A stretch of DNA of 61,249 nucleotides, counting the filler, from Globobulimina sp. (lineage: Eukaryota): the NCBI GenBank assembly GCA_003354225.1. It is 21 parts of 21 records of this genome, joined end to end, with 100 filler letters (N's around TTAATTAATTAA, not from the genome) between each part and the next. Parts side by side here need not be neighbours in the genome. Positions count along the whole stretch, not along the records: positions 29,228 to 32,048 come from PIVH01004743.1; 20 more parts are not named here. One strand, given 5' to 3'. Shown one piece after another: positions 1-61,249 of this stretch (the first letter of the stretch is position 1; each line of letters begins with the position of its first letter). The notes under the pieces were generated by a model. That model was given only the letters and a program-made list of their open reading frames with translations, had not been told where the DNA came from and did not search any database. The position numbers and the translations under genes were made by a program.

Positions 1-2823
1 AAATATATTCCATGAAAGATGGAGAAGAAACGAGAGGTTTAACCGTTGCTGGAGGTGGAGATATAGGTAATATGCATACAGTGAATATCAATTGCCCAAA
101 GAATGCAATTTGCAATATCACCTGCTCTATGCTTGGAGGCTGTTTTGCGGCACAAATAAACGGTGCATTGTCATCAATTCTGTATATATACGTATTCGCC
201 AATGATTATCAGGTTATGGCGAATTCAACAATTTATTGCCCAAATGATGGATTATATGGCAATACAAATAATTGCAACTTGTTTATGAATGGAGGCGTCA
301 ATTCTTTGCAGATCTGGGCGGACTCAGAAATATATGCTATCGAAGGACTAAATGATATTAATATTTATTGTTCAGATAATTGTATTCCAGAGAGCGGATA
401 CCAACCAATTATTTATTGTACAGAGGATTTTAGTGGCAATTGTAGTGTATCCACAGTGGATATCAATAATCAAACAGAGAGTGAATGGGAATGTTCGGAC
501 CCGGACAGTATCTGTTCAACGTATTTTATCCCCACCAGCCATCCCACGAAGGCACCAACAGCGCCCAGTTAAGAAAGCAATTGTGGATGTTTTCAGTTTT
601 TGGATGTTTTCATTTTTTTGTTTTGTTACAGCACAATATCCGACAAATCCGACAGATTCACCAAGCAATGCACCATCAACTTCGCCAATAATTACACCAT
701 ATTCAAGTAGTAATGTTTTATATGTTCGACAGAAAGGATGTGATGTTGGCGATTGTTCATCCTCGAAAGAACAATTTGATTATGATTTAATATGTCAAAA
801 CCAACACATTTATGAAACAGATAAATGTTGTAATGACATGCCCCAACCACAAAATTCAACATATTCCCATTCAACACCCACAATACCGACAGAATGTCAA
901 TCACATAATATCACCACAATAAACAACAACACAATATTTAACAATTCATTTGTTGCATATCAACCTTATAATGTTTATGTACAACATATAGAATCAGTTT
1001 GTGTTACAATGCAAAACACAGTTTGCTATCATCCTGTTATTACAGTGCAATTTGAAGCTATTGATTATCATAGCTTTAATAACCGTTTCTATGTTGCATA
1101 TAAAAACCCATCAAATATGCTAAATGGTGTGGGATGTCTGGATATTTCTGTCGGCGAAAATTGTGATAAATTCCTAGATTGTCCAATAAACACAAAATAT
1201 GCTGGAGATGGTGCATGGTTTCCTTCCGATGGCGAAGAATACAAAATCTTTTATTTCATAAATAGCGAAGTTAAGTGTTTCTAAATGTTGATAAAGGTTA
1301 AAATATCATATATAAAATATATTCAACTGAACAGGAAGTGGAACCTCGATGTTCACCATTACGTGATATGAGTGTTCGTCTCCAGGTGGATTGTACTGAT
1401 TATTTAAAACCATCCACCTGCAAAACACTCAGTTATGCGTGGAATTGTTTTAATGGCCATTATGATGTTTGCAGTCATTATGATTCAAACGGAATTATTG
1501 ATTTAGGAGATGGTGTCTTTGAATTAGATGATGTTATCCGTTCAATGTCTGATCAAGTAATCATTCGAGGAACAGGCATCGAAAATACATTTTTAAATCA
1601 TTCATTAACACAGAATATAACAAAAGCAGTTGAATGTTCGTGGCAATGTTTTATTACAATCAAAGACCTCACACTGATTACATCCAACACATCATTTGAA
1701 ATATTTAACAGAGCACATGTTCGTTTCTCAAATGTTCGTTTTGATGGAGCTCATTCATCGGCAATGTTTAACTTTGACGGGATTGGAACTAATGTAACAT
1801 TTATTGATTGTATATTTGTTAATTACCATCAAGTATACAACTTATTTATTATTAGTAATCAAGCAATGATATCTGTGACAAACACTGTATTCACAGACAA
1901 CACATTAGCACAAGATATGATTGTTGTGAGTGGCGGAATTGTTGTCTTTGATACAGTGCACTTTTTAAATAATAAAGGAATTGGCAATGCCATCATTAGT
2001 TTAATAAATTCAAAGGATGATTATAGTTTCATTGATATACAAAATTCACTATTTTATCAAAATCAAAACCTGCTTTCTCTAATTTATCAAAATGGCTTTA
2101 ATGGAATTATATCAGTCAGTTATTCTATATTTGAAAAAAATATCAATATGAAGCATTTAATTGCAATGCAAGACGTAAATTCAACTATTACCATTTTGCA
2201 GACTCATTTTGCAGACAACAATGATTGTTTAGAAACGTATTGTTTACAGTTATTAGATGCCAATGTGAATATTGATTTATATTCTGCCAATATTTGGACT
2301 GCTTATCCAACATCTTCACCAACAGCAATACCAACAACAGCAACACCAACAGCAGCACCAACAATACCTTCGGTAGAATGCGGAACTGACATTGTAAGTG
2401 GCTCAATCAGTCCATATGATATTAATTTGTATTCGTTAATATTGGATGTGTTTGCATCTAAAGTTGAAATTAATTCATGTGGATCTTCTTATGATACATC
2501 CATTTCTTTTTATCATTCTAATATGACTGTCATTGATGAGTATGATGATTGGGGTGATTGCGGCTATCAATCAATATTGAATGTATCTGATATAAATGCT
2601 GGATTTTATGTCATTGGAATTGGTGGATATGATGATGAATATGGATCATATATATTTAGTGTGACCTGCGATTATCCACTTACAGCGAATCCTACTCAGT
2701 CTAATGTAACTGCAGCACCAACTAAACTTCCTACAACAACACAAACCATGTTTAATACAACAACAAATTCCACAGTAAATCCGACAGTAAATCCTACGCA
2801 TCCAACCACAGCACCAAGTCAAC
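1..2823 (+). CDS. Partial large extracellular/surface protein: Cys-rich repeats, PT linkers, beta-helix-like repeats and a PPC-like beta-sandwich
   Basis: Three ORFs join in frame through GT-AG introns 568-631 and 1270-1334. Features: PTxxPT linkers, repeated 'F.N..F..N' beta-helix pattern, and a PPC-like module 'INSCGSSYDT...DDWGDCGYQS...GFYVIGIGGY...GSYIFSVTC'. Open at both ends. Confidence 0.7.
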
Positions 2824-2923
2824 NNNNNNNNNNNNNNNNNNNNNNNNNNNNNNNNNNNNNNNNNNNNTTAATTAATTAANNNNNNNNNNNNNNNNNNNNN
2901 NNNNNNNNNNNNNNNNNNNNNNN
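2824..2923. other. Artificial contig linker (first of 20): N44-TTAATTAATTAA-N44
   Basis: Identical 100-nt linkers start at 2824, 5747, 8670, 11593, 14516, 17439, 20362, 23284, 26206, 29128, 32049, 34970, 37891, 40812, 43732, 46652, 49572, 52492, 55412 and 58331. The segments between them fall monotonically from 2823 to 2819 nt. Confidence 0.99.
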
Positions 2924-4120
2924 TTCGCGAACAATGCAATCTCTCCATTCATTATCTACTTGATATTTATCAGATTTTTCATCCTCAAATCGCTCCACAA
3001 ATATATCACTCGTATCGCAAACACCTAAAGTTATCCCCATTGTCACGTATTCACTGTGACCAATACACATTGCTGGCATCCCAACGCACTGCACACCGGT
3101 CCACTGTAGGTTTTCTTCTTTGTTGTCATCACATTCAACAGTTAGATGGCAATAAAACAATGGATTTGGAGCATTTAAGGTCAAATGCGGATCATTGCAT
3201 AAAATTGGCTTGCCAGTATCTGTATATTTACCGCCAACTACAAATGCATTGGAAGCTGCTCCTTTTAAATCCATGACATTAATGGTGGTGTCACTGCTGT
3301 GGTTCATATCTTGTTCAACTTTTTCATCCTGTTCCATATCACCATTGTTTGTTGAAACATATTTTTGTTTGCTTTTAAAGTACGAATGTTTGATGCCCAT
3401 AATTGGCTGATTCTGTCGCTCCAATAGTTTGCCAATGTCCTTTAGTTTCATATAGAAATCAGCAGCGTTGTTTTGTGTGTCGTTGTATGGACATTGGTAT
3501 ACTTTCTCTGTATCAAAGCAAAACCATTCGGCATTGCGATAGCCAACAATTTGTATTAATAATGTTGAGAGCATTTTGGAATCCCAACCAGCGCTCATTT
3601 TGATGCCTAATAATCTGCCAACGCTCATTACATCGCTTTCAGTCCAATACTGCGGGTTATAATTTAATAATATTGTGCTTAATTCAACAGGTTTTGCAAA
3701 AGTTTCATGGGTTAGCCACGCATTAATACCTTCCACATAACACGATATCATATCAATTGCTGACTGGTATTTATTTTTCTTTCCGATAATAAATTCCCAA
3801 TCATTAATTCCTAACTGTTTAAAGTTGCATGTTCGCGAAAATACATCAATAGCTTTTCCTGGCAGACCGACTACGGAGGATAATTTACCATGAATTGCTA
3901 AATGTGTTTGAACTAATTGAAATAATCGATGTTGAGCGGTTACAAAGCCTTGTAATCTATAGCCATCTTTTCTGGTCGATGCATAAATATGCGGCACACC
4001 CCAGCGGTCGTAACATATTGTTGCTTGTTTATCTAATATCGGCAATGATATTGTACCATCCAATGGAGGTAAACGCGTCTCACTACTTTTCTCAATGCCA
4101 TACGAAACGGCAGCACCCAT
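2924..4120 (-). CDS. Penicillin amidase / acyl-homoserine-lactone acylase family Ntn-hydrolase (3' partial)
   Basis: N-terminal 'YDRWGVPHIYA...GFVTAQHRLFQL' and beta-chain start 'SNAFVVGGKYTDTGKPILCNDPHL' (nucleophile Ser codon 3251-3253). Begins MGAAVS. Confidence 0.92.
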
Positions 4121-4230
4121 GGTTTGAAGCGCGTATTAATTATTATATAACTCAAAAACAAAAAATAACCAACTTTCATCTTTTTTTCATCGAGATGTGG
4201 TATCGTGATACATTTCAAAAATAAATCAAT

Positions 4231-5746
4231 ATGCAACGAGAAAAGATTGTCGAAAAGTCAGACAGCACTGAGAACCCATCAATCAATGGTCGTTATCATC
4301 GGTTCAACGTGAAATTGGGCAAAGGTGCCTTCAAAGAAGTGTATAAAGCCTTTGATACCCAAAAGCAAATCGATGTGGCCTGGAATTCAATAGATTTATC
4401 CTTAGTGAATACAGAAGATGAGAGAAATAAAATTTTCAAAGAATGTAAAATGTTGCGACGCTTAAACCATCCAAACATCTTAAAAATAACCAACCAATGG
4501 CTCAATGATAAAACTGACAAATTATGTTTCATTACAAATATAGTACACGATGGCTCATTGGCGAAATTCTTTAGAAAACGGCAAGTAAATCTACTTCGCG
4601 TCAAACAAATATCAAAGCAAATATTGCAAGCCTTGTTATACCTGCATGGCAAAGGTGTGATACATCGCGATCTCAAATGCGATAATATATTCATCGAAGG
4701 TAATACTGGCAAAGTGGTTTTAGGCGATCTGGGCTTAAGTTGTAATGTGGTGTCCGCCCGTTCTATCGTTGGCACTCCGCATTGGATGGCACCTGAATTA
4801 TACAGAGGTATATAATATATATTATCCTTGCACATTAATATTAATATTGTATATAATATATCCTTGCACTCAATGTATAGAGGACTACGACGAGATGGTC
4901 GATATTTGGTCCTTCGGCATGTGCGTATTAGAGTTAATCACTTCGTTGATCCCTTACAGTGAATGCAAAGGGGCCTTCCAAGTGTACCAGAACATAACGG
5001 CTGGGAACAAGCCCGAAATCCTACAAAAAATCAACGATCCCGCAGTGAAGGCCTTTATTAACATATGCTTGAACGCATTGCCTAGAATGCGACCCTCTGC
5101 CAAGGAGTTATTAGATCATCCATTTTTATACAGGAAATTATCGGACACGACCTTATGTTCACAGTTGATGATCCCCAAAAATACGGAACCGAAACCCACC
5201 AAAACCGAGCAGAAAGAAGAAGAAATGTTACAGCAATCGTTGCGACCACCCATTGATAATATGAATAAAGCTAAAAAAAACAAGGCAAATAAAAAAAACA
5301 AATCTAAAAAAAATCGCCATTATTTTCGCCCCGAGCCTGCAACTTCGCCGCCGCCACCCTCCAATTTGCCAGCCTCTGCATTGAACATTGAGAGTAGCAA
5401 TACCTTACAAAAGCCGGTAAAGTCTAAAAGGGAGAAAGTGGATATAAAGAAAGTGAAAAATAATGGCGATACCATTCGCATTAAACTGCAAATTGTCTGC
5501 GCCAAGTTTAGCAAACCGATGAATGTAGAATTCGATTTCTCTCATAAGCAGGAAGAAGCTGCCTCGGTGGCAATGGAAATGACGCGAGATTTGGAATTAC
5601 CGACGAAGTTTACAGATAAAGTGGAGAAGGCCATCCGTGGCGCCATTGCCAAAGCCAAAAAGCAGAAGAAAGTGGGCATTGCACTACCAAATAAAAGCAA
5701 TGTAGCCATCGATATTTCCAGTACTGGCAATGAGGGCGATTCTCCA
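4231..5746 (+). CDS. WNK: WNK-family Ser/Thr kinase (3' partial)
   Basis: 'GKGAFKEVYKAFD' has Lys in the Gly loop and 'VAWN' lacks the beta3 Lys. Also HRDLKCDNIFI, GDLGL and GTPHWMAPE. Intron 4808-4880 joins YRE|DYDE. C-terminal CCT-like 'VEFDFSHKQEEAASVAMEM'. Confidence 0.93.
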
Positions 5747-5891
5747 NNNNNNNNNNNNNNNNNNNNNNNNNNNNNNNNNNNNNNNNNNNNTTAATTAATT
5801 AANNNNNNNNNNNNNNNNNNNNNNNNNNNNNNNNNNNNNNNNNNNNAAACGCATACATAAATATATATATATATATCGTACGTATACGCAG

Positions 5892-7567
5892 GCGGTGTGT
5901 GGGGAGGCGTTGAGGAAGAAGAGGATGAGGAAGAATATGAATTAAGCGGTACGTACGAAGACGAGTTCCCATCGTCGGATCGTTATGAAAAACCTAAAAA
6001 AAAAATCGGTTCCTTTGGCGGGAATATAAAGAAACGCAGCAAACCGTCGTCAGGGCAGTATGAGAAGAAAAGGGTGGATGATATTGTCAAATCGGGCGGC
6101 GTGGGCTCTCGCATTGTGAATCTGCCCAAATATGTGTCGCAATTTGAGAATCTGAGCAATAGCCATGTCTTGGAGCACTTGGACGAGACATTGGAAGGTT
6201 CGCAATGGCAGAAAAAGGGCAAATCATTGACGTTGATTGAAGCATTAATCAAAGGCAGATCGAGTGAGGACGTGATTGATTATTTCAGCCAATCTCCAGA
6301 TAACGTGCAGGCGTTGCAAACTGCGAAGAAATCCATACTCCGCAAGAAGGCCAATGCGATCATGGAGTACTTGGATGTGGAGGAGGAGGAGGAAGAGGAT
6401 GAGGAAGAAGAAGAGGAGGAGGAAGTGAGCATTACCATAACCAAAGAAAGCATATCCAAGCCACACGAAGATTTATTGAATATGGGTGTGGTGGAGGAGG
6501 AGGACGATATGTTTGCGAATATGAACCGACAGAAGCAAGCGCAGGAGAAGAAGCAGCAGGATTTGCTCGGCGGCGACATGTTTGCCGATATGAATAAACC
6601 GACACAGAGCAGCGTGCAGATGGGCGATGCCAATGACATTATGAATATAATGGGCGATGCGGTGGGCAATAGCAATAATAATATTTCCGCCGCCGGCAAG
6701 CGCAAGAAAGAGAACTATGCGTTTTTGGATATTGTGGCCAACGAAACCAATGTGACGCAGCAGGATCATAGCGGGGATATATTGAACATGGGGTTTAATA
6801 AACCGACTGCGGCTCAGACACAGCCCGCAGCGCAGAGTGGTGGTGATAGTGCATTTGGGTTTGATTTAGGAGGCGGTGGAGATGCACCAGCACAGCCATC
6901 TGGCGGTGGAGCGAGTGCGTTTGGCTTTGATTTGGGTGGAGGGGGTGATGCGAATACGGGTGCAAATAATGTGAGTGGTGGTGGTGGAGCGAGTGCGTTT
7001 GGATTTGATTTGGGCGGAGGAGGAGACATTGGAGGTAGTGGCGGTGGCGGTGATAATATGAATAATCAGCCGCAAGTACCGCAGACTAAACAGAGTATGA
7101 ACAGTATGAATAGGAATAATATGCAGCAGCGGATGGGTGGCAGTCCGATGCAGACGATGATGAATCCAATGAATAACATGATGACGCAACAGATGATAGC
7201 TAGCAATATGAATAATATGCAGCAAATGCAAAATATGATGCGGCAAATGCAGCAAATGCAGATGAATGTGGCTCCCAATCAGATGAATCCGCATCAGATG
7301 AATGCGCATCAGATGAATATGATGAATATGAATATGCAGCAAATGAATCCGCAGCAAAACAGTTTATTTACGCAGGCCATGGCCAATATGAATAACCCAG
7401 CGATGAATACGCAAACACAAAGACCACAGACAACCTATTCGCAGCATAATGACCCCTTTGCACAAATGATGTCTGGTAATCCGCAGCAGACCAATGTGGC
7501 TACGCAAAGACCGAAAAAAACTGGGCCGGATCCGTTTGCCCAATTTGGACTCAATTCGTTAAAATGA
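5892..7567 (+). CDS. Tepsin/MTV1-like AP-4 accessory protein, last exon
   Basis: VHS-like segment 'LDETLEGSQWQKKGKSLTLIEAL', followed by DMFxxM, three SAFGF and two DPF adaptor-binding-like motifs and an M/N/Q-rich tail. Acceptor AG at 5890-5891. Confidence 0.62.
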
Positions 7568-7815
7568 GAAGTAACATTGTGTAGAGTTTGAGAAATTGTA
7601 TTTATTTTTCAATTTTTGTCATAGTCCTTTGAATCTAGAGCTATCCCTTTTTATTTTTCATTTTCGAGCGTTGTATTTTTTTTTCAGAGTCAATCTTATT
7701 ATTTATCTTTTAAATTTATATGAAAAACTGCATGAAGTCTATAGTTATTTGTTAATTTAAATTTTAATTGATATGCTAAGTGAAGTTTGATGTGCAAGGA
7801 TAAAGTTTTTGTGGT

Positions 7816-8420
7816 TTAGAATAATTTTAAATGACTTGTAATGCCATCTAGAACAGAATCAGGAGCAGGACCTACCGCCAGCACTGTATATGAGCCTGAT
7901 GGTATTTGCGTTTTTCCAGCATCACATACAGTGTACGTAGGTACACCCGCAGTGATTGCATTTTTTTTAATTTCTTTTAAGTCTGATAACGATTCGATTT
8001 TTGTGACAATTTTTGGCTGTCCATAGTTCATCCATACTTGTAACAGTATTTCATCATTTTCATTCTCAATTTTTTTCACCACTCCAAGTGTTGCATGACT
8101 GTTTTAAAATTTTTAATGTTTATGTTTGTATGGTATTAATTTGGTATTGCATACCAGCATTGTGCTGCGAGTTTGCCTTTTCCCATTTTAAGATCCTTAC
8201 GAGCACACAATATTAGTTTCGTATGTTCCAAACGATTATCTTTGTAATATTGAGATGAATATTTTCCAATTGGTTTTCCTGATTGTTTTGCTGTATTTTT
8301 TAATGACCGTTGAAAAAATGTGAATGGTATTAAATGGCTGAATCGACCAAATAAAAAGCTAATTACTATCAATCCAATAATTATCAAGATATCGGTTAAT
8401 CCCAATACGGTAAAACCCAT
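7816..8420 (-). CDS. PTH2: Peptidyl-tRNA hydrolase 2 with N-terminal TM anchor
   Basis: 'RKDLKMGKGKLAAQC|CHATLG' across intron 8099-8154, plus 'GQPKIV' and 'DAGKTQIPSGSYTVLAVGP...ITSHLKL'. Confidence 0.95.
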
Positions 8421-8478
8421 GCTCGAATGTGAAGGAAATGGGAGGAAAAACGTACTTCAACAAAACTGTTCTTTAAAA

Positions 8479-8669
8479 ATGTCAGCACAAATGTATTTGC
8501 TATGTTTAGCAGCTCTCGATCTAAGTGCTGGGAGCACATTTCGACCATTTATACCGCTCATTGCAGAGAATATGGGTGCCTCAGTATTGCAAATTGGATT
8601 TATTTCATCGTTATATGCGATTTTCCAAATAATATCAGCACCGATTATTGGTACTTTAAGTGATAACAT
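8479..8669 (+). CDS. MFS transporter N-terminus (3' partial)
   Basis: 'IPLIAENMGASVLQIGFISSLYAIFQIISAPIIGTLSD' matches MFS TM1-2 and the start of motif A. Confidence 0.8.
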
Positions 8670-8947
8670 NNNNNNNNNNNNNNNNNNNNNNNNNNNNNNN
8701 NNNNNNNNNNNNNTTAATTAATTAANNNNNNNNNNNNNNNNNNNNNNNNNNNNNNNNNNNNNNNNNNNNCGGATTCGAATCGTTTGATAGCGTATGTGCT
8801 ATTTATCTGTGTGAATAGGTCAAATCCAAATAATATGTTCAATTTAGTTTTATTTTAGGTGTAAAATATTATTTGGATTATCTAACGGATATATGCCCTT
8901 TTTGCTTGATGAGGATCATAATCAAATCTTTTTTTTTGTTGTTTCAG

Positions 8948-11592
8948 GATGGCATTGAAAAAAAAACCAAATCGCGTAAGTTGACCGCCGATTTTTTAGA
9001 GGAATTCCTGGAAAATAGATTTGATTATGACGAGATTGCAGAACGGGGCATTATTCGCGAGATATCCGATAATGACAATGATATTATACAGACTGAAATC
9101 ACCAAAGCCAGGAAACGCATCTCCAAAACTCTAGAATCACGCTTATCCGTTCGGAAAACGGCGGAAGAATTAGAGAATTATGGTATTGTGCCACCAGATT
9201 ATTTCGATGATCCGCAGGGCGCCTATGAGATGCGACTGATTCAAAGGAAATTGGCGGAGGAGGATTTAAGGCGTAATTTGAAAACAAAACCCAGCCCTCA
9301 AGAGATTGTACAGCGTGGTTTAGCTCATGACGAGTTTTGGGAGAAAGATTTGGAGCAAACCCATCGCCAAAGACGAGCCTCGTTGGAGGAAAAGAAACGG
9401 AAATTGGCGGAACATCATAAACGTAGACCGAGTATACAAGATTTAGTGGCGGAGAAAATCATGCCGGAGGACAGTGAGGTTATTGCAGAATTGAAGAATA
9501 TCGCACATAGCCATACTAGGATGGAGTCTGCCGTCAAAGATTTAAGTGCAAGGCTACCGTTTGAAGTTAAGTGTCCGTGCCATGCATGCTTTACAATGTT
9601 TTTTTGAGTGAGGTACCAGTAAACTATTAAAAAACATTTTGTTTCTTTAGGATGAAACCAACATATCCGTGGCAGAAACGATGATGAAACATATCAACGA
9701 CACTGAAGATGACATAGATTTATTATTCACCACATCCGAAGAAGAGGACGATGACGAAAACGGTTACCGTGCTCGTCAAAGCGAAGAAGAATCCGAACGT
9801 GATCCAGATATCGACTATGACGCACCCAGTGACATTGAAGAAGAAGAAGACGACGGCGTTCAATTTGACTTGGACGCGGTGCAGAAACGCAATCATAAAC
9901 GTCGCGTAAGTCAGGATCTCGAGCATTTTTATGCCAATCGACGCGGTATGGAAGAGTTGGAAGATGATGGCATCCTGAAACAAACCGGAATTGCCAACAG
10001 TTTACGTGGCAGTGCCGTGGCGTTGGAAGAGGCTATGAACAATCAAGCCTTACGCAAGGATTTAATCTCTCGTAATATCATCAAACGACCCTCGATTTCG
10101 CACTCGTTACAACCCAATGCCGACGCGCTGGAAATCGCTTTATTAAAAAACTTGGACAAATATAAAGCCATCGATCTAAAGCATGTGGACGACCATCCCC
10201 TGTACAAACGCAGTAATTCAGCGGGAAGCAGTGGACGCCGCGGCCATCAACGCAAGAAATCATCCGGCTTCGGTACGAAAAAAAACGCCAATCCAGAATA
10301 CTATAAACATGACATTGCGCCCAAACTGCAAGATACTGCCAATAAATTACATAAACGGCGCATCAGTCAACAGATCGAACGGTCGCTGAATGCGCGCCCT
10401 ACCAAACAGGAGTTGATTGATAATCGCATATTGTACAAAGAACATATGGCCCATCAGTTGCAGGGCAATGCCAAGAAATTGGAGGAACAGCTAAAGCAAC
10501 GGGTGCCTGAGCAATATTTGAAAATGATTGGCGTGTTGCTACACGATCAGGAACGCGTTGCCCCCATGATACAGGGCGCCAGCTATGAGTTGGAGTACGC
10601 GCTACGACGCAGACCGAGTTTATTCGATGGCGCAGACAACAGCGAGATACATAAGATATTGGGCATACCCAATCATAGCGACGACCATCATGAATTTTAT
10701 ACGAATAAATTGTTCAAAACCGAGGCGGATCTGTTAGCCGAAGTGGATAAGCAACCTTTGGCCATCTCTGCGTTTGAGGAGATGTACCCGAACGACAATG
10801 ATAAGACCAATTATAGGCTACGGCGTGCCCGCAACAGCGACAAATTGGAGAAGCGCATGTCGCAACGTATGAGTCCGCGCGATCTGGAGAAGATTGGTAT
10901 GGTTCCTCCCAATTACTGGGAAGACCCGCACGGTGCCATCGAGATGCAACAGATCCATCGTAAATTGGCTGCGGAGGATCTAAAACGAGGGCTAAGGAAT
11001 AGGAGTACGAGGCAGGAGTTGGTGGATCGTGGATTTACGCGCGCGGAATATTTTGATATGGATATGGCCAAAGCCAAGAAAGCCATTACAAAGCACAGTA
11101 AGAGCACCAAGCGGCAGGTGGAGAATCAGCTGAATTCGATATTCAATCCGCAGTTGATCGAGTTGGAGAAGCGGGGCATTGTGGAGAGCGGGTATTTTTT
11201 GACGCGCGCCAAGCAGATTGAAGACGGACATCGGAGGTTAGTGAGCGTGACCTCTGAGTTGCAGCAGAAGTTGCTAAGTAACCCGAGTTACAATGAGGAG
11301 TTGGCCAAGACGTTGGTGCAGGATTTGAGGAGTGATAGCGATGAGGAAGGGGGAGATGACGACTATGATACGGACAGTGAGGAGGATAGCGAGGATGAGG
11401 ACGAATCTGATACGGATAGCGACGAGTTCTTGGACAGTGATGACGAGGAACAGGCGAGGCGATTACAGGTAATATGTGCCTTTTTTTTTGTAAATAATAT
11501 AAATAAAATTGATTGCCTGTTCATTGCAGGAGTTGGAGTATAAGATTGGTCATCGACCGAGCACGGACGAATTGATTGAAAAGAAGATATTG
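8948..11592 (+). CDS. RPEL-repeat (G-actin-binding) protein, partial
   Basis: Many RPxxxEL-like units (RRPSIQDLVAEKIM, ARPTKQELIDNRIL, HRPSTDELIEKKIL) separated by acidic tracts. In-frame introns 9566-9650 and 11469-11529. Confidence 0.85.
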
Positions 11593-11692
11593 NNNNNNNN
11601 NNNNNNNNNNNNNNNNNNNNNNNNNNNNNNNNNNNNTTAATTAATTAANNNNNNNNNNNNNNNNNNNNNNNNNNNNNNNNNNNNNNNNNNNN

Positions 11693-14435
11693 CAAGTATG
11701 ATTCCGATGTAAAATACAGAAGGCGTCGACTTATATTGGTCTTCAACAAACAATTTTTCTTAGTATTCTTCGAAATCGACGAGAACAGCGATTTGCAAAC
11801 ACCGCGCGATATTTGTAACTTCATATCCGTACTCAATCCATATTCCTGCGGCATCACGAACGAAGCCAACAACTCCGTCAATAGCCACAAGCGACGCAGA
11901 GGCAGCTTGCGTAATATGTGCCGATTATGCAACAAGTCATAGCGACACGAATCAAACACGTCCGGTATCTTACTGCAATCAAACTGTTTCTTGTCAATGT
12001 CGTACAGTTCGTCGATGATCTTATCCCATCGCTGTTTCATAACTAACGGAGACTCATCCAAATACGGCTGTTTTTTATTACTTTTTATATTCTCCGACAA
12101 CACCCTTTGAACTCCCAATAATATCTCATACAATTCCTGGCATTTCACAATGGGATTTTGCAGCTGTTTCAACATTCGCTGGGCCCACGGCAACAACTTA
12201 TAGGTCGGCGACGACATATTGGATGTCAACAAATCGTTGTCTTGTATGGACTGTGCCGGCGCCTCGCTGTCGGCGTACAACACCACACTTTCCTGATCTT
12301 CTTCCTTCGGCTCTTTGGCATCCGTCTCAATGCTGTTTGGTTCATTGAACTCTGGCTCGAACTCAATCATTTCAATCTGCTGCGGCATGATATCGTCGCC
12401 ATCGTCGTCGTCGTCGACGGCCAATAGCGATTCGCGTAGTTGCTGATTGTAGAAAATGTGCCCAATCTCTTGCTTGGCCTTATTTATCAGCGACTTTACC
12501 GGCGATATGTCATCCAGCATATACTGCACTTGTTTGTTTGCAATCAGATACTTGTTTATGTCCTCGTCTTTCAAGTCTTGATCGTTGAGCAAGTTCTTAG
12601 TGAACTCCTTGGCGGTTTTACGTACGCGGATTTCGTCGGTCATGAAAACTTGCATATTCAGCAAGAACTTCTGCTGGTTCTCCCGCGTGGTTTGCAGCAA
12701 AGTGTCGCGGAATTTGGGCGCGAACTCCTCGCACTGTTTGATGCCGGCGGGCGTTAACTCGCCGCCCCATTTCAAGATACACAGAGCGATGGTCGGCTTG
12801 CCATTGGCGTCCACCTCGCAAGCTTTGAATTGCATTTTGATGGACATTAGTTTCATGGAAGCGATCTCGGAGATGCGTAACCATTTGTTTTTGCCGGTTT
12901 CCTTGTATAAGTCGTGTGCGGTTTTGGCGAAGCCTAAGATCTTATCGCTGTGGTTCAAATACGTCCATTTCAGTTTGAGTTTCTTTGTCGAGGATATCAA
13001 ACTGATCACACTTTCCGTGTGCGTCGAACATTTGTATTTTTGTTTGGGCGTTCGGTCGCCGTGGCGGAATATGCCAAAGATGCCGCGTAAAATGTGCATC
13101 TTTTGTTTGTCGATGAAGTAATTTACGTTTTCATCTTCATCTTCACATTCAAGCACATTTGTATATCGACCTGGCGATAACACGGATTTATCAAATTCTA
13201 AACACATTAATCTTAACGAATTATGATGTGGGATTAATTGCGATGTGACCAGCAACTTTTGGCAGTTCCAGCAATGTTTTTTATCCATTACACTTTGGAA
13301 ATGTCAAAGGTTGCAGGTTACATTTCTGTAACTGCCATGATCAGCAGTTGTTAGTCGAAGTGACGGTTTTTCAGACTAACAATCCTGTCATGGCAACTAA
13401 AGACTGAATAAAACAACTGTGACAGCAAAAATACCTTAATCTCTGCGCACAATCATCAAAATATTTCCTATTATTTTTCACAAAACTCCATCCATTCACA
13501 TCAATCACAAAAGGCCTGCCATCTTTACTCCGCACAATATCAAATCCACACACATTCTGATCAAATGCATGCACCACTTTCTGTGCTATTTTCTTTTCAT
13601 ATTTAGTCAAGCGACACTTATGCCGCACTTCTTTATTAAACACATCGCGTTCCACAATGCCGTCGACCGTGGGCGCCTTCCGGGTCTCTGCGTGCACATA
13701 TTTAGAACCCACGGTGTAAGCTTTTATATCTATATTGGACTGGATCAGTGCTTCGTAAATATACGAACCGGTCCTACGAATACATGAACACGAATGCGGC
13801 TCAGAGGACCGGTTACCAACTTTGCGGAATAACCGCCGCGAACCACCACCTTTATAATATACATAAATATGATGGTCCTCTGCGTCCATTGGCTTCTCCA
13901 CAAAGGGTTTGCGAATAGTTACGCCGTTCACTATTATTTTGTCATCGTATTCTATCACACTGTAATTGCTATCGTTTCTGTCCAACACTGCATAGCGCGG
14001 CGTAGGGATATTGTTTCTGAGTAAAATATTCTTTATCGACAGTCTGTTGCGTAATAAAGTTTGCGATTTTAAATTATTTATCAAACACGGCTTGTACTTG
14101 TCGCAGTACGTTATTACTTTGTCCGTTGGGAAGCCTTTGCTGTAATATGCAATTAATACATCGCAACGTGGCCACTCTTCGATGGGCTTCTGTTGGAGTA
14201 TGGCATCGCCAAATGGGATGATGTCGATATCACCATAAGCTTGGATGCGAGATCGCACATTCTTGGCTCGCGCCGAGTTGAACTTTTTGTCCATGCAACT
14301 GATTCCTAAACGAATCTTATGCACTTTGTCATGCATGTGTAGTTGGCCTGGGATAGACTTAGTGTGCACCATCGGAGATGGTTGTAAATCTGTGGGGATC
14401 TGTTCTTTTATTTCACTGAATTTTTTGGTTGACAT
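11693..14435 (-). CDS. VIP1: PPIP5K/Vip1 bifunctional inositol pyrophosphate kinase/phosphatase (3' partial)
   Basis: ATP-grasp kinase motifs 'KPFVEKP..AEDH', 'RKAPTVDG' and 'IDVNGWSFVK'. Phosphatase motifs 'RHGDRTPKQK', 'LKWGGELT' and 'SKIPDVFDSCRYD'. Intron 13212-13434 joins DDCAQRL|RLMCL. Confidence 0.95.
13241..13397 (-). ncRNA. Candidate intronic H/ACA snoRNA or tandem pre-miRNA-like hairpins
   Basis: Hairpin 1 (13395-13333: TGCCATGA/TCATGGCA and TTGTTAGTC/GACTAACAA), ANANNA box ACAGAA (13329-13324), hairpin 2 (13318-13248: GCAAC/GTTGC, TTCCA/TGGAA, GTAATG/CATTGC), then ACA+3 nt (13246-13241). Confidence 0.6.
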
Positions 14436-14615
14436 GTTCAAACTTAGCGTGTTTTTGAGTGGAATATAAATTATTAAATTTAACATTATTTATTTGGAAA
14501 TTATAATTATGTATANNNNNNNNNNNNNNNNNNNNNNNNNNNNNNNNNNNNNNNNNNNNTTAATTAATTAANNNNNNNNNNNNNNNNNNNNNNNNNNNNN
14601 NNNNNNNNNNNNNNN

Positions 14616-15959
14616 TATTAATCATATTCGATATAAAGTGGTCAAGAAATTGGGTTTTGGTGCTGACGGTGATGTTTTTTTAGCAAAGTTGTATCATGGC
14701 AAAGATGCTAAAAATGATGTCGCACTGAAACAGTTTACTAAGAAAAGTTCATTCCAGCGTGAAGTCACAGTATTGAAGCTGTTGAAAGATTGTTCGTTTG
14801 CTGTACATTTGCTCGATGTGTCTCCATACAAAGATAAAACCGGCACGACAGCCGCTACATTTATAGTGGTTATGGAGTTTGTGGCTGGAGGTGATTTGAA
14901 GAATTTTATGTTGCAGCCACATGAGTCTATTAAAGCATCATTGCCACTGTCAATATTCAGAAGATATTTGCTGGATTTATCAGAGCCATTATCGATTATG
15001 AATTATAATTTAAACTTTATGCATACAGGTTTGTGCTGGTTGGCGATTGCTGTGTCATCATTTTGTAAAACAATTGATAACTAAAACAGATATAAAACCG
15101 GAAAATGTATTGGTGGCATTGGGGCAATATCCAGATGACATGGATGAACCTAATATTGATTTTATTTTAGCGGATATGAGCGTTTCGCTGACTTACGATC
15201 AATTTGCAACAGGGCAATATTCCGGTACTGTATACAAACATGTTTTTGTAATATTAAGTATTTTTTTTTGTGATCTTTTGCGTTTATATTAGGCACAAAA
15301 CTGTGGTTTTCTCCAGAAATGACTGCGGCTCTATATTTCAAAAGTTATTTCTTTTTGTTTGATTGTTTGTCAATTTAGTAATTATATAATTTAAACAATG
15401 AAGCACACAAAATGCGCTCTAGGGAATGTGTTGATGGATATGGGTTGGTATTGGTTGGTATTCATTTGTATGGATCGTTATGTTCGCCGAAGGGTCATGT
15501 TGATCCACTTTGTGCATTAGCTAATAAATTCAAACAAGCGCTTGCTACATTTGAACAGAACTATGTGTGTTTCATTTCGCGTGTTATATATCTGTACATA
15601 CATAAAAATACATATGCGATATTCAGAGAAGAAATAATGTATTGGCATATGAGAATTTATTTAAATATAGATCTGATGCAACGTCTGCAGCGTTAACACA
15701 ATTAGGAAGACAGGCATTCCATCCACAAGCATCTGCTGGATATAAAAAGGCAGCGGGAATATTACGTTTACTGTCTTCTTTTTTAATACGATATCCAGAT
15801 TCTACCAGAAAATATCAGTATATATTCAGTGCTCCCAGTTCATGTACTAATTGGTAGGTGATGTTGTTTTTTTGTTAATTATATCTGCATTTACAAGATC
15901 AGTTTATATATAGGTCAACTTTTAAGCAACGGGTATTGGAGATCAGGCATATCCAATAA
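14616..15959 (+). CDS. Divergent multi-exon Ser/Thr kinase (5' partial)
   Basis: GFGADG, VALK, HT|DIKPEN (intron 15029-15089), DFG replaced by DMS, G|TKLWFSPEM (intron 15225-15292). Further exons run to TAA 15957-15959. Confidence 0.8.
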
Positions 15960-16289
15960 ATAGAATGTTGAAACATATGTAAAGCAAATGCAATTTAGGA
16001 GATGAAGGCATTGATATATGTAACTTTATAATAAGTAAATGTGATTTCCATAGTATTACTTCCGATGTTTGTTTTTGTGATGTTTTTTCAGCTTTAAACA
16101 GTTTCAAATGACTAAAAACAGTTTTCTTAATTACATTGATATAAATTAATTAATTTTTTCAAGTCACAACTCACAAGCAATCAGCTGAGTCGAGCATCAA
16201 ATCAATACCAACTACATCACTTTTACAAATTTTGCACGCAAGAGACTGAATTATCAACTTTTAAGTTCACCAACTAGAGGGAGCAAGAA

Positions 16290-17123
16290 ATGGGATCAGT
16301 ATCAGAGACAGAGACAGACGAAGTTGATGATGCGGAAGAATGGGGAAATTTGGTATCATATGGATTGGTGGCGTTAATCATGTTAATTATATTATTATTG
16401 CATACATATGAAGTCATTTCGGATTTGTGTACAGAAGAACGAAAATCAATAAAACACAGAGTTTGGAATGTATATTATTTTTATGTATCGTTTGGATATC
16501 GCGTATAAAAAATCTGCGTATGGTTATTCTCGGCGATTTATTTCGGTCATGGTCGGTTTAAATGTCGTAGTTGCAGTGTTAGCACCAATTTTGTTTTCCA
16601 TTTCCTTATACAATTCCACGTATTCCAAAGATGATGATGGATTTCCAAATCCTTGCGGAGCTCTTATGGAAGGAAGCCTTATTATTGGCCCAGGTACGTA
16701 TACGAACGCATACGTTTTTATATTCTATTTGCGCGCATTTTCGTTCGTTTCGTGTATACAAAATTATACAAAATATTCAGCCTTACTATTGTGTGGGATT
16801 TGTTTATGAATATTTTAAGTTTGTGTTTATTCATTATTCCTCTTCGTAAAACATTGAAAGCAATGGGTCATACAATTAAATTAAACGATGATTCGAAAGC
16901 GAATAAAATGACCGGGAAAATGTTTTATTTGGCTGTGAAATATACGGTGTTAACCTCTGTGGCCGCGGCAACCACCATTCTTTCAATGTTTTTTGATGCT
17001 GTTTGTTGATATTATCGCGTATTTACAGGCATTTGATGTGATAATTAATAGTGTTTGTATTATGTTAATGACCGCCTATTATCCGGACGACAAATATTAT
17101 GAAAGATTGTGTGGTTGCTGTAT
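16290..17123 (+). CDS. Multi-pass (possibly 7TM-like) membrane protein; exon boundaries and 3' end uncertain
   Basis: Hydrophobic helices are spread over several frames and separated by intron-like AT-rich gaps. 'DLFMNILSLCLFIIPLRK' and 'KYTVLT' occur in the later helices. Confidence 0.5.
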
Positions 17124-17619
17124 GTATTTTTATATATACGCATTTTCGCCAAACTAACCTATTTTTGTTGCATTTAATTTTCTTGTAATGTGGAAATTAC
17201 TTTGTTTACATTTTTTTTATTTGTATTTTGGATGACACGAATAAAATATGGAAAGAGTCTACATTCAAATATACCAAACCATTGTCATGTAATGCAGTTC
17301 TTGTAGGTGATACGGCACATTTAATGCCTTGTGCTACCTGTAATTTTCATTATGTTGTACCAACCTTAGTTTCGCTTAAGTTTTCCGAGTAGCAACTCAA
17401 ATCTCATCATGTACAGAAAAAAGACAAAATATAATATGNNNNNNNNNNNNNNNNNNNNNNNNNNNNNNNNNNNNNNNNNNNNTTAATTAATTAANNNNNN
17501 NNNNNNNNNNNNNNNNNNNNNNNNNNNNNNNNNNNNNNTTGTGTAAATTATTTGAAACATTTTAATTTTGTTAAATACTTCGACTACTAGTAAGGGACTG
17601 AAAAAAAGCAGCTTAAACA

Positions 17620-18655
17620 ATGACGGATACAACAGCCACAGCAGCAGATCAAACGGAAAGTAAACCAGCTAACAATGCTAATGAATTGGTGTTTGATCCT
17701 GATCAAAAACGATTTCTATCATTTGAATCCAATGTGAGTTATGACGAAATCCTCAATAAGAGCAGTAAAAGCAGAATCAGTGAAGGCATCGTACATATGC
17801 TTAACTTAGCAGCTATCACAGTGTTAGTAGTGCCATTGGCTCACTCTTCTTTATCTTATGAGAATATCGCTGGTTTTGCCTTATTATTGATATATTTGGT
17901 ATATTTGGGTCATATCTGGTATTTGTATGCGACCGCACATTCAATGCACCGAATACATACAGTATTGGGCACCCCGCCAAATTGGATTAATATGAGTATC
18001 GCGTACGGCAACGAGAGTATTTTGGATCAACCGATTACATCAATTTCTGAATTTAGTGCTATTGCGGGTGGTGTCGGCAAGATGTTGTTAGCGAGAGTTG
18101 GGACAATCACATGGGGCATACTTATCACTTTGGTTACTGTGCAAATCAAAGAAAATACGCTTGTCGTTGGTGATGGTGTCATATTGGAAGTTATCGGGGC
18201 GTTTGGAATTGATATGATTGGTTTGTATACATATTTTTATAAAACAACTTATTGCGAATTTGCGGATTTTAAAACAATAATATTGTCTGTATATGTTTCT
18301 GTGTATAGGGACATTTTACGATGATCCACATTCGCTTGGAATGAGATGTTTTCATTTCGGTGGTATTATATTAGGGTTGTGCTGTTTGATTGGATTTTGG
18401 ATTCAAAGAGTGAACGAAGGCGAACATATCTGGGTTGCCGCTCTTTTAACAGTAACATTTTTGGTCTTCTTTGCTTTGTTTTGGTTTTATGACAAATGTT
18501 TTCCAATTCCGCAAAAGATCAAAAATTTATCACAGGAAGATGCTTTGAAATTTATCACCAAAAGATCAAGAATATTAATTGGATTTGAAACCATCGGTCT
18601 CGGAAGTCTCTCATTCTCGCTTTGTTTTTTTTTTATGATGTATCCCGATAACTAA
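17620..18655 (+). CDS. Multi-pass membrane protein (weak Frag1/DRAM-like resemblance)
   Basis: Intron 18221-18308 joins MIG|TFY in frame. About 7 hydrophobic segments. Confidence 0.65.
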
Positions 18656-18932
18656 TTTTCCCGCACATTTTGTATAAAAATAAATATTGTGTTTCTGTTG
18701 ATGTGTTGTGTTGTGCGAGGATTTCAATTATATAGTTTGTATATACCTGCATTGCACGTAATTTTATTCCTTCTTCTAAAAAGAGATATATTCCAAACTC
18801 TTTTCCTTCCAAAAGTTTTAAAAATTGGAGATATAAAATTTGACACATCGTACAGAATAAGTCAGAATTATATAAGTCAAAAAAGATTTGAATCATTATT
18901 TAAGAAGTTTTGAAGAATCTTATTTTTGTTCA

Positions 18933-20361
18933 TTATTCCATATCATACTTTCTTTTTAAAAATACATACTTTGCATAAACAACTTTCCGATCACTCAATA
19001 AAGGAACATAAAAAGATCTAAAAATCCCAGCTGAGGTAGCATCACGATCTAAAAATGCTATTTTTTCAATAACTTTATAGTTACTAACATCATATTCTTT
19101 AATTACTTTATTTGATTGCCATAAATCCACAATGTAATCACAAGCATCATCCACATTCTTTACAAATCTGCTTTGTTCCATTTTATTTTCATCATTAAAT
19201 GGTTTATTCACAAAATATGTCCCTTCAAATTCTGCTGGTAATTCACCATCAAATCCAGATTTCATCCATTTAATATTTGCAACATTTGACACAAATAAAC
19301 TCGATGGAATACGATACCATTCCATGCCTACACAAATATTTTTATCCATTTCCATTTCATTCGCAATATATTTACCTGCTTTATACCAAATATCCAAAGG
19401 TGCTCTATAATAAATAACCTATTAACACATATCCAAATAAATAAAATTTTAAAACAAAATAAGTAAACAAAACTTGTCCAATACTTCTCGAGGCACATAA
19501 CACAATGAATACTGCAACAACAACAACATTGATTTTAGAAGCAATAAATTTAATAATATTAACATTGAAAGAGTCCACTTTCCATAATCGAAACTGTGTT
19601 AATGTCAAAGCAGCATTCAACGCAATAAATGGATAAATCACAAACATAAATCTTTCTTCCTTATGTGGCATAAATGTAAAGAATAAGAACCAAATCCAAA
19701 ATGGGGAAATGCAGTGCAACAATCGAGCGACAATGGCACTGTTATTATTGCTGCCAATCTTACACAAATGCGGCAAAGCAGCGCAACATCGAATGCCTTT
19801 GGCTCTGCGCCCTCTATTTTTGCTCTTTTTCTTTCTGTTAAAAAACATCAAAAACAAAACGTTGCAGGCAATAAACGACAGTAAAGCTAATAAATAAATT
19901 ATATTCCAATTAAACAATAGATTTTTGACATAAAATGTCCAATCTTCCGTGCCGTACAAATTCTGACCCTCTAATTCCGAGTCGCTGTCTTCATTCGTAA
20001 TGGATAAATTATATAAAAATATGTTCAACGGAGCCAATAATATCTGCTGATAAAATACGTAATCGATTGCAATGCAAATACCGCACAAAACAGCACCAAA
20101 TGAAACAACGTACATTGCGAAAACAGAGAGTCCCAAAACAAATATGCAGTCCATTGCCATCGGGACCGCTAGCAATGAAATAAAAGGCCAGCCAAAAATG
20201 ACTGCGATGCCCATGAATAAAATGGCCAAAATGCGGTATTCTCGGAAGAAGGAACCGAAGGATAACAATATGAAACAGAGCACAAATTGCTGCGGCAAAT
20301 AAGCGGCGCAGCAGTTGAACATTCCCGATGAGAACGTCATAAATGCAAAAGTTGCAGACAC
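18933..20361 (-). CDS. ALG9: Alpha-1,2-mannosyltransferase (GT22), 5' partial
   Basis: 'AYLPQ', 'GWPF', 'LYGTEDWTFY', 'PHKEERF..IYP', 'CVGMEWYRIPSS' and 'FNDEN'. Intron 19419-19473. Confidence 0.93.
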
Positions 20362-20461
20362 NNNNNNNNNNNNNNNNNNNNNNNNNNNNNNNNNNNNNNN
20401 NNNNNTTAATTAATTAANNNNNNNNNNNNNNNNNNNNNNNNNNNNNNNNNNNNNNNNNNNN

Positions 20462-20580
20462 ATATTTTCTTTTATGATTATGATATTCTCTCTTTAGAAA
20501 CAATGTAAAATTGTATTTTTTCTGAGTCATTAGTTTAATGCATTTCATTTTATTTTGTCCTCTCCAATAATGTTCAACTT
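20462..20580. repeat. 119-nt perfect inverted repeat, left copy (partner 23165-23283)
   Basis: The first 119 nt of the contig are the exact reverse complement of its last 119 nt. Confidence 0.95.
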
Positions 20581-21654
20581 TTAACATATTTACTTTTGAT
20601 TTTCCATTTGAGTGCAAAATGTCATTAAATTTAGGTAAATTTGGGTGCAACAAACCAGTCAGAGGATCCGATTGACAGATGGGCAATACGTGTTTTATAA
20701 CATGCCATGGATCAATAAAAGTTCCTTCCAATCGTAAACAATGCCAAAAATATAGGACACGACGTGTAACATCATCTTTCATCAAACTGCGCATTTTTTC
20801 TGATAATAATCTGCTCAAAAGGTTGCACATCATATCGTAACCCAAAACCACTACAATTGACAAAAAATACAGTAACGTGATTGGTGAATGTATGAATGCA
20901 TTGCAAATTCTGATAATAACTTCAGTTTGTGACTCAGTATGTATAACCTCTGATAAATCTGCAATAAACCCTGTTAAAATCATAAGACCAAAAATCCCAC
21001 CGCTTTTCTTGTATGTTTTATCTTTTATTGTGTTTGCACCGGATCTGCATCCTCCGACTCGATCAATCTCTTTTTCATCATGTTCTTCTATTGCTAAAAT
21101 ATCAAACAATGACGCAGATTCATTCTGATTATTTATACCATTTGAATTGATTTGATCTCTTACTTGGTTGAAATATTGTTGTGTTTCGGCTGAAAATGTA
21201 TTTGCAATATGTTCAATGAGTTTTTGTTTTTTATCAGTTCCATTTTTATATTTTTGTAGTTTCTGACGACGGTCAATATAATCATTAAACTTACTGATTT
21301 CAGATTTGTTTCTGTTACAAACCTAACGCTACATCCTGTACAAGATGTTATAGTTTTTTGCGAATAGTTTCCAGAGATCATTGACTGTGAACATTGATAA
21401 TATTCTCTCTGTGTATGATGCAGAGCACCTAAATGAGGATGTTTTGTTGGCGGGTTCCATTTTCCATAAATTGTTGTATGTGTTTTGCATAGTAAACGAA
21501 CTTGTTTTTCGTCTACATCTCCATACACCACCATACAACCAGGATGTGGTTTTCCGTGTTTAATTGGAACTGCTTGAAGGATTTGCGGAGATACTTTGTT
21601 AATTGACTGTGCAAATTTGTCACACAATATGTCAAAAAATGCATCAGATGACAT

Positions 21655-21700
21655 CTCAACATTTTGTTCTTTGAAAACTCAACATTTTGTTCTTTGAAAA
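21655..21700. repeat. 23-bp perfect tandem duplication causing a frameshift
   Basis: CTCAACATTTTGTTCTTTGAAAA occurs twice. Removing one copy fuses ...GIFFKEQNVE to MSSDAFFD... in frame. Confidence 0.92.
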
Positions 21701-21840
21701 AAATTCCGTGATTTTCGTCACATTCAAAATATTTCTTGTGATACAAAGAACCATTATTATATCCAATTGGATACTTTAATTCTACACCAACCCAAATACC
21801 ATCAGCAAAATCAACTGTTCCGTGGTATTTAATAGTTCCA
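21680..21840 (-). other. CAP-Gly domain inside the transposase ORF
   Basis: 'GTIKYHGTVDFADGIWVGVELKYPIGYNNGSLYHKKYFECDENHGIFFK' is the CAP-Gly consensus, with GKNDG appearing as GYNNG. Confidence 0.92.
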
Positions 21841-23164
21841 ATATCATTGATGTTAATTTTTTGTGATTTTTTTGAAAATAAACATGTCGAAATTACTTTT
21901 CTTTGTCGATATTCTTCGATATCTGCATTCTTTAACACCACATGAGCTCCTTGTTGCAGTTTATGCCCATAAATTGTTTTTAGAATGAAATAAGTATAAT
22001 AACCATTCAACAATGTATCAGATTGTAAGTCTGGACGTTGTGTTATTTTACGCCCTAGAGATTGTTGTAATGATAGTAATCTCTGTTCAGTGTCATGTAT
22101 CTTTCTGCTGAATTGACGACAGTATCTGTTTGCAATGTGTTCAAATGGCACTCCCTGTTCGTTAACATCAAAACCAACAACATTCAAAAATAATTCAGGG
22201 TCAAAAAAATTTGTTGCTGTGTCTTGGTAGAATTGTTTTTTATGAGGGTCCAATAAAATTATATCTCCATTACCACACACTATCCTGCCATAATAATATA
22301 CTGATTTACATTCGTTGCATTTTTTACTGAGGTTAATTGAAGGTATGGGTCCTACACTGCCTTTGTGCATCATATAACAAGGAGTTAATTGAAGTTATCA
22401 TATAACACGGCAACACTGCCTTTGTGCATCCCATCAGCGACGCTACGATAACGATTTTTCAACTCGCTCTCAATCCCCATACGGTTGCATACAATACACG
22501 TAGTGCTGTCGACGTATTCAAATATCTTTTCAACTTGATTTGTTTCTAAATTTAAAGAGGATAACAGGATTGACTTAGAATCACAAATAAGCATCACTTT
22601 TTGCATCAAATCAGCATTTTCCATCATATTAAAATAAACATTCGTTACGTTTTGGTTTCTTTTAATATTTTTTAAATCCAATTGAAATGTTTGATCACAT
22701 AACTGTGCAGGCAATTTGTTTCTTATTTGCTCAACAAGACGATTCAAATTGTTTGTTATTGCAGGAGGTGCTTTGGTAGCACTCCCTTTAACTCGTAAAT
22801 ACTGCAAATAAGCTGCTAATAACTCACATAGCTTGATTTGTTTTAGCATGATTTGTGGTGACACAACAAATAAATAACAAGAAATTTTAAATAAAAAACT
22901 ATTGCATAATAACACTAAAAATAACTTTTATTTGCTAAATTTAACTTTCTTCAACGGTGGCTATCCTTAGCATAATAACACCAACAACCCCCAACACCAT
23001 TCCACCGAGACCAACACCCCTCATCCAACAGCGGAGCGTTTACTATAATCTAACATGCAGAAATTACAAATTGATCAAGTTCACATGATCAACCTTTTTG
23101 CGATTTTTTCCAATGAGATATAACAACCTAATGTTTGATGAAATAAAATTGGAGAGGACAAAAT

Positions 23165-23283
23165 AAGTTGAACATTATTGGAGAGGACAAAATAAAATGA
23201 AATGCATTAAACTAATGACTCAGAAAAAATACAATTTTACATTGTTTCTAAAGAGAGAATATCATAATCATAAAAGAAAATAT
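23165..23283. repeat. 119-nt perfect inverted repeat, right copy
   Basis: AAGTTGAACATTATTGGAGAGG...AAAAGAAAATAT is the reverse complement of 20462-20580. Confidence 0.95.
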
Positions 23284-23383
23284 NNNNNNNNNNNNNNNNN
23301 NNNNNNNNNNNNNNNNNNNNNNNNNNNTTAATTAATTAANNNNNNNNNNNNNNNNNNNNNNNNNNNNNNNNNNNNNNNNNNNN

Positions 23384-23594
23384 CTGCTCGTAATTCTGTT
23401 AACCAATTGGATCCTCTTTGTCTTAATTCAAAGTAATTTTCGATTTTGCCAATGAATGCATATGTGTGCGGTGAATGTGACGCTGGAACAGGTGCTGATG
23501 ATTCTGCTGCAACGTGACTGTATTTCGGAGGCTCTGGTTCATTATCGTTTGACGGATTTGTGGAGTCCTTTACTGTTGTTGTGGAGTCTTTCAT
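23384..23594 (-). CDS. AzgA/AZG-like purine permease N-terminus (3' partial)
   Basis: 'IENYFELRQRGSNWLTELRA' matches the AzgA N-terminal 'F.L..RG....E.RAG' motif. Confidence 0.7.
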
Positions 23595-23809
23595 TGTTGT
23601 GGAAGAGTGTTTTTGATGCTTTCGGAAAAAAAACTGTGAACAGTAAGTGTGATGTTGCACTCATATGAGCCAAAAGAGCAAACAACTGAAAGGTTTGTTT
23701 ATTTACAAAGAATCCAAACAAATTGAAATCTTACAAATTGGCATTTAGCAACAAAATACCAATTGAATTAAGAAATAAATATAAAATATTTACAACCAAT
23801 TACAAACAA

Positions 23810-24466
23810 CTATTTAGCATTGCAGTTGAATCTATGTTGGCATTTCCACGAAATCTTTTGACAATGCCTACTGCAGTAACGCACGCGTTTGCAGTTTGAA
23901 CATAACTTTAAAATGACACATTTTGCATCACAACGATCACAATATTTGCGTTTTCTTACGTTCTTTTTAGCGGTGTATATCGTCGGTATGCCATTATTTT
24001 TTTATTGTTGGTTTATTTTTAACCATGGAATGATAACATTTGATTTTTTTAATTCATTCTCCCACCATAACTTCATGGACGATGAGATAAAAAACATATG
24101 TCCAGGTTGGATATTTGTATTATTTCCAAACATATTTAATGAAAATGTATCTGATGTGGTAGTGTTTACTAATATAACTTGTCCGTCTGCTGTTGAACTG
24201 TTCCGATCATAAACTAATGTTAAAAATCGTTCTGCAGTGACAACATTAATAATTGCGACAAGTTTGCTTGTCTTCATATCCATCACCATTTCACCGAATT
24301 GACCGAAACCACCTATTAATATTTTACCCAATCTAGTTGCGAATGCGTTAGTTTTGAACACCAGAGATTTTGTGAGTTTTGTATCTGGAATCAAAACAAA
24401 TCCAACATTCTGATAACAATTTGGTAATCCTATAATGCGACTATTCGTTTTCCAAACGTTGGACAT
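23810..24466 (-). pseudogene. MYND zinc-finger protein interrupted by one in-frame TAA
   Basis: After TAA 24004-24002 the same frame continues 'KNNG...YCDRC...KLCSNCKRVRYCSRHCQKISWKCQHRFNC' to TAG 23812-23810. Confidence 0.75.
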
Positions 24467-24709
24467 TTGTGGATATTTTTCTAAAAATTACGATCGAGAA
24501 TGATGATGATATAAATAACATAAAATTATGTATAATAAATTCATAATCGAATATTTATAGCTGTTAAATTGTTATATAATCACTCAATGATTTTGTTATC
24601 ACTTCATCTTGAGGTTGCATCTTTCTTTTCACCGCTTTCAACAACCTTCGCATTATCTGAACAAGAGTGAGTTGTAGTTTTAAAGCTAAAGTTTTGGGAA
24701 CGAGTGACC

Positions 24710-25963
24710 ATGTCAGGCTCAACTGGTACATTTAAATGGAAAATCAAGGCTAAACTATTAACCAATGTTGATGAATGGGAAAGTGAAACATTTACAATAT
24801 CAAATTTGCAATTTACACTGGATGTGTATCCAAATAATGATGATGAAGCAAAGAACTCGTTCCAATGGTACGTGACATTAAAACCATGGCCATCTGGAAC
24901 AGAATCGATTGTATTATGTGTATCTCAATTTTGTAAAGAAACAATGCTGAGCCATACAGCCATTGTCACATACACTGAAAATGATAATAGCCACGGATTG
25001 CCTGACAATGCATTATTACCGTCAGAATTAAACAAAAATATGAAATCTTTAACCATTGGCGCACGCATTAATATATTATCAATAAAATATAAACAATCAT
25101 CATTATATTTCAATAAAATATCAAATAATGTCAATATTAATAATATAAATTATAAAAAACAGCGTACAATTTCATGGAATATCAATAATAAATTATTAAC
25201 ACAATGGAAATGTGCTCATATTGGAAAACCGTTTGAAAGTAAAATATTTGATAATCAGTGGTTGATTACATGTTATCCTAATGGTGAGGATGAAGATTAT
25301 GAGGGATATTTGAGTGTATTCCTTCAATTATGTGCATTACCAACAACCATAAAACAAATCAAAGTAAACTACAAAATAAAACTACAAACAAATGATGAGT
25401 ACAAAAAAATGTATACAATACTCGACGATTTGGATGATTCTGCAGATTTTAGTTATAATACTAGTAATTCCAGTTGGGGCACTGGGAAATTTATGAAATC
25501 TTCAAAAATGAACACTTATAAATCATTGAAATTGATAGCAACTATTGATATCATAGAAGAAGAAAGGAACGTTAATCAAATTAATCAACAAACAGATATT
25601 TTGAATGCAAAAATTGTCTCATTGACAAAAGATATATCACATTTACAAAGGGTTCATCACCGTGATACTAATAAACTGAGAAAGCAAAATAAATCACAGA
25701 TAGATTTATTACAAATAATACAATTACAAAATGATAATATTCGTAATATTGATCATGATGAACTGAGAAAAAACATTAAATCTGAAATAGAGTTTTTAAA
25801 AAATGACAATAAGAAATTAAAACAGAACATTAAAACATTAATGACGCAACAAAATGATCATATTCATAATATCGATGAACTGAGAAAAAGCAATAAATCT
25901 GAAATACAGTTAATAAAAAATGATTTTGTTACATTATCCAATTTATTTAATCAACAATGCTGA
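24710..25963 (+). CDS. Tandem MATH/TRAF-domain protein with coiled-coil tail
   Basis: Two MATH units: 'FKWKI...ESETF...LDVYPN' and 'ISWNI...FESKIF...WLITCYPNG...GYLSVFLQL...SWGTGKF'. The tail has repeated 'DELRK..KSEI' heptads. Confidence 0.85.
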   Translation: MSGSTGTFKWKIKAKLLTNVDEWESETFTISNLQFTLDVYPNNDDEAKNSFQWYVTLKPWPSGTESIVLCVSQFCKETMLSHTAIVTYTENDNSHGLPDNALLPSELNKNMKSLTIGARINILSIKYKQSSLYFNKISNNVNINNINYKKQRTISWNINNKLLTQWKCAHIGKPFESKIFDNQWLITCYPNGEDEDYEGYLSVFLQLCALPTTIKQIKVNYKIKLQTNDEYKKMYTILDDLDDSADFSYNTSNSSWGTGKFMKSSKMNTYKSLKLIATIDIIEEERNVNQINQQTDILNAKIVSLTKDISHLQRVHHRDTNKLRKQNKSQIDLLQIIQLQNDNIRNIDHDELRKNIKSEIEFLKNDNKKLKQNIKTLMTQQNDHIHNIDELRKSNKSEIQLIKNDFVTLSNLFNQQC

Positions 25964-26205
25964 GTGATACAGCCATTGACACATACACTGAAAATGATAA
26001 TAGTTACTGTCAGAATTAAACAAAAATATGAAATCTTTAACCATTGGCGCACGCATTAATATATTATCAATAAAATATAGACAATCATCATTATATTTCA
26101 ATAAAATATTAAATAATATCAATATTAATAATATAAATTATAAAAAAAAGCATACAATTTCATGGAATATTAATAATAAATTATTAACACAATGGAAATG
26201 TGCTC
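25953..26205 (+). pseudogene. Diverged partial duplicate of MATH gene segment 24940-25217
   Basis: Near-identical copy with point changes and a 25-nt deletion (CCACGG...GCATTA). Confidence 0.88.
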
Positions 26206-26305
26206 NNNNNNNNNNNNNNNNNNNNNNNNNNNNNNNNNNNNNNNNNNNNTTAATTAATTAANNNNNNNNNNNNNNNNNNNNNNNNNNNNNNNNNNNNNNN
26301 NNNNN

Positions 26306-27128
26306 CAATAAAAGAATCAAGATTGAAGCGAGAGCAAAAAAAAAATTGTTGTTAAAGCAAGAAAAATGTAATCAATTAATTGAAAAGGGTTTAAATCGAC
26401 TCGCTTGCAAGGAACATGCGGAAAAAAAGGTTTTTGACTCAAAATTAAAAACTTTGCATGTTAGAATTAATGAGATCAAACAAGTCAGAAATGATGAATT
26501 GTCGCAGTATAAATTATTACAAGAAAAAGAAAATGAAGAAAAGAAATCTGAAGAAATGGAACAAGAAATAAAATGGAATGAACATAGAAATCTTCAAAAA
26601 AGTAAATTAAATGAATATTATCAGGATAAAATAAGTAAACTTGAAATTATAGATTCTGCAAAAAATCAGCAAAGAGAAATAGAAAAAGTAAAAACGAGAG
26701 AATTAAACAGAATGAATAAGAAAAGAGTGGAATACAGAGACATTAAACGGAATGAAAAGATTTTAATACAGAAAGAGTTAATGTTGAAGAACGAAGAAGA
26801 GATTGCAATGAAAGAGTTGAGATTATCTCACTTAAGAATGAATGTTGAAAAACAGTTAAATCATAATAATATTGATGATAAGTGCGGAGTATTAAAACCT
26901 ACACAAAATACACTAAACAAAAGTAATAATATGGATGAAATGGCAGTTAATATGTTTCCAAATCATGGTTATTCCGATAAGCAGTTGTTTAAAGATCCGA
27001 AATTTGTTTTGATGAGTCACTTACTATCGAACAATTTACATAAAAATAAATATGCAAAGGAATGTATGAAAAATACTGAGGGCATTGTAAAACCAAGAAA
27101 AGATTGTAACCATTTTGACATATTTTAA
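26306..27128 (+). CDS. CCDC148-like coiled-coil protein C-terminus (5' partial)
   Basis: Long coiled coil followed by 'GYSDKQLFKDPKF...NLHKNKYAKE...KPRKD', which resembles the CCDC148 C-terminal motif. Confidence 0.65.
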
Positions 27129-27273
27129 TGTGTATTTAATAGCTATAGAGTTTGTCTATTTGTGCTAGCTCTGTAATTTTGTTGGTACAAAGACCATCGA
27201 TCCGGCAAACTGGCAAACCTTTGATAATTTTTACCTTCGTCAGCTGTCCCTTGAAAAAAAAAAACAATATCTC

Positions 27274-28155
27274 ATGAGAGCTTACCATCCGTCAAAGTCA
27301 AAATCAAAGAATGAAAGTTCTAATTCATCATCGACATCGATGAAGCAAGCATGCACAATGAATAACGAACATGATTACATGTCCATGGGTTTTATTGTCA
27401 ATGCCCACTCATTTGATAAAAGCAGAAAACAATCGAATAAACGGAAACGTGCACTATTTACGGAAACTAAGCATAAATTTGAGCCACAAGCAAAGAAATT
27501 AAAAATTAGAATGGAAGAAGAAAGAGACAAAGGTTTATCAAAACCAATTGGACGGAACAACATTGGATTTAAGTTATTATCAAAAATGGGATATAAAAAT
27601 GGTATGATTATTGGTAAAAATAAGAATGATGAAAATAAGCAGATTGTTTTAAAGGAACCGATTCGGCTCAAAATAAGAGATAAAAAGAGCGGCGTTGGTG
27701 TTCCTGAAATGAAACAAAGAAAAGTGAGTGCACTCAGAAAATCAATCAAAATGCAACATGTACGGCGAGATGATTTATTTCAGCAATCAATAAGGCACAA
27801 ATCACAAAAGAGACAATTTATTAAAGACATAAAGCAATCCATTATAATTTGTGAGAATTTGGACACTCAAAATAATGTAAATTTACACAATCCAATTTGG
27901 TACAAATCAAACGAATGCAAAGTCGAAGAGAACAATTGCAATGAGTATGAAATGTGTAACGATATTGATATTGATGAATTTGAGGTATTGTCATTGGTAG
28001 AATGTAAAAATAAATTGGAAAATATATTGCTATATTTGAGAGCTACGCATTTATATTGTTTTTGGTGTGGTATACAATATAAAGATAAGGATAAAATGAA
28101 TGAGCTATGTCCTGGGAATGATAAAAGTTTGCATGATTCACTGACGGACTTTTGA
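27274..28155 (+). CDS. GPATCH11: G-patch domain protein 11-like
   Basis: 'DYMSM', G-patch 'NNIGFKLLSKMGYKNG..IGK...GVG', and C-terminal 'YLRATHLYCFWCG..Y....M...CPG'. Confidence 0.88.
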   Translation: MRAYHPSKSKSKNESSNSSSTSMKQACTMNNEHDYMSMGFIVNAHSFDKSRKQSNKRKRALFTETKHKFEPQAKKLKIRMEEERDKGLSKPIGRNNIGFKLLSKMGYKNGMIIGKNKNDENKQIVLKEPIRLKIRDKKSGVGVPEMKQRKVSALRKSIKMQHVRRDDLFQQSIRHKSQKRQFIKDIKQSIIICENLDTQNNVNLHNPIWYKSNECKVEENNCNEYEMCNDIDIDEFEVLSLVECKNKLENILLYLRATHLYCFWCGIQYKDKDKMNELCPGNDKSLHDSLTDF

Positions 28156-28489
28156 AATGAAACTTATTTAAAGTGCAAGGATAGCAGTTGTGTTTTTTAG
28201 TAAAAACTGTAAACATCATCTTAAACTAAATCCGAACACAAAAAAATAAGAACGTTGCTAATTTTCATTGTGGTGGTCGGACTTCAACTTTTGGCGTTGA
28301 TTGCTCACCACAACGAGTAAACAAAGAATACAAACAAAAATGGTGTATGATGCGTCGGTCATGACTTCATGGACGGTCCGTTTGTAAAATAATTCAAATT
28401 ATCGATAACATGCACACTATTTGTGACAAGCAAAACAAATTAAATTGCATTGTATGTCACATAAATACGAAAACATGCTCAAATTTTTA

Positions 28490-29127
28490 TTAATACCAAC
28501 GTTTGAAGCTCCTTTTTTTCTTTTTTGAAGTTGCTTTTTTTTTCTTTTTATTTTTATTGTGATGATATGTATTCATTTTTGTCCAATCCATTTCGCCAAA
28601 AAAATTAATCATTTTCCAATCATCTTTTGTATATTCGCCAATATTATAAAACACAGATTCGTTTTCAGAACATGTAATTTCTTTTTCTTTATAAAATATA
28701 TAACTCGGAATATATGATTTTATATCTTTTACAATATCTGAATATAATCTATTTCTTTTGTACAGTGATTGTCCATAATATGATATTCCATGATTACTAT
28801 TTTTATTTGATACAATCTGAGGAATTATTACTTGATTTTCTTTCTTCAATCGAGCTAAATCAGGCAATTTTAAATCCGCTGATACCAAAACAATGAATGA
28901 TTGATAACCGACATATTGCAATAAAAAATCATACATCACCCATAAATTAGGAATAATTTGAAATAATACATCTTTTAAAAGAATATTTTTATTATGATGA
29001 CAGAATGATAGCTCCCAACAACTATCATAATCATAATAATAATAAGATTTATTATTATATGATATCGATTTTTTTTTGTATAATTGGGAAGATTTAATTC
29101 CTTGAAATGCATTCAATATTTCATTAT
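28490..29127 (-). CDS. Hypothetical protein with basic C-terminal tail (5' partial)
   Basis: ORF of more than 200 aa ending in a K/R cluster. No family recognised. Confidence 0.45.
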
Positions 29128-29227
29128 NNNNNNNNNNNNNNNNNNNNNNNNNNNNNNNNNNNNNNNNNNNNTTAATTAATTAANNNNNNNNNNNNNNNNN
29201 NNNNNNNNNNNNNNNNNNNNNNNNNNN

Positions 29228-30755
29228 CAACACGCACCGCATATGAAGAGCACGCAATCGCAGTCCCAGTCGCATCCCTATGCACATGCACAGGCACAGG
29301 CCCATAATATGGAGAGTAGTATGGATTCATTGGATGGCGGCAACCACCATCGCGATTATGGCACTGCGTCGTACGACCCGTCCTTTGCGTATCCAGACGC
29401 AATGTACGATGACGAGTTGTTGCCCAAGCTCGCGTCTGGTGCCGTCGAGTCTGGCTTTTGTGAGATTATCATCCCGAACAGCGTGGTGGGCCTCATCATC
29501 GGCAAAAATGCGTCCAATGTGAAGGCGATGAAGGACCGGACGCGGTGCGATATTCGCGTGCAGAAAGACGAGGAGACCTTACCGCAGGCGGACACACGGT
29601 TGGTGGCGTTGCGAGGCTGTGTGCAATCGCTGAAAGCCGCGAGACAGGAAATTGCCAAAGTTATTCATGTATGTCTTATGTTACGTAGTGTATGCTCGAA
29701 TATTATGATGAATGTTTATAGCACCACTGTTGGAGCTGAGATAGATTATTTTTCTGCGCATTTTAGTATAGTTGAATTATAACCTTTTTGTGGAGGTTAC
29801 ACACAATTTTTGTGGTTAATCTTTGTTATATTTGACGGTCTATCTCGGCGATGAGTTGTGAGTGCGCAGGGGCTCTGATATATGTTTTGTTTTTGTTTGA
29901 TCGATGCTGTTTTGTATGCTTTGTGTGTGACATTATGTGTGTTTTTGACAGATGGCAAATGCGCAAAAACAAGGCGCAACCATAGCGAGTATGCAGCAGC
30001 AGAATTATCACCAAATAATGTACCAACAGCAGATGATGTATCAGCAACAGCAACAGCAACAGCAGCAACAACAAATGATGTATCAGCAGCAACTGGGATA
30101 TACACATCCGTATTCACAGCAATATCCACAACAAATGTATACGCCGCAACAGGCCGGAATGGATAGCAATACACAGCAAATGCAGCCGGCTGGATATTAT
30201 CAACAACCATGGCAAGCACAGCAAGCTCCGCCTCCGCCACCGCCGCCGCCAAATGATAAGCAAACTGAGAGCAATGAAGCACCACAGGACGAGAAAGGAA
30301 AAGGTGAGGAAAATGATAGCGTTGCTGTATCAGCACCAAATACCAACAAAACAGAGGAGAAAACTGATAAAACACCGGACAAAGATGGGGGAGATGATGA
30401 TGGTGGCGGTGGCAGCGAGAATGCACAGACAGTACAGCAACAGCAATATGCAAAAATGTTGGAGTCGTATGGATGGACAGCACAACAAATTACAGCGTAC
30501 CAACAATATCCTCAGTATTATCAACAATATTATCAGCAATACGCACAGCAATATCCTCAGTATGCGCAGCAATATCAAGCTGCGATGCAACAAAAAATGC
30601 AATCTCAACCGGCACCGCCTCCACCACCGCCTACAACGGAGGATAACGGGAATAAAGCAAATATGAATGATAGTGATGTGAATAAGGATGACTCGTCTGG
30701 TCAAACGCAGACAACTGTAATGGAATCAAATGAAAATAATAATGAGACTCAATAA
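29228..30755 (+). CDS. KH-domain RNA-binding protein (FUBP-like) with Q/Y/P-rich tail (5' partial)
   Basis: KH domain 'IIIPNSVVGLIIGKNASNVKAMKDRTRCDIRV...LRG....ARQEI'. Phase-0 intron 29669-29951. Confidence 0.85.
29700..29883 (+). ncRNA. Candidate intronic box C/D snoRNA guiding 2'-O-methylation of U6 snRNA (C62 equivalent)
   Basis: Box C ATGATGA 29705-29711, D' CTGA 29736-29739, C'-like CGATGA about 29849 and box D CTGA 29875-29878. The guide TGCGCAGGGGC (29863-29873) is complementary to the conserved U6 sequence GCCCCUGCGCA. Confidence 0.75.
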
Positions 30756-31180
30756 CATTTGTTGAATTTTGAGTGGTGAATTATTTATTTTTTTCATTGA
30801 GTTTAAAATTCTCTCAAATGTTATTAACCTAATTATAAATTTTTGTTGTTCTTGCAATGGTGGTCGCTACTGTAGTACTAGTTCAATAAATATCATGTTT
30901 CTAAATAATCGAAGAATCAGGTTTTCATCGTCATATTTTTATTGCGGAACGGTCGAAGCAAAAAGCATGTATAAAGCATGACAACACCTACAAACCGTAC
31001 AACCACTCAAGATGGTTTATAAAGTAGTAACATCAAGAAATGAAACGACATTTTGAAAAGGCACAGAACACACAAATAGATTTACGTTAACCACCGCCAA
31101 CAAAAAAACAAAAGTTATCAGCGAATATTAATGTCAGCAATGTTAATAATTCCAGCACTTTACCGATATCGATAACGGAT

Positions 31181-32048
31181 GTGCCAGAAACATATGACGA
31201 TGAATTTGAATTTGATCAAGATAACGAGTCTAATTGGAGTGACTGTGATGTTCGTTTTACTGATTCAGATGTTTCATTGTCAAACAAACCAATTGCACGA
31301 ACACCATCTACTCTGACAACTCAATATTGGCTATGTATACAATGCAAGGAACTTAACAGTTAAATTAATAAATTATCATAATGAAATTATCAATAATAAC
31401 ACTATATACATAATACACCACAGATTTAAAAGATACATTCAGTAAATATGATATGAAATGTTTTCGTTGTGATTGTCGCTATAATATTAAATCAAAAGTA
31501 ATATCATTACAATGTGATGCACAACAAAGTGAACAAACAGCATGGAAATGTACACAATGCACATTCTGCAATACAACCAATATAAATCAATGTGAAATGT
31601 GTCAAGCTGACAAATTAATAAATAATGAATCTGAGCCAGTGGCCCCATTCAAAAAGAAATATTGTGATGAATATTCAACCAGTTTAGTTCGTGGATATTT
31701 AAGAGCGTTATGTCCATTCAACTCAACAATACCAGAGATTTTATCTATTGTAGTTTTAAAATTTTATCAATTTTGTAATTTCTGGAACGTGCTATATTTA
31801 AAAAGTTGGGATTTTGAGGAAGCCGGTTCTGAGAATGGACATATTATGTATGATAAAAGCACATTGATATTGAAACATTTACTCACGAATGAAACACATT
31901 GGGTTCATGCATATTCCTCGCAAAGAGTAGAATATTTAGGTGATTATTCATGGACATTACAAATACAAAATATTGGAAACGTTGCTGAAATCACAGATAC
32001 TGCAGTTTGCTGGATTGGTGTCGTTGAATCTGACCATAGGTTGGGAAT
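31181..32048 (+). CDS. RanBP2-type zinc finger protein with SPRY-like C-terminal region (start uncertain, 3' partial)
   Basis: 'WLCIQCKELN|...CFRC' across intron 31359-31423, 'WKCTQCTFCN....CEMC', and 'YSWTLQI...WIGVV'. Confidence 0.65.
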
Positions 32049-32148
32049 NNNNNNNNNNNNNNNNNNNNNNNNNNNNNNNNNNNNNNNNNNNNTTAATTAA
32101 TTAANNNNNNNNNNNNNNNNNNNNNNNNNNNNNNNNNNNNNNNNNNNN

Positions 32149-32848
32149 CTTTTTCAAACACTTTGGCGAGGCCAAAGTCGGCGATTTTAAGCTGAAAATT
32201 TGCGTCCAACAATAAATTCTGAGGTTTAATGTCTCGATGACAGATCCCGGCACCGTGACATGCCTCGATGCCATCCATTAACTGTTTAAAATAGGTTCTC
32301 GCGATTTTTTCAGTCAAAGCCGAGGTATAATACAAGATATCAAATAATTCGCCACCGGGTAAATATTCTAAGACTAATAATACCGACGGTATAATTAGAC
32401 CATCCTTTTGTGGATATTTTGCATTTAAATTATATGCCAATAATTGTAAGACATGTTTATCTTTAATTTGTCTTAATGCTTCAATCTCGTTTTGGATTTG
32501 TTTGGATTGCGATGCAGTCCAATCCCCTTTGGCTTTGGACGTGAATTTTAATGCTACGACACGTCCGTCTTTACGATCATACCCTTTTTTGACCCACGAA
32601 TAGCCGCCTTTTCCTAATGTTTCACCTAAAAACCAACGACCCACTTTTCGGTTTTTTGATACCATTCGACCACCTTTTTTGGATTTATGTTGCCGGCTTT
32701 CTGCATGTTGTCCTCGATGTCTTTGTTTATTATGTCCTCGATGTCGTTGTTTCTGACCACGATGTTGTTGTTGTTGTGCGGCTTGTTGTTGTACGATTTG
32801 CTGTTGTTGTTGTTGATAATGTTGCTGTTGATAATTTTGATCCATCAT
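32149..32848 (-). CDS. CAMK/SNF1-like Ser/Thr kinase with polyQ N-terminus (3' partial)
   Basis: GKGGYS, VALK, GGELFD, HRDIKPQNLLLD, KIADFGLA. Confidence 0.92.
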
Positions 32849-33543
32849 TTTGAATTGACAAGATTAAGCTACGATGTTTTCAAGTAAGGTACACTTTCAT
32901 CTTAATCTAGGCTTGCTTGTATCAGGTTCTAAAAGGAAAGACTTCAATTCCTCGATATGACAAAGTTAGATTTATCGGTTTGAAAAGTCATGCGAATAAA
33001 AAGGAAGAAAATATCATAGGATTTTTATGGAACATTAATTGATAATTAAATCACGGAATGATTGGTTGTTATTTTATGTGGCATATTCCCGCCTTTTCGC
33101 ACAGCAAATTTGTGTTTCCTGTGGAAATAATAAAACAGATAAAATGTATCCATCATATTATTGGTTGAATAAACTTGTTTTGCAAGGATCGATATTTTAT
33201 TTAAAATTTTTAAAATGATATTTGCGCATATTAAAATGCTGCATTTTTTTAAACAATGAACCTGTGAAATTTTTAAATAACTCCGCGAATATTGATTTTC
33301 AGAGATTGAAAATAGCCCCATTGGAATCAGCGTGATCCATTATTCGATACCATCTGAACTTTTTTTATCCAAACCGGGATTTTCAAGTTTTTTCTTTTTC
33401 CACTTCAAAAAATAACTTTGCTTCTTAGTTAAGAATGAAGCACACGTCCAAAAAATCTTGTATGTTGCGTGCATTAATTAAAAATTAAATTGTAACTAAT
33501 AAATGATAAAATAAAATAAAATAAATAAAATAATACAGTCGCA

Positions 33544-34969
33544 ATGCTTGGGTTGGATGATAATGAGGAAAATGAATTGCCGGAAGAATACAAACAAGGG
33601 CTTTATTATCCGACAGAGCTAAAAAATAATGAATTAGACTCATTTTCAATGAGAGAGTTATATAACATACATTTAGGAGTACACAATAAAGACAGAGGTA
33701 TCAATGGAAACGGCCATGGACCGAGTTCGACTTCATTTTTTAATTCGGCCTCGGCAATGACCACAATAAGAACCATTGACATAGCAGCAAACCCAAACAA
33801 TCAATCACTATCCGGCAGTGGTAGTGGTAGTGACGAAAAAGAGAGAAAAAGCGACATTATGGCTTGTGAAGGGGATTTTTATCAGTTAGTCTTCGATATA
33901 AAACATTGCATATTCAAAGCAGGCAATGACACAAAATTATTATTTTCAATCTATGACTATACCGATAATCGCATAATATCTGAAGAATATTGCCTTCATT
34001 TATCGGGAAATAATTTCCCCAAAGTCGGATCCCCCGAAGATTGCAAAGTATTATTTAAAAACTTGTCGTATGACGTATTGCAGCACGACATCTATATAAC
34101 ATGTCGTATTTATCGCATTGGGCCCATGGAAGCGCCCGATGTTATGAGCTCTAAACAACAAAAAAAAAGTGATAAAAAAAATAAAAGCGGTTCAAAAGCA
34201 GGGAATGAAATTGTTCGGCCTTATGCTTCCACAGTAATCCCGTTAAGGGATCATATAAATAAATTATTTTCATGTTTAGGGGAAGAGGTCAAATTTGAGC
34301 CAGGCACAGCGCCTATTTGTTGTCCAAGAGACGAATCGAATTTTATCCCATTAATCTTTGACTTAATTAAAAAAGAGAAGCAAAACCAACATTATATCGC
34401 ACCGTTATCCATTGGTATCGCTCACGGATTAATATTATACCGAGGCGGGGTGGAAGTGGTTGAAAAGAATTACTCTTTTTATGATAAATTAACCGAAGTG
34501 GAGACAGTGGATATTGACCCAACATTGCACATTGATCGCCACATATTGTACGTGACCATTCGCGACGTTCACGTGAACCAAAGGAACAAGAGAGCGGCCT
34601 GCAATGTCTGTATAAAGATGCAATTACGCGACAATAACACATACAAAGCCTTGCCTGGCTCCATGATGTTGGGCAAAGGCAAAATGGCCGTCCCAACCTC
34701 TGAGACCGTATCGCCTGTCTATTACCACAACAATGACCCACTTATCAATCAAACCTATCATATACTGATCCCATCAAACATTGATGTCTTATCCAACTGC
34801 CATTTATACTTTACATTATGGCACATTCCGGCCACGAATAAGAAACCAGACGAGCGAGGTTTTGCTTATATTAAATTATTCCATAACAAATTAAAACAAT
34901 TAACTGCTGACAACGAATATGAGCTACCTCTATATCGACATGTTAAATCGACACAAAATATGTATCTCG
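33544..34969 (+). CDS. DOCK: DOCK-family Rho GEF: N-terminal region and C2/DHR-1 domain (partial)
   Basis: 'LGLD', 'LLFSIYD...ISEEY', 'IYRIGPM', 'RPYA', 'LYVTI', 'SPVYYHNNDP', 'HLYFTLWH', 'FAYIKL'. Confidence 0.82.
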
Positions 34970-35069
34970 NNNNNNNNNNNNNNNNNNNNNNNNNNNNNNN
35001 NNNNNNNNNNNNNTTAATTAATTAANNNNNNNNNNNNNNNNNNNNNNNNNNNNNNNNNNNNNNNNNNNN

Positions 35070-35437
35070 ATTGCCGGGTCCATAGAGAAGAGAGACCATT
35101 TAAATGCAATGAATGTCATAAAGGATTTAAACGAAAGGGTGGTTTAACAAAACATATGCTCGTTCATAATGATAGTAAACCATTTAAATGCAATCAATGT
35201 AATAAAAGATTTAAAAGAAATTATAGTTTGGAAGTACATTATCGAACACATTCAGGTGAAAGGCCCTATAAATGTGATATTTGTGGTAAAGCATTCACAC
35301 AAAACAGTTTTTTGAAGACGCATAAAAGAACCCATTCGGGAGAGAAACAACACAAATGTTCAAAATGCAATAAAACATTTACAACCAACAAACATAAAAA
35401 AAACATCAACAACAATATACAAAATAATTTTCCTTGA
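35070..35437 (+). CDS. C2H2 zinc-finger array protein C-terminus (5' partial)
   Basis: Tandem CxxC...HxxxH fingers with HSGERPY-type linkers. Confidence 0.92.
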
Positions 35438-35670
35438 CTTCGATTTACTATTTCTATTTTGCAGATTATTGTTTTTGTTTTTGTTTCTTGTGTTTGGTTT
35501 CGGATTTTCTTTCTTTTATTGTGATCGAAGGCCTTTGCTAAGTCCAATAGGCCGACACCACCAAAACCCCACAAATCTCAAAAATCACAAGAATACTAAA
35601 ATTTTAGTATTCTTGGTTATCACGACACTGTTTTTATTCAAACTTGAGTTTTGTACTAAATTAAACGACC

Positions 35671-37890
35671 ATGACAACATTACAAATGAAACGAGAAAAC
35701 GATAATTTAAAAAAACAATTATATGCTTCCCAAAAACAAATAGATGAATACAAAAAGCAATTGGATGAATTACAGTCGCAAACACAGAGACGCAAATCTT
35801 CTGACAGCAAAAAGCAGATCCCATCCAAACAAATACCATCACTGCCATTGAAAAAACACATTACCAACTCCAACAACGATAAAATTGTGACTTCTGTAAA
35901 TAAAAACGACGCAACAAACGCATTATTGGCAAAATTTAGCGCTAAAAAACCATCCTCAACAAACAATGGAATTATTGCTACAGTAAATAAAAATGATGCA
36001 ACCAATGCATTATTATCAAAATTCGCTAAACAAAAATCAGAAAATGTTTTGAATTCATCGCCAACCGAGCTAGACAACAAAACTCTATTTAAAAAATATG
36101 AGATTATGTTGAAAATTGGTGTTGATTTAAGGTATTTTATATAAGTACAGAAACAGCAAAATATCTCCAATTCAGATTCACTGTTTCTGATATATCGTTT
36201 TTTATTTCTCACAATATGTGTTTTTAAGTGGCGTAATAACCCAAATGAAGAAAGATGATATGGAACAGAATGTAATCAACGAATTTAATAAATTGCACGG
36301 CGGCACCAACACTGACGACGAAAAGGAAGAAACTGACCCAATTAAACTTGGCTTGCCATCAAAAGCCGACATCGCAGCGCCTAAACAAGCCATGAAACGG
36401 TTGCATTGGACACCGGTGAAAATAAAAAGAATAAAACAGTCAATTTGGGGCAAAGTCAATCAAACCTAGCACGATTATGACCCTCTTTCATTCCAACTAA
36501 ACTTCCAAACTAGAAATCAAAACCCTGGTTTTTCCAAAGATGCACTGAAACAGGCCGTTGATAAACAGTCGGAGAACAATGAAATTTGGTTTGTGAGCTC
36601 GCAGAGATCGCAACAAGTTCAGATTGGTTTGCGTAAATATCATATGACCAATGAACAGTTGCGATGCATGATATTGACAGTGGATGATACCAAGTTAAAT
36701 GTGGATGATTTAAGTGCATTGATAGATATTATCCCAACTCCCGAGGAACAGGTACGAGACTATGCGGTGAATATGTTTTCAAATTGATTTTGTTATTATT
36801 ATATATACAAAAAAGGTGTTGGCTGAAAAAATGAGTGAAGAGAAAGAAATAAATAACTTTGGAATTGCTGAAAGATTCTTTTATTCGTTATATGATATTA
36901 TCGAATTACAGCCACGTTTTAAAAAATGGCTATTTATGTTGCAATTTGATGAGAAAATACACCGTTTGAATGAATGGATTACGATCATTGAGAAAGCAAA
37001 AACGGTTATTGTTCACAGTAAGAATTTGAAACAAATATTTAGCGTTTTATTGGCATTTGGGAATCATATGAATTATGGCAATAAAGCCAAGGGAAATTGC
37101 TATGGGTTCCATTTAGGAGATTTGTCACTTCTTCCTCAGATTAAAACGTTTGATAAATCTCAGACATTCCCAATGTTTTTATATGCTTTTATTGAGAAGA
37201 AATTTTCGTATTTGTTGAATGGATTAATTAATGAATTTTATTTAGTGGAAAAAGCATCGAGTATTGGCGTTGAAAATATCGATAAATTATATCAAGAGTT
37301 GATTGATGAAATGAAGGATTTGAGGGCAATGATTGACAGATACAAAGAGGAATATTTTGAGACATTGTCTGACGATGATAACTTTTTGAAGGCAATGGAA
37401 ATATTTCAAGGTATGTAGCATTGAATAAAATTATTTTGTTTTTTATTGAAATTGTTTGATTGTGAATGTGCAGGAAAAGCGAGGAAGAAAATGTTTAAAT
37501 TGACATTTAAACATAATTTGTTGAATAAATGTGAGAAACAATTAATTGAATATTTTGCGTATGATGTTGAGGACCAAAGTGTAAATATTACGAAAATTTT
37601 GAAAGATTTATATTTGTTCATTGAAATGATGAAACATAGCAAAATAAAATTGAATGAATTGGAAAAACGTCGACGAAAAAAAGCGTCATTAAAAAGAAGA
37701 AAAAATAAACATCGTCGAAGGAAATCAAATTCAGATAAATTGAATAAAAACAATTTGAATATCAAACATATGAAGACCAGCACACTTCGATTTAAATTGT
37801 TTGCCATCGGTTTGGATGATATCGACACGCCGCTGGTGTCAAAACAAACGAATTTGAACCACGTCAATGTCAAATTTAGTGAGATCAACT
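35671..37890 (+). CDS. Formin (FH2) lacking a polyproline FH1, with in-frame TAG at 36467-36469
   Basis: 'KYEIMLKIGVDL|SGVITQM' (intron 36132-36228), 'MKRLHWTPV...SIW', 'RSQQVQIGL', 'IIPTPEE', 'AERFF', 'LAFGNHMN.G...GF.L..L..IK'. Confidence 0.85.
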
Positions 37891-37990
37891 NNNNNNNNNN
37901 NNNNNNNNNNNNNNNNNNNNNNNNNNNNNNNNNNTTAATTAATTAANNNNNNNNNNNNNNNNNNNNNNNNNNNNNNNNNNNNNNNNNNNN

Positions 37991-39839
37991 GTTGCCCAAA
38001 AAGGCAGAGCATAATGTGACGTTATTTGAGAAAGCGCCCTCTATCGATGAGACTTTTAATAAACACAAATTCGTGGACCATACATCGAAGAGAGGGATCA
38101 AGAAATTCCCGCAGCCGCCGCTCAGTGAATGGGTCGGGCGATTCAAAACCATCCACGATTTGATGCATAACATATTGTCTGATAACTTGGTGGTTATCTC
38201 TTGCGACAAAGGCCTGGGCAAAACCGCTATGATTTGCAGGACTTTGCATTATTTATGGGATCGCTCCTTGTTAGACGGCATATATTACTTTAATATCTAC
38301 CAAATATTGAAGAAAAATCCATCGTTATCTATTGCTCAGATTGTGTTTCGAAGCATATATCCGAAGCAGAAGAAGAATAACATCAATAATAAAGACTTGA
38401 TTGCCATCTTGCAACAGGAAGAGGAGAATGGCGGCGGTAAAGGCGTCTTGATTGTGTTTGAAGATATTGACGAGTTTGAGTATGAACATTTGGCTGAAGA
38501 TCAGCGGATTGATATTTTCATCGAGGAACTATTAGGTTTGTGTGACACTGTTAAGTTATTGTTGACTTTGGGGACTCCGGTGAATCAATGCTCGTTTTTG
38601 GCGAAATTGGATAAGCGAGTGGTTAAATTGAAGCCGTTGAAGAATGAGCAATCCATTAAATTGCTGGAGATTTATTTGCAAAAACATTTCTCTTTAAATA
38701 AGATTCGGAGCAATATCCCATTGGAGAAAATTGCGTCGTTTTGCAAAGGATATCCATTATTAATCAAATACGCTGCCTCTCGCTTTCAAAACGACGATGA
38801 TTTGTCAAATTTGAACCTACGAAAGCAAATCCGGGAACAGGTATTGACTGAGTTCGAAGCGCTCAAAATGACGCGATATTGGAAGGAGTTGTCTTTGGAA
38901 CGCAATAATTTGCGAATTGGCGAATTAAAACAGCGGATTCGACAGCGAGATGGCCAGGAACTGTGGGAGGAAATGTATGGTTATCGCTCGCGCGGATTAT
39001 TGAATACATTGTTATATCGCATGAAAGAATGGTATCGAGAGCATGTCGGCGATGCGCAATTCAGATGTCGACCCATTTGGACCTATTACGAGTTGGAATT
39101 CATCCAAATGGAATTGTTGCCATTTTTGGCGAAAAACACAAAGTCTACGTTCAAACCGCCCAAAGAAGTGGTACAGCGGTTGGAGACCAATGATTATATA
39201 AAGATTATGGCGGACCACAACGGCAACAAAGCCAGTAAGAAGAAGTGGTATCATTTTGGGGGGAAACATAAGAATAAGAAGCCGCAGAGCAAAAAGCAAA
39301 AGGTTTATATGGCGGACGATGACGATGATAATAAGGTGTCTGAGGAGGAGAAGATACCCATTGAAGTATTTGCGGAGTTCTTTGAGTTTTGGAAGGAATT
39401 ATGGCGCACTATGATGGAGCCCAAAGTATCGCCGTTTTATTTTAAGAAGGATGAGATTTGTTTGATTGCAGGCATGATGTGCAAGGACAGGGCGTTGACC
39501 ATCATCTCGCAGTATGCCAAGGGCACTTTTTTGATTCGATTCAGTAAACAAAATGCAGGCTCGCTTGTGTTGGTGGTATCGACTGGTCCGGATCAGAAAC
39601 CATCGCAGCATAAAATTTATATAAATAAAAATATTGACGATGGGACCATCACTTTTGAGTATCAAACGGTGCGGAAAGGTATACATAGATCGAATTCTTT
39701 GTATGATTTGTTTAATCACTTACAATTTTTGGAACATTTATGGTATAAAAAAAGAGGCAATGATCAGGAATATATTCAAACGGATAAACGGAAAATATTA
39801 AAATTCTTTAAATCAAGAGCTGATGTTTGGAAATTGTAA
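37991..39839 (+). CDS. STAND/NB-ARC-like NTPase fused to a C-terminal STAT-type SH2 domain (5' partial)
   Basis: 'WVGR', Walker A-like 'CDKGLGKT' (38202-38225), Walker B 'LIVFEDID', 'LKPL...SIKLL' and GxP 'CKGYPLLI'. SH2 'IAGMMCKDRA...KGTFLIRFSKQNAGSLVL' (about 39465-39575). Confidence 0.82.
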
Positions 39840-40278
39840 ACTCATTCAGTCATTTCAGTGTCTATTCATATAGAATATATATGCTTATATATGTAAATTG
39901 TTATTGTTTTTGCTTTTTTTTGTTTCTTATTTTTTGTTTGCTTTTCTTGTCGATCATTGATATAAAATTCAAGCGGGTTTTTGCCGAATCTGATTTTGCC
40001 GAACTAACACCAGCTGTATATTTGCACTGTTAAGCTGTTCTCAATCTGATGTTGCAAGAGCACCCAATAAATATGTTCGATCAGAAACGGTATAACACAA
40101 AATGAGGGACCGTATAACACATAATATTAATTTAAAGCACAAAAACCAAACACATACAACAAATTCAACACAACACACAAAAGTTTATGTTATTATTGTT
40201 ATATAATTATATGATACGAATATCACAAAAATCGCTCATATTTTTTTTTCAAACTAGCACAAAAAAATATACTGTTTA

Positions 40279-40811
40279 TCAACGTTTTGAATCCTTGTAT
40301 CTGACAAATGCTTGCATTTGTAAATAAAGCATTTCTTCAATTGATTCATCAAAAATGTTGACTAATATATTTATATCAATATCATTATTATTCAGCCATA
40401 CATGTAAATCATTCATCATATCAATATATGTGTTTCTTAATATTGCAGAAATATTTATTTCTAACATGGTTTCTGTTTTAATATATTTTAAATATAAAAT
40501 ATATGATATAATTTTAAAATGTTTAATTAATTTTTTTTTATCCTTAAAGGCATCTACTTTGTCTCCATATGCATGATTATAAACAACCGAAGATTTTGGT
40601 GCAGATCTACATAATTCATAAACAAATCCCATTTTACAATTATCATCAATATCACCCGCATTATGATATTTATTATATAACATTAACAGATATTTTTTAT
40701 ACTGGACGAATTCGATGAAACTAAAAATTATTTCAGTTGAATACTCGTATGATAAATGAGCAACAAATAATTTAAATTCTTCATTATTTTTTAATACATT
40801 TAACAATTTTG
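40279..40811 (-). CDS. RGS domain C-terminus (probably of a 7TM-RGS protein), 5' partial
   Basis: 'FVAHLSYEYSTEIIFSFIEFVQYK' and 'LYLKYIK....EINIS...R', ending 'MQAFVRY'. Confidence 0.78.
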
Positions 40812-40911
40812 NNNNNNNNNNNNNNNNNNNNNNNNNNNNNNNNNNNNNNNNNNNNTTAATTAATTAANNNNNNNNNNNNNNNNNNNNNNNNNNNNNNNNN
40901 NNNNNNNNNNN

Positions 40912-42998
40912 ACAAGTTCAAAGTGGCGGTGACTGGCAAAAAAATCAATGTCCACCACATCGAGAACCTATTCCAGATCCATTCCACCGCCGAATCCTTC
41001 ATGTTATACGCCGCGACGCTCAAAGACATGCAAGAATGGATCGGCGTTGTCACCAAAACCTGCCATGACTACGTATCGCTGGCCACCACCGTCAAAAACG
41101 AGGAGCTCTCCGCCACCAAAAATGTGTACGCCGCGACACTGCAAATTCCAAACGACTTTGCCGAGAAATGCATGAATGGGACTGGCTGCGCTACAAAGTT
41201 CTCGTTTGTGAGCCGCAAACATCATTGCAAGTATTGCGGATTTGTAGTCTGCAGCAAGTGTTCGAGCAATCAGTTGCAATCTCGGCCCACCGCGGCCGAC
41301 GCCGGCACCACAATGGTGAGAGTGTGCGATGTCTGCTATGCAAAGCATGCCGGCGTGAAAAAGGACGCCAGTTCGCCGGCATTGGCGCATCAGCCCACCC
41401 CCAAAGCATTGGATATTTTGGGCTATGCCCGGCCGCCAACCGCCAGTCGGAGGAAAACGCTGAAAACGTTTGGCAGAGTGCGCGAAAACGAGTTGTTGAA
41501 AATGTATGAGAAACGAGCGAAAAAAGCAGAGGCTGAGGAGAAAAAAGAGGCAGTTCGAAGCAGTGGCGGACGGAATGTGCCACCTCCACCGCCGAAAAAA
41601 AAGCAGGCCGCGGCCGCTGTGTTGGATTTTGTGAAACTTGACATCGAGCCCAAGTTAATTGCATTGGAGACCGATAAGAAGAAATTGGAAGAAAAAGCGG
41701 CTGGTTTGCAAGCGGAGAATGACAGTTTGAAAAGCGAGCGATATGCAGAGAAACAGGCAACGGACAAAATGGCGAAGCAGAATGACGAATTGGTGCACGA
41801 TAACGAGAGATTGCAGTCGTTGTTGGATAAATTGTCGTCGACCACCGACCAGAAGAAGAAAGCGGAGCAAATTCAAAATGCGAAAATCAAAACATTGCAG
41901 TCGCACAACGACAATTTACAAACTGAGCTGAAGCTGAAAGAAGAAGAGATTGCGCGGCTTTTGCATTATAAGCAGAATTACGACCGATTGGAAAGCAAAT
42001 TGCGAGAAAAGGACGAGCAGTTTGGAGAATTATTGAGCAAATTCGGCAAATTGCACGAAATCAACAAGGAGATCGATGAGATGACCCAGTTAGCGGACGT
42101 CAGTAAGTCGGCTTCGTCGTCGCCCAGCAAAGCAGCAGCTGTCCCTCCAACAGTGGCGAGCATGGCGAGCCTCACAGTGAGCCATGCTGAGAGTGAAAAA
42201 AAACTTGAAGTGGATGCTAGTCAGTCACAGTCACAGTCACAGCGAGTGTGCCAAACCTGCAATAAAAAGATAGTTGGCCGCGCATTGCGCACAAAGGGCG
42301 GCTTACACCACAGAGCCTGCCATGTGTGCAAGGACTGCAATGTGTCGTTAGCGGGCAAGAAATATGGCATCACGCAGGCAAACGGCAAGAAAATCAAATT
42401 GTGCGAGCAATGTACAAATAAAATCAACGAAACGCGTCTGCTGCAGACACGGCAGAGACATAAAAGCAAATCGTCGTTGATGGACCAAATGAACCAATTT
42501 CGAAGTTCGGCCACCAGAGTACCCAAGCCATGGGAGACGAATTTAAATAAAAAATCTGTCAACAATACGCTAAAACCCTCGATAGCGGCGTCTATGGCGG
42601 CAAACCATAAAGGAAATAGCAATGAGAATGTGCCCAAAGCGAGGATGAAAAAATCCAGGTCAGTGAGCAAAATGGACACAGCTTTTTTAGGCGGTTACGG
42701 CGCGAAAAAAAGCAGTCGCAAATCTGCCTCGTTGATGACGCAAAAGAAATGTAGCAAATGCAAAGTGGCCATCTTTGGCAAGAATAAAGTGGAGGGAGCA
42801 AATGGCGCCGTGTTTCATCCGAATTGTTTTCGCTGTTTTGACTGTGATAACGAACTGCCAGCAAAGAATTGGAGGTCGTATCCGTCGCAAAGCAAAAAAG
42901 GAGGCAATAATATATTGACATTGTGCCCAAATTGTGTGCAAAAAAGAGATGAAGCACTCTTTTCGCAGTACAGAGGCAAACTTAAACTTAATATCTAA
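40912..42998 (+). CDS. PH-FYVE-coiled-coil-LIM-LIM protein (5' partial)
   Basis: PH end 'SFMLYAATLKDMQEWI', FYVE 'RKHHCKYCG.VVCSKCS...RVCDVC', coiled coil, and two LIM domains (CQTC...HRACHVCKDC; CSKC...FHPNCFRCFDC). Confidence 0.88.
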
Positions 42999-43141
42999 CA
43001 TTTCATTTGTTTTTTTGTGATTGCTTAATTTGTTTAATGTTTATACTGTTTTAATATTGTTTATTTTTTTCACTTCGCTATTCTTTTTTTTTATGTTTGA
43101 AATTCTAGTGATTTCTATTCGGACTCTCTCTTGGTTATGGC

Positions 43142-43220
43142 TGGCGGTGCGGTGCGGTGCGGTGCGTGTGTGGGTGTGGGTGTGGGTGGGTGTGGTGTGT
43201 CCGGCTGGCGGTGTGGGTGG
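43142..43220 (+). repeat. GT-rich microsatellite (GGTGC)n/(GTGTGG)n
   Basis: Visible tandem pentamer and hexamer units. Confidence 0.85.
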
Positions 43221-43256
43221 GTATGGTAAGATTCCAAATTGAGAGCCTACACAAGT

Positions 43257-43383
43257 TAAATAGTCGCCTAAATAGTTGCCTAAATAGTCATCATTTTCCG
43301 TTTTTTGTATTGAAATAATTACTAAATAGTTGCTCATTTTCGTTTTTGTCACTAAATAGTCACAAATAGTCTGACACACAGTG
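43257..43383. repeat. Cluster of (T/C)AAATAGT direct repeats ending at CACAGTG
   Basis: Six AAATAGT copies in about 115 nt, followed by CACAGTG at 43377-43383. Confidence 0.7.
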
Positions 43384-44082
43384 ACTAATTAACTTGTGTA
43401 GGATCCAAATTGCATATATTCCGTGATCAGTTAATATGATCTGGATCCAGATCGAAAACAAATGTAAAATATCTTTTTTCACTTCCAACTAACACTTTTT
43501 TCAGAGACTTCAAAAACTTGAAATGGTGCATGGTTTTAATTCATTAATTATAAAATGGTAATTATTTTATACGGATATTAAATTAATTACGGATAGGTGT
43601 TTTGGTTCAAATATCAACCGTCGTTGGCCAAAATACACGTTGTCGCCTTTAACTGACAGTAACTAGAGTCGAAACTTGGGGTCATGCCTTTTCGTCTCTT
43701 TATAACTCAGTGCCTGACCGGTTCCTAATTCNNNNNNNNNNNNNNNNNNNNNNNNNNNNNNNNNNNNNNNNNNNNTTAATTAATTAANNNNNNNNNNNNN
43801 NNNNNNNNNNNNNNNNNNNNNNNNNNNNNNNCTTTGAATACTAGGATTCGAAACCTAGGTCAACTTCGAATACTAGGTTGAAAACCACTCTAGCTAACCC
43901 AAAAACCTTGCCAATCACAAAAGAAGTGTTTAGAAGTTTAAGCCTAAAAATTCAAATGGTTTCGAAATCCGTAATAATTCAAGCAATGGAATATCTGTGA
44001 TCTCCATTCAAAATTCAAAATTTAGATAACAAAAAATATAAACATGAAATATATATATATAACAAAAAAAACAATTAACAAT

Positions 44083-46651
44083 TTACAAAGTACCCAATTC
44101 AAGAGACGGTTGTTGCTCTGCATGCGACGCAGCTTTTTCTTCTTTATTGATAGTGCTGTTGGAACCAGTGGTGTTAACAGGCGATACTTTACCATCCATA
44201 TCAAATGATTTTGGCGGATAGAATGATAAAATGATAGGTTGAAATATGACACCATTCAACCATCCAAATACAACAATTAAAACATATAAATTGAAATAAT
44301 ATAATTTGAAATAAGGCCAATTTGCAGCAGAAATGGGAGCAATCCCAATAACCGTAGTGATAGCACCTAATGTGACCGGCACAAACATCTCTTTTAAGGT
44401 TCGCCTCATTCTGTCCTGTCCTTCACTCAATGATATTGTTCCGGAATGAGTGGTTAATACAAAAGCTCGGCCAATATGCGCCGTAAACTCCATACTTAAA
44501 CCGATTGCAACCACAATATTCAACACCAACACGCCATTAACACGCAAACCAACATAATGACTGAAACCATAGACTTCCACAATCATCATCAAATTGCAAC
44601 ATATACAAACCAACACAGCAATTGGATTTAACAAAAACATATAACCAATCCCTGCCACTGCAATGGTCACAAATATCAAATTCTTCACCATATAGCCATG
44701 CACTCCAATATACCGACTATAAAAAGTGATGACAAAGCCAGCAGGAATTACATACAATTCATCTTCCTTCCACTTCTCCAATGTCTTCCGCAACGATATG
44801 ATGGTATCCACCGCATCTTGATCCGTATCCATCTTTCGAATCTCAAACGAATTGCGCGTACTCAATATCTCCGTATTACTTACATTCAATTGTGCGTAAG
44901 GCAGAGTAAACTCGATTGAACTTTGCGTCATCACACCACCCAACGGATCAATGTAATACAGCCATAATAAATTATTAAAACAAAAGGGATGTGGTATTCC
45001 ATTATCATCCCAGGCCTCTGCTGCAGTGATGAATGCCACCTCACCGCTTGGATCTGCTGCAAACGCCATGGCAGACATTGCGGAGCAAAATTCTGCAGCG
45101 AATTGTGCCTTTGACAGCGGCGCAATATACGTAGTCATGGTGGCCCAACTCGAATGGGTTAGTGTTGCGGCACAATAATCAAAAAAGAATGCCCACCGCG
45201 ACTCGGAATCGTAACTAAAGGCGACACAGTTAGTTAACACCGATTCGCAATATTGCTGCGAATAACTGATTAGCGTCGCTTGCCGTATAGCTTCGGATGT
45301 GTTGTCTGGAAATGTCATTATCCAATCCCAGGGTATAACGCCTATCATATTCCCTTCGTCCGTCAACATATCGCATATTGTACTCGGAATCGACACACTC
45401 CAATCATAGGCAAAGGCCGGTCTACATTCCACACGCGGCGCGTTCCACACTGCCGTACCACTGCCTTGGTCCAATTCGCATTTCCTACGCGCATAATATG
45501 TAGTACCGTTTGCAATGTTACAGGCACCGCCAATCGACACTGCCTGCAGCCGCCAGCCAACTTGCGTAGAATTGTCCAAAGGGTTATAGCCGCCTTGCAC
45601 AGTGGCAATGCTATTGATTCTAGTTTGCGGCCAAAACTGCTGAAACGGACCAATGTCCGCTTCGCACGACATTAGCGAACAAGCGGAGCTGTCAATGTCG
45701 GACGACCAATCTGCAAAACCTGCCGAGTTGTCACATAATCGACTTTGCTCGCCGCTATATCCCGCATCACACGCGATGGACGCGTTGCTATTGCCGGGTG
45801 TGAGTGGCCAGCCATTGATATCTGGGCAAAACCCAAACGAGAATAAACATTTTGGCGACAAGCCGCCCAAAACTTGCGCCTTTCCTGCAATGGTCGCAAA
45901 ACATGTGCCGGACGTGTTTCGCATACCCACTGCAAAGGAGGAACCACAAAACGTTTCTGTGTCCAGCTCACATTCTGCGCTCAACACATACGAGTTGGAG
46001 GCAATTTGCTGGATGGCATTCTTGCAACATCCATTTGGTAACGTGCCAATATTCTCGTATATACACTGCAACTGTCCGGTTAATGTATTCATTGGGAAAT
46101 AGGTCATATCAAAGGAGTCAGTCGGCTCATAATAAGTGCCGCAGACTGAATTATTTATAGCAGCAATGCTCGCGTTATCACAAACAGAATAATCATAGCG
46201 GAGATTGCTATAATCCCAATACCCGGCACGTGGAATGATACATTGTGTGTTATTTGTGGCTGCAGCTGCGTCTAATGACTGTCTGCAACATGAATCTGGA
46301 TCAGCCATAGCGAATAATGCTGCATAATCTGTCTCTATTTGTGGTCCATGTGTACCCCACGGAGAACTAAATATAAATTCTGAACAGTCCGCATACACAT
46401 TATCATAGCAGTTATTATTACAACTGTTGGTATCCTCATCAAACAAACATCTGTCTTTACTGTTACATACTTGTGCTTTCGCATCTGTTAAATTTATATT
46501 GCTGATATAACCCTCGATATCGGCGCAGGAAAAATCCACATCATCTGCTAATAATACTGATTTTATAGATGATTGACAACAATCGGACAACGTATCGAAA
46601 TATGAAAATAAACACGGCGCCAATAAATCACTTGCATATTCAATCACATTC
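44083..46651 (-). CDS. Patched/NPC1-family RND transporter C-terminal half (5' partial) with a Cys-rich luminal insert
   Basis: 'FYSRY', five C-terminal TMs, 'GLSMEFTAHIGRAF', 'PVTLGAITT.IG', 'YFKLYYF..Y...G..NG.IF.P.ILS'. Confidence 0.88.
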
Positions 46652-46751
46652 NNNNNNNNNNNNNNNNNNNNNNNNNNNNNNNNNNNNNNNNNNNNTTAAT
46701 TAATTAANNNNNNNNNNNNNNNNNNNNNNNNNNNNNNNNNNNNNNNNNNNN

Positions 46752-47829
46752 AATTTCACGAATGACAAATGATAGCAGCGATATGTTGGCACCAATTCGC
46801 AATTTGCTAGAAACCAAGAATTGGACCGAATATAAAATCAATCCATCGATAGATGAGTGGCAGAATTATGATTATCAAGCTATCAAAAAGGAACACAAAA
46901 GAAATGCATGGTACAATACTCTGAACAAACTAAGAAAAACATATAAAATTTCAAAAAAGAACAAATACCGCAAATCACTCTCTTCCCAATACGCCAAATG
47001 GAATATCACATACAACAAAATATTCAAAGTAGAATTAAAACAGTTAGAGTTTGCCAAATGGAAAAATATCTCAACTTTGCGCGTTGGCCATGGCATTCTC
47101 AACGCACAAACCAAATGGAAACAAGATACCAAATGTATACATTCTAATTGCGGCGAATTGGAAACAATTTCGCACTTTCTGCTACACTGCGAATCTTACT
47201 ATCATCTAAGAACTGAATTATTAAAACAGTACGAAGAGATTCTGGGTCTATACGATCCTGCATTTAGTTGGCCTGCAAGCGATGAGAATAAATTGAAAAT
47301 TTTATTGTTCCCGTTACATTTACAAATTACCTCCAAAAACATTATGCGAAATCAAAATGAATGGGACAAATATAGCGAAGCCCGAATTAGTTGTTTGAAC
47401 ATATTGGCGGAGTTTATTGATGATACAAAACGATTCACCAATCAATGGAATTATGATTTTCATACTTGGTAAATTCTGAATCATCTGAAATTAATCAAAA
47501 CTTGAATTAACTTTTTCTATATTTATTATACACTTTTACTGACTCTGTTGAGTCTTATTTTACTTTTTGTTTCTTGTTAGTAAAAAGATTTTGAAAAAAT
47601 CTATTGTGTGTCTTTTCCTTTTTATTCATTGTATGATTATTTTTGTCCGGGTTATGTGTATCCATACACAAACTTTACCGGTTGGCCACTTATTTATTGT
47701 CTTGCCGTTTTCTTCTGGCAAGCGCTTAATTTAAAAACTCCACTTTATTCCCTCCGCTTTCCAAAAACATCCTGGCTTTGACGAAACACGAATAATAATT
47801 TGTAAAATTTAACGAAGATGAAAAAAAAA
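46752..47829 (+). mobile_element. 3' end of a non-LTR retrotransposon (ORF2 C-terminal Zn knuckle, 3' UTR, short A-tract)
   Basis: Intronless ORF to 47472 with 'ISTLRVGHGILN...CIHSNCGELETISHFLLHC', typical of the C-terminus of RNase-H-bearing LINEs. A-run at 47821-47829 is a tentative end. Confidence 0.72.
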
Positions 47830-48092
47830 GTGACGTTTGAAAGCACCCTTTTTTTTGTATATTTTGTTGGTTAATATAAACTATAATTGTTACAATGAAA
47901 AGAAAAGAAAAGTGAATAATGTGTTTGAACTCAGTAACTGCGAAAGTTCAGCACGAATACCCGACCAAATGGTAAACTAAAGATTAAATAAATTACATGC
48001 TAATAATTCATGGATTGCAATGTATCTGCAAACCTTTACTTAAGAAAACATCTTTGGTAAAAACCTTTTTTTTAATGCTCAAGTCCTGAACA

Positions 48093-49509
48093 ATGAGTCT
48101 TGCTAAGTTAAAAAAGAAATACTCCAAAAAATTCAAAAAAGAAAGTAAATCGCAAATATTTATTCTGGGAAGTGTTGGTGTTGGCAAATCATCATTACTT
48201 AAACTATTACAAATACAGCTATCCATGAAAGATGTATGACACATTAATAAATAATAATACATGATATTCAAATTAAATTATAATTAATTATACACAGAAA
48301 GGTAAGCGAAGTATGGCAGGCATCGACTTGGAAAGCATCGAATCCATATCAGAAGAGATATATTCATACGATTACAATAAAAAGACATTTGATACAATGA
48401 AGAAATTTATACAACAGTCCTCAACAAAATGTGTAATATTTGTGATTGATTCACAGAAAAAAAATATAATCCATGATACTAAAGGCAATGATATCCGCTC
48501 CAATATAAAAGATATCGCAAAGATTGTATCTAAAGAATGTCATATTATTGTTTTATGCAATAAACAGGACATAAAAAACGAAGAGATACTCACTTGCCAT
48601 GGTATGCAAAATATATTATGTACATAAACCTGATATAAATATATATACACTGCGCATATAGAAATTGGTAATATATTGGATATCGATCGAAGATTTGAGG
48701 CAAATAAACATTGCGTGATTGGATGCTCGTTGGCAGACAATAAAAATACTACAGATACAGACATATTGATATCCTATTTACGCGATAATAATATCATTGC
48801 ATTTACAGAATTCTGTGATGATGAAAAGAAAGAAAAAGAAAGAAAAATAAGCCAAAAAACTTCATTTAAGAATATTTTTAAGAAAAAAAACATTGATAAT
48901 AAAGTCATAATGATTTTTGGTTTGGACGGTGTTGGAAAAACAGAATTATTGAATGCATTTAATTTTGGTAAGAAATCAAAAACCAATTTAGCAATATTCG
49001 AGACGGAGAAAGTGAAACATGTAAATTGCGAGTTCCATGTTTGGAATTACGAGGAAAGGTCGTGGCCGATGGCCAAGTCCTTTTTTACTAATACGTCATT
49101 GGTGATATTTGTGATTGACGCGACAAAAACAGAGAATATTAAATCGAATAAGAAAAATGTATGGACAGTGGACAAATATTTAAAAAAATTGCTTGGAATA
49201 AATGATAATTATGAAAAAAAGGAAGATGATAAGAATAATATATGGCCGTTGCATTGTCCTTTTTTATTTTATTTGAATAAATGTGATTTGGAGAATGCAA
49301 TTGTGACACCAGATTATTTAGAAAAAGAAATTGAAATTTCAAGATTAATGAAAGCGCAACGGATTAAATATTTTGTGCAACAATGTTCTGCAAAAACTAC
49401 GAAAGGTGTTTATGACGGATTGGTTTGGTGTTCTATGGATGATATATTAATATTGAATTCTATTCCAGAAATTAAACAATATGCTCAAAACAGGGACGCT
49501 AATAAATAA
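48093..49509 (+). CDS. Protein with two tandem Arf/Arl-like GTPase domains, both degenerate in G3
   Basis: Domain 1: GSVGVGKS, VIFVIDS, NKQD, CSL (introns 48234-48297 and 48602-48661). Domain 2: GLDGVGKT, VIFVIDA, NKCD, CSAK..GV.DGL.W. Confidence 0.82.
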
Positions 49510-49671
49510 GAATGTGTTTTTTTGTTGTTGTGGTCGTCATATTAATTGTATTTTTGAATGTTTAGTTTGTANNNNNNNNNNNNNNNNNNNNNNNNNNNNN
49601 NNNNNNNNNNNNNNNTTAATTAATTAANNNNNNNNNNNNNNNNNNNNNNNNNNNNNNNNNNNNNNNNNNNN

Positions 49672-51511
49672 TAATTGTACTCACAGACGTTACAGAGCCA
49701 GATGACTGAGACGAAGACGAAGACGAAGACCCAGACTCACTCTCACCATCACTCTCAGTCTCCGTATCATAACTATCAGCTTTCTTCAATTCATTCAACT
49801 CAACCATTTCCGTTTTATTTTTTAGCTTTTGTTGAGGAGACACAATTTGAATAGGTATAATAATTTGATTTGGTGAATTTGAAGGGATCCTCATCGCGTT
49901 CTGACTTGCATATTGATGCATATTTATATTTCTTTGCTGTTGATTTTGCTGAGGAGACATATTTTGAATAGGGATCATTTGATGCGGCGAAGGCATCATC
50001 ATCGAATTCTGACTTGCTTGCGTCTGCAATGGATGTACATATTGATGCATATTTATATTCCTTTGCTGTGGATACAGTGGCATTGGCATTGCATTTGGAC
50101 GATATATTACTTGCATTTGGCCGTTGTTATTGGGTTGCAATGGGTCTTGTTGTTGATATTGTGGTGGTTGATATGGCTGAGCTACAAAGGCATTCTGCTG
50201 TGTAACGGTACGAACGGTACGACCAGTACTGGTCGAACATGATGTTAAATCTGCATATACCGACGTTGCCATATTCTCATCGCTATCGTTTTCAGCTTCA
50301 TCAACAATTGTTGGATGCTCCGACATTTCCATTGGTATTGCATTTGGATTATATGCTTGTGACTGAGTATTATTATTCGTATGCGTATGTATTGGAAATT
50401 GTTGCTGATGTGGTTGAGCTACGAATGTATTTTGATTGCTCGACGAACATGATGTTAAATCCGAACTGCATTCAGGTTCCTCATCCATATGAATAGTATT
50501 TACAATTTGATCGATGCCCAAATCATCATTGTCCTGTGGGACCACTGGGATTTCATGAATGGAAGTCGTCGTATTTTGAGGACCTGTATGCGTACCAAAC
50601 ATAGCATGAATGCCTTCCAGATTTAAATTTTTATCATCACCAACAGAGTTTTGTTTATCTTGCAGAATTTTAGTGTGTTTTACTGTAAAATAAACATATA
50701 TCATCCCACAACAAATGCATCCAATTATAACTACCAGCAAACTGCATCCAATCAAAATATAATCGATCGGATACATTGTCGCGGATTCTGTCTTCATTTG
50801 GTCAGATACTTCTGTTTCCGGAGTGGTTTGCAATTGTATCTGTGCAGGATTCGCTGTTGGATTTGCAGAATTTGCCGGATTTTGTGTGGGTGGTATTGAT
50901 GGATTCCGCGTTGGGTTTTTTGTTGACGATATTGATGGATTTCTTGTAGGATATCGAGTAGGTGATATTGATGGATTATTAGATGGTGTTTTTGTGGGTG
51001 AAACTGTAGGAATATATGTTGGTGCTGTTGATGGCTCATTAGATGGATTGTTTGATGGTGAAAACGTGGGAATATTTGTAGGTGACACAGATGGATTTTT
51101 TGAGGGCGAAAAGGTGGGCATATTTGTAGGTGATATAGGGGACACAGATGGATTTTGCGTGGTTGTACCTATTGCGGGTTGCTTTGTTGTGGGCCTCTTT
51201 GTTGGTGAATTTGTAATGGATCCGCAAGAGCCTGTACATGTTACAATTGTTGCCTCTGAAGCTGATACGCTGGTGCCCTCACAACTGGTGCCTTGTCCAC
51301 ATAATATGGCACAGGAAGCAGTGCCACAATTAATAACTGTATTTCCTTTGCATGCACTGTCACCAACACAATTAACAGTCACCTCTGTAGCTCCCGATGC
51401 GTCAATAAACGCATTTCCCTCGCATGAATTATCTCCGTTACAATTTACTATGCAGGGATCACCTGCTCTGCAGGTCAATGTTCCGTCTCTACATTGATAT
51501 TTACCGTCGCA
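49672..51511 (-). CDS. Type I membrane surface protein: Cys-rich repeats, PT stalk, TM, Q/P-rich tail (ends uncertain)
   Basis: Three 'C.G..SC' repeats, PSxxPT repeats, TM 'ILIGCSLLVVIIGCICCGMIYVYF', and duplicated cytoplasmic blocks. Confidence 0.78.
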
Positions 51512-51783
51512 GCTGAATTAATTAATATGAGATGCATATTTTGAGAAACATCTGCTATATACTAATATTTTATTAGTGAGGGAAACAACCAAACTTTAAT
51601 GTGCATGTTGTTCCAGAAGGGCTTGTTGGACAGCTACAACTGCCACTACAATCACGAGATTGGGTGTTTGTTTGATGAATGATCAGCAATACGCAAACTG
51701 TTACTAGTTTCAAAGCCATTAAAATATAGTTCCGAAAAGGTAAATTAGAGTAAAAGTTAAAAACATGTAGTTACACAAATATC

Positions 51784-52491
51784 ATGGCAGCTGGAACAGT
51801 TCTTCCGGTGCATCGAAAAATACAGAAAGAAGGATGGCTCGAATATCAAAGTCAATATCAATATTTCCAAATTTTATATCTATGTTTTAATATACCAAAC
51901 TACACTGTCTATACTCTATACATATAGATGCAGTGCATAATTGGACGCGGCAATGGGTGGTTGCAACTCACACTGCAGTCTATGTATATGATAATTACAA
52001 AGTTTTGTAAACTTTATTTTTGAAATAATTGTTGTCAGTTAACGTTGATACACAATTTTGCAAATAGTGTTATAAAAATGCAAAACAAATTATTCATGGA
52101 ACAGATATGTTATCGGCGGAACCGTCAGGACAGAATCTTTTGTGCGTCAAAACAAATAAAGAAAAAGTATATTTTAAATGTATTGGATATTTAGAGCGAA
52201 ATAATTGGAAACACAGCTTAAATGTATGTAAGAACAGTATAAAAATTCCAATTTCTGTTGAATGTGCGACAACAACAAATTACAATACTAATTTTGAGCT
52301 AACGATACCATATCATGTTGGATATTCGTTTCATGAAATTATTAAAGATATTATTGCTCACTTACATATTACATATATTCCAATTAAATTCACTCCAAAA
52401 ACTATTCATTCAAACTCATTCTGTAGAAAGAAAATTGATTTTACTGCTCATGACTGGGATGATTGGAACTGTCGCGATAAATTATATCATG
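51784..52491 (+). CDS. PH-domain protein, multi-exon (3' partial)
   Basis: 'IQKEGWLEYQ', 'NWTRQWVV' and 'VYFKC....ERNNWKHSL' lie in successive exons. Confidence 0.6.
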
Positions 52492-52648
52492 NNNNNNNNN
52501 NNNNNNNNNNNNNNNNNNNNNNNNNNNNNNNNNNNTTAATTAATTAANNNNNNNNNNNNNNNNNNNNNNNNNNNNNNNNNNNNNNNNNNNNACTATGGCG
52601 GTTCACAGTTCTTATTTTCCATGTTCACGTTGCTGGTAGTGGCGCGCT

Positions 52649-53886
52649 TCATGGTGCTTGGTACAAAACGTTTTTGGTAAAAAAAACTTCAAAAACATGG
52701 CACACACAAAATGGAGAATGACTAAACTTCTCAGCTAAACGTATTTCTTCCCGAATGAATGTATTCTCATCGTTATTGCTTGAAAGCGTGGTGGTATTTA
52801 ATTTAGATTTCCTTAAATTGGATGGATGATTGCTGGACGATGTGCTTGGTCCCGGTAAAATGTTATGACTTTTTTCAAATGGTATTATTGTTTCAAAATC
52901 TTTTGGGTTATTAATCTTTTCAATATCTGCATCTTCCATATCATTGTTAGCATTGTTATAATTCTCATCATCCTCGGAAATAAATGATAATAACTGTGAC
53001 ATATCCAATTCGTTATTTACTTCCAATGATATCTGATCGTCCATGGTTATGAATGGATTAATTTGCTGCGACATATTTTTGTTGTCGTTTTCTTCCAATT
53101 TTAATGCTAAATTAACCATTGTATGAGATAATAATTTCTCAAATTGCAATTTAGATAACTCAGATAAACCATTTTTCGTTTCTGCTTCATCATTATCATC
53201 GGACTCAGATTCGGACTCCGACTCTCCAGACATTTCATTGTCGCTGTTTTCATCGGAACTGTCAATATAAGCACTGCTATCGTTCTCTGCCGCGGATTCA
53301 GATGAAACATCATCATCAACTATAATGTTTTTGTCATTTGCAAGCAAATCATAATATCTTTCACTTTGTTTTTGTGTGTTTTCCTTCGGTTTTGTTAATT
53401 GTTGTAATAAGTGTTGTTTTTGTGCATTATTTGCTGTTTCTGTATCATACAATAATTCACTTTCTTTTTCCTCCAATTCTTTATTCAATCGGTTTCTTAT
53501 TTGCATGTGATTGAGTTCTGAATTATTTTCGTTTCCATCATCGCTGTCCGCGTCATCTGCAATGAAACCATTCATGTTTGTATCGTCGTCGTCTTCTTCT
53601 TCTTCTTTGTCTATCATTCAATCATAAAATATAAAAATTCATTTGATGCTCAAGCAAATAACGTAAACTTATAAATGTATTTTGATAACATACCATCAAT
53701 AACACTGTCAACAATAACATAATCCTGATCTCCTCCATCATCATCACCATCGCTTTCAACTGCTTCAATGTCAACAAATTCGAATGATTTCACACTTGAT
53801 TGTCCTGATGATGTTTCATCTGATTCATTACTTGATTCATTACCTGATGTATCAGAATCCTCTTCGAAACGAGATGTCATGCTCAA
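52649..53886 (-). CDS. Acidic low-complexity protein, two exons
   Basis: D/E/S-rich ORFs 53886-53650 and 53617-52649, separated by an intron-like gap. 'FVDIEA' and 'GFIADD' motifs. Confidence 0.55.
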
Positions 53887-54221
53887 GATATTTTAATAGC
53901 GTTTTAGTCGAGTTTTTTCACAAAAAAACATTGAAGATGGGGCTATACTCCATCGCACAATATTAATATAATATAAATTCAACCAAAACGAGAGGAAACC
54001 ACATACAAAAAATAATCTCAAACAAAACAGAACACACAAAAACACAATATGAAAAAATAAAAAAAATTTATAAAATACTTAAAAATATAAATTACATGGA
54101 CACACACACAAAATCAATACAACAATGCACAAAGCTAAGGACAGAGAGTATTGTATAAATTAAACAATAAATTACAACTTAAAAAATAATTTATCGAGCA
54201 ATGATAATAAAATAAAGCAAC

Positions 54222-55411
54222 TCACAAATCCTGTTTCAACCAAGAATGTTGTTTCAAATCTGATATTGATATACGTTCATCTTCATATTGGAAAATTTGA
54301 TTAAATAAATCAAGCAATTCATCATTGACATGATCCGTCAAGCCCCACTTTTCTAATACTTTCATAACTTTCCCATTCATAATCAATTGGAAATTGGTAT
54401 CAGTTAACTTTGCTTTTTTCCATGGAGTGCCACCAATTACCATCATAAACAGGCATACGCCCAGACACCACACATCATTGGACATTGCCGAAAACGTTTT
54501 TTTGTACGCAATTATTTCCGGACATTTATAACAATGTTTACCGACATATTTATTTGAAATATCGTCACATATGCCATGCTTATCAGATTTAAACAATTCA
54601 GCCAGCCCCAAATCACATAATTTCAGTTGAATTGGATTATCTGTATCATCTAAAACAAATTGCAAATCGCCTTTGGAATCAATGATAACATCAACATCAT
54701 TTATCAACATGTTTTCCAGCGATATGTCAAAATTTGCGACATTGTTTTTATGCATATAGTCAACCGCATTTACCATCTGTTTGAATAGTACCTGCACTAA
54801 TTTATGCCATTCGGACACCTCAATTGTATTATTGCTCAGACAGACATGCGCCTGGATATTATATTAATTATATTTTATAGAAACGTGTAGTTTTTAGTGT
54901 ATACAATTGTACCTTGATCAAAAAATCAAAGAAGCTCTGTCCACCATTTTCCATAACAAGATAAAAGTTGACTTTATCTTTAAAAAAATCTACATATTTT
55001 ACAATAGAATTTGGTGAATCTTGCCGCATGGTTAAATATCTTAATATTGCTGTTTCTTTTAAGATGTTTTCCGAAACATAATACTGGTGACCGTCTACTG
55101 TGGTAACTGCATCATTATGTAATTGCTTATTGGTGACTTTAATTACCACAGAAACTTTAGTGTCTGGTTGTGTTGCCGACCAAATAGAGCCTTAAATCAT
55201 ATCATAAACGTTGGCAAATTAGTATCAGAAATAATTAATTAACAAATGTAAAAAGTATTTTTTTGATGTATGATGTACCTTGTAATGTCTTACACATTTT
55301 AGCATTGTTGAAATATCCATGTTGCTTCATGGTAGATTTGATTTGTTTGGAGTTGCCAGTATCCTTTAAACAGGAGGATAGTGCCGACATTTTAAAGACG
55401 GTTAAGTGTTG
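54222..55411 (-). CDS. CAMK-like kinase with 'D[IL]SLEN' catalytic loop, multi-exon (5' partial)
   Basis: 'VVIKVT', 'ENILKE', 'ANFDISLENML', 'LCDLGLA', 'GKHCYKCPE', 'DVWCLGV'. Confidence 0.85.
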
Positions 55412-55511
55412 NNNNNNNNNNNNNNNNNNNNNNNNNNNNNNNNNNNNNNNNNNNNTTAATTAATTAANNNNNNNNNNNNNNNNNNNNNNNNNNNNNNNNN
55501 NNNNNNNNNNN

Positions 55512-57454
55512 CATCTTTTTCCTTTTTTCTTTTTTTTTTCTTTTTTGATTTTTTCGATTTTTTCGAATGTTCGATGTCACCGTTTTTAACATTTCCTTTT
55601 CCTTCATTTTCTTGTTGATTATTCATAGGATTTATCATTAAATCGGGGATATTGACGCCTTCTTTCAATATATCAGAGTTTATGGAAGATTGCGACGTCG
55701 AAGAGTCTAAATTGCCATTATGTTCATCCTCGCTGTCTGTACTTGCAATTGTGGAGGAATCGTCATCCAAATCACTGCCATCATCCTCACTCTCTGTACC
55801 CGAAGACGAAGACGAATAATAATCCTCCAATTTGCCTGATATCATACCGCCGACATTCATATTATTACCACCCAAAACTTTCTTTTTTTGCAATTGCCCT
55901 TGCTTTGGATGATAACCTTCAATTAACACATTATATAATACATAGTTGCGATTTTGCGGTGGAAATACAAACTCAACTTTGTTTTTTCTGTGAATTGGAT
56001 TTCCTCGATTTCGACTTATTGGACATATTTGCGGGATGTGCGCCGGGCGCCATATTGTTGACATTGGACTGATGATATTGTTGCTGTTGCTGTTGTTTTT
56101 TTAATTTCTTATTATTTTGATGCATTTGATGGATGGCTTGGTGTTGTAACTGTTGTTGTTGATTATTTACAATGGGACCTTGGCCTTGCTGCTGTTGGTG
56201 TTGTTGTTGTAATTGTTGCTGTGCCGCCAATAATTGTCGCCGTTGGTGTTCCTGTCTTTGTTGGGCTAAATAATTGACATAATGCACATGGTCATTATTG
56301 CCGCGGCCGCCGGTGCCGGAATCATTTGGTTTACGGTGCGGGTTGTTGTTGTTATTGGGCGGTGGCGGCGGCACATTGTACCTTTGCTGAACCATTGGGT
56401 GTGGACTGGGATTAGACGACGACACTTTGGTCGCTTTCACAATCCAATCATAGCGGCCATCATTGACATAGCCTTTCTTCTTAAATAAGTCTTTAAATAA
56501 ATTCTTGAGGTATTTATAATCGGGTTTGGCGTTGAAATCTAATTTCCGGCAATACCGCAAATACTCTGCAAATTGTTTGGGTGCGGCGCTGCATAACACA
56601 TCGATGGTAGTCTCGCGCTTCACTTTGGAGATGCGGTTGTATTTTTGCGTCTTGCTCTTTGCTTTCAAGCCTTGCCACGGTAACTTGCCGCCGCGATTGA
56701 AATACATCAAGACATAGCCTAAGGTCTCTAGGTCGTCTCTCCGCGCCTGTTCATAGCCTAAATGTGTATTGATGGAGGCATAGCGGGCGGTGCCCGTCAA
56801 CGATTTGCCTTCGATAAACGGAATATGTCTGCGAGTTTTTGGGTTAATATACCTTTTGCTGAGACCAAAATCTATGATAAAAACCACATTGAAGTTATTG
56901 GTGAGGCCAATGAGGAAGTTATCCGGTTTGATGTCGCGATGAATGAATTCGAAGGAATGTACAGATTCTATGCGTTCCAGCATTTGCTGAGCTAATAATA
57001 AGATGGTTTTAAGGGAGAAATTGCGCCCGCAATAATTAAATAAATCTTCCAAGGATGGACCTAACAAATCCATCACTAATACAAAGTATTCTTCTTCCTG
57101 GCCATAAAAATAGACGTTGGGCACACCCACACTGCCTTTCATGTGTTTGTAAATACGGGACTCGTATTGCAATTGGGGGTGTCGTGTGTTTGCTTTTTCT
57201 AATTTCACAGCCACTTTATGTCCGGTCTCTACATGTGTTCCTTTGTAGATCACACCAAATGATCCGCTACCTATTTTTTTGCCTAACCGATATTGCCCAT
57301 TCGCCACACGGATCTCAAAGGGACGCCCATGGGAATGCCCATGGTGTGAATGGCCGTGATGCGATGAGCCACGATGAGACGAACTCGTCTTTTTCGACCG
57401 GTGGGAATGATGCCCACTATGTCGACCTTCTTTTTCTTTGCGAGAGAAATCAAT
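55512..57454 (-). CDS. CK1: Casein kinase 1 with His-rich N-extension and polyQ plus acidic/basic C-tail
   Basis: 'IGSGSFG', 'HPQLQYE', '[10 protein letters not shown]', 'HRDIKPDNF', 'GTARYASIN', 'RRDDLE', 'LPWQG'. Intron 55917-55977 links to the S/D-rich last exon. Start codon uncertain. Confidence 0.93.
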
Positions 57455-57651
57455 CTTGAATCAATAGATTTCTCTACAATAACTAGATAATTTAAATAAA
57501 TATTATTAAATATTTGTTGCTAATATTTACTATTTGTTATAGATCCACGTTTTTAAACTGCCCACATTACGCTCCTACAGTTAAACTAAAGTGGAAAATT
57601 GTTCGTAAATAGTTTACCAAAACATCTTGACTCGTTGCTGCAAATTGCAAA

Positions 57652-58257
57652 ATGTCCGGACGCCATATTATTTGCGTAGCATTATTGTCAATCTCTCAGG
57701 CAACAAATATATCATCGACAAGCATGCCATCAATAGTTGAAAATAAAAATAGTCACAAACTGAGCACATTCACGCAAACTATTGTCATTTTGCTGGTTAA
57801 TGTGGTGGTCGGTGCATGCTGTTTAGCAATTTGTGCTTATTTTCTATATAAAAAGAAGGCAACAATGACCTCGCAGAATGATATCACATCTCAAATGGTG
57901 CCAACGAAGCAGAAATATGCTGATAGCAATGTATATGTATCCAATATATCAAAAGGTAATATATCTGCGTCTCAGTCAAGTCCACCACCACCTGCACCGC
58001 CACTAAATAAAGCGTCAATATCAGAAGATTCATTGGATTTATTACAACATCGATTCTTATCTGAAGAGATAAATGAGGCAAATACTAGTACTCCAATAGG
58101 ACCAGGACCAGGACCAGGAGCACAAATAAATGAGTCTTCAGAATCAGATACTTCAATATATAGGAAACAACATCAGTATTTGCAGGAAGAGATAAATAGA
58201 AAAGAAGATGAAGATGAACCGTCTCTTAGTGGTACAAAAACACCCTATCATGACTAG
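57652..58257 (+). CDS. Small type I membrane protein
   Basis: Signal-peptide-like N-terminus, one TM followed by KKK, Pro-rich cytoplasmic tail. Confidence 0.7.
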   Translation: MSGRHIICVALLSISQATNISSTSMPSIVENKNSHKLSTFTQTIVILLVNVVVGACCLAICAYFLYKKKATMTSQNDITSQMVPTKQKYADSNVYVSNISKGNISASQSSPPPPAPPLNKASISEDSLDLLQHRFLSEEINEANTSTPIGPGPGPGAQINESSESDTSIYRKQHQYLQEEINRKEDEDEPSLSGTKTPYHD

Positions 58258-58502
58258 TGTACATTTATTTGACAGCTTTCATTGCATTGTAGCATTATTC
58301 TTTATCCTTTATATTGAGATTTATTTTTATNNNNNNNNNNNNNNNNNNNNNNNNNNNNNNNNNNNNNNNNNNNNTTAATTAATTAANNNNNNNNNNNNNN
58401 NNNNNNNNNNNNNNNNNNNNNNNNNNNNNNGTACTTGGTGCTTTTTATAAAAACAAATTAAAATCTTTATTATGAATTAATATGTCAAATATTCTTATTC
58501 AG

Positions 58503-60595
58503 AGCAAGACCCACAACGGCAATGCCAACTATTGCACCAACAACATCTTCGCCGACTACATCTAATCCAACAACGTATGTGAAAAATATATAACGTTCTG
58601 CAGTACTTTAGATTAATGTTTGTAATTTCTTTTTGCTGTAAATAACAGGTCCAGGCCTACAACAGAAGTCCCTTCAACAGCAACTCCAACGACATCATGG
58701 CCTACGACCTCTCGTCCGACCACATCATCTCCGACAACGTATGTATGAACAGGCTGCTTTTCTACATATGTACTTTGTGACTTTATTATGAATTACTATA
58801 TAGATCAAGTCCAGCCACTGTTAATCCGACCACTCAGTCGCCCACAACCTATAATCCTACAACGTATTAATATATGTCTTTGCTTGTGCTCAATATAAAT
58901 GTGCTATGTAATATGCAGAGAATTACCAACAACTGCAAATCCCACCACTTCTAATCCAACAACGTATGCTTCTACATTTAATAGTTTGTAACGTATGTTA
59001 AATTCAGTTAAAACTATGCAACAGATCTAAACCCACAACAACGGCGCCTACCACAATAATTCCAACTTCTGTATCACATACAACATTATCTCCGACCACT
59101 TCAAATCCCACAACGTTAAGACCTACGACATCTACATCAACTCAAACTACATCACCTACAACTTCCAACCCAACGACGTATGCAAAATTCTTTATATATC
59201 CTACCACGTATTATAATCTGTATCTTTTCCACAGATATTTTTATTCATTAAAATAATTTATTCACACAGTGCGTCGCCAACAATCACTCATCCGATCACC
59301 ACTGATGCTCCAACGACACAGTCACCAACGACACAGTCACCAACTACATCATCTGTACCAACAGCCAATCCAACTGCAAATAATCCGTCAGGAAAAGCTC
59401 CAAATGAGTCAACCAGTTTTGTGTTTACATATTATATATTTTATTTTGTAGATAGTTAACAATAATCCACCATGATAAAGCTGACTTAGATGATGCTGCA
59501 GCTGGTGCTGCATTGAATGGATCCGGATCAACCAAAATGATGCCCAACAGAACTCGAGACATTCAGACATTGATCATTATCATATTGCTTGTCATTGTAA
59601 TATGTTTATGTCTATTCTGTGTATTGTACATTAAAAAACAAAGAGCAAAGAAATTAGCAAAGTGGGATGATAATGTCATTAATATAGCCACAACGCAAGG
59701 TATTGAAATGCCTAAAATTGATATGAATGCTATGACATCCAATCCAATGCATAAGCAATCAAATGCTGATGTTGCAATGTCGTTTGATGTGGTTCACAAT
59801 ACTGAAGAAATAGAGGGCGATGCAACTACAAAAAAACAAATCCTGAGCAATTTTATGAATGCAATCGGTGATAATAACGATGTTGTTACAGATGGGAATG
59901 AAACGAAATATGACAATGCTTTGAATATGATCGTGGGTGCAAATATTGATGGGCCTGTTCCAATTGATTTGGATGATGATGTAAAAGAGAACAATGAATT
60001 TGCGACATTTGAAGCTTTGGATACTTTCCAACAATTTAATACCTATAACTCGCAAAATATTGCAACCAATCCGAACATCCGAAATCATGTTCAAGTCTAT
60101 GGCCAACATCAAGCAACTGGGCAATTGCAATATAATCCATATAATCAGCCAGAAAATAATCAATATGATAGTTATAATGCCCAAATATCTCAATATAACA
60201 ATTTTCCACCACCGAATATAAATAATTATAATACATTGCATGCAGTTATACCATCCACACAACAACGACCATCTATGTTGGATAAATTAGTGGGAATACA
60301 ACAAGATTATTATGATGATGATCAAGCTGCAGTAAGTTCGCAATTTGAAACCATTGGGGATACGTTTTCTGCATTGAATGTATATGAGCCGGAGCGTAGA
60401 GGTGCTTATAATGGAAATAATAATGAATTGAAATTAAATAACAATAATAATGGGTTGCATGCTATGATAGCATCGAATCAACAAAGACCCTCTATGTTAG
60501 ATACATTGGTGGATATTGGACAAAGTTATGACGACGATGATGATGTTATATTTGGTTCGGGATATGAAACCATTCAATTTCCGTCAGTCAAATGA
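58503..60595 (+). CDS. Mucin-like P/T/S-rich type I membrane protein encoded by many small exons (5' partial)
   Basis: Exons 58503-58574, 58649-58738, 58804-58863, 58919-58963, 59025-59177 and 59270-about 59420, then a last exon with TM 'LIIIILLVIVICLCLFCVLY' and duplicated 'QQRPSMLD' blocks. Confidence 0.75.
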
Positions 60596-61072
60596 TAGTA
60601 ATAATTATTAATTTTTTTTGTTTTTCATTGAAAATATATAAATAATATTTTTTTTACTTTTCTGTGTAGTGTGTACGTACATTTTTATGTGTGTGTAATT
60701 TGTGTTCGATATGATCTATTTTTGTGTGTGTATTTTGTGTATTTGATAGATTTTTTTTGCCGTATTAGCACCTAAATATACTCGATCAGCGGTAAACAAA
60801 ACATGTCAAATACATTTTTTAATATGTTATATATTATACTCCCCATCCATCTATTTTTTGTTTAACGATTTGCTATTTTGCATATATTTTTTGTTTGCTA
60901 GCTTATTAATTTCTTGTATGGCAATTTCATTGATAAGCTAATTTATAATTGCTTTGGAATTTTAAATAAACTTTGATGATTCACTTAAATAGAACAAATA
61001 ACTCCGCTTCCAAATCAAAAATGGTTTATTGGCGTTTTTTTGGTAAAGAATAACTCAAAGATAAGTTAAAGA

Positions 61073-61249
61073 ATGTCGGTTGTGGAGACCACTTACGGTC
61101 AACAAGAGGGAGTCGATACGATGAGAGCGTTTCTATTAAAACATAGAAGTGTATTAAAGAAAGGATTAGATGCAGTTTATGACATATTACAAGAAAATGA
61201 GATCGAAGAATACGATGAATTAATTAAATTTTCAGAGACTGATTTGCGT
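61073..61249 (+). CDS. Start of a protein, possibly SAM-like
   Basis: 'MRAFLLKH...LDAVYDILQENEIEEYDELIKFSETDL' resembles a SAM helix pattern. Truncated. Confidence 0.4.
   Translation, partial: MSVVETTYGQQEGVDTMRAFLLKHRSVLKKGLDAVYDILQENEIEEYDELIKFSETDLR

Follow-up and report, generated by a model that had tools for sequence, protein, structure and literature searches.

A divergent KDZ transposase gene with an in-linker CAP-Gly domain in a Globobulimina contig, and its putative microtubule-tethering role

The Kyakuja-Dileera-Zisupton (KDZ) elements are a superfamily of DDE transposases. Transposases commonly acquire chromatin- or DNA-reading modules. Zisupton elements have TIRs and an 8-bp TSD, and Kyakuja elements have CA..TG ends and a 7-bp TSD (PMC12730594). 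GKNDG is described as the almost invariant tail-binding loop of the CAP-Gly domain, with a role for Asn3 of the loop in tail binding (PMC3806363). Among the papers listed by our literature search none ties KDZ to Foraminifera, and in the library searched KDZ names or "transposase" were not meaningfully linked with CAP-Gly. We favor reading the locus described here as a divergent KDZ transposase gene with a CAP-Gly domain in its linker, plus a putative microtubule-tethering accessory role (probability of about 0.6 for the whole reading).

The DNA analyzed (the window, 61,249 nt from Globobulimina sp.) consists of 21 size-sorted, unlinked contigs with artificial 100-nt linkers between them (N44-TTAATTAATTAA-N44). 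Since the window is made of N-joined contigs, the contig that carries the gene stands alone, without genomic neighbors. An Rfam scan of the window gave no match. The features of the contig are listed here from the upstream side of the gene, in window coordinates.

20462..23283, no strand: one complete unplaced contig of 2,822 nt, bounded by linkers on both sides
23165..23283, no strand: arm 2 of a 119-nt inverted repeat, on the 5' side of the gene
22847..22849, minus: likely start codon ATG, Met 27 of piece A and onset of homology to relatives
22388..22849, minus: piece A, N-terminal region, profile 16-161, with CIVCN at 22484-22498 as first CxxC pair of a CxC5-like cluster
22355..22391, minus: A/B lesion, 37 nt, vs 2 nt in the alternative assembly
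21855..22354, minus: piece B ahead of CAP-Gly, profile 162 to ~327, with the other half of the CxC5-like cluster (KKCNEC at 22308-22325, YYYG at 22287-22298) and a helical region
21678..21854, minus: CAP-Gly domain, Pfam match at 21681-21848, GYNNG loop at 21750-21764
21655..21700, minus: 23-nt tandem duplication, two exact units, at the last CAP-Gly strand and the B/C frameshift
21298..21654, minus: piece C, core onset, with GDVDE at 21508-21522 and a Cys cluster (YYQC at 21391-21402, SCTGC at 21331-21345)
21297..21298, minus: C/D lesion, where 10 extra nt and one substitution in the alternative assembly restore the frame
20462..21297, minus: piece D, catalytic core, without stop, with GGCRSG at 21038-21055 and HTESQTEV at 20918-20941
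Further piece D motifs, minus: GYDMMC at 20825-20842, IDPWH at 20702-20716, HVLPIC at 20675-20692, VEHYW at 20564-20578
20462..20580, no strand: arm 1 of the 119-nt inverted repeat, inside the 3' coding region of the gene

Four open frames lie on the minus strand (22385-22927, 21513-22394, 21160-21678, and 20414-21322). A preliminary description had read them as pieces of one gene, and they are indeed collinear with a 914-position profile built from 21 long relatives. Residues 29-178 of piece A correspond to profile positions 16-161, and piece B continues from its residue 13 at position 162 to about 327. Residues 4-129 of piece C correspond to positions 328-468, and residues 6-285 of piece D to positions 525-807. 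The gene had been drawn out to 22915; translation probably begins with the ATG at 22847-22849. Tiny introns were considered at two of the breaks (32-nt GT..AG for C/D and 29-nt for B/C). The C/D intron was rejected because 10 extra nt in the alternative assembly restore the frame and the product fits the family profile. Ciliate-type stop reassignment and an IES with pointer were dropped since the pieces differ by frame and not by stops, and the long standard-code ORFs of other window contigs were counted against such reassignment.

Logan contigs of run X1 served as the alternative assembly. It probably derives from the same sample as this contig and does not count as independent evidence. The A/B and C/D lesions are absent from it, and both junctions are in frame. 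A 1,077-nt Logan contig runs from the KDZ N-terminal region into the first 37 CAP-Gly codons (GYNNG included), and it differs from contig 20462-23283 solely by the exchange of the 37 nt at A/B. One protein had been proposed after repair of three lesions; two of these are assembly differences and the third, the 23-nt duplication at B/C, is present in the contig. There 21655-21677 is identical to 21678-21700 at the 3' edge of CAP-Gly, and this tandem duplication causes the frameshift. None of the alternative-assembly contigs listed spans it, and an 86-nt contig that starts 3 nt inside the second unit weakly supports its presence in the reads.

These assembly differences bear on whether the CAP-Gly segment belongs to the genome. 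The segment could be an assembly or amplification chimera in a repeat-derived contig, which we consider improbable. The contig is short and unplaced, it has a perfect 119-nt terminal inverted repeat that only 1 of the 21 window contigs shows, scrambled duplications occur locally in three places, and two sites differ from the other assembly. Word depth along the contig is uneven (5 to 30, a depth not equal to copy number), and its words are nearly absent from two further runs made on that sample. No RNA run was listed for the contig, and runs X2 and X3 did not cover it; neither observation counts as evidence. However, a chimera would require two separate joins, spaced about 180 nt from each other, that lead back into the same gene on the same strand and in collinear order. 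It would also have to cut out precisely a single complete domain, with the frame kept at the 5' side. The 5' join was also seen again with a k=31 assembler, and composition is uniform across the joins (GC3 of 0.22 in CAP-Gly vs 0.22-0.25 in the flanking gene parts). Most probably the fusion exists in the DNA and is not a mis-join.

The ORF is open to the contig end with no stop, and relatives extend about 130 residues further. Because the contig end cuts the ORF, TIRs and TSDs are out of view. The 119-nt inverted repeat was rejected as a transposon TIR: it is coding, the ORFs of relatives run past it, and its arm 2 matches the opening 119 nt of a 658-nt alternative-assembly contig that extends past the contig end. 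A contig with no visible ends, TIRs, or TSDs, whose ORF is cut, could also carry a domesticated host gene derived from KDZ, in which CAP-Gly was acquired to serve a microtubule-related function of the cell. The named relatives come from the Foraminifera sets of EukProt, which we take to be transcriptome-based, so the family is apparently expressed. Against domestication are unitig breaks, with 5 of 13 aligned pieces less than 99% alike, and one weak joint skipping 1,682 nt, which together with the breaks suggests several diverged or deleted copies. Many paralogous family clusters also occur in environmental assemblies, and we regard domestication as very unlikely. The joint itself (skipping 21244-22925) is too weak to be taken as an internally deleted copy, with 24 nt on its shorter side and 90% likeness. 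Second copies, which the preliminary description had proposed to look for by tblastn, did not appear within the window (0/160 matches outside contig 20462-23283).

Assignment of the gene to KDZ was approached through its relatives. The Pfam KDZ, CxC5, and CxC6 models gave no match to the four window pieces at E <= 1, and KDZ gave none to piece D or to five close homologs at E <= 10, a search in which HMMER filters may hide weak KDZ matches. A profile of piece D and these five homologs collected 118 representatives at E <= 1e-3. Pfam KDZ matches 12 of the 118 (4/28 at E <= 0.01 and 8/90 at E <= 0.001), seven of them above the gathering score and five below. In hhalign, a family profile of 22 sequences aligned with seven Pfam-KDZ proteins over 187 columns (99.4%, E 7.7e-22). 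The family profile had a single, irrelevant match among PDB sequences (E 1.3). Without a direct Pfam match, the KDZ link rests on relatives and on profile-profile comparison. These comparisons support the core as a divergent member of the KDZ superfamily. They also define a large Pfam-invisible KDZ clade, whose named members among the 118 representatives are all foraminiferal.

The GYD, IDPWH, and VEHYW motifs that had been noticed in the core fall on family-invariant columns. Seven residues of piece D (D163, D204, H207, H211, C216, N245, and E250) are invariant across the 22 sequences. GDVDE of piece C aligns with the family strand 'GDGne..k.r.C', which bears the first catalytic Asp. The core residues are D (GDVDE), D (GYDMMC), and E (VEHYW), together with the D..H...H....C motif. 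The segment previously called a CxC6-like cluster is this strand of the first catalytic Asp, and CxC6 was found in 0 of 28 long relatives. Among the same 28, CxC5 was found in eight (two above cut-off) and CxC4 in one. The N-terminal Cys region of pieces A and B is collinear with the CxC5-type cluster of relatives, and an Atlas lead (0.75) pointed to CxC5/CxC4 clusters. This Cys cluster has no direct Pfam match because it is split across the A/B lesion.

Prediction of an RNase-H-like fold, a check proposed in the preliminary description, was carried out on P0010, the closest relative with a complete core. Its AF2 model has pLDDT 88.9 and pTM 0.89. In VIA-align the best 28 of 50 rows were all DDE transposases or integrases (130-201 residues aligned), with Z of 6.3-7.8, which is middling by the tool's own scale. 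Foldseek of the P0010 model against PDB returned nothing at E <= 1e-3. A DDE/RNase-H-like fold is thus predicted for the core on this relative, not on the window's own protein.

The CAP-Gly domain had been described as complete within the ORF, and the Pfam search agrees: PF01302 matches nt 21681-21848 over model positions 10-65 of 65 (E 1.4e-19, 70.2 bits, cut-off 26.5), and 33 solved CAP-Gly sequences are matched at E <= 1e-3. At this score, the domain is not decayed. Its tail-binding loop is GYNNG, not GKNDG; Gly1, Asn3, and Gly5 are kept, and Lys2 and Asp4 are replaced. The domain aligns as an insert between profile positions ~327 and 328, at a linker that is of low complexity and variable length in relatives. 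A Pfam scan found CAP-Gly in 0 of 118 family representatives, where the insertion site is covered by only 22 of 117 relatives, all distant. This distribution fits a lineage-specific acquisition. No junction like that of the contig was found among 149 candidates when piece B residues 60-245 were searched against a set of 5.8 billion proteins. In JGI metagenome contigs, none of 191 pattern matches with a piece B query and none of 91 with a core-profile query was confirmed, and a word index yielded no longer relatives among 1,145 candidates. The KDZ and CAP-Gly combination is unusual and so far a single, imperfectly assembled copy.

A single copy of this kind may be real DNA and still a dead end, captured once by a decaying, non-autonomous, or pseudogenized element and with no role in transposition. 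The frame is broken directly after CAP-Gly by the exact 23-nt tandem duplication, for which the 86-nt contig start inside the second unit gives weak support in reads; relatives are without CAP-Gly, and GKNDG is changed to GYNNG. However, the rest of the ORF is open with all catalytic residues kept, two of the three apparent frameshifts are gone in the other assembly, and CAP-Gly is well preserved (70 bits). We consider the dead-end explanation unlikely. A further idea, also improbable, is that a transposase of a foraminifer-like giant cell recruited CAP-Gly to ride or dock on microtubules, through tyrosinated tubulin or EB-type tails, and so reach nuclei or spindles far away in the cytoplasm. 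If true, this would make it the first cut-and-paste transposase tethered to the cytoskeleton.

In the reading that we favor, of a KDZ transposase gene with an in-linker CAP-Gly, the contig would hold most of a divergent KDZ gene, from a clade in which all named members are foraminiferal. From its N terminus, the putative protein would run through a helical region, a CxC5-type Cys cluster, and a linker to an RNase-H-like core; the C-terminal ~130 residues are cut off by the contig end. A complete CAP-Gly appears to have been inserted in the linker that joins the N-terminal module to the core, with the frame kept on its 5' side. The copy as assembled is broken by the 23-nt duplication just past CAP-Gly. 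In an intact copy, CAP-Gly could act as a tethering accessory that keeps the transposase bound to C-terminal tails of acidic-aromatic type, as in alpha-tubulin or EB-type proteins, and hence to microtubules. Even given a real fusion, we hold such a microtubule-tethering role to be rather unlikely. A cytoskeletal tail-binding accessory would be of a different kind from chromatin- or DNA-reading modules, and would suggest control over the place of action within the cell and not within the genome. The value of the finding is limited because it is a single copy on a doubtful contig and its function is putative.

Among described systems, KDZ transposases (Pfam PF18758; N-terminal CxC clusters PF18717 and PF18718) are among the closest to this gene. 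They share the order of core motifs, the invariant D, D, E and D..H...H....C, a CxC5-type cluster at a collinear position in relatives, and an RNase-H-like fold predicted for a relative. In contrast to them, the window protein is too divergent for a direct Pfam match and carries CAP-Gly. Because the element ends lie outside the contig, the TSD lengths given in PMC12730594, 8 bp for Zisupton and 7 bp for Kyakuja, are of no use as a test here. Three foraminiferal KDZ-like proteins, P0010 and P0052 (both from EukProt Bolivina argentea) together with P0064 (from EukProt Nonionella stella), belong to the same clade and have a collinear architecture. P0010 shares 39% identity with piece C and 37% with piece D, and P0052 passes Pfam CxC5. 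Unlike the window protein, all three are without CAP-Gly; P0010 begins past the insertion site, and P0052 and P0064 have 42 residues around it.

The superfamily accretes targeting domains, as in P0120, which combines KDZ (46.8 bits) with Chromo (37.4 bits). The chromodomain of P0120 is C-terminal and chromatin-reading, whereas CAP-Gly here is internal and of cytoskeletal type. The CAP-Gly domains of dynactin p150Glued, CLIP-170/CLIPR, KIF13B, and tubulin cofactor B give whole-domain matches (E 7.6e-13 to 1e-6), with Asn3 conserved. Compared to these known domains, the domain described here has a GYNNG loop and a poorly matched first strand (Pfam from model position 10). Here the domain lies in a transposase, not in a cytoskeletal protein.

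Four open frames lie head to tail on the minus strand of the contig at 20462-23283, spread over three different frames (pieces A, B, C, and D from N to C terminus). Piece B contains a CAP-Gly domain (PF01302, E 1.4e-19; 70.2 bits, with the cut-off at 26.5; positions 10-65 of the 65-position model), which also matches 33 solved CAP-Gly sequences (best E 7.6e-13; dynactin p150 3.5e-12), as the preliminary description had proposed. That description had further read the pieces as a KDZ transposase with CxC5- and CxC6-like clusters; none of the four directly matches Pfam KDZ, CxC5, or CxC6 at E <= 1, and neither piece D nor its five close homologs matches Pfam KDZ at E <= 10.

Family membership was established through relatives. 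The five homologs of piece D (48-50% identity) are all fragments from environmental assemblies. A six-sequence profile of piece D and these homologs, searched against 1.84 billion representatives, yielded 118 proteins at E <= 1e-3, of which 85 were at <= 1e-10 and 36 at <= 1e-30. One of the 118 is an unrelated repeat protein from a bacterium (P0085). Pfam scans covered 28 of these representatives at E <= 0.01 and the other 90 at E <= 0.001.

Pfam domains in the representatives from the profile search
KDZ: 12 of 118; seven above gathering score (P0103, P0106, P0112, P0114, P0117, P0119, P0120)
CxC5: 8 of 28 long representatives; two above gathering score (P0052, P0112)
CxC4: one of those scanned; none above gathering score
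CxC6: 0 of 118
Chromo: one (P0120), above gathering score (37.4 bits vs 25.1)
CAP-Gly: 0 of 118

When 22 close family members were compared, profile to profile, with the seven bona fide KDZ proteins, the match had a probability of 99.4% (E 7.7e-22, 187 columns) and spanned the GGC...TES strand region, the second Asp in GYD, the D..H...H....C motif, and the N...E..W helix. P0010, the closest relative whose core is complete, shares 39% identity with piece C and 37% with piece D. Its predicted structure, which is that of a relative and not of the contig's own protein, has pLDDT 88.9 and pTM 0.89. Foldseek returned nothing significant with this model; with an exhaustive structural aligner, the top 28 rows were all DDE transposases (including TnsB, IstA, Tn5, Mos1, P element, Hermes, and Mu) or retroviral-type integrases (ASV, HIV, and PFV). 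With 130-201 residues aligned at Z 6.3-7.8, middling for the aligner, the argument from this predicted model is the consistency of the list, not the Z values. In family alignments the gene retains all catalytic and motif residues of the KDZ-type DDE core. We conclude that it belongs to the KDZ superfamily, in a divergent clade not directly recognised by Pfam, and the earlier family assignment is upheld by the profile-profile and structural matches. Of 30 relatives looked up, three carry species names, and all of these are from EukProt sets of Foraminifera: Bolivina argentea (P0010, P0052) and Nonionella stella (P0064). The closest relatives (P0001-P0005 and P0006-P0018; 40-50% identity), whose contigs reach 8.8 kb, all have ORFs of 217-517 aa beginning just ahead of the GGCRSG strand region; frameshifts or introns may separate them from their upstream parts, or these copies may be core-only.

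Twenty-one long relatives, 741-1,156 aa in length, went into a 914-position HMM. Aligned to it, the pieces follow the order of the profile.

Piece A, residues 29-178: profile positions 16-161
Piece B, from residue 13: profile positions 162 to about 327
Piece C, residues 4-129: profile positions 328-468
Piece D, residues 6-285: profile positions 525-807

The HMM handles CAP-Gly as an insertion between positions about 327 and 328. Of 117 relatives, 22 extend across this site, and they have 18-144 residues between match states 300 and 345; in the 11 viewed, the stretch is low-complexity and rich in serine, asparagine, and lysine. CAP-Gly thus sits in an insertion-tolerant linker that joins the N-terminal CxC5 module to the core and, by its composition, is probably disordered. 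The stretch formerly labelled CxC6-like aligns to the family's GDGne..k.r.C strand bearing the first catalytic Asp.

The three frameshift sites between pieces had been taken as lesions. The DNA run X1 contains 92% of the contig's sampled words, and its separately built contigs, probably from the same sample and thus another assembly rather than independent data, differ from the window contig at two of these sites. At the A/B site, a 1,077-nt X1 contig has 2 nt in place of 37 nt (22355-22391); it is in frame, and the junction lands exactly between profile positions 161 and 162. At the C/D site, a 445-nt X1 contig has 10 extra nt behind 21297 and one substitution, and is also in frame. The B/C site is an exact 23-nt tandem duplication (21655-21677 = 21678-21700), by which the last CAP-Gly strand is present twice, and deleting one unit restores the frame. 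It stands in the window contig, and none of the X1 contigs among the matches listed bridges it; an 86-nt X1 contig, which begins 3 nt into the second unit, hints weakly at the duplication being present in reads. The preliminary description was essentially right in its observation; its lesion details, CxC6 label, and coordinates required correction.

The window consists of 21 size-sorted contigs of 2,819-2,823 nt with 20 identical 100-nt linkers (N44-TTAATTAATTAA-N44) and is not continuous genome. Positions 20462-23283 are therefore one entire unplaced contig whose adjoining sequence is uninformative on context, and any finding resting on gene neighbourhood across the artificial joints is invalid. 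Other contigs carry long, standard-code ORFs with eukaryotic domains (DOCK, FYVE+LIM, MATH, protein kinase, and Alg9-like mannosyltransferase), including three that are intron-free:

24671-25960, plus strand: MATH ORF
33529-34968, plus strand: DOCK ORF (N-terminal and C2 domains)
40914-42995, plus strand: FYVE+LIM ORF

The content of these three fits an amoeboid or rhizarian-type protist. Among these otherwise eukaryote-type contigs stands a penicillin-amidase ORF (2924-4135, minus strand; PF01804, E 1.1e-61; contig GC 38.7%), which may have come in as bacterial contamination or by gene transfer.

We consider the fusion of KDZ and CAP-Gly to be real with a probability of about 0.8. The 1,077-nt X1 contig links the KDZ N-terminal region to CAP-Gly, of which it covers the first 37 codons, GYNNG included, and it has the window's letters throughout except the replaced 37 nt at A/B. 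Directly after CAP-Gly, the gene picks up again at the collinear profile position. GC3, on small samples, is 0.22 in CAP-Gly and 0.22-0.25 in the flanking gene parts, unlike the 0.39-0.58 of four of five other window ORFs. An artefactual join, which we regard as improbable, would find support in the 3' junction of CAP-Gly, which falls at the unbridged duplication, in X1 word depth that varies from 5 to 30 along the contig, and in the lack of a second example among the 118 family representatives, a 5.8-billion-protein set, and JGI metagenome contigs. It would also draw on the perfect 119-nt inverted repeat at the two ends of the contig, found in one of the 21 window contigs, and on a 29-nt near-duplication beside one arm.

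This inverted repeat was rejected as a transposon terminus, as one arm is coding and starts with the VEHYW codons. Relatives' ORFs run about 130 residues past the contig end, beyond the arm, and in X1 the arm forms the opening 119 nt of a longer contig (658 nt), which has higher word depth and extends further. The 3' part of the gene is therefore also present, inverted, upstream of it. The region upstream is a patchwork of repeats: the 29-nt near-tandem repeat lies at 23148-23201, at the inner edge of the upstream arm, and a 67-nt stretch (22992-23058) recurs further on in the 658-nt contig ("goes back 292"). One X1 contig joins 21243 to 22926 and leaves out 1,682 nt, comprising the greater part of the gene's N-terminal two thirds, CAP-Gly included. 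It could represent a copy with an internal deletion, but the shorter side of the joint has only 24 nt.

Alpha-tubulin and tip-tracking proteins have C-terminal EE[Y/F] tails, which CAP-Gly domains bind in a groove flanked by a GKNDG loop; Asn3 of this loop forms a hydrogen bond with the tail (PMC3806363). Here the loop is GYNNG, with Asn3 kept and Lys2 and Asp4 replaced, so tail binding is possible yet may be weakened or retargeted, judging from sequence. The domain is well preserved in its linker by Pfam score and solved-domain matches. Should the fusion be real, CAP-Gly would most probably act, if it has a role at all, as a tether holding the transposase on microtubules or a tail-bearing partner, a proposal we hold as doubtful; the leading rival reading is that a decaying copy captured the domain once, without any function.

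Iyer et al. (2014) reportedly were the first to describe KDZ together with its CxC clusters. In literature searches, no paper among the matches listed paired KDZ names with CAP-Gly; six papers with both "transposase" and "CAP-Gly domain" were all unrelated, judged by title; and among the matches listed, nothing relevant appeared for "CAP-Gly" with "transposon" and Foraminifera were unmentioned in the KDZ papers. KDZ comprises Kyakuja, Dileera, and Zisupton; Zisupton elements have TIRs and 8-bp TSDs, and Kyakuja elements have CA..TG ends without TIRs and 7-bp TSDs (PMC12730594). A KDZ transposase with CAP-Gly is an unprecedented case of an accessory domain, and one imperfect copy is its only record. 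The superfamily relative P0120, a bona fide KDZ fragment of 290 aa, has a C-terminal chromodomain, an instance of accessory-domain gain within KDZ.

Follow-up and report, generated by a model that had tools for sequence, protein, structure and literature searches.

A candidate box C/D snoRNA in a long Globobulimina intron, with a guide predicted to target U6 snRNA

Introduction

U6 is the catalytic RNA of the spliceosome. Methylations of its stem-loop have been mapped in humans, plants and fission yeast, and U6 ribose methylation is reported to be conserved in plants and in S. pombe. In human U6, ribose methylations are listed at A47, A53, G54, C60, C62, C63, A70 and C77. G72 pairs with C62, and in human cells Cm62/63 is needed for the efficient installation of m2G72. 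The vertebrate guide tied to U6 C62 is SNORD94 (U94), and changes in SNORD94 level alter methylation at this position.

Outside animals, U6-directed box C/D guides are described in S. pombe (mgU6-47/snoZ30 and sno530) and in Neurospora (CD11, which may direct a U6 methylation). Sno-RNA-guided ribose methylation of U6 also occurs in the non-opisthokont Arabidopsis, with SnoR167, U27, SnoR53Y, SnoR26 and SnoR126 as guides; eight sites have been mapped in Arabidopsis U6, two of which, C57 and A65, carry no assigned guide in the published table. In the literature searched, guides for C positions of the U6 stem-loop are named only for vertebrates. Below, we describe a candidate guide for such a position in an intron of Globobulimina sp. 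and compare it with these systems.

The window and the host gene

The window, by which we mean the whole stretch of DNA that was analysed (61,249 nt including filler, from assembly GCA_003354225.1), joins 21 parts of 21 records, and the candidate lies in the part taken from PIVH01004743.1 (29228-32048). The window is gene-dense, with DOCK, FYVE-LIM, casein kinase 1 and RPEL genes recognised by Pfam. The best named relatives of the DOCK fragment (33529-34969, + strand) are three proteins of the foraminifer Reticulomyxa filosa, at 38-45% identity, which make up three of its ten matches. For the casein kinase 1 gene (55973-57460, - strand), relatives at 90-95% come from EukProt and JGI metagenomes only, and named databases seem to cover this lineage poorly. 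An ORF at 37947-39839 (+ strand) gives weak matches to NACHT (E 2e-5, below the Pfam cut-off) and SH2 (E 1.3e-4), an unusual pairing in one ORF if real. Runs of 44 N occur in pairs every ~2,920 bases across the window and evidently reflect masking, not assembly gaps; one such pair, at 29128-29227, covers the start of the host gene. The remainder of that gene, around the intron of interest, is laid out as follows.

29228-29668, + strand: host exon with a KH_1 RNA-binding domain (PF00013, E 7.3e-13); its upstream part is N.
29669-29951, + strand: host intron of 283 nt, GTATGT...ACAG (GT..AG).
29952-30755, + strand: host exon 2, an ORF with a Q-rich tail, covered by spliced contigs; it matches 0 Pfam families.

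A sequence-only reading of this DNA had proposed a 283-nt intron here, and splicing bears it out: among contigs over 29228-32048, the joint 29668->29952 is present in those of three of the four runs used, namely X3, X6 and X7, which come from two studies. X1 contigs are unspliced at this place, the flanking exons continuing into both intron ends (29285-29762 and 29812-30004). The spliced X3, X6 and X7 contigs have no cover at 29703-29892, and assembled contigs of this kind cannot reveal a small RNA. The same reading had placed the other introns at 55-100 nt. This stands for the one further intron confirmed by joints (31359-31423, 65 nt; X3, X6 and X7) and agrees with most of the remaining candidates, which a crude ORF-joining script predicts at 62-95 nt; the rest are proposals of that script only, and the longer ones, which fall within uninterrupted ORFs, are probably spurious. 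Judged against one confirmed intron plus predictions, an intron of 283 nt is therefore unusually long. Within the host gene, contigs of two related organisms, C and B, differ by substitutions of ~5% and by ~1%, respectively, and the organism C contigs carry in-frame deletions of 3 nt and 12 nt in low-complexity parts (29305 and 30310-30392).

Anatomy of the candidate RNA

The intron contains, in full box C/D order, a terminal stem, box C, box D', a helix-closed insert, box C' and box D. The features are listed here from 5' to 3', after the predicted RNA as a whole.

29700-29883, + strand: predicted mature box C/D RNA of ~184 nt, its ends inferred from the terminal stem.
29700-29703, + strand: 5' arm of the terminal stem, ATAT, pairing with ATAT at 29880-29883 (four A-U pairs, with a U-U adjoining the boxes).
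29705-29711, + strand: box C, ATGATGA, a perfect RUGAUGA.
29721-29735, + strand: D' guide, GCACCACTGTTGGAG, 15 nt adjoining box D'.
29736-29739, + strand: box D', CTGA, a perfect match.
29738-29747 and 29837-29846, + strand: 5' and 3' arms of a 10-bp helix with 8 Watson-Crick and 2 G-U pairs; a script located the arm sequences GAGATAGAT at 29738-29746 and GTCTATCTC at 29838-29846.
29740-29848, + strand: structured insert of 109 nt between D' and C', as judged by folding against shuffles.
29751-29760, + strand: internal U6-like pseudo-target, in which CTGCGCA (29754-29760) is Watson-Crick complementary to the guide at 29863-29869.
29785-29793 and 29807-29815, + strand: direct repeat TTTTTGTGG in the structured insert.
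29849-29854, + strand: box C', CGATGA, agreeing with UGAUGA at 5/6 positions, with C in place of the usual U.
29863-29874, + strand: D guide, TGCGCAGGGGCT, consisting of TGCGCAGGGGC (29863-29873) followed by T29874.
29875-29878, + strand: box D, CTGA, followed by the last 73 nt of the intron.

A script search recovered every motif that the sequence-only reading had listed, each where that reading had placed it, and the claim of a box C/D architecture on the sense strand of the intron is supported. The 10-bp helix is placed where a stem would be needed to join D' and C' across a long loop. The nucleotide directly 5' of box D is a U able to pair with the final A of box C, and these are the two positions that pair in canonical kink-turns. 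Box C begins 36 nt past the 5' splice site. Hirose and Steitz reportedly found, in 2001, that a distance of ~70-80 nt to the 3' splice site is optimal for mammalian intronic snoRNAs, and the 73 nt that separate box D from the 3' splice site are near this value. Other features are atypical, namely the spacers of 24 nt from box C to D' (ending in the D' guide) and 20 nt from C' to D (ending in the D guide), the length of the insert (109 nt) and that of the whole RNA. With four A-U pairs only, the terminal stem is weak.

How readily such an arrangement arises differs among its parts. Among 200,000 shuffled versions of the intron, 694 contain boxes C and D together with a terminal stem of 4 bp or more. 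In real sequence such a layout is no rarity by itself: a loose scan for C, D and stem returns nine in the window, counting both strands, most of them within coding DNA. Other loose arrangements, such as that at 28559-28741, lie in or antisense to coding sequence and were set aside; a 328-nt candidate intron at 23643-23970 has no boxes. In 43 of 20,000 insert shuffles, the 12 nt past D' and the 12 nt before C' can form a helix of 10 bp or longer, and the fold of 29738-29846 (-25.6 kcal/mol) has a z-score of -3.77, with 0/200 shuffles as good. The guide followed by box D, allowing up to 2 mismatches, matches once in the window against 0.02 expected, and any such match is found in 2 of 100 shuffles. 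The D guide has 75% G+C, against 31% in the insert and 36% in the window, a compositional contrast with the insert that looks like the product of selection. Taken with the prior for U6 guides, of which eukaryotic genomes carry a few, the joint improbability of these features argues for a genuine C/D RNA gene.

The D guide and U6

A 12-bp duplex of -26.0 kcal/mol is predicted between UGCGCAGGGGCU, the 12 nt upstream of box D, and GGCCCCUGCGCA of U6, comprising 11 Watson-Crick pairs and one G-U pair at D+1; the U6 used here is the canonical sequence, which may not be that of the host. Opposite the fifth guide nucleotide, G29870, lies the third C in the CCCC stretch of canonical U6, which we take to be human C62. 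This placement is consistent with the G72-C62 pairing reported for human U6. On canonical U6, then, the D+5 arithmetic by which the sequence-only reading had arrived at C62 is correct, and its expectation that conserved U6 carries the guide complement also holds, with a printed C. elegans U6 template giving GGCCCCUGCGCA between ACAGAGAAGATTAGCATG, which includes ACAGAGA, and AGGATGACACGC; C62 itself is in the published human list and linked to SNORD94. The text of GGCCCCUGCGCA recurs in the literature, mostly in microRNA expression studies among the matches listed.

The U6 stem-loop sequence varies among some lineages. For a cryptophyte nucleomorph, a published U4-like search string implies a U6 sequence, GCCCCUGUAUA, that differs in the target stretch. 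Viral contigs scanned for a U6-like pattern gave two loci, neither of which is U6 by Rfam. In our judgement, U6 is the most likely target of the D guide.

Database searches place the candidate in no described family. At the gathering score, Rfam gives 0 matches in the window, and for 29600-30000 at E up to 10 the sole match is ToxI noise; the candidate is thus recognised as a member of no Rfam family, SNORD94 included. Lacking any Rfam likeness to SNORD94, it would be a functional analogue of that guide and not a member of its family. With the E limit set at 5, Rfam returns three weak matches across the window, all far under threshold; the one resembling SCARNA7 (18185-18329) reads as part of a short, ordinary intron. 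A metagenome scan for GATGA-N(2-20)-guide-N-CTGA found 16 loci, all of G+C 0.52-0.70 and bacterial-looking, none of them in a snoRNA context.

The D' guide and the internal complement

The only long complement to the D' guide in the window is a 12-nt stretch at 42145-42156 (+ strand), within an ORF encoding FYVE and LIM domains (40860-42998). Pairing there is perfect from the position adjoining box D' and extends to 13/15 overall. By our own arithmetic, 122 kb of sequence should contain any one 12-mer ~0.007 times. Real snoRNA targets in mRNA are rare, and this complement may be due to chance. Beyond it no D' target was found, only 6 bp being seen, by eye, with the 3' end of the printed C. elegans U6, in agreement with the earlier statement that the D' guide has no recognised target. 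By these comparisons the D' guide is an orphan.

The D guide, for its part, has a predicted partner within the RNA itself. CUGCGCA at 29754-29760, extended by three upstream G-U pairs, forms a 10-bp duplex with it of -14.2 kcal/mol. When the four boxes are held unpaired, all guide nucleotides are paired with probabilities of 0.79-1.0 in the predicted ensemble, mainly with 29754-29760 and also with the start of the D' guide (29720-29725). The sequence-only reading had cautioned that an internal CTGCGCA could pair with the guide; the caution is correct and the effect stronger than stated, with the guide 79-100% paired in the fold. A Watson-Crick complement to the guide of at least 7 nt arises in 156 of 100,000 insert shuffles, a frequency computed after the feature had been noticed. 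UGCGCA is self-complementary, and a 6-nt repeat alone would give the same picture. As modelled, the internal complement may reflect chance, an aid to folding or a mask for the guide.

Interpretation

Taking the sequence evidence as a whole, we consider it likely that the intron encodes a box C/D snoRNA of ~184 nt whose D guide targets U6 at the equivalent of human Cm62. Splicing of the KH-domain gene intron, followed by exonucleolytic trimming to the protein-bound C/D kink-turn, would release the RNA, and its C/D and C'/D' motifs would, as in the rest of the family, bind Snu13, Nop56/58 and fibrillarin. The computed 10-bp helix would keep D' and C' together across the 109-nt insert, and the 12 nt upstream of box D would base-pair with GGCCCCUGCGCA, the 5' strand of the internal stem-loop of U6. 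By the D+5 rule on canonical U6, the ribose that fibrillarin would methylate is that of the third C in CCCC, corresponding to human Cm62.

Several other explanations have to be weighed against this one. Chance assembly of the motifs, with no stable RNA and an intron made long by a decayed insertion or a splicing-regulatory hairpin, is very unlikely in our estimation. Such an origin would fit the weak terminal stem, the nine loose arrangements of C, D and stem in the window (mostly coding) and the failure of both Rfam and the metagenome scan to supply a match or homologue. It is hard to square with the shuffle results (694/200,000 for boxes and stem, 43/20,000 for the D'/C' helix, z -3.77 for the insert), with the 0.02 occurrences of guide plus box D expected in the window even at 2 mismatches, or with the sense orientation and the position within the intron. 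A real box C/D RNA could instead have a job other than U6 Cm62, whether because U6 is divergent, because the D' guide is the one that works, on rRNA or some other target, or because the RNA is an orphan. The clean 15-nt D' spacer adjoining a perfect D' box and the variation of the U6 stem-loop among some lineages lend something to this, as does the frequency of orphan C/D RNAs, exemplified by the 9 of 47 in Dictyostelium reported to be without an rRNA target. We nevertheless regard it as unlikely, given that a random 11-mer would fall on one of the eight known U6 sites in D+5 register with a frequency of only ~8 in 4^11 (own arithmetic), and that a guide of 75% G+C within an insert of 31% G+C looks selected.

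The internal complement allows a further alternative, in which the C/D RNP would bind U6 as a chaperone or gate of the U4-pairing strand, methylation being secondary and the pseudo-target switching the guide between masked and open states. U4 pairs in stem II with the very U6 strand that the guide covers. An internal complement of at least 7 nt, seen in 156/100,000 shuffles and predicted to occupy the guide, also speaks for such a role, and LARP7-family proteins are reported to bind structured stem-loops of U6-modifying snoRNAs. The shuffle statistic is, however, post hoc, and UGCGCA is self-complementary; we consider such a role very unlikely. An equally speculative proposal, to which we would give very little credence, is that the snoRNA is a self-gated U6 guide. 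The insert pseudo-target would mask the guide until the action of a LARP7-type chaperone or snoRNP assembly, and both this mechanism and the Cm62 guide would predate the split of Rhizaria, animals and plants. Were this true, methylation of the U6 stem-loop would be regulated.

Returning to the likely reading of a guide for U6 Cm62, its significance is narrower than had been proposed. The sequence-only reading had taken the candidate to suggest a deep origin of the modification, which is overstated, since U6 methylation has already been reported in plants and S. pombe, and these data by themselves point to an old mark. The new element would be a guide in a rhizarian-like protist, together with its bulky structured insert, within a kind of RNA already known. 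A credible protist guide for Cm62 would be relevant to the question of whether guide and mark were inherited from a common ancestor or had several origins. No snoRNA study of this lineage is among the matches listed in our literature search, and the candidate offers a concrete RiboMeth-seq target in such a lineage.

Comparison with known U6 guides and C/D systems

SNORD94 shares with the candidate the predicted target nucleotide and the class of RNP. The two differ in lineage and host gene, the candidate has a 109-nt insert between D' and C', and no homology in sequence or structure is detectable between them (no Rfam match at E up to 10).

Among protist repertoires, the C/D snoRNAs of Dictyostelium, defined by boxes plus RNA-seq, offer a second comparison. 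As described, they are intergenic except for CD38, with guides mapped to rRNA sites, whereas the candidate is intronic and its D guide is predicted to be directed at U6.

Arabidopsis supplies a complementary case. Its C57 probably corresponds to human C62, if the numbering is shifted by -5 as the A48 and A65 entries of the site table and the C. elegans count suggest. If so, plants would have the mark without a known guide, and Globobulimina a candidate guide without a mapped mark.

The fission-yeast guides allow a comparison of pairing as well. Their targets differ from that of the candidate, snoZ30 being directed to A41 and sno530 to A64, and sno530 is without a canonical C box and fold, whereas the boxes of the candidate are canonical. 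Sno530 pairs with U6 over 12 nt with one non-Watson-Crick pair, as the D guide of the candidate is predicted to do.

Follow-up and report, generated by a model that had tools for sequence, protein, structure and literature searches.

A predicted CHAT-STAND protein family with a STAT-like linker and SH2 domain, represented on a Globobulimina contig

Known STAND/NLR-like switches normally have repeats (LRR, WD40 or TPR) as sensors, and CHAT-NACHT/NB-ARC proteins carrying TPR, WD40 or LRR repeats occur as NLR-like proteins in bacteria and fungi. In Apaf-1/CED-4, in NLRs and in bacterial and fungal CHAT-STAND proteins, the STAND core assembles in a nucleotide-dependent manner under the control of a C-terminal module, and the N-terminal effector is activated by this assembly. 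Published accounts were searched for a protein of this kind with an SH2 domain. In the available part of an article on STAND NTPases (PMC8195603), SH2 is mentioned only as the C-terminal domain of a TRADD-N family; the part of PMC12314368 consulted describes TPR-CHAT proteins in corals, and the available sections of the Physarum genome paper group SH2 proteins according to architecture, with coverage limited to amoebozoans. No description of a CHAT-STAND-SH2 architecture was found in the literature searched.

The contig and its open reading frame

The window analysed here, 61,249 nucleotides of DNA from Globobulimina sp., comprises 21 contigs, each of 2819-2823 bases, joined by N44-TTAATTAATTAA-N44 linkers (40 runs of 44 N). 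As the window consists of contigs placed end to end and is not one locus, only positions 37991-40811 (a contig of 2821 bases) provide context for the gene described below. The adjoining pieces were unrelated contigs, and the genes detected in the remaining pieces were of ordinary eukaryotic kinds, among them DOCK, FYVE-LIM, CAP-Gly, PPIP5K, Arf and protein kinases. An open reading frame of 615 codons followed by a TAA stop (39837-39839) extends along the plus strand from 37992 to 39839; its product is termed P0001, and residue numbers refer to this frame. The frame begins one base inside the contig, whose first base is 37991, and its 5' end is open because the contig ends there. Comparison with relatives indicated that the frame is the predicted 3' part, 615 codons in length, of a gene of ~1,150-1,200 codons. 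The predicted order of the encoded protein is a low-complexity N terminus, a CHAT domain of the caspase-like Cys protease family PF12770, a STAND P-loop NTPase (nucleotide-binding domain and helical lid with GxP motif), a STAT-like helical linker and an SH2 domain.

A convergent ORF on the minus strand (40279..40809; 176 codons, open at the contig end) lies outside this gene; it had no Pfam match and gave a weak lead to an RGS domain. A gap in contig cover was observed at 39986-40080 in runs X6 and X8, extending in X8 to 40555, and the DNA runs were thin there too; X6-X8 are tentatively taken as RNA runs. A T-rich loose contig end at 39907 falls within a T-rich stretch.

The initial annotation had read this frame as a STAND NTPase fused to an SH2 domain. 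All of the motifs that it listed (WVGR, Walker A/B, GxP, F.EF..FW and GTFLIRFS) were present in the single ORF, and the presence of both domains in one frame is real, recurring in independent sequences that include transcript-derived ORFs. Such a frame could also come from a contig chimera, from a pseudogene or from two genes misread as a single one: the assembly is highly fragmented, and in one relative gene calling split the gene into P0164 and P0004, both lying on a 2783-base contig. However, the chance of a 615-codon open frame at the base composition of the contig is p ~7e-22, contigs from four other runs overlie the ORF without joints, and the same domain order recurred in transcript ORFs (Trinity and MMETSP) and in metagenome contigs of independent origin. 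An artefact is therefore extremely improbable. In a Trinity transcript from Mantamonas (P0167), CHAT, NB-ARC, Cbl_N2 and SH2 matches occupied one ORF. Because the entries from MMETSP and Trinity derive from transcripts, a single transcription unit carries the fusion in, at minimum, the species with such entries.

The missing 5' part of the gene was examined through relatives. P0001 aligned with residues 548-1178 of P0007, a protein of 1178 residues, with 475/633 positions identical and without large gaps, and because of this alignment ~547 codons, the protease included, are placed beyond the contig edge. Pfam matches in P0007 comprised CHAT at 350-527 (40.5 bits against a cut-off of 24), NACHT at 614-782 and SH2 at 1057-1137. 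The same domain pieces were present in P0002, P0003, P0005 and P0006, the last with a CHAT match of 47.3 bits against the cut-off of 24. The first 12 residues of P0001 (LPKKAEHNVTLF; 37992..38027, plus strand) correspond to the segment that lies right after CHAT in relatives: in those with 53-84% identity, a CHAT domain with His and Cys immediately precedes the stretch aligning with LPKKAEHNVTLF. These catalytic residues were kept in 24/25 (His) and 26/28 (Cys) rows of a 36-row family alignment, A2. Contigs of three other public runs extend over the 5' end of the contig, and in that of run X6 the 30 letters upstream of 37992 encode ten in-frame residues, nine of which match the C-terminal sequence of the P0007 CHAT domain (translated by eye). 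Longer homologues were absent among 4676 candidates, which is weak evidence. For the gene copy in the window, the CHAT domain is a prediction from the relatives and the 30-letter X6 overhang, and it would lie outside the window. The earlier guess of an upstream CHAT or caspase-like domain was borne out, both by the CHAT domain of relatives before the LPKKAEHNVTLF-aligned stretch and by the upstream continuation in X6.

The STAND NTPase and linker-SH2 halves

The nucleotide-binding domain occupies ~residues 34-215 (38091..38636, plus strand) and contains WVGR (47-50), a Walker A motif CDKGLGKT (71-78, with C71 and Lys77), a Walker B motif LIVFEDID (153-160) and the sensor-1 strand LLLTLGTP (189-196). 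It is followed by a helical lid (HD1; ~residues 216-303, 38637..38900, plus strand), which comprises a GxP motif, GYP (G253-Y-P255, residues 253-255), and a long connecting helix. The Pfam NACHT match at residues 66-229 (25.0 bits, E 1.9e-5) fell just below the cut-off of 26.7, but relatives exceeded their cut-offs (NACHT at 31.6 bits in P0003 and 48.1 bits in P0093; NB-ARC at 46.6 bits in P0014); NACHT and NB-ARC were not distinguishable for P0001. A protein atlas search with P0001 returned STAND NTPase only. In structural comparisons, the nucleotide-binding domain and lid superposed on ZAR1, Apaf-1 and CED-4, with the matches stopping at ~residue 303. The winged-helix domain usual in STAND proteins was not resolved between lid and linker in the whole-ORF model. 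By its motifs, P0001 is a predicted STAND P-loop NTPase with Walker A, Walker B and a GxP lid but without the sensor-1 Arg; the earlier observation that the sensor-1 strand reads LLLTLG instead of hhTsR was confirmed.

Conservation of these motifs was assessed in alignment A2. The Walker A Lys and the GxP Pro were each kept in 29/29 rows. The first Walker A Gly was replaced by Cys or Ser in five of 29 rows, all from the close subfamily; the Walker B Asp position held Asp in 23/29 rows and Glu in 6/29, including P0001 (LIVFEDIDE), in which the trailing acidic residues D-x-D-E are retained. Only eight of 30 rows had a sensor-1 Arg, and no close-subfamily row was among them. The three changes (Gly to Cys/Ser, Asp to Glu and absence of the Arg) suggest that the close-subfamily NTPase looks modified and may bind nucleotide with poor hydrolysis. 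The same changes would also fit a largely static, hydrolysis-deficient STAND scaffold on which the SH2 domain served only to recruit the protease to phosphotyrosine-marked complexes such as receptors, scaffolds or substrates. Strong conservation of the linker and SH2 domain, as expected for a fixed partner, is consistent with such a docking adaptor. In contrast, the invariance of the Walker A Lys and GxP Pro, together with the canonical GxxGxGK[ST] and hhhhD motifs retained by more distant family members, some with the sensor-1 Arg, suggests selection for nucleotide binding, and we consider a pure docking role unlikely.

The C-terminal half begins with a helical linker (residues 305-484; 38904..39443, plus strand) that includes FAEFFEFW (459-466) and is interrupted by a variable Lys/Asp-rich loop (residues 383-442; 39138..39317, plus strand), for which pLDDT was <50 at residues 410-442. 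The SH2 domain follows at ~residues 485-600 (39444..39791, plus strand), and the protein ends ~15 residues past the SH2 fold. The whole ORF was modelled on the 36-row alignment with a mean pLDDT of 83.7, and residues 305-615 modelled alone gave a pLDDT of 85.6 and a pTM of 0.82. The SH2 domain of P0001 had both a score over the cut-off for Pfam family PF00017 (22.5 bits against 21, residues 500-576) and an SH2 fold.

Recognition of phosphotyrosine by SH2 domains depends on a pocket with a betaB5 Arg, a basic alphaA2 residue and a betaB7 Ser. In P0001 these positions hold Arg516, within the motif GTFLIRFS (511-518), Lys498 and Ser518, respectively. Across alignment A2, the betaB5 Arg was kept in 32/33 rows, Lys or Arg at alphaA2 in 30/33 and the betaB7 Ser in 30/33. 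The domain might still not read phosphotyrosine, and could instead bind phospho-Ser/Thr, as the Spt6 SH2 does, bind an unphosphorylated partner or act as an autoinhibitory lid on the STAND core. The betaB5 Arg is missing from one fragmentary relative, P0152, and SH2 domains outside animals and amoebozoans are, to our knowledge, not all phosphotyrosine readers, which counts for such a role. Against it stand the retention of the three pocket positions and the fact that the best sequence and structure matches were phosphotyrosine-binding SH2 domains, and we regard a non-reader as quite improbable.

The nearest relatives of the linker-SH2 unit were sought by structure and by profile. All matches listed by Foldseek for the linker-SH2 model were SH2-containing chains, and ranks 1-24 were STATs, aligned across both linker and SH2 domain. 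A family profile matched Dictyostelium STATa at an E value of 2.4e-26 (covering chain residues 254-412) and STAT5/6 at ~1e-20, again across linker and SH2. A PDB search with the single sequence yielded insignificant matches only (Lck SH2, E 0.67; RFC, E 0.73), and no Pfam STAT_linker or Cbl_N2 match was found in the C-terminal half of P0001, even at E values up to 1; the assignment of the linker is thus based on structure and on the family profile and not on Pfam. The initial annotation had called the SH2 domain STAT-type. According to the available part of PMC6895964, an SH2 domain of that type has, between betaD and alphaB, an alpha helix (alphaB') where other SH2 domains have the strands betaE/betaF, whereas both models of P0001 predict two strands there (553-559 and 563-567), ahead of alphaB at 570-576. 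These predicted strands lean toward the Src type. The unit looks STAT-like in the arrangement of linker and SH2 domain and in the N-terminal SH2 motif, with a Src-like C-terminal half of the SH2 domain in the models; the STAT-type label held for the linker-SH2 unit as a whole, on the structure ranks and the STATa profile match.

This resemblance raised the question of whether the protein associates with itself in the manner of a STAT. A phosphotyrosine in the loop or tail of one copy would then be bound by the SH2 domain of another, and reciprocal contacts would drive oligomerisation and protease activation. The linker-SH2 module is nearest to the linker and SH2 of STATs, which dimerise through reciprocal SH2-phosphotyrosine contacts (an established point, also made in the available part of PMC6895964), and the disordered loop within the linker holds partly conserved W-Y/F and Tyr residues. 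However, no loop Tyr is invariant, the W-Y being W-F in P0002, and the Y-I of the tail is F-I or F-V in P0002 and P0003. With only ~15 residues after the SH2 fold, moreover, there is no STAT-like tail. Self-association of this kind appears unlikely.

Family and distribution

Five close homologues of P0001 were detected among 6174 candidates, with E values of 6.6e-275 to 1.9e-54. Two of them, together with the other members of their clusters, bear the labels Bolivina argentea and Nonionella stella (Foraminifera) in EukProt; P0007, itself labelled foraminiferan, is a cluster mate of a close homologue. The Bolivina and Nonionella entries are identical at 896/918 positions, an oddly high figure for separate genera that may result from carry-over from one library to another.

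A scan of 1.84 billion representatives with P0007 detected 1704 proteins at E <=1e-3, 827 at 1e-10 and 85 at 1e-30, with most matches falling in the CHAT-NTPase part. Among the best 150 of the 1704 relatives, 25 had a Pfam SH2 match (E <=0.001), a tally made up of P0004 and of 17/59, 4/53 and 3/37 proteins in three sets. All 17 SH2 proteins of the 59-protein set also had CHAT and P-loop family matches. A home-made linker-SH2 profile added seven candidates missed by Pfam (P0021, P0024, P0042, P0086, P0104, P0111 and P0125); for the rows on which it was trained the profile is circular, and four further short matches are doubtful. A word-indexed search with the A2 profile returned 10 proteins, none of them from outside the close subfamily. 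Sister CHAT-STAND proteins had TPR (8/59 and 6/37), LRR, SPRY, FHA or Arm in the place of SH2, and because they carry other modules there the SH2 unit can be viewed as one option among the several modules borne by a shared CHAT-STAND chassis.

Organism labels were available for five of the 20 representatives looked up, the others being metagenome or run assemblies. These five members were from Mataza sp. and Norrisiella sphaerica (Cercozoa), Nonionella stella and Reticulomyxa filosa (Foraminifera) and Mantamonas plastica (CRuMs). The Reticulomyxa member is degenerate, has no Pfam SH2 or CHAT match and is filed as 'hypothetical protein' / 'NACHT domain-containing protein'. The initial reading as a protist protein, with SAR proteomes as the place to look, fits the labelled relatives, which come from Foraminifera, Cercozoa and Mantamonas. 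Overall, the CHAT-STAND-linker-SH2 proteins are a divergent, unannotated family.

Identity to P0001 within the close subfamily differed between domains, with 76-91% in the linker, 80-87% in the SH2 domain in three of four comparisons (54% in P0003), 62-74% in the nucleotide-binding domain (three full comparisons) and 31-47% in loop 383-442. The higher conservation of the linker, and of SH2 in three of the four comparisons, than of the nucleotide-binding domain argues for a conserved ligand.

A possible phosphotyrosine-gated switch and comparison with known systems

By analogy, the domain order suggested a switch of the apoptosome/NLR type in which a phosphotyrosine ligand on the SH2 domain would control NTP-dependent assembly and activation of the CHAT protease; we assign this reading a probability of about 0.5. 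The linker-SH2 unit would fill the slot that is occupied by TPR, LRR or SPRY in sister proteins. Its SH2 pocket would take up a ligand bearing phosphotyrosine; this ligand would probably be an endogenous, conserved partner produced by a tyrosine-phosphorylating kinase, and its binding would release or promote nucleotide-dependent assembly of the STAND core. Assembly would gather the CHAT protease domains and turn them on, and downstream substrates could then be cut by the proteases, whether the outcome is regulated cell death, defence or some other response of the all-or-none kind. The high conservation of the SH2 module favours a fixed endogenous ligand over a pathogen product. It also weakens a reading of the protein as an immune receptor, because the sensors of immune NLRs evolve fast. 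Counting against the switch, the NTPase may not cycle, as the subfamily lacks a sensor-1 Arg and carries Glu at the Walker B Asp position, and no winged-helix domain was resolved in P0001.

A broader proposal is more tentative and less likely than not to be true, namely that Rhizaria and Mantamonas (CRuMs) have a phosphotyrosine-gated, apoptosome-like protease machine in which tyrosine-phosphate signalling is wired directly to CHAT by a STAT-like linker-SH2 unit in the STAND sensor slot. If so, a kinase signal would evoke an all-or-none proteolytic response (death or defence), and the linker-SH2 cassette of STATs would represent a module of eukaryotes that is old, mobile and not bound to transcription factors. 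A phosphopeptide reader in the sensor slot would tie the switch to a kinase pathway and not to a repeat-bound ligand. The family provides a case of a STAT-like linker-SH2 cassette placed in a non-STAT protein, comes from groups (Foraminifera, Cercozoa and Mantamonas) to which accounts of the evolution of phosphotyrosine signalling give very little space, and, for foraminifera, offers a concrete candidate for a role in regulated proteolysis or cell death.

Among the known systems, the Apaf-1/CED-4 apoptosome recruits its protease via CARD, whereas in the P0001 family the protease is fused in cis. The family further differs from Apaf-1/CED-4 and from the plant NLR resistosomes (ZAR1, NRC and Roq1) in being without WD40 or LRR, as P0001 does in having no resolved winged-helix domain and the subfamily in having no sensor-1 Arg. 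Pfam detected no LRR in P0001 or P0007, which places them outside a strict definition of NLRs as NACHT/NB-ARC plus LRR. In comparison with STATs, and especially Dictyostelium STATa (1uur/1uus), the family is without the coiled-coil, the DNA-binding domain and the C-terminal phosphotyrosine tail. P0001 is not a STAT transcription factor; a P-loop NTPase and, as predicted from relatives, CHAT precede its linker.

The tyrosine-kinase-binding domain of Cbl (four-helix bundle, EF-hand and SH2) likewise has a helical/EF-hand-like domain packed on SH2. Pfam Cbl_N2 was matched just upstream of SH2 in Mantamonas members (24.4-24.6 bits against a cut-off of 22), and Cbl-b aligned with the linker-SH2 model over 232-233 columns. 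STATs, however, outscored Cbl in the structural comparison; the family is without the RING or ubiquitin-ligase part of Cbl, and P0001 is without a Cbl_N2 match. Over the N-terminal two-thirds, the sequences closest to the family were those of CHAT-NACHT/NB-ARC proteins, in which an N-terminal CHAT likewise precedes a STAND NTPase bearing FxGR, Walker A/B and GxP. The difference lies at the C terminus, where those proteins carry repeat sensors and the P0001 family carries a STAT-like linker and SH2, a putative phosphopeptide-reader module.

Gene content of the other contigs and of the convergent ORF

The window consists of 21 contigs of 2819 to 2823 bases each, ordered by size and joined by linkers of the form N44-TTAATTAATTAA-N44 (2824-2923, 5747-5846 and so on, the last at 58331-58430), and genes on either side of a linker are not genomic neighbors. 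Two ORFs encoding protein kinase domains, at 4739-5746 (+) and 55976-57460 (-), were detected on two contigs other than that carrying the main ORF, and both also matched the Tyr/Ser-Thr kinase profile PF07714 (E values of 5.5e-8 and 7.3e-17, respectively). Parts of a PPIP5K-type kinase were found in adjacent ORFs of one contig (11693-13303 [-] and 13374-14489 [-]), with PPIP5K2_N and RimK matches representing the N-terminal part and a histidine-phosphatase match the other; these ORFs are probably a single gene interrupted by a short intron. A further ORF, at 2924-4135 (-), exhibited a strong match to the penicillin amidase profile (E value of 1.1e-61), and its contig belongs to a eukaryote-like assembly; this ORF may be native to the organism or may derive from bacterial contamination.

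An ORF of 176 codons at 40279-40809 (-) is convergent to the main ORF and open at the contig end. A Pfam search of this ORF detected no match. The closest entries in the protein atlas were RGS-domain clusters (score of 0.90, 180 shared features), and this likeness is a lead only.

Relatives and similar contigs

For one relative, gene calling yielded two separate proteins, with P0164 containing the NTPase half and P0004 the linker-SH2 half. P0004 starts with 20 unrelated residues, and the longest contig listed for both proteins was 2783 bases. This split could be due to an intron, a frameshift or an artifact of the gene caller; the main ORF is unbroken across the equivalent point. Comparison of the relatives P0005/P0008, labeled Bolivina argentea, with P0007, labeled Nonionella stella, detected 896/918 identity across two foraminiferan genera, the main difference being one 20-residue repeat unit. 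The entries come from transcriptomes, and their two species assignments may be non-independent.

Contigs from other public sequencing runs were aligned over the linker-SH2 part. In run X2 (window positions 38846-39795), the summed depth of aligned contigs, which is not equivalent to copy number, increased from 161 to up to 1156, and many contigs of runs X6 and X8 aligned over this part with 90 to 99% likeness. The raised depth and the many similar contigs may result from several close paralogues or alleles.

Form of the SH2 domain

STAT-type and Src-type SH2 domains differ between betaD and alphaB, where the former have a helix and the latter betaE/betaF strands (PMC6895964). In structure models of the main-ORF SH2 (residues 520-567, window positions 39549-39692), two strands, a Src-type trait, were predicted between betaD and alphaB, and yet the domain is placed on a STAT-like linker. 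On these models, the main-ORF SH2 may be a mixed or intermediate form between the STAT and Src types.
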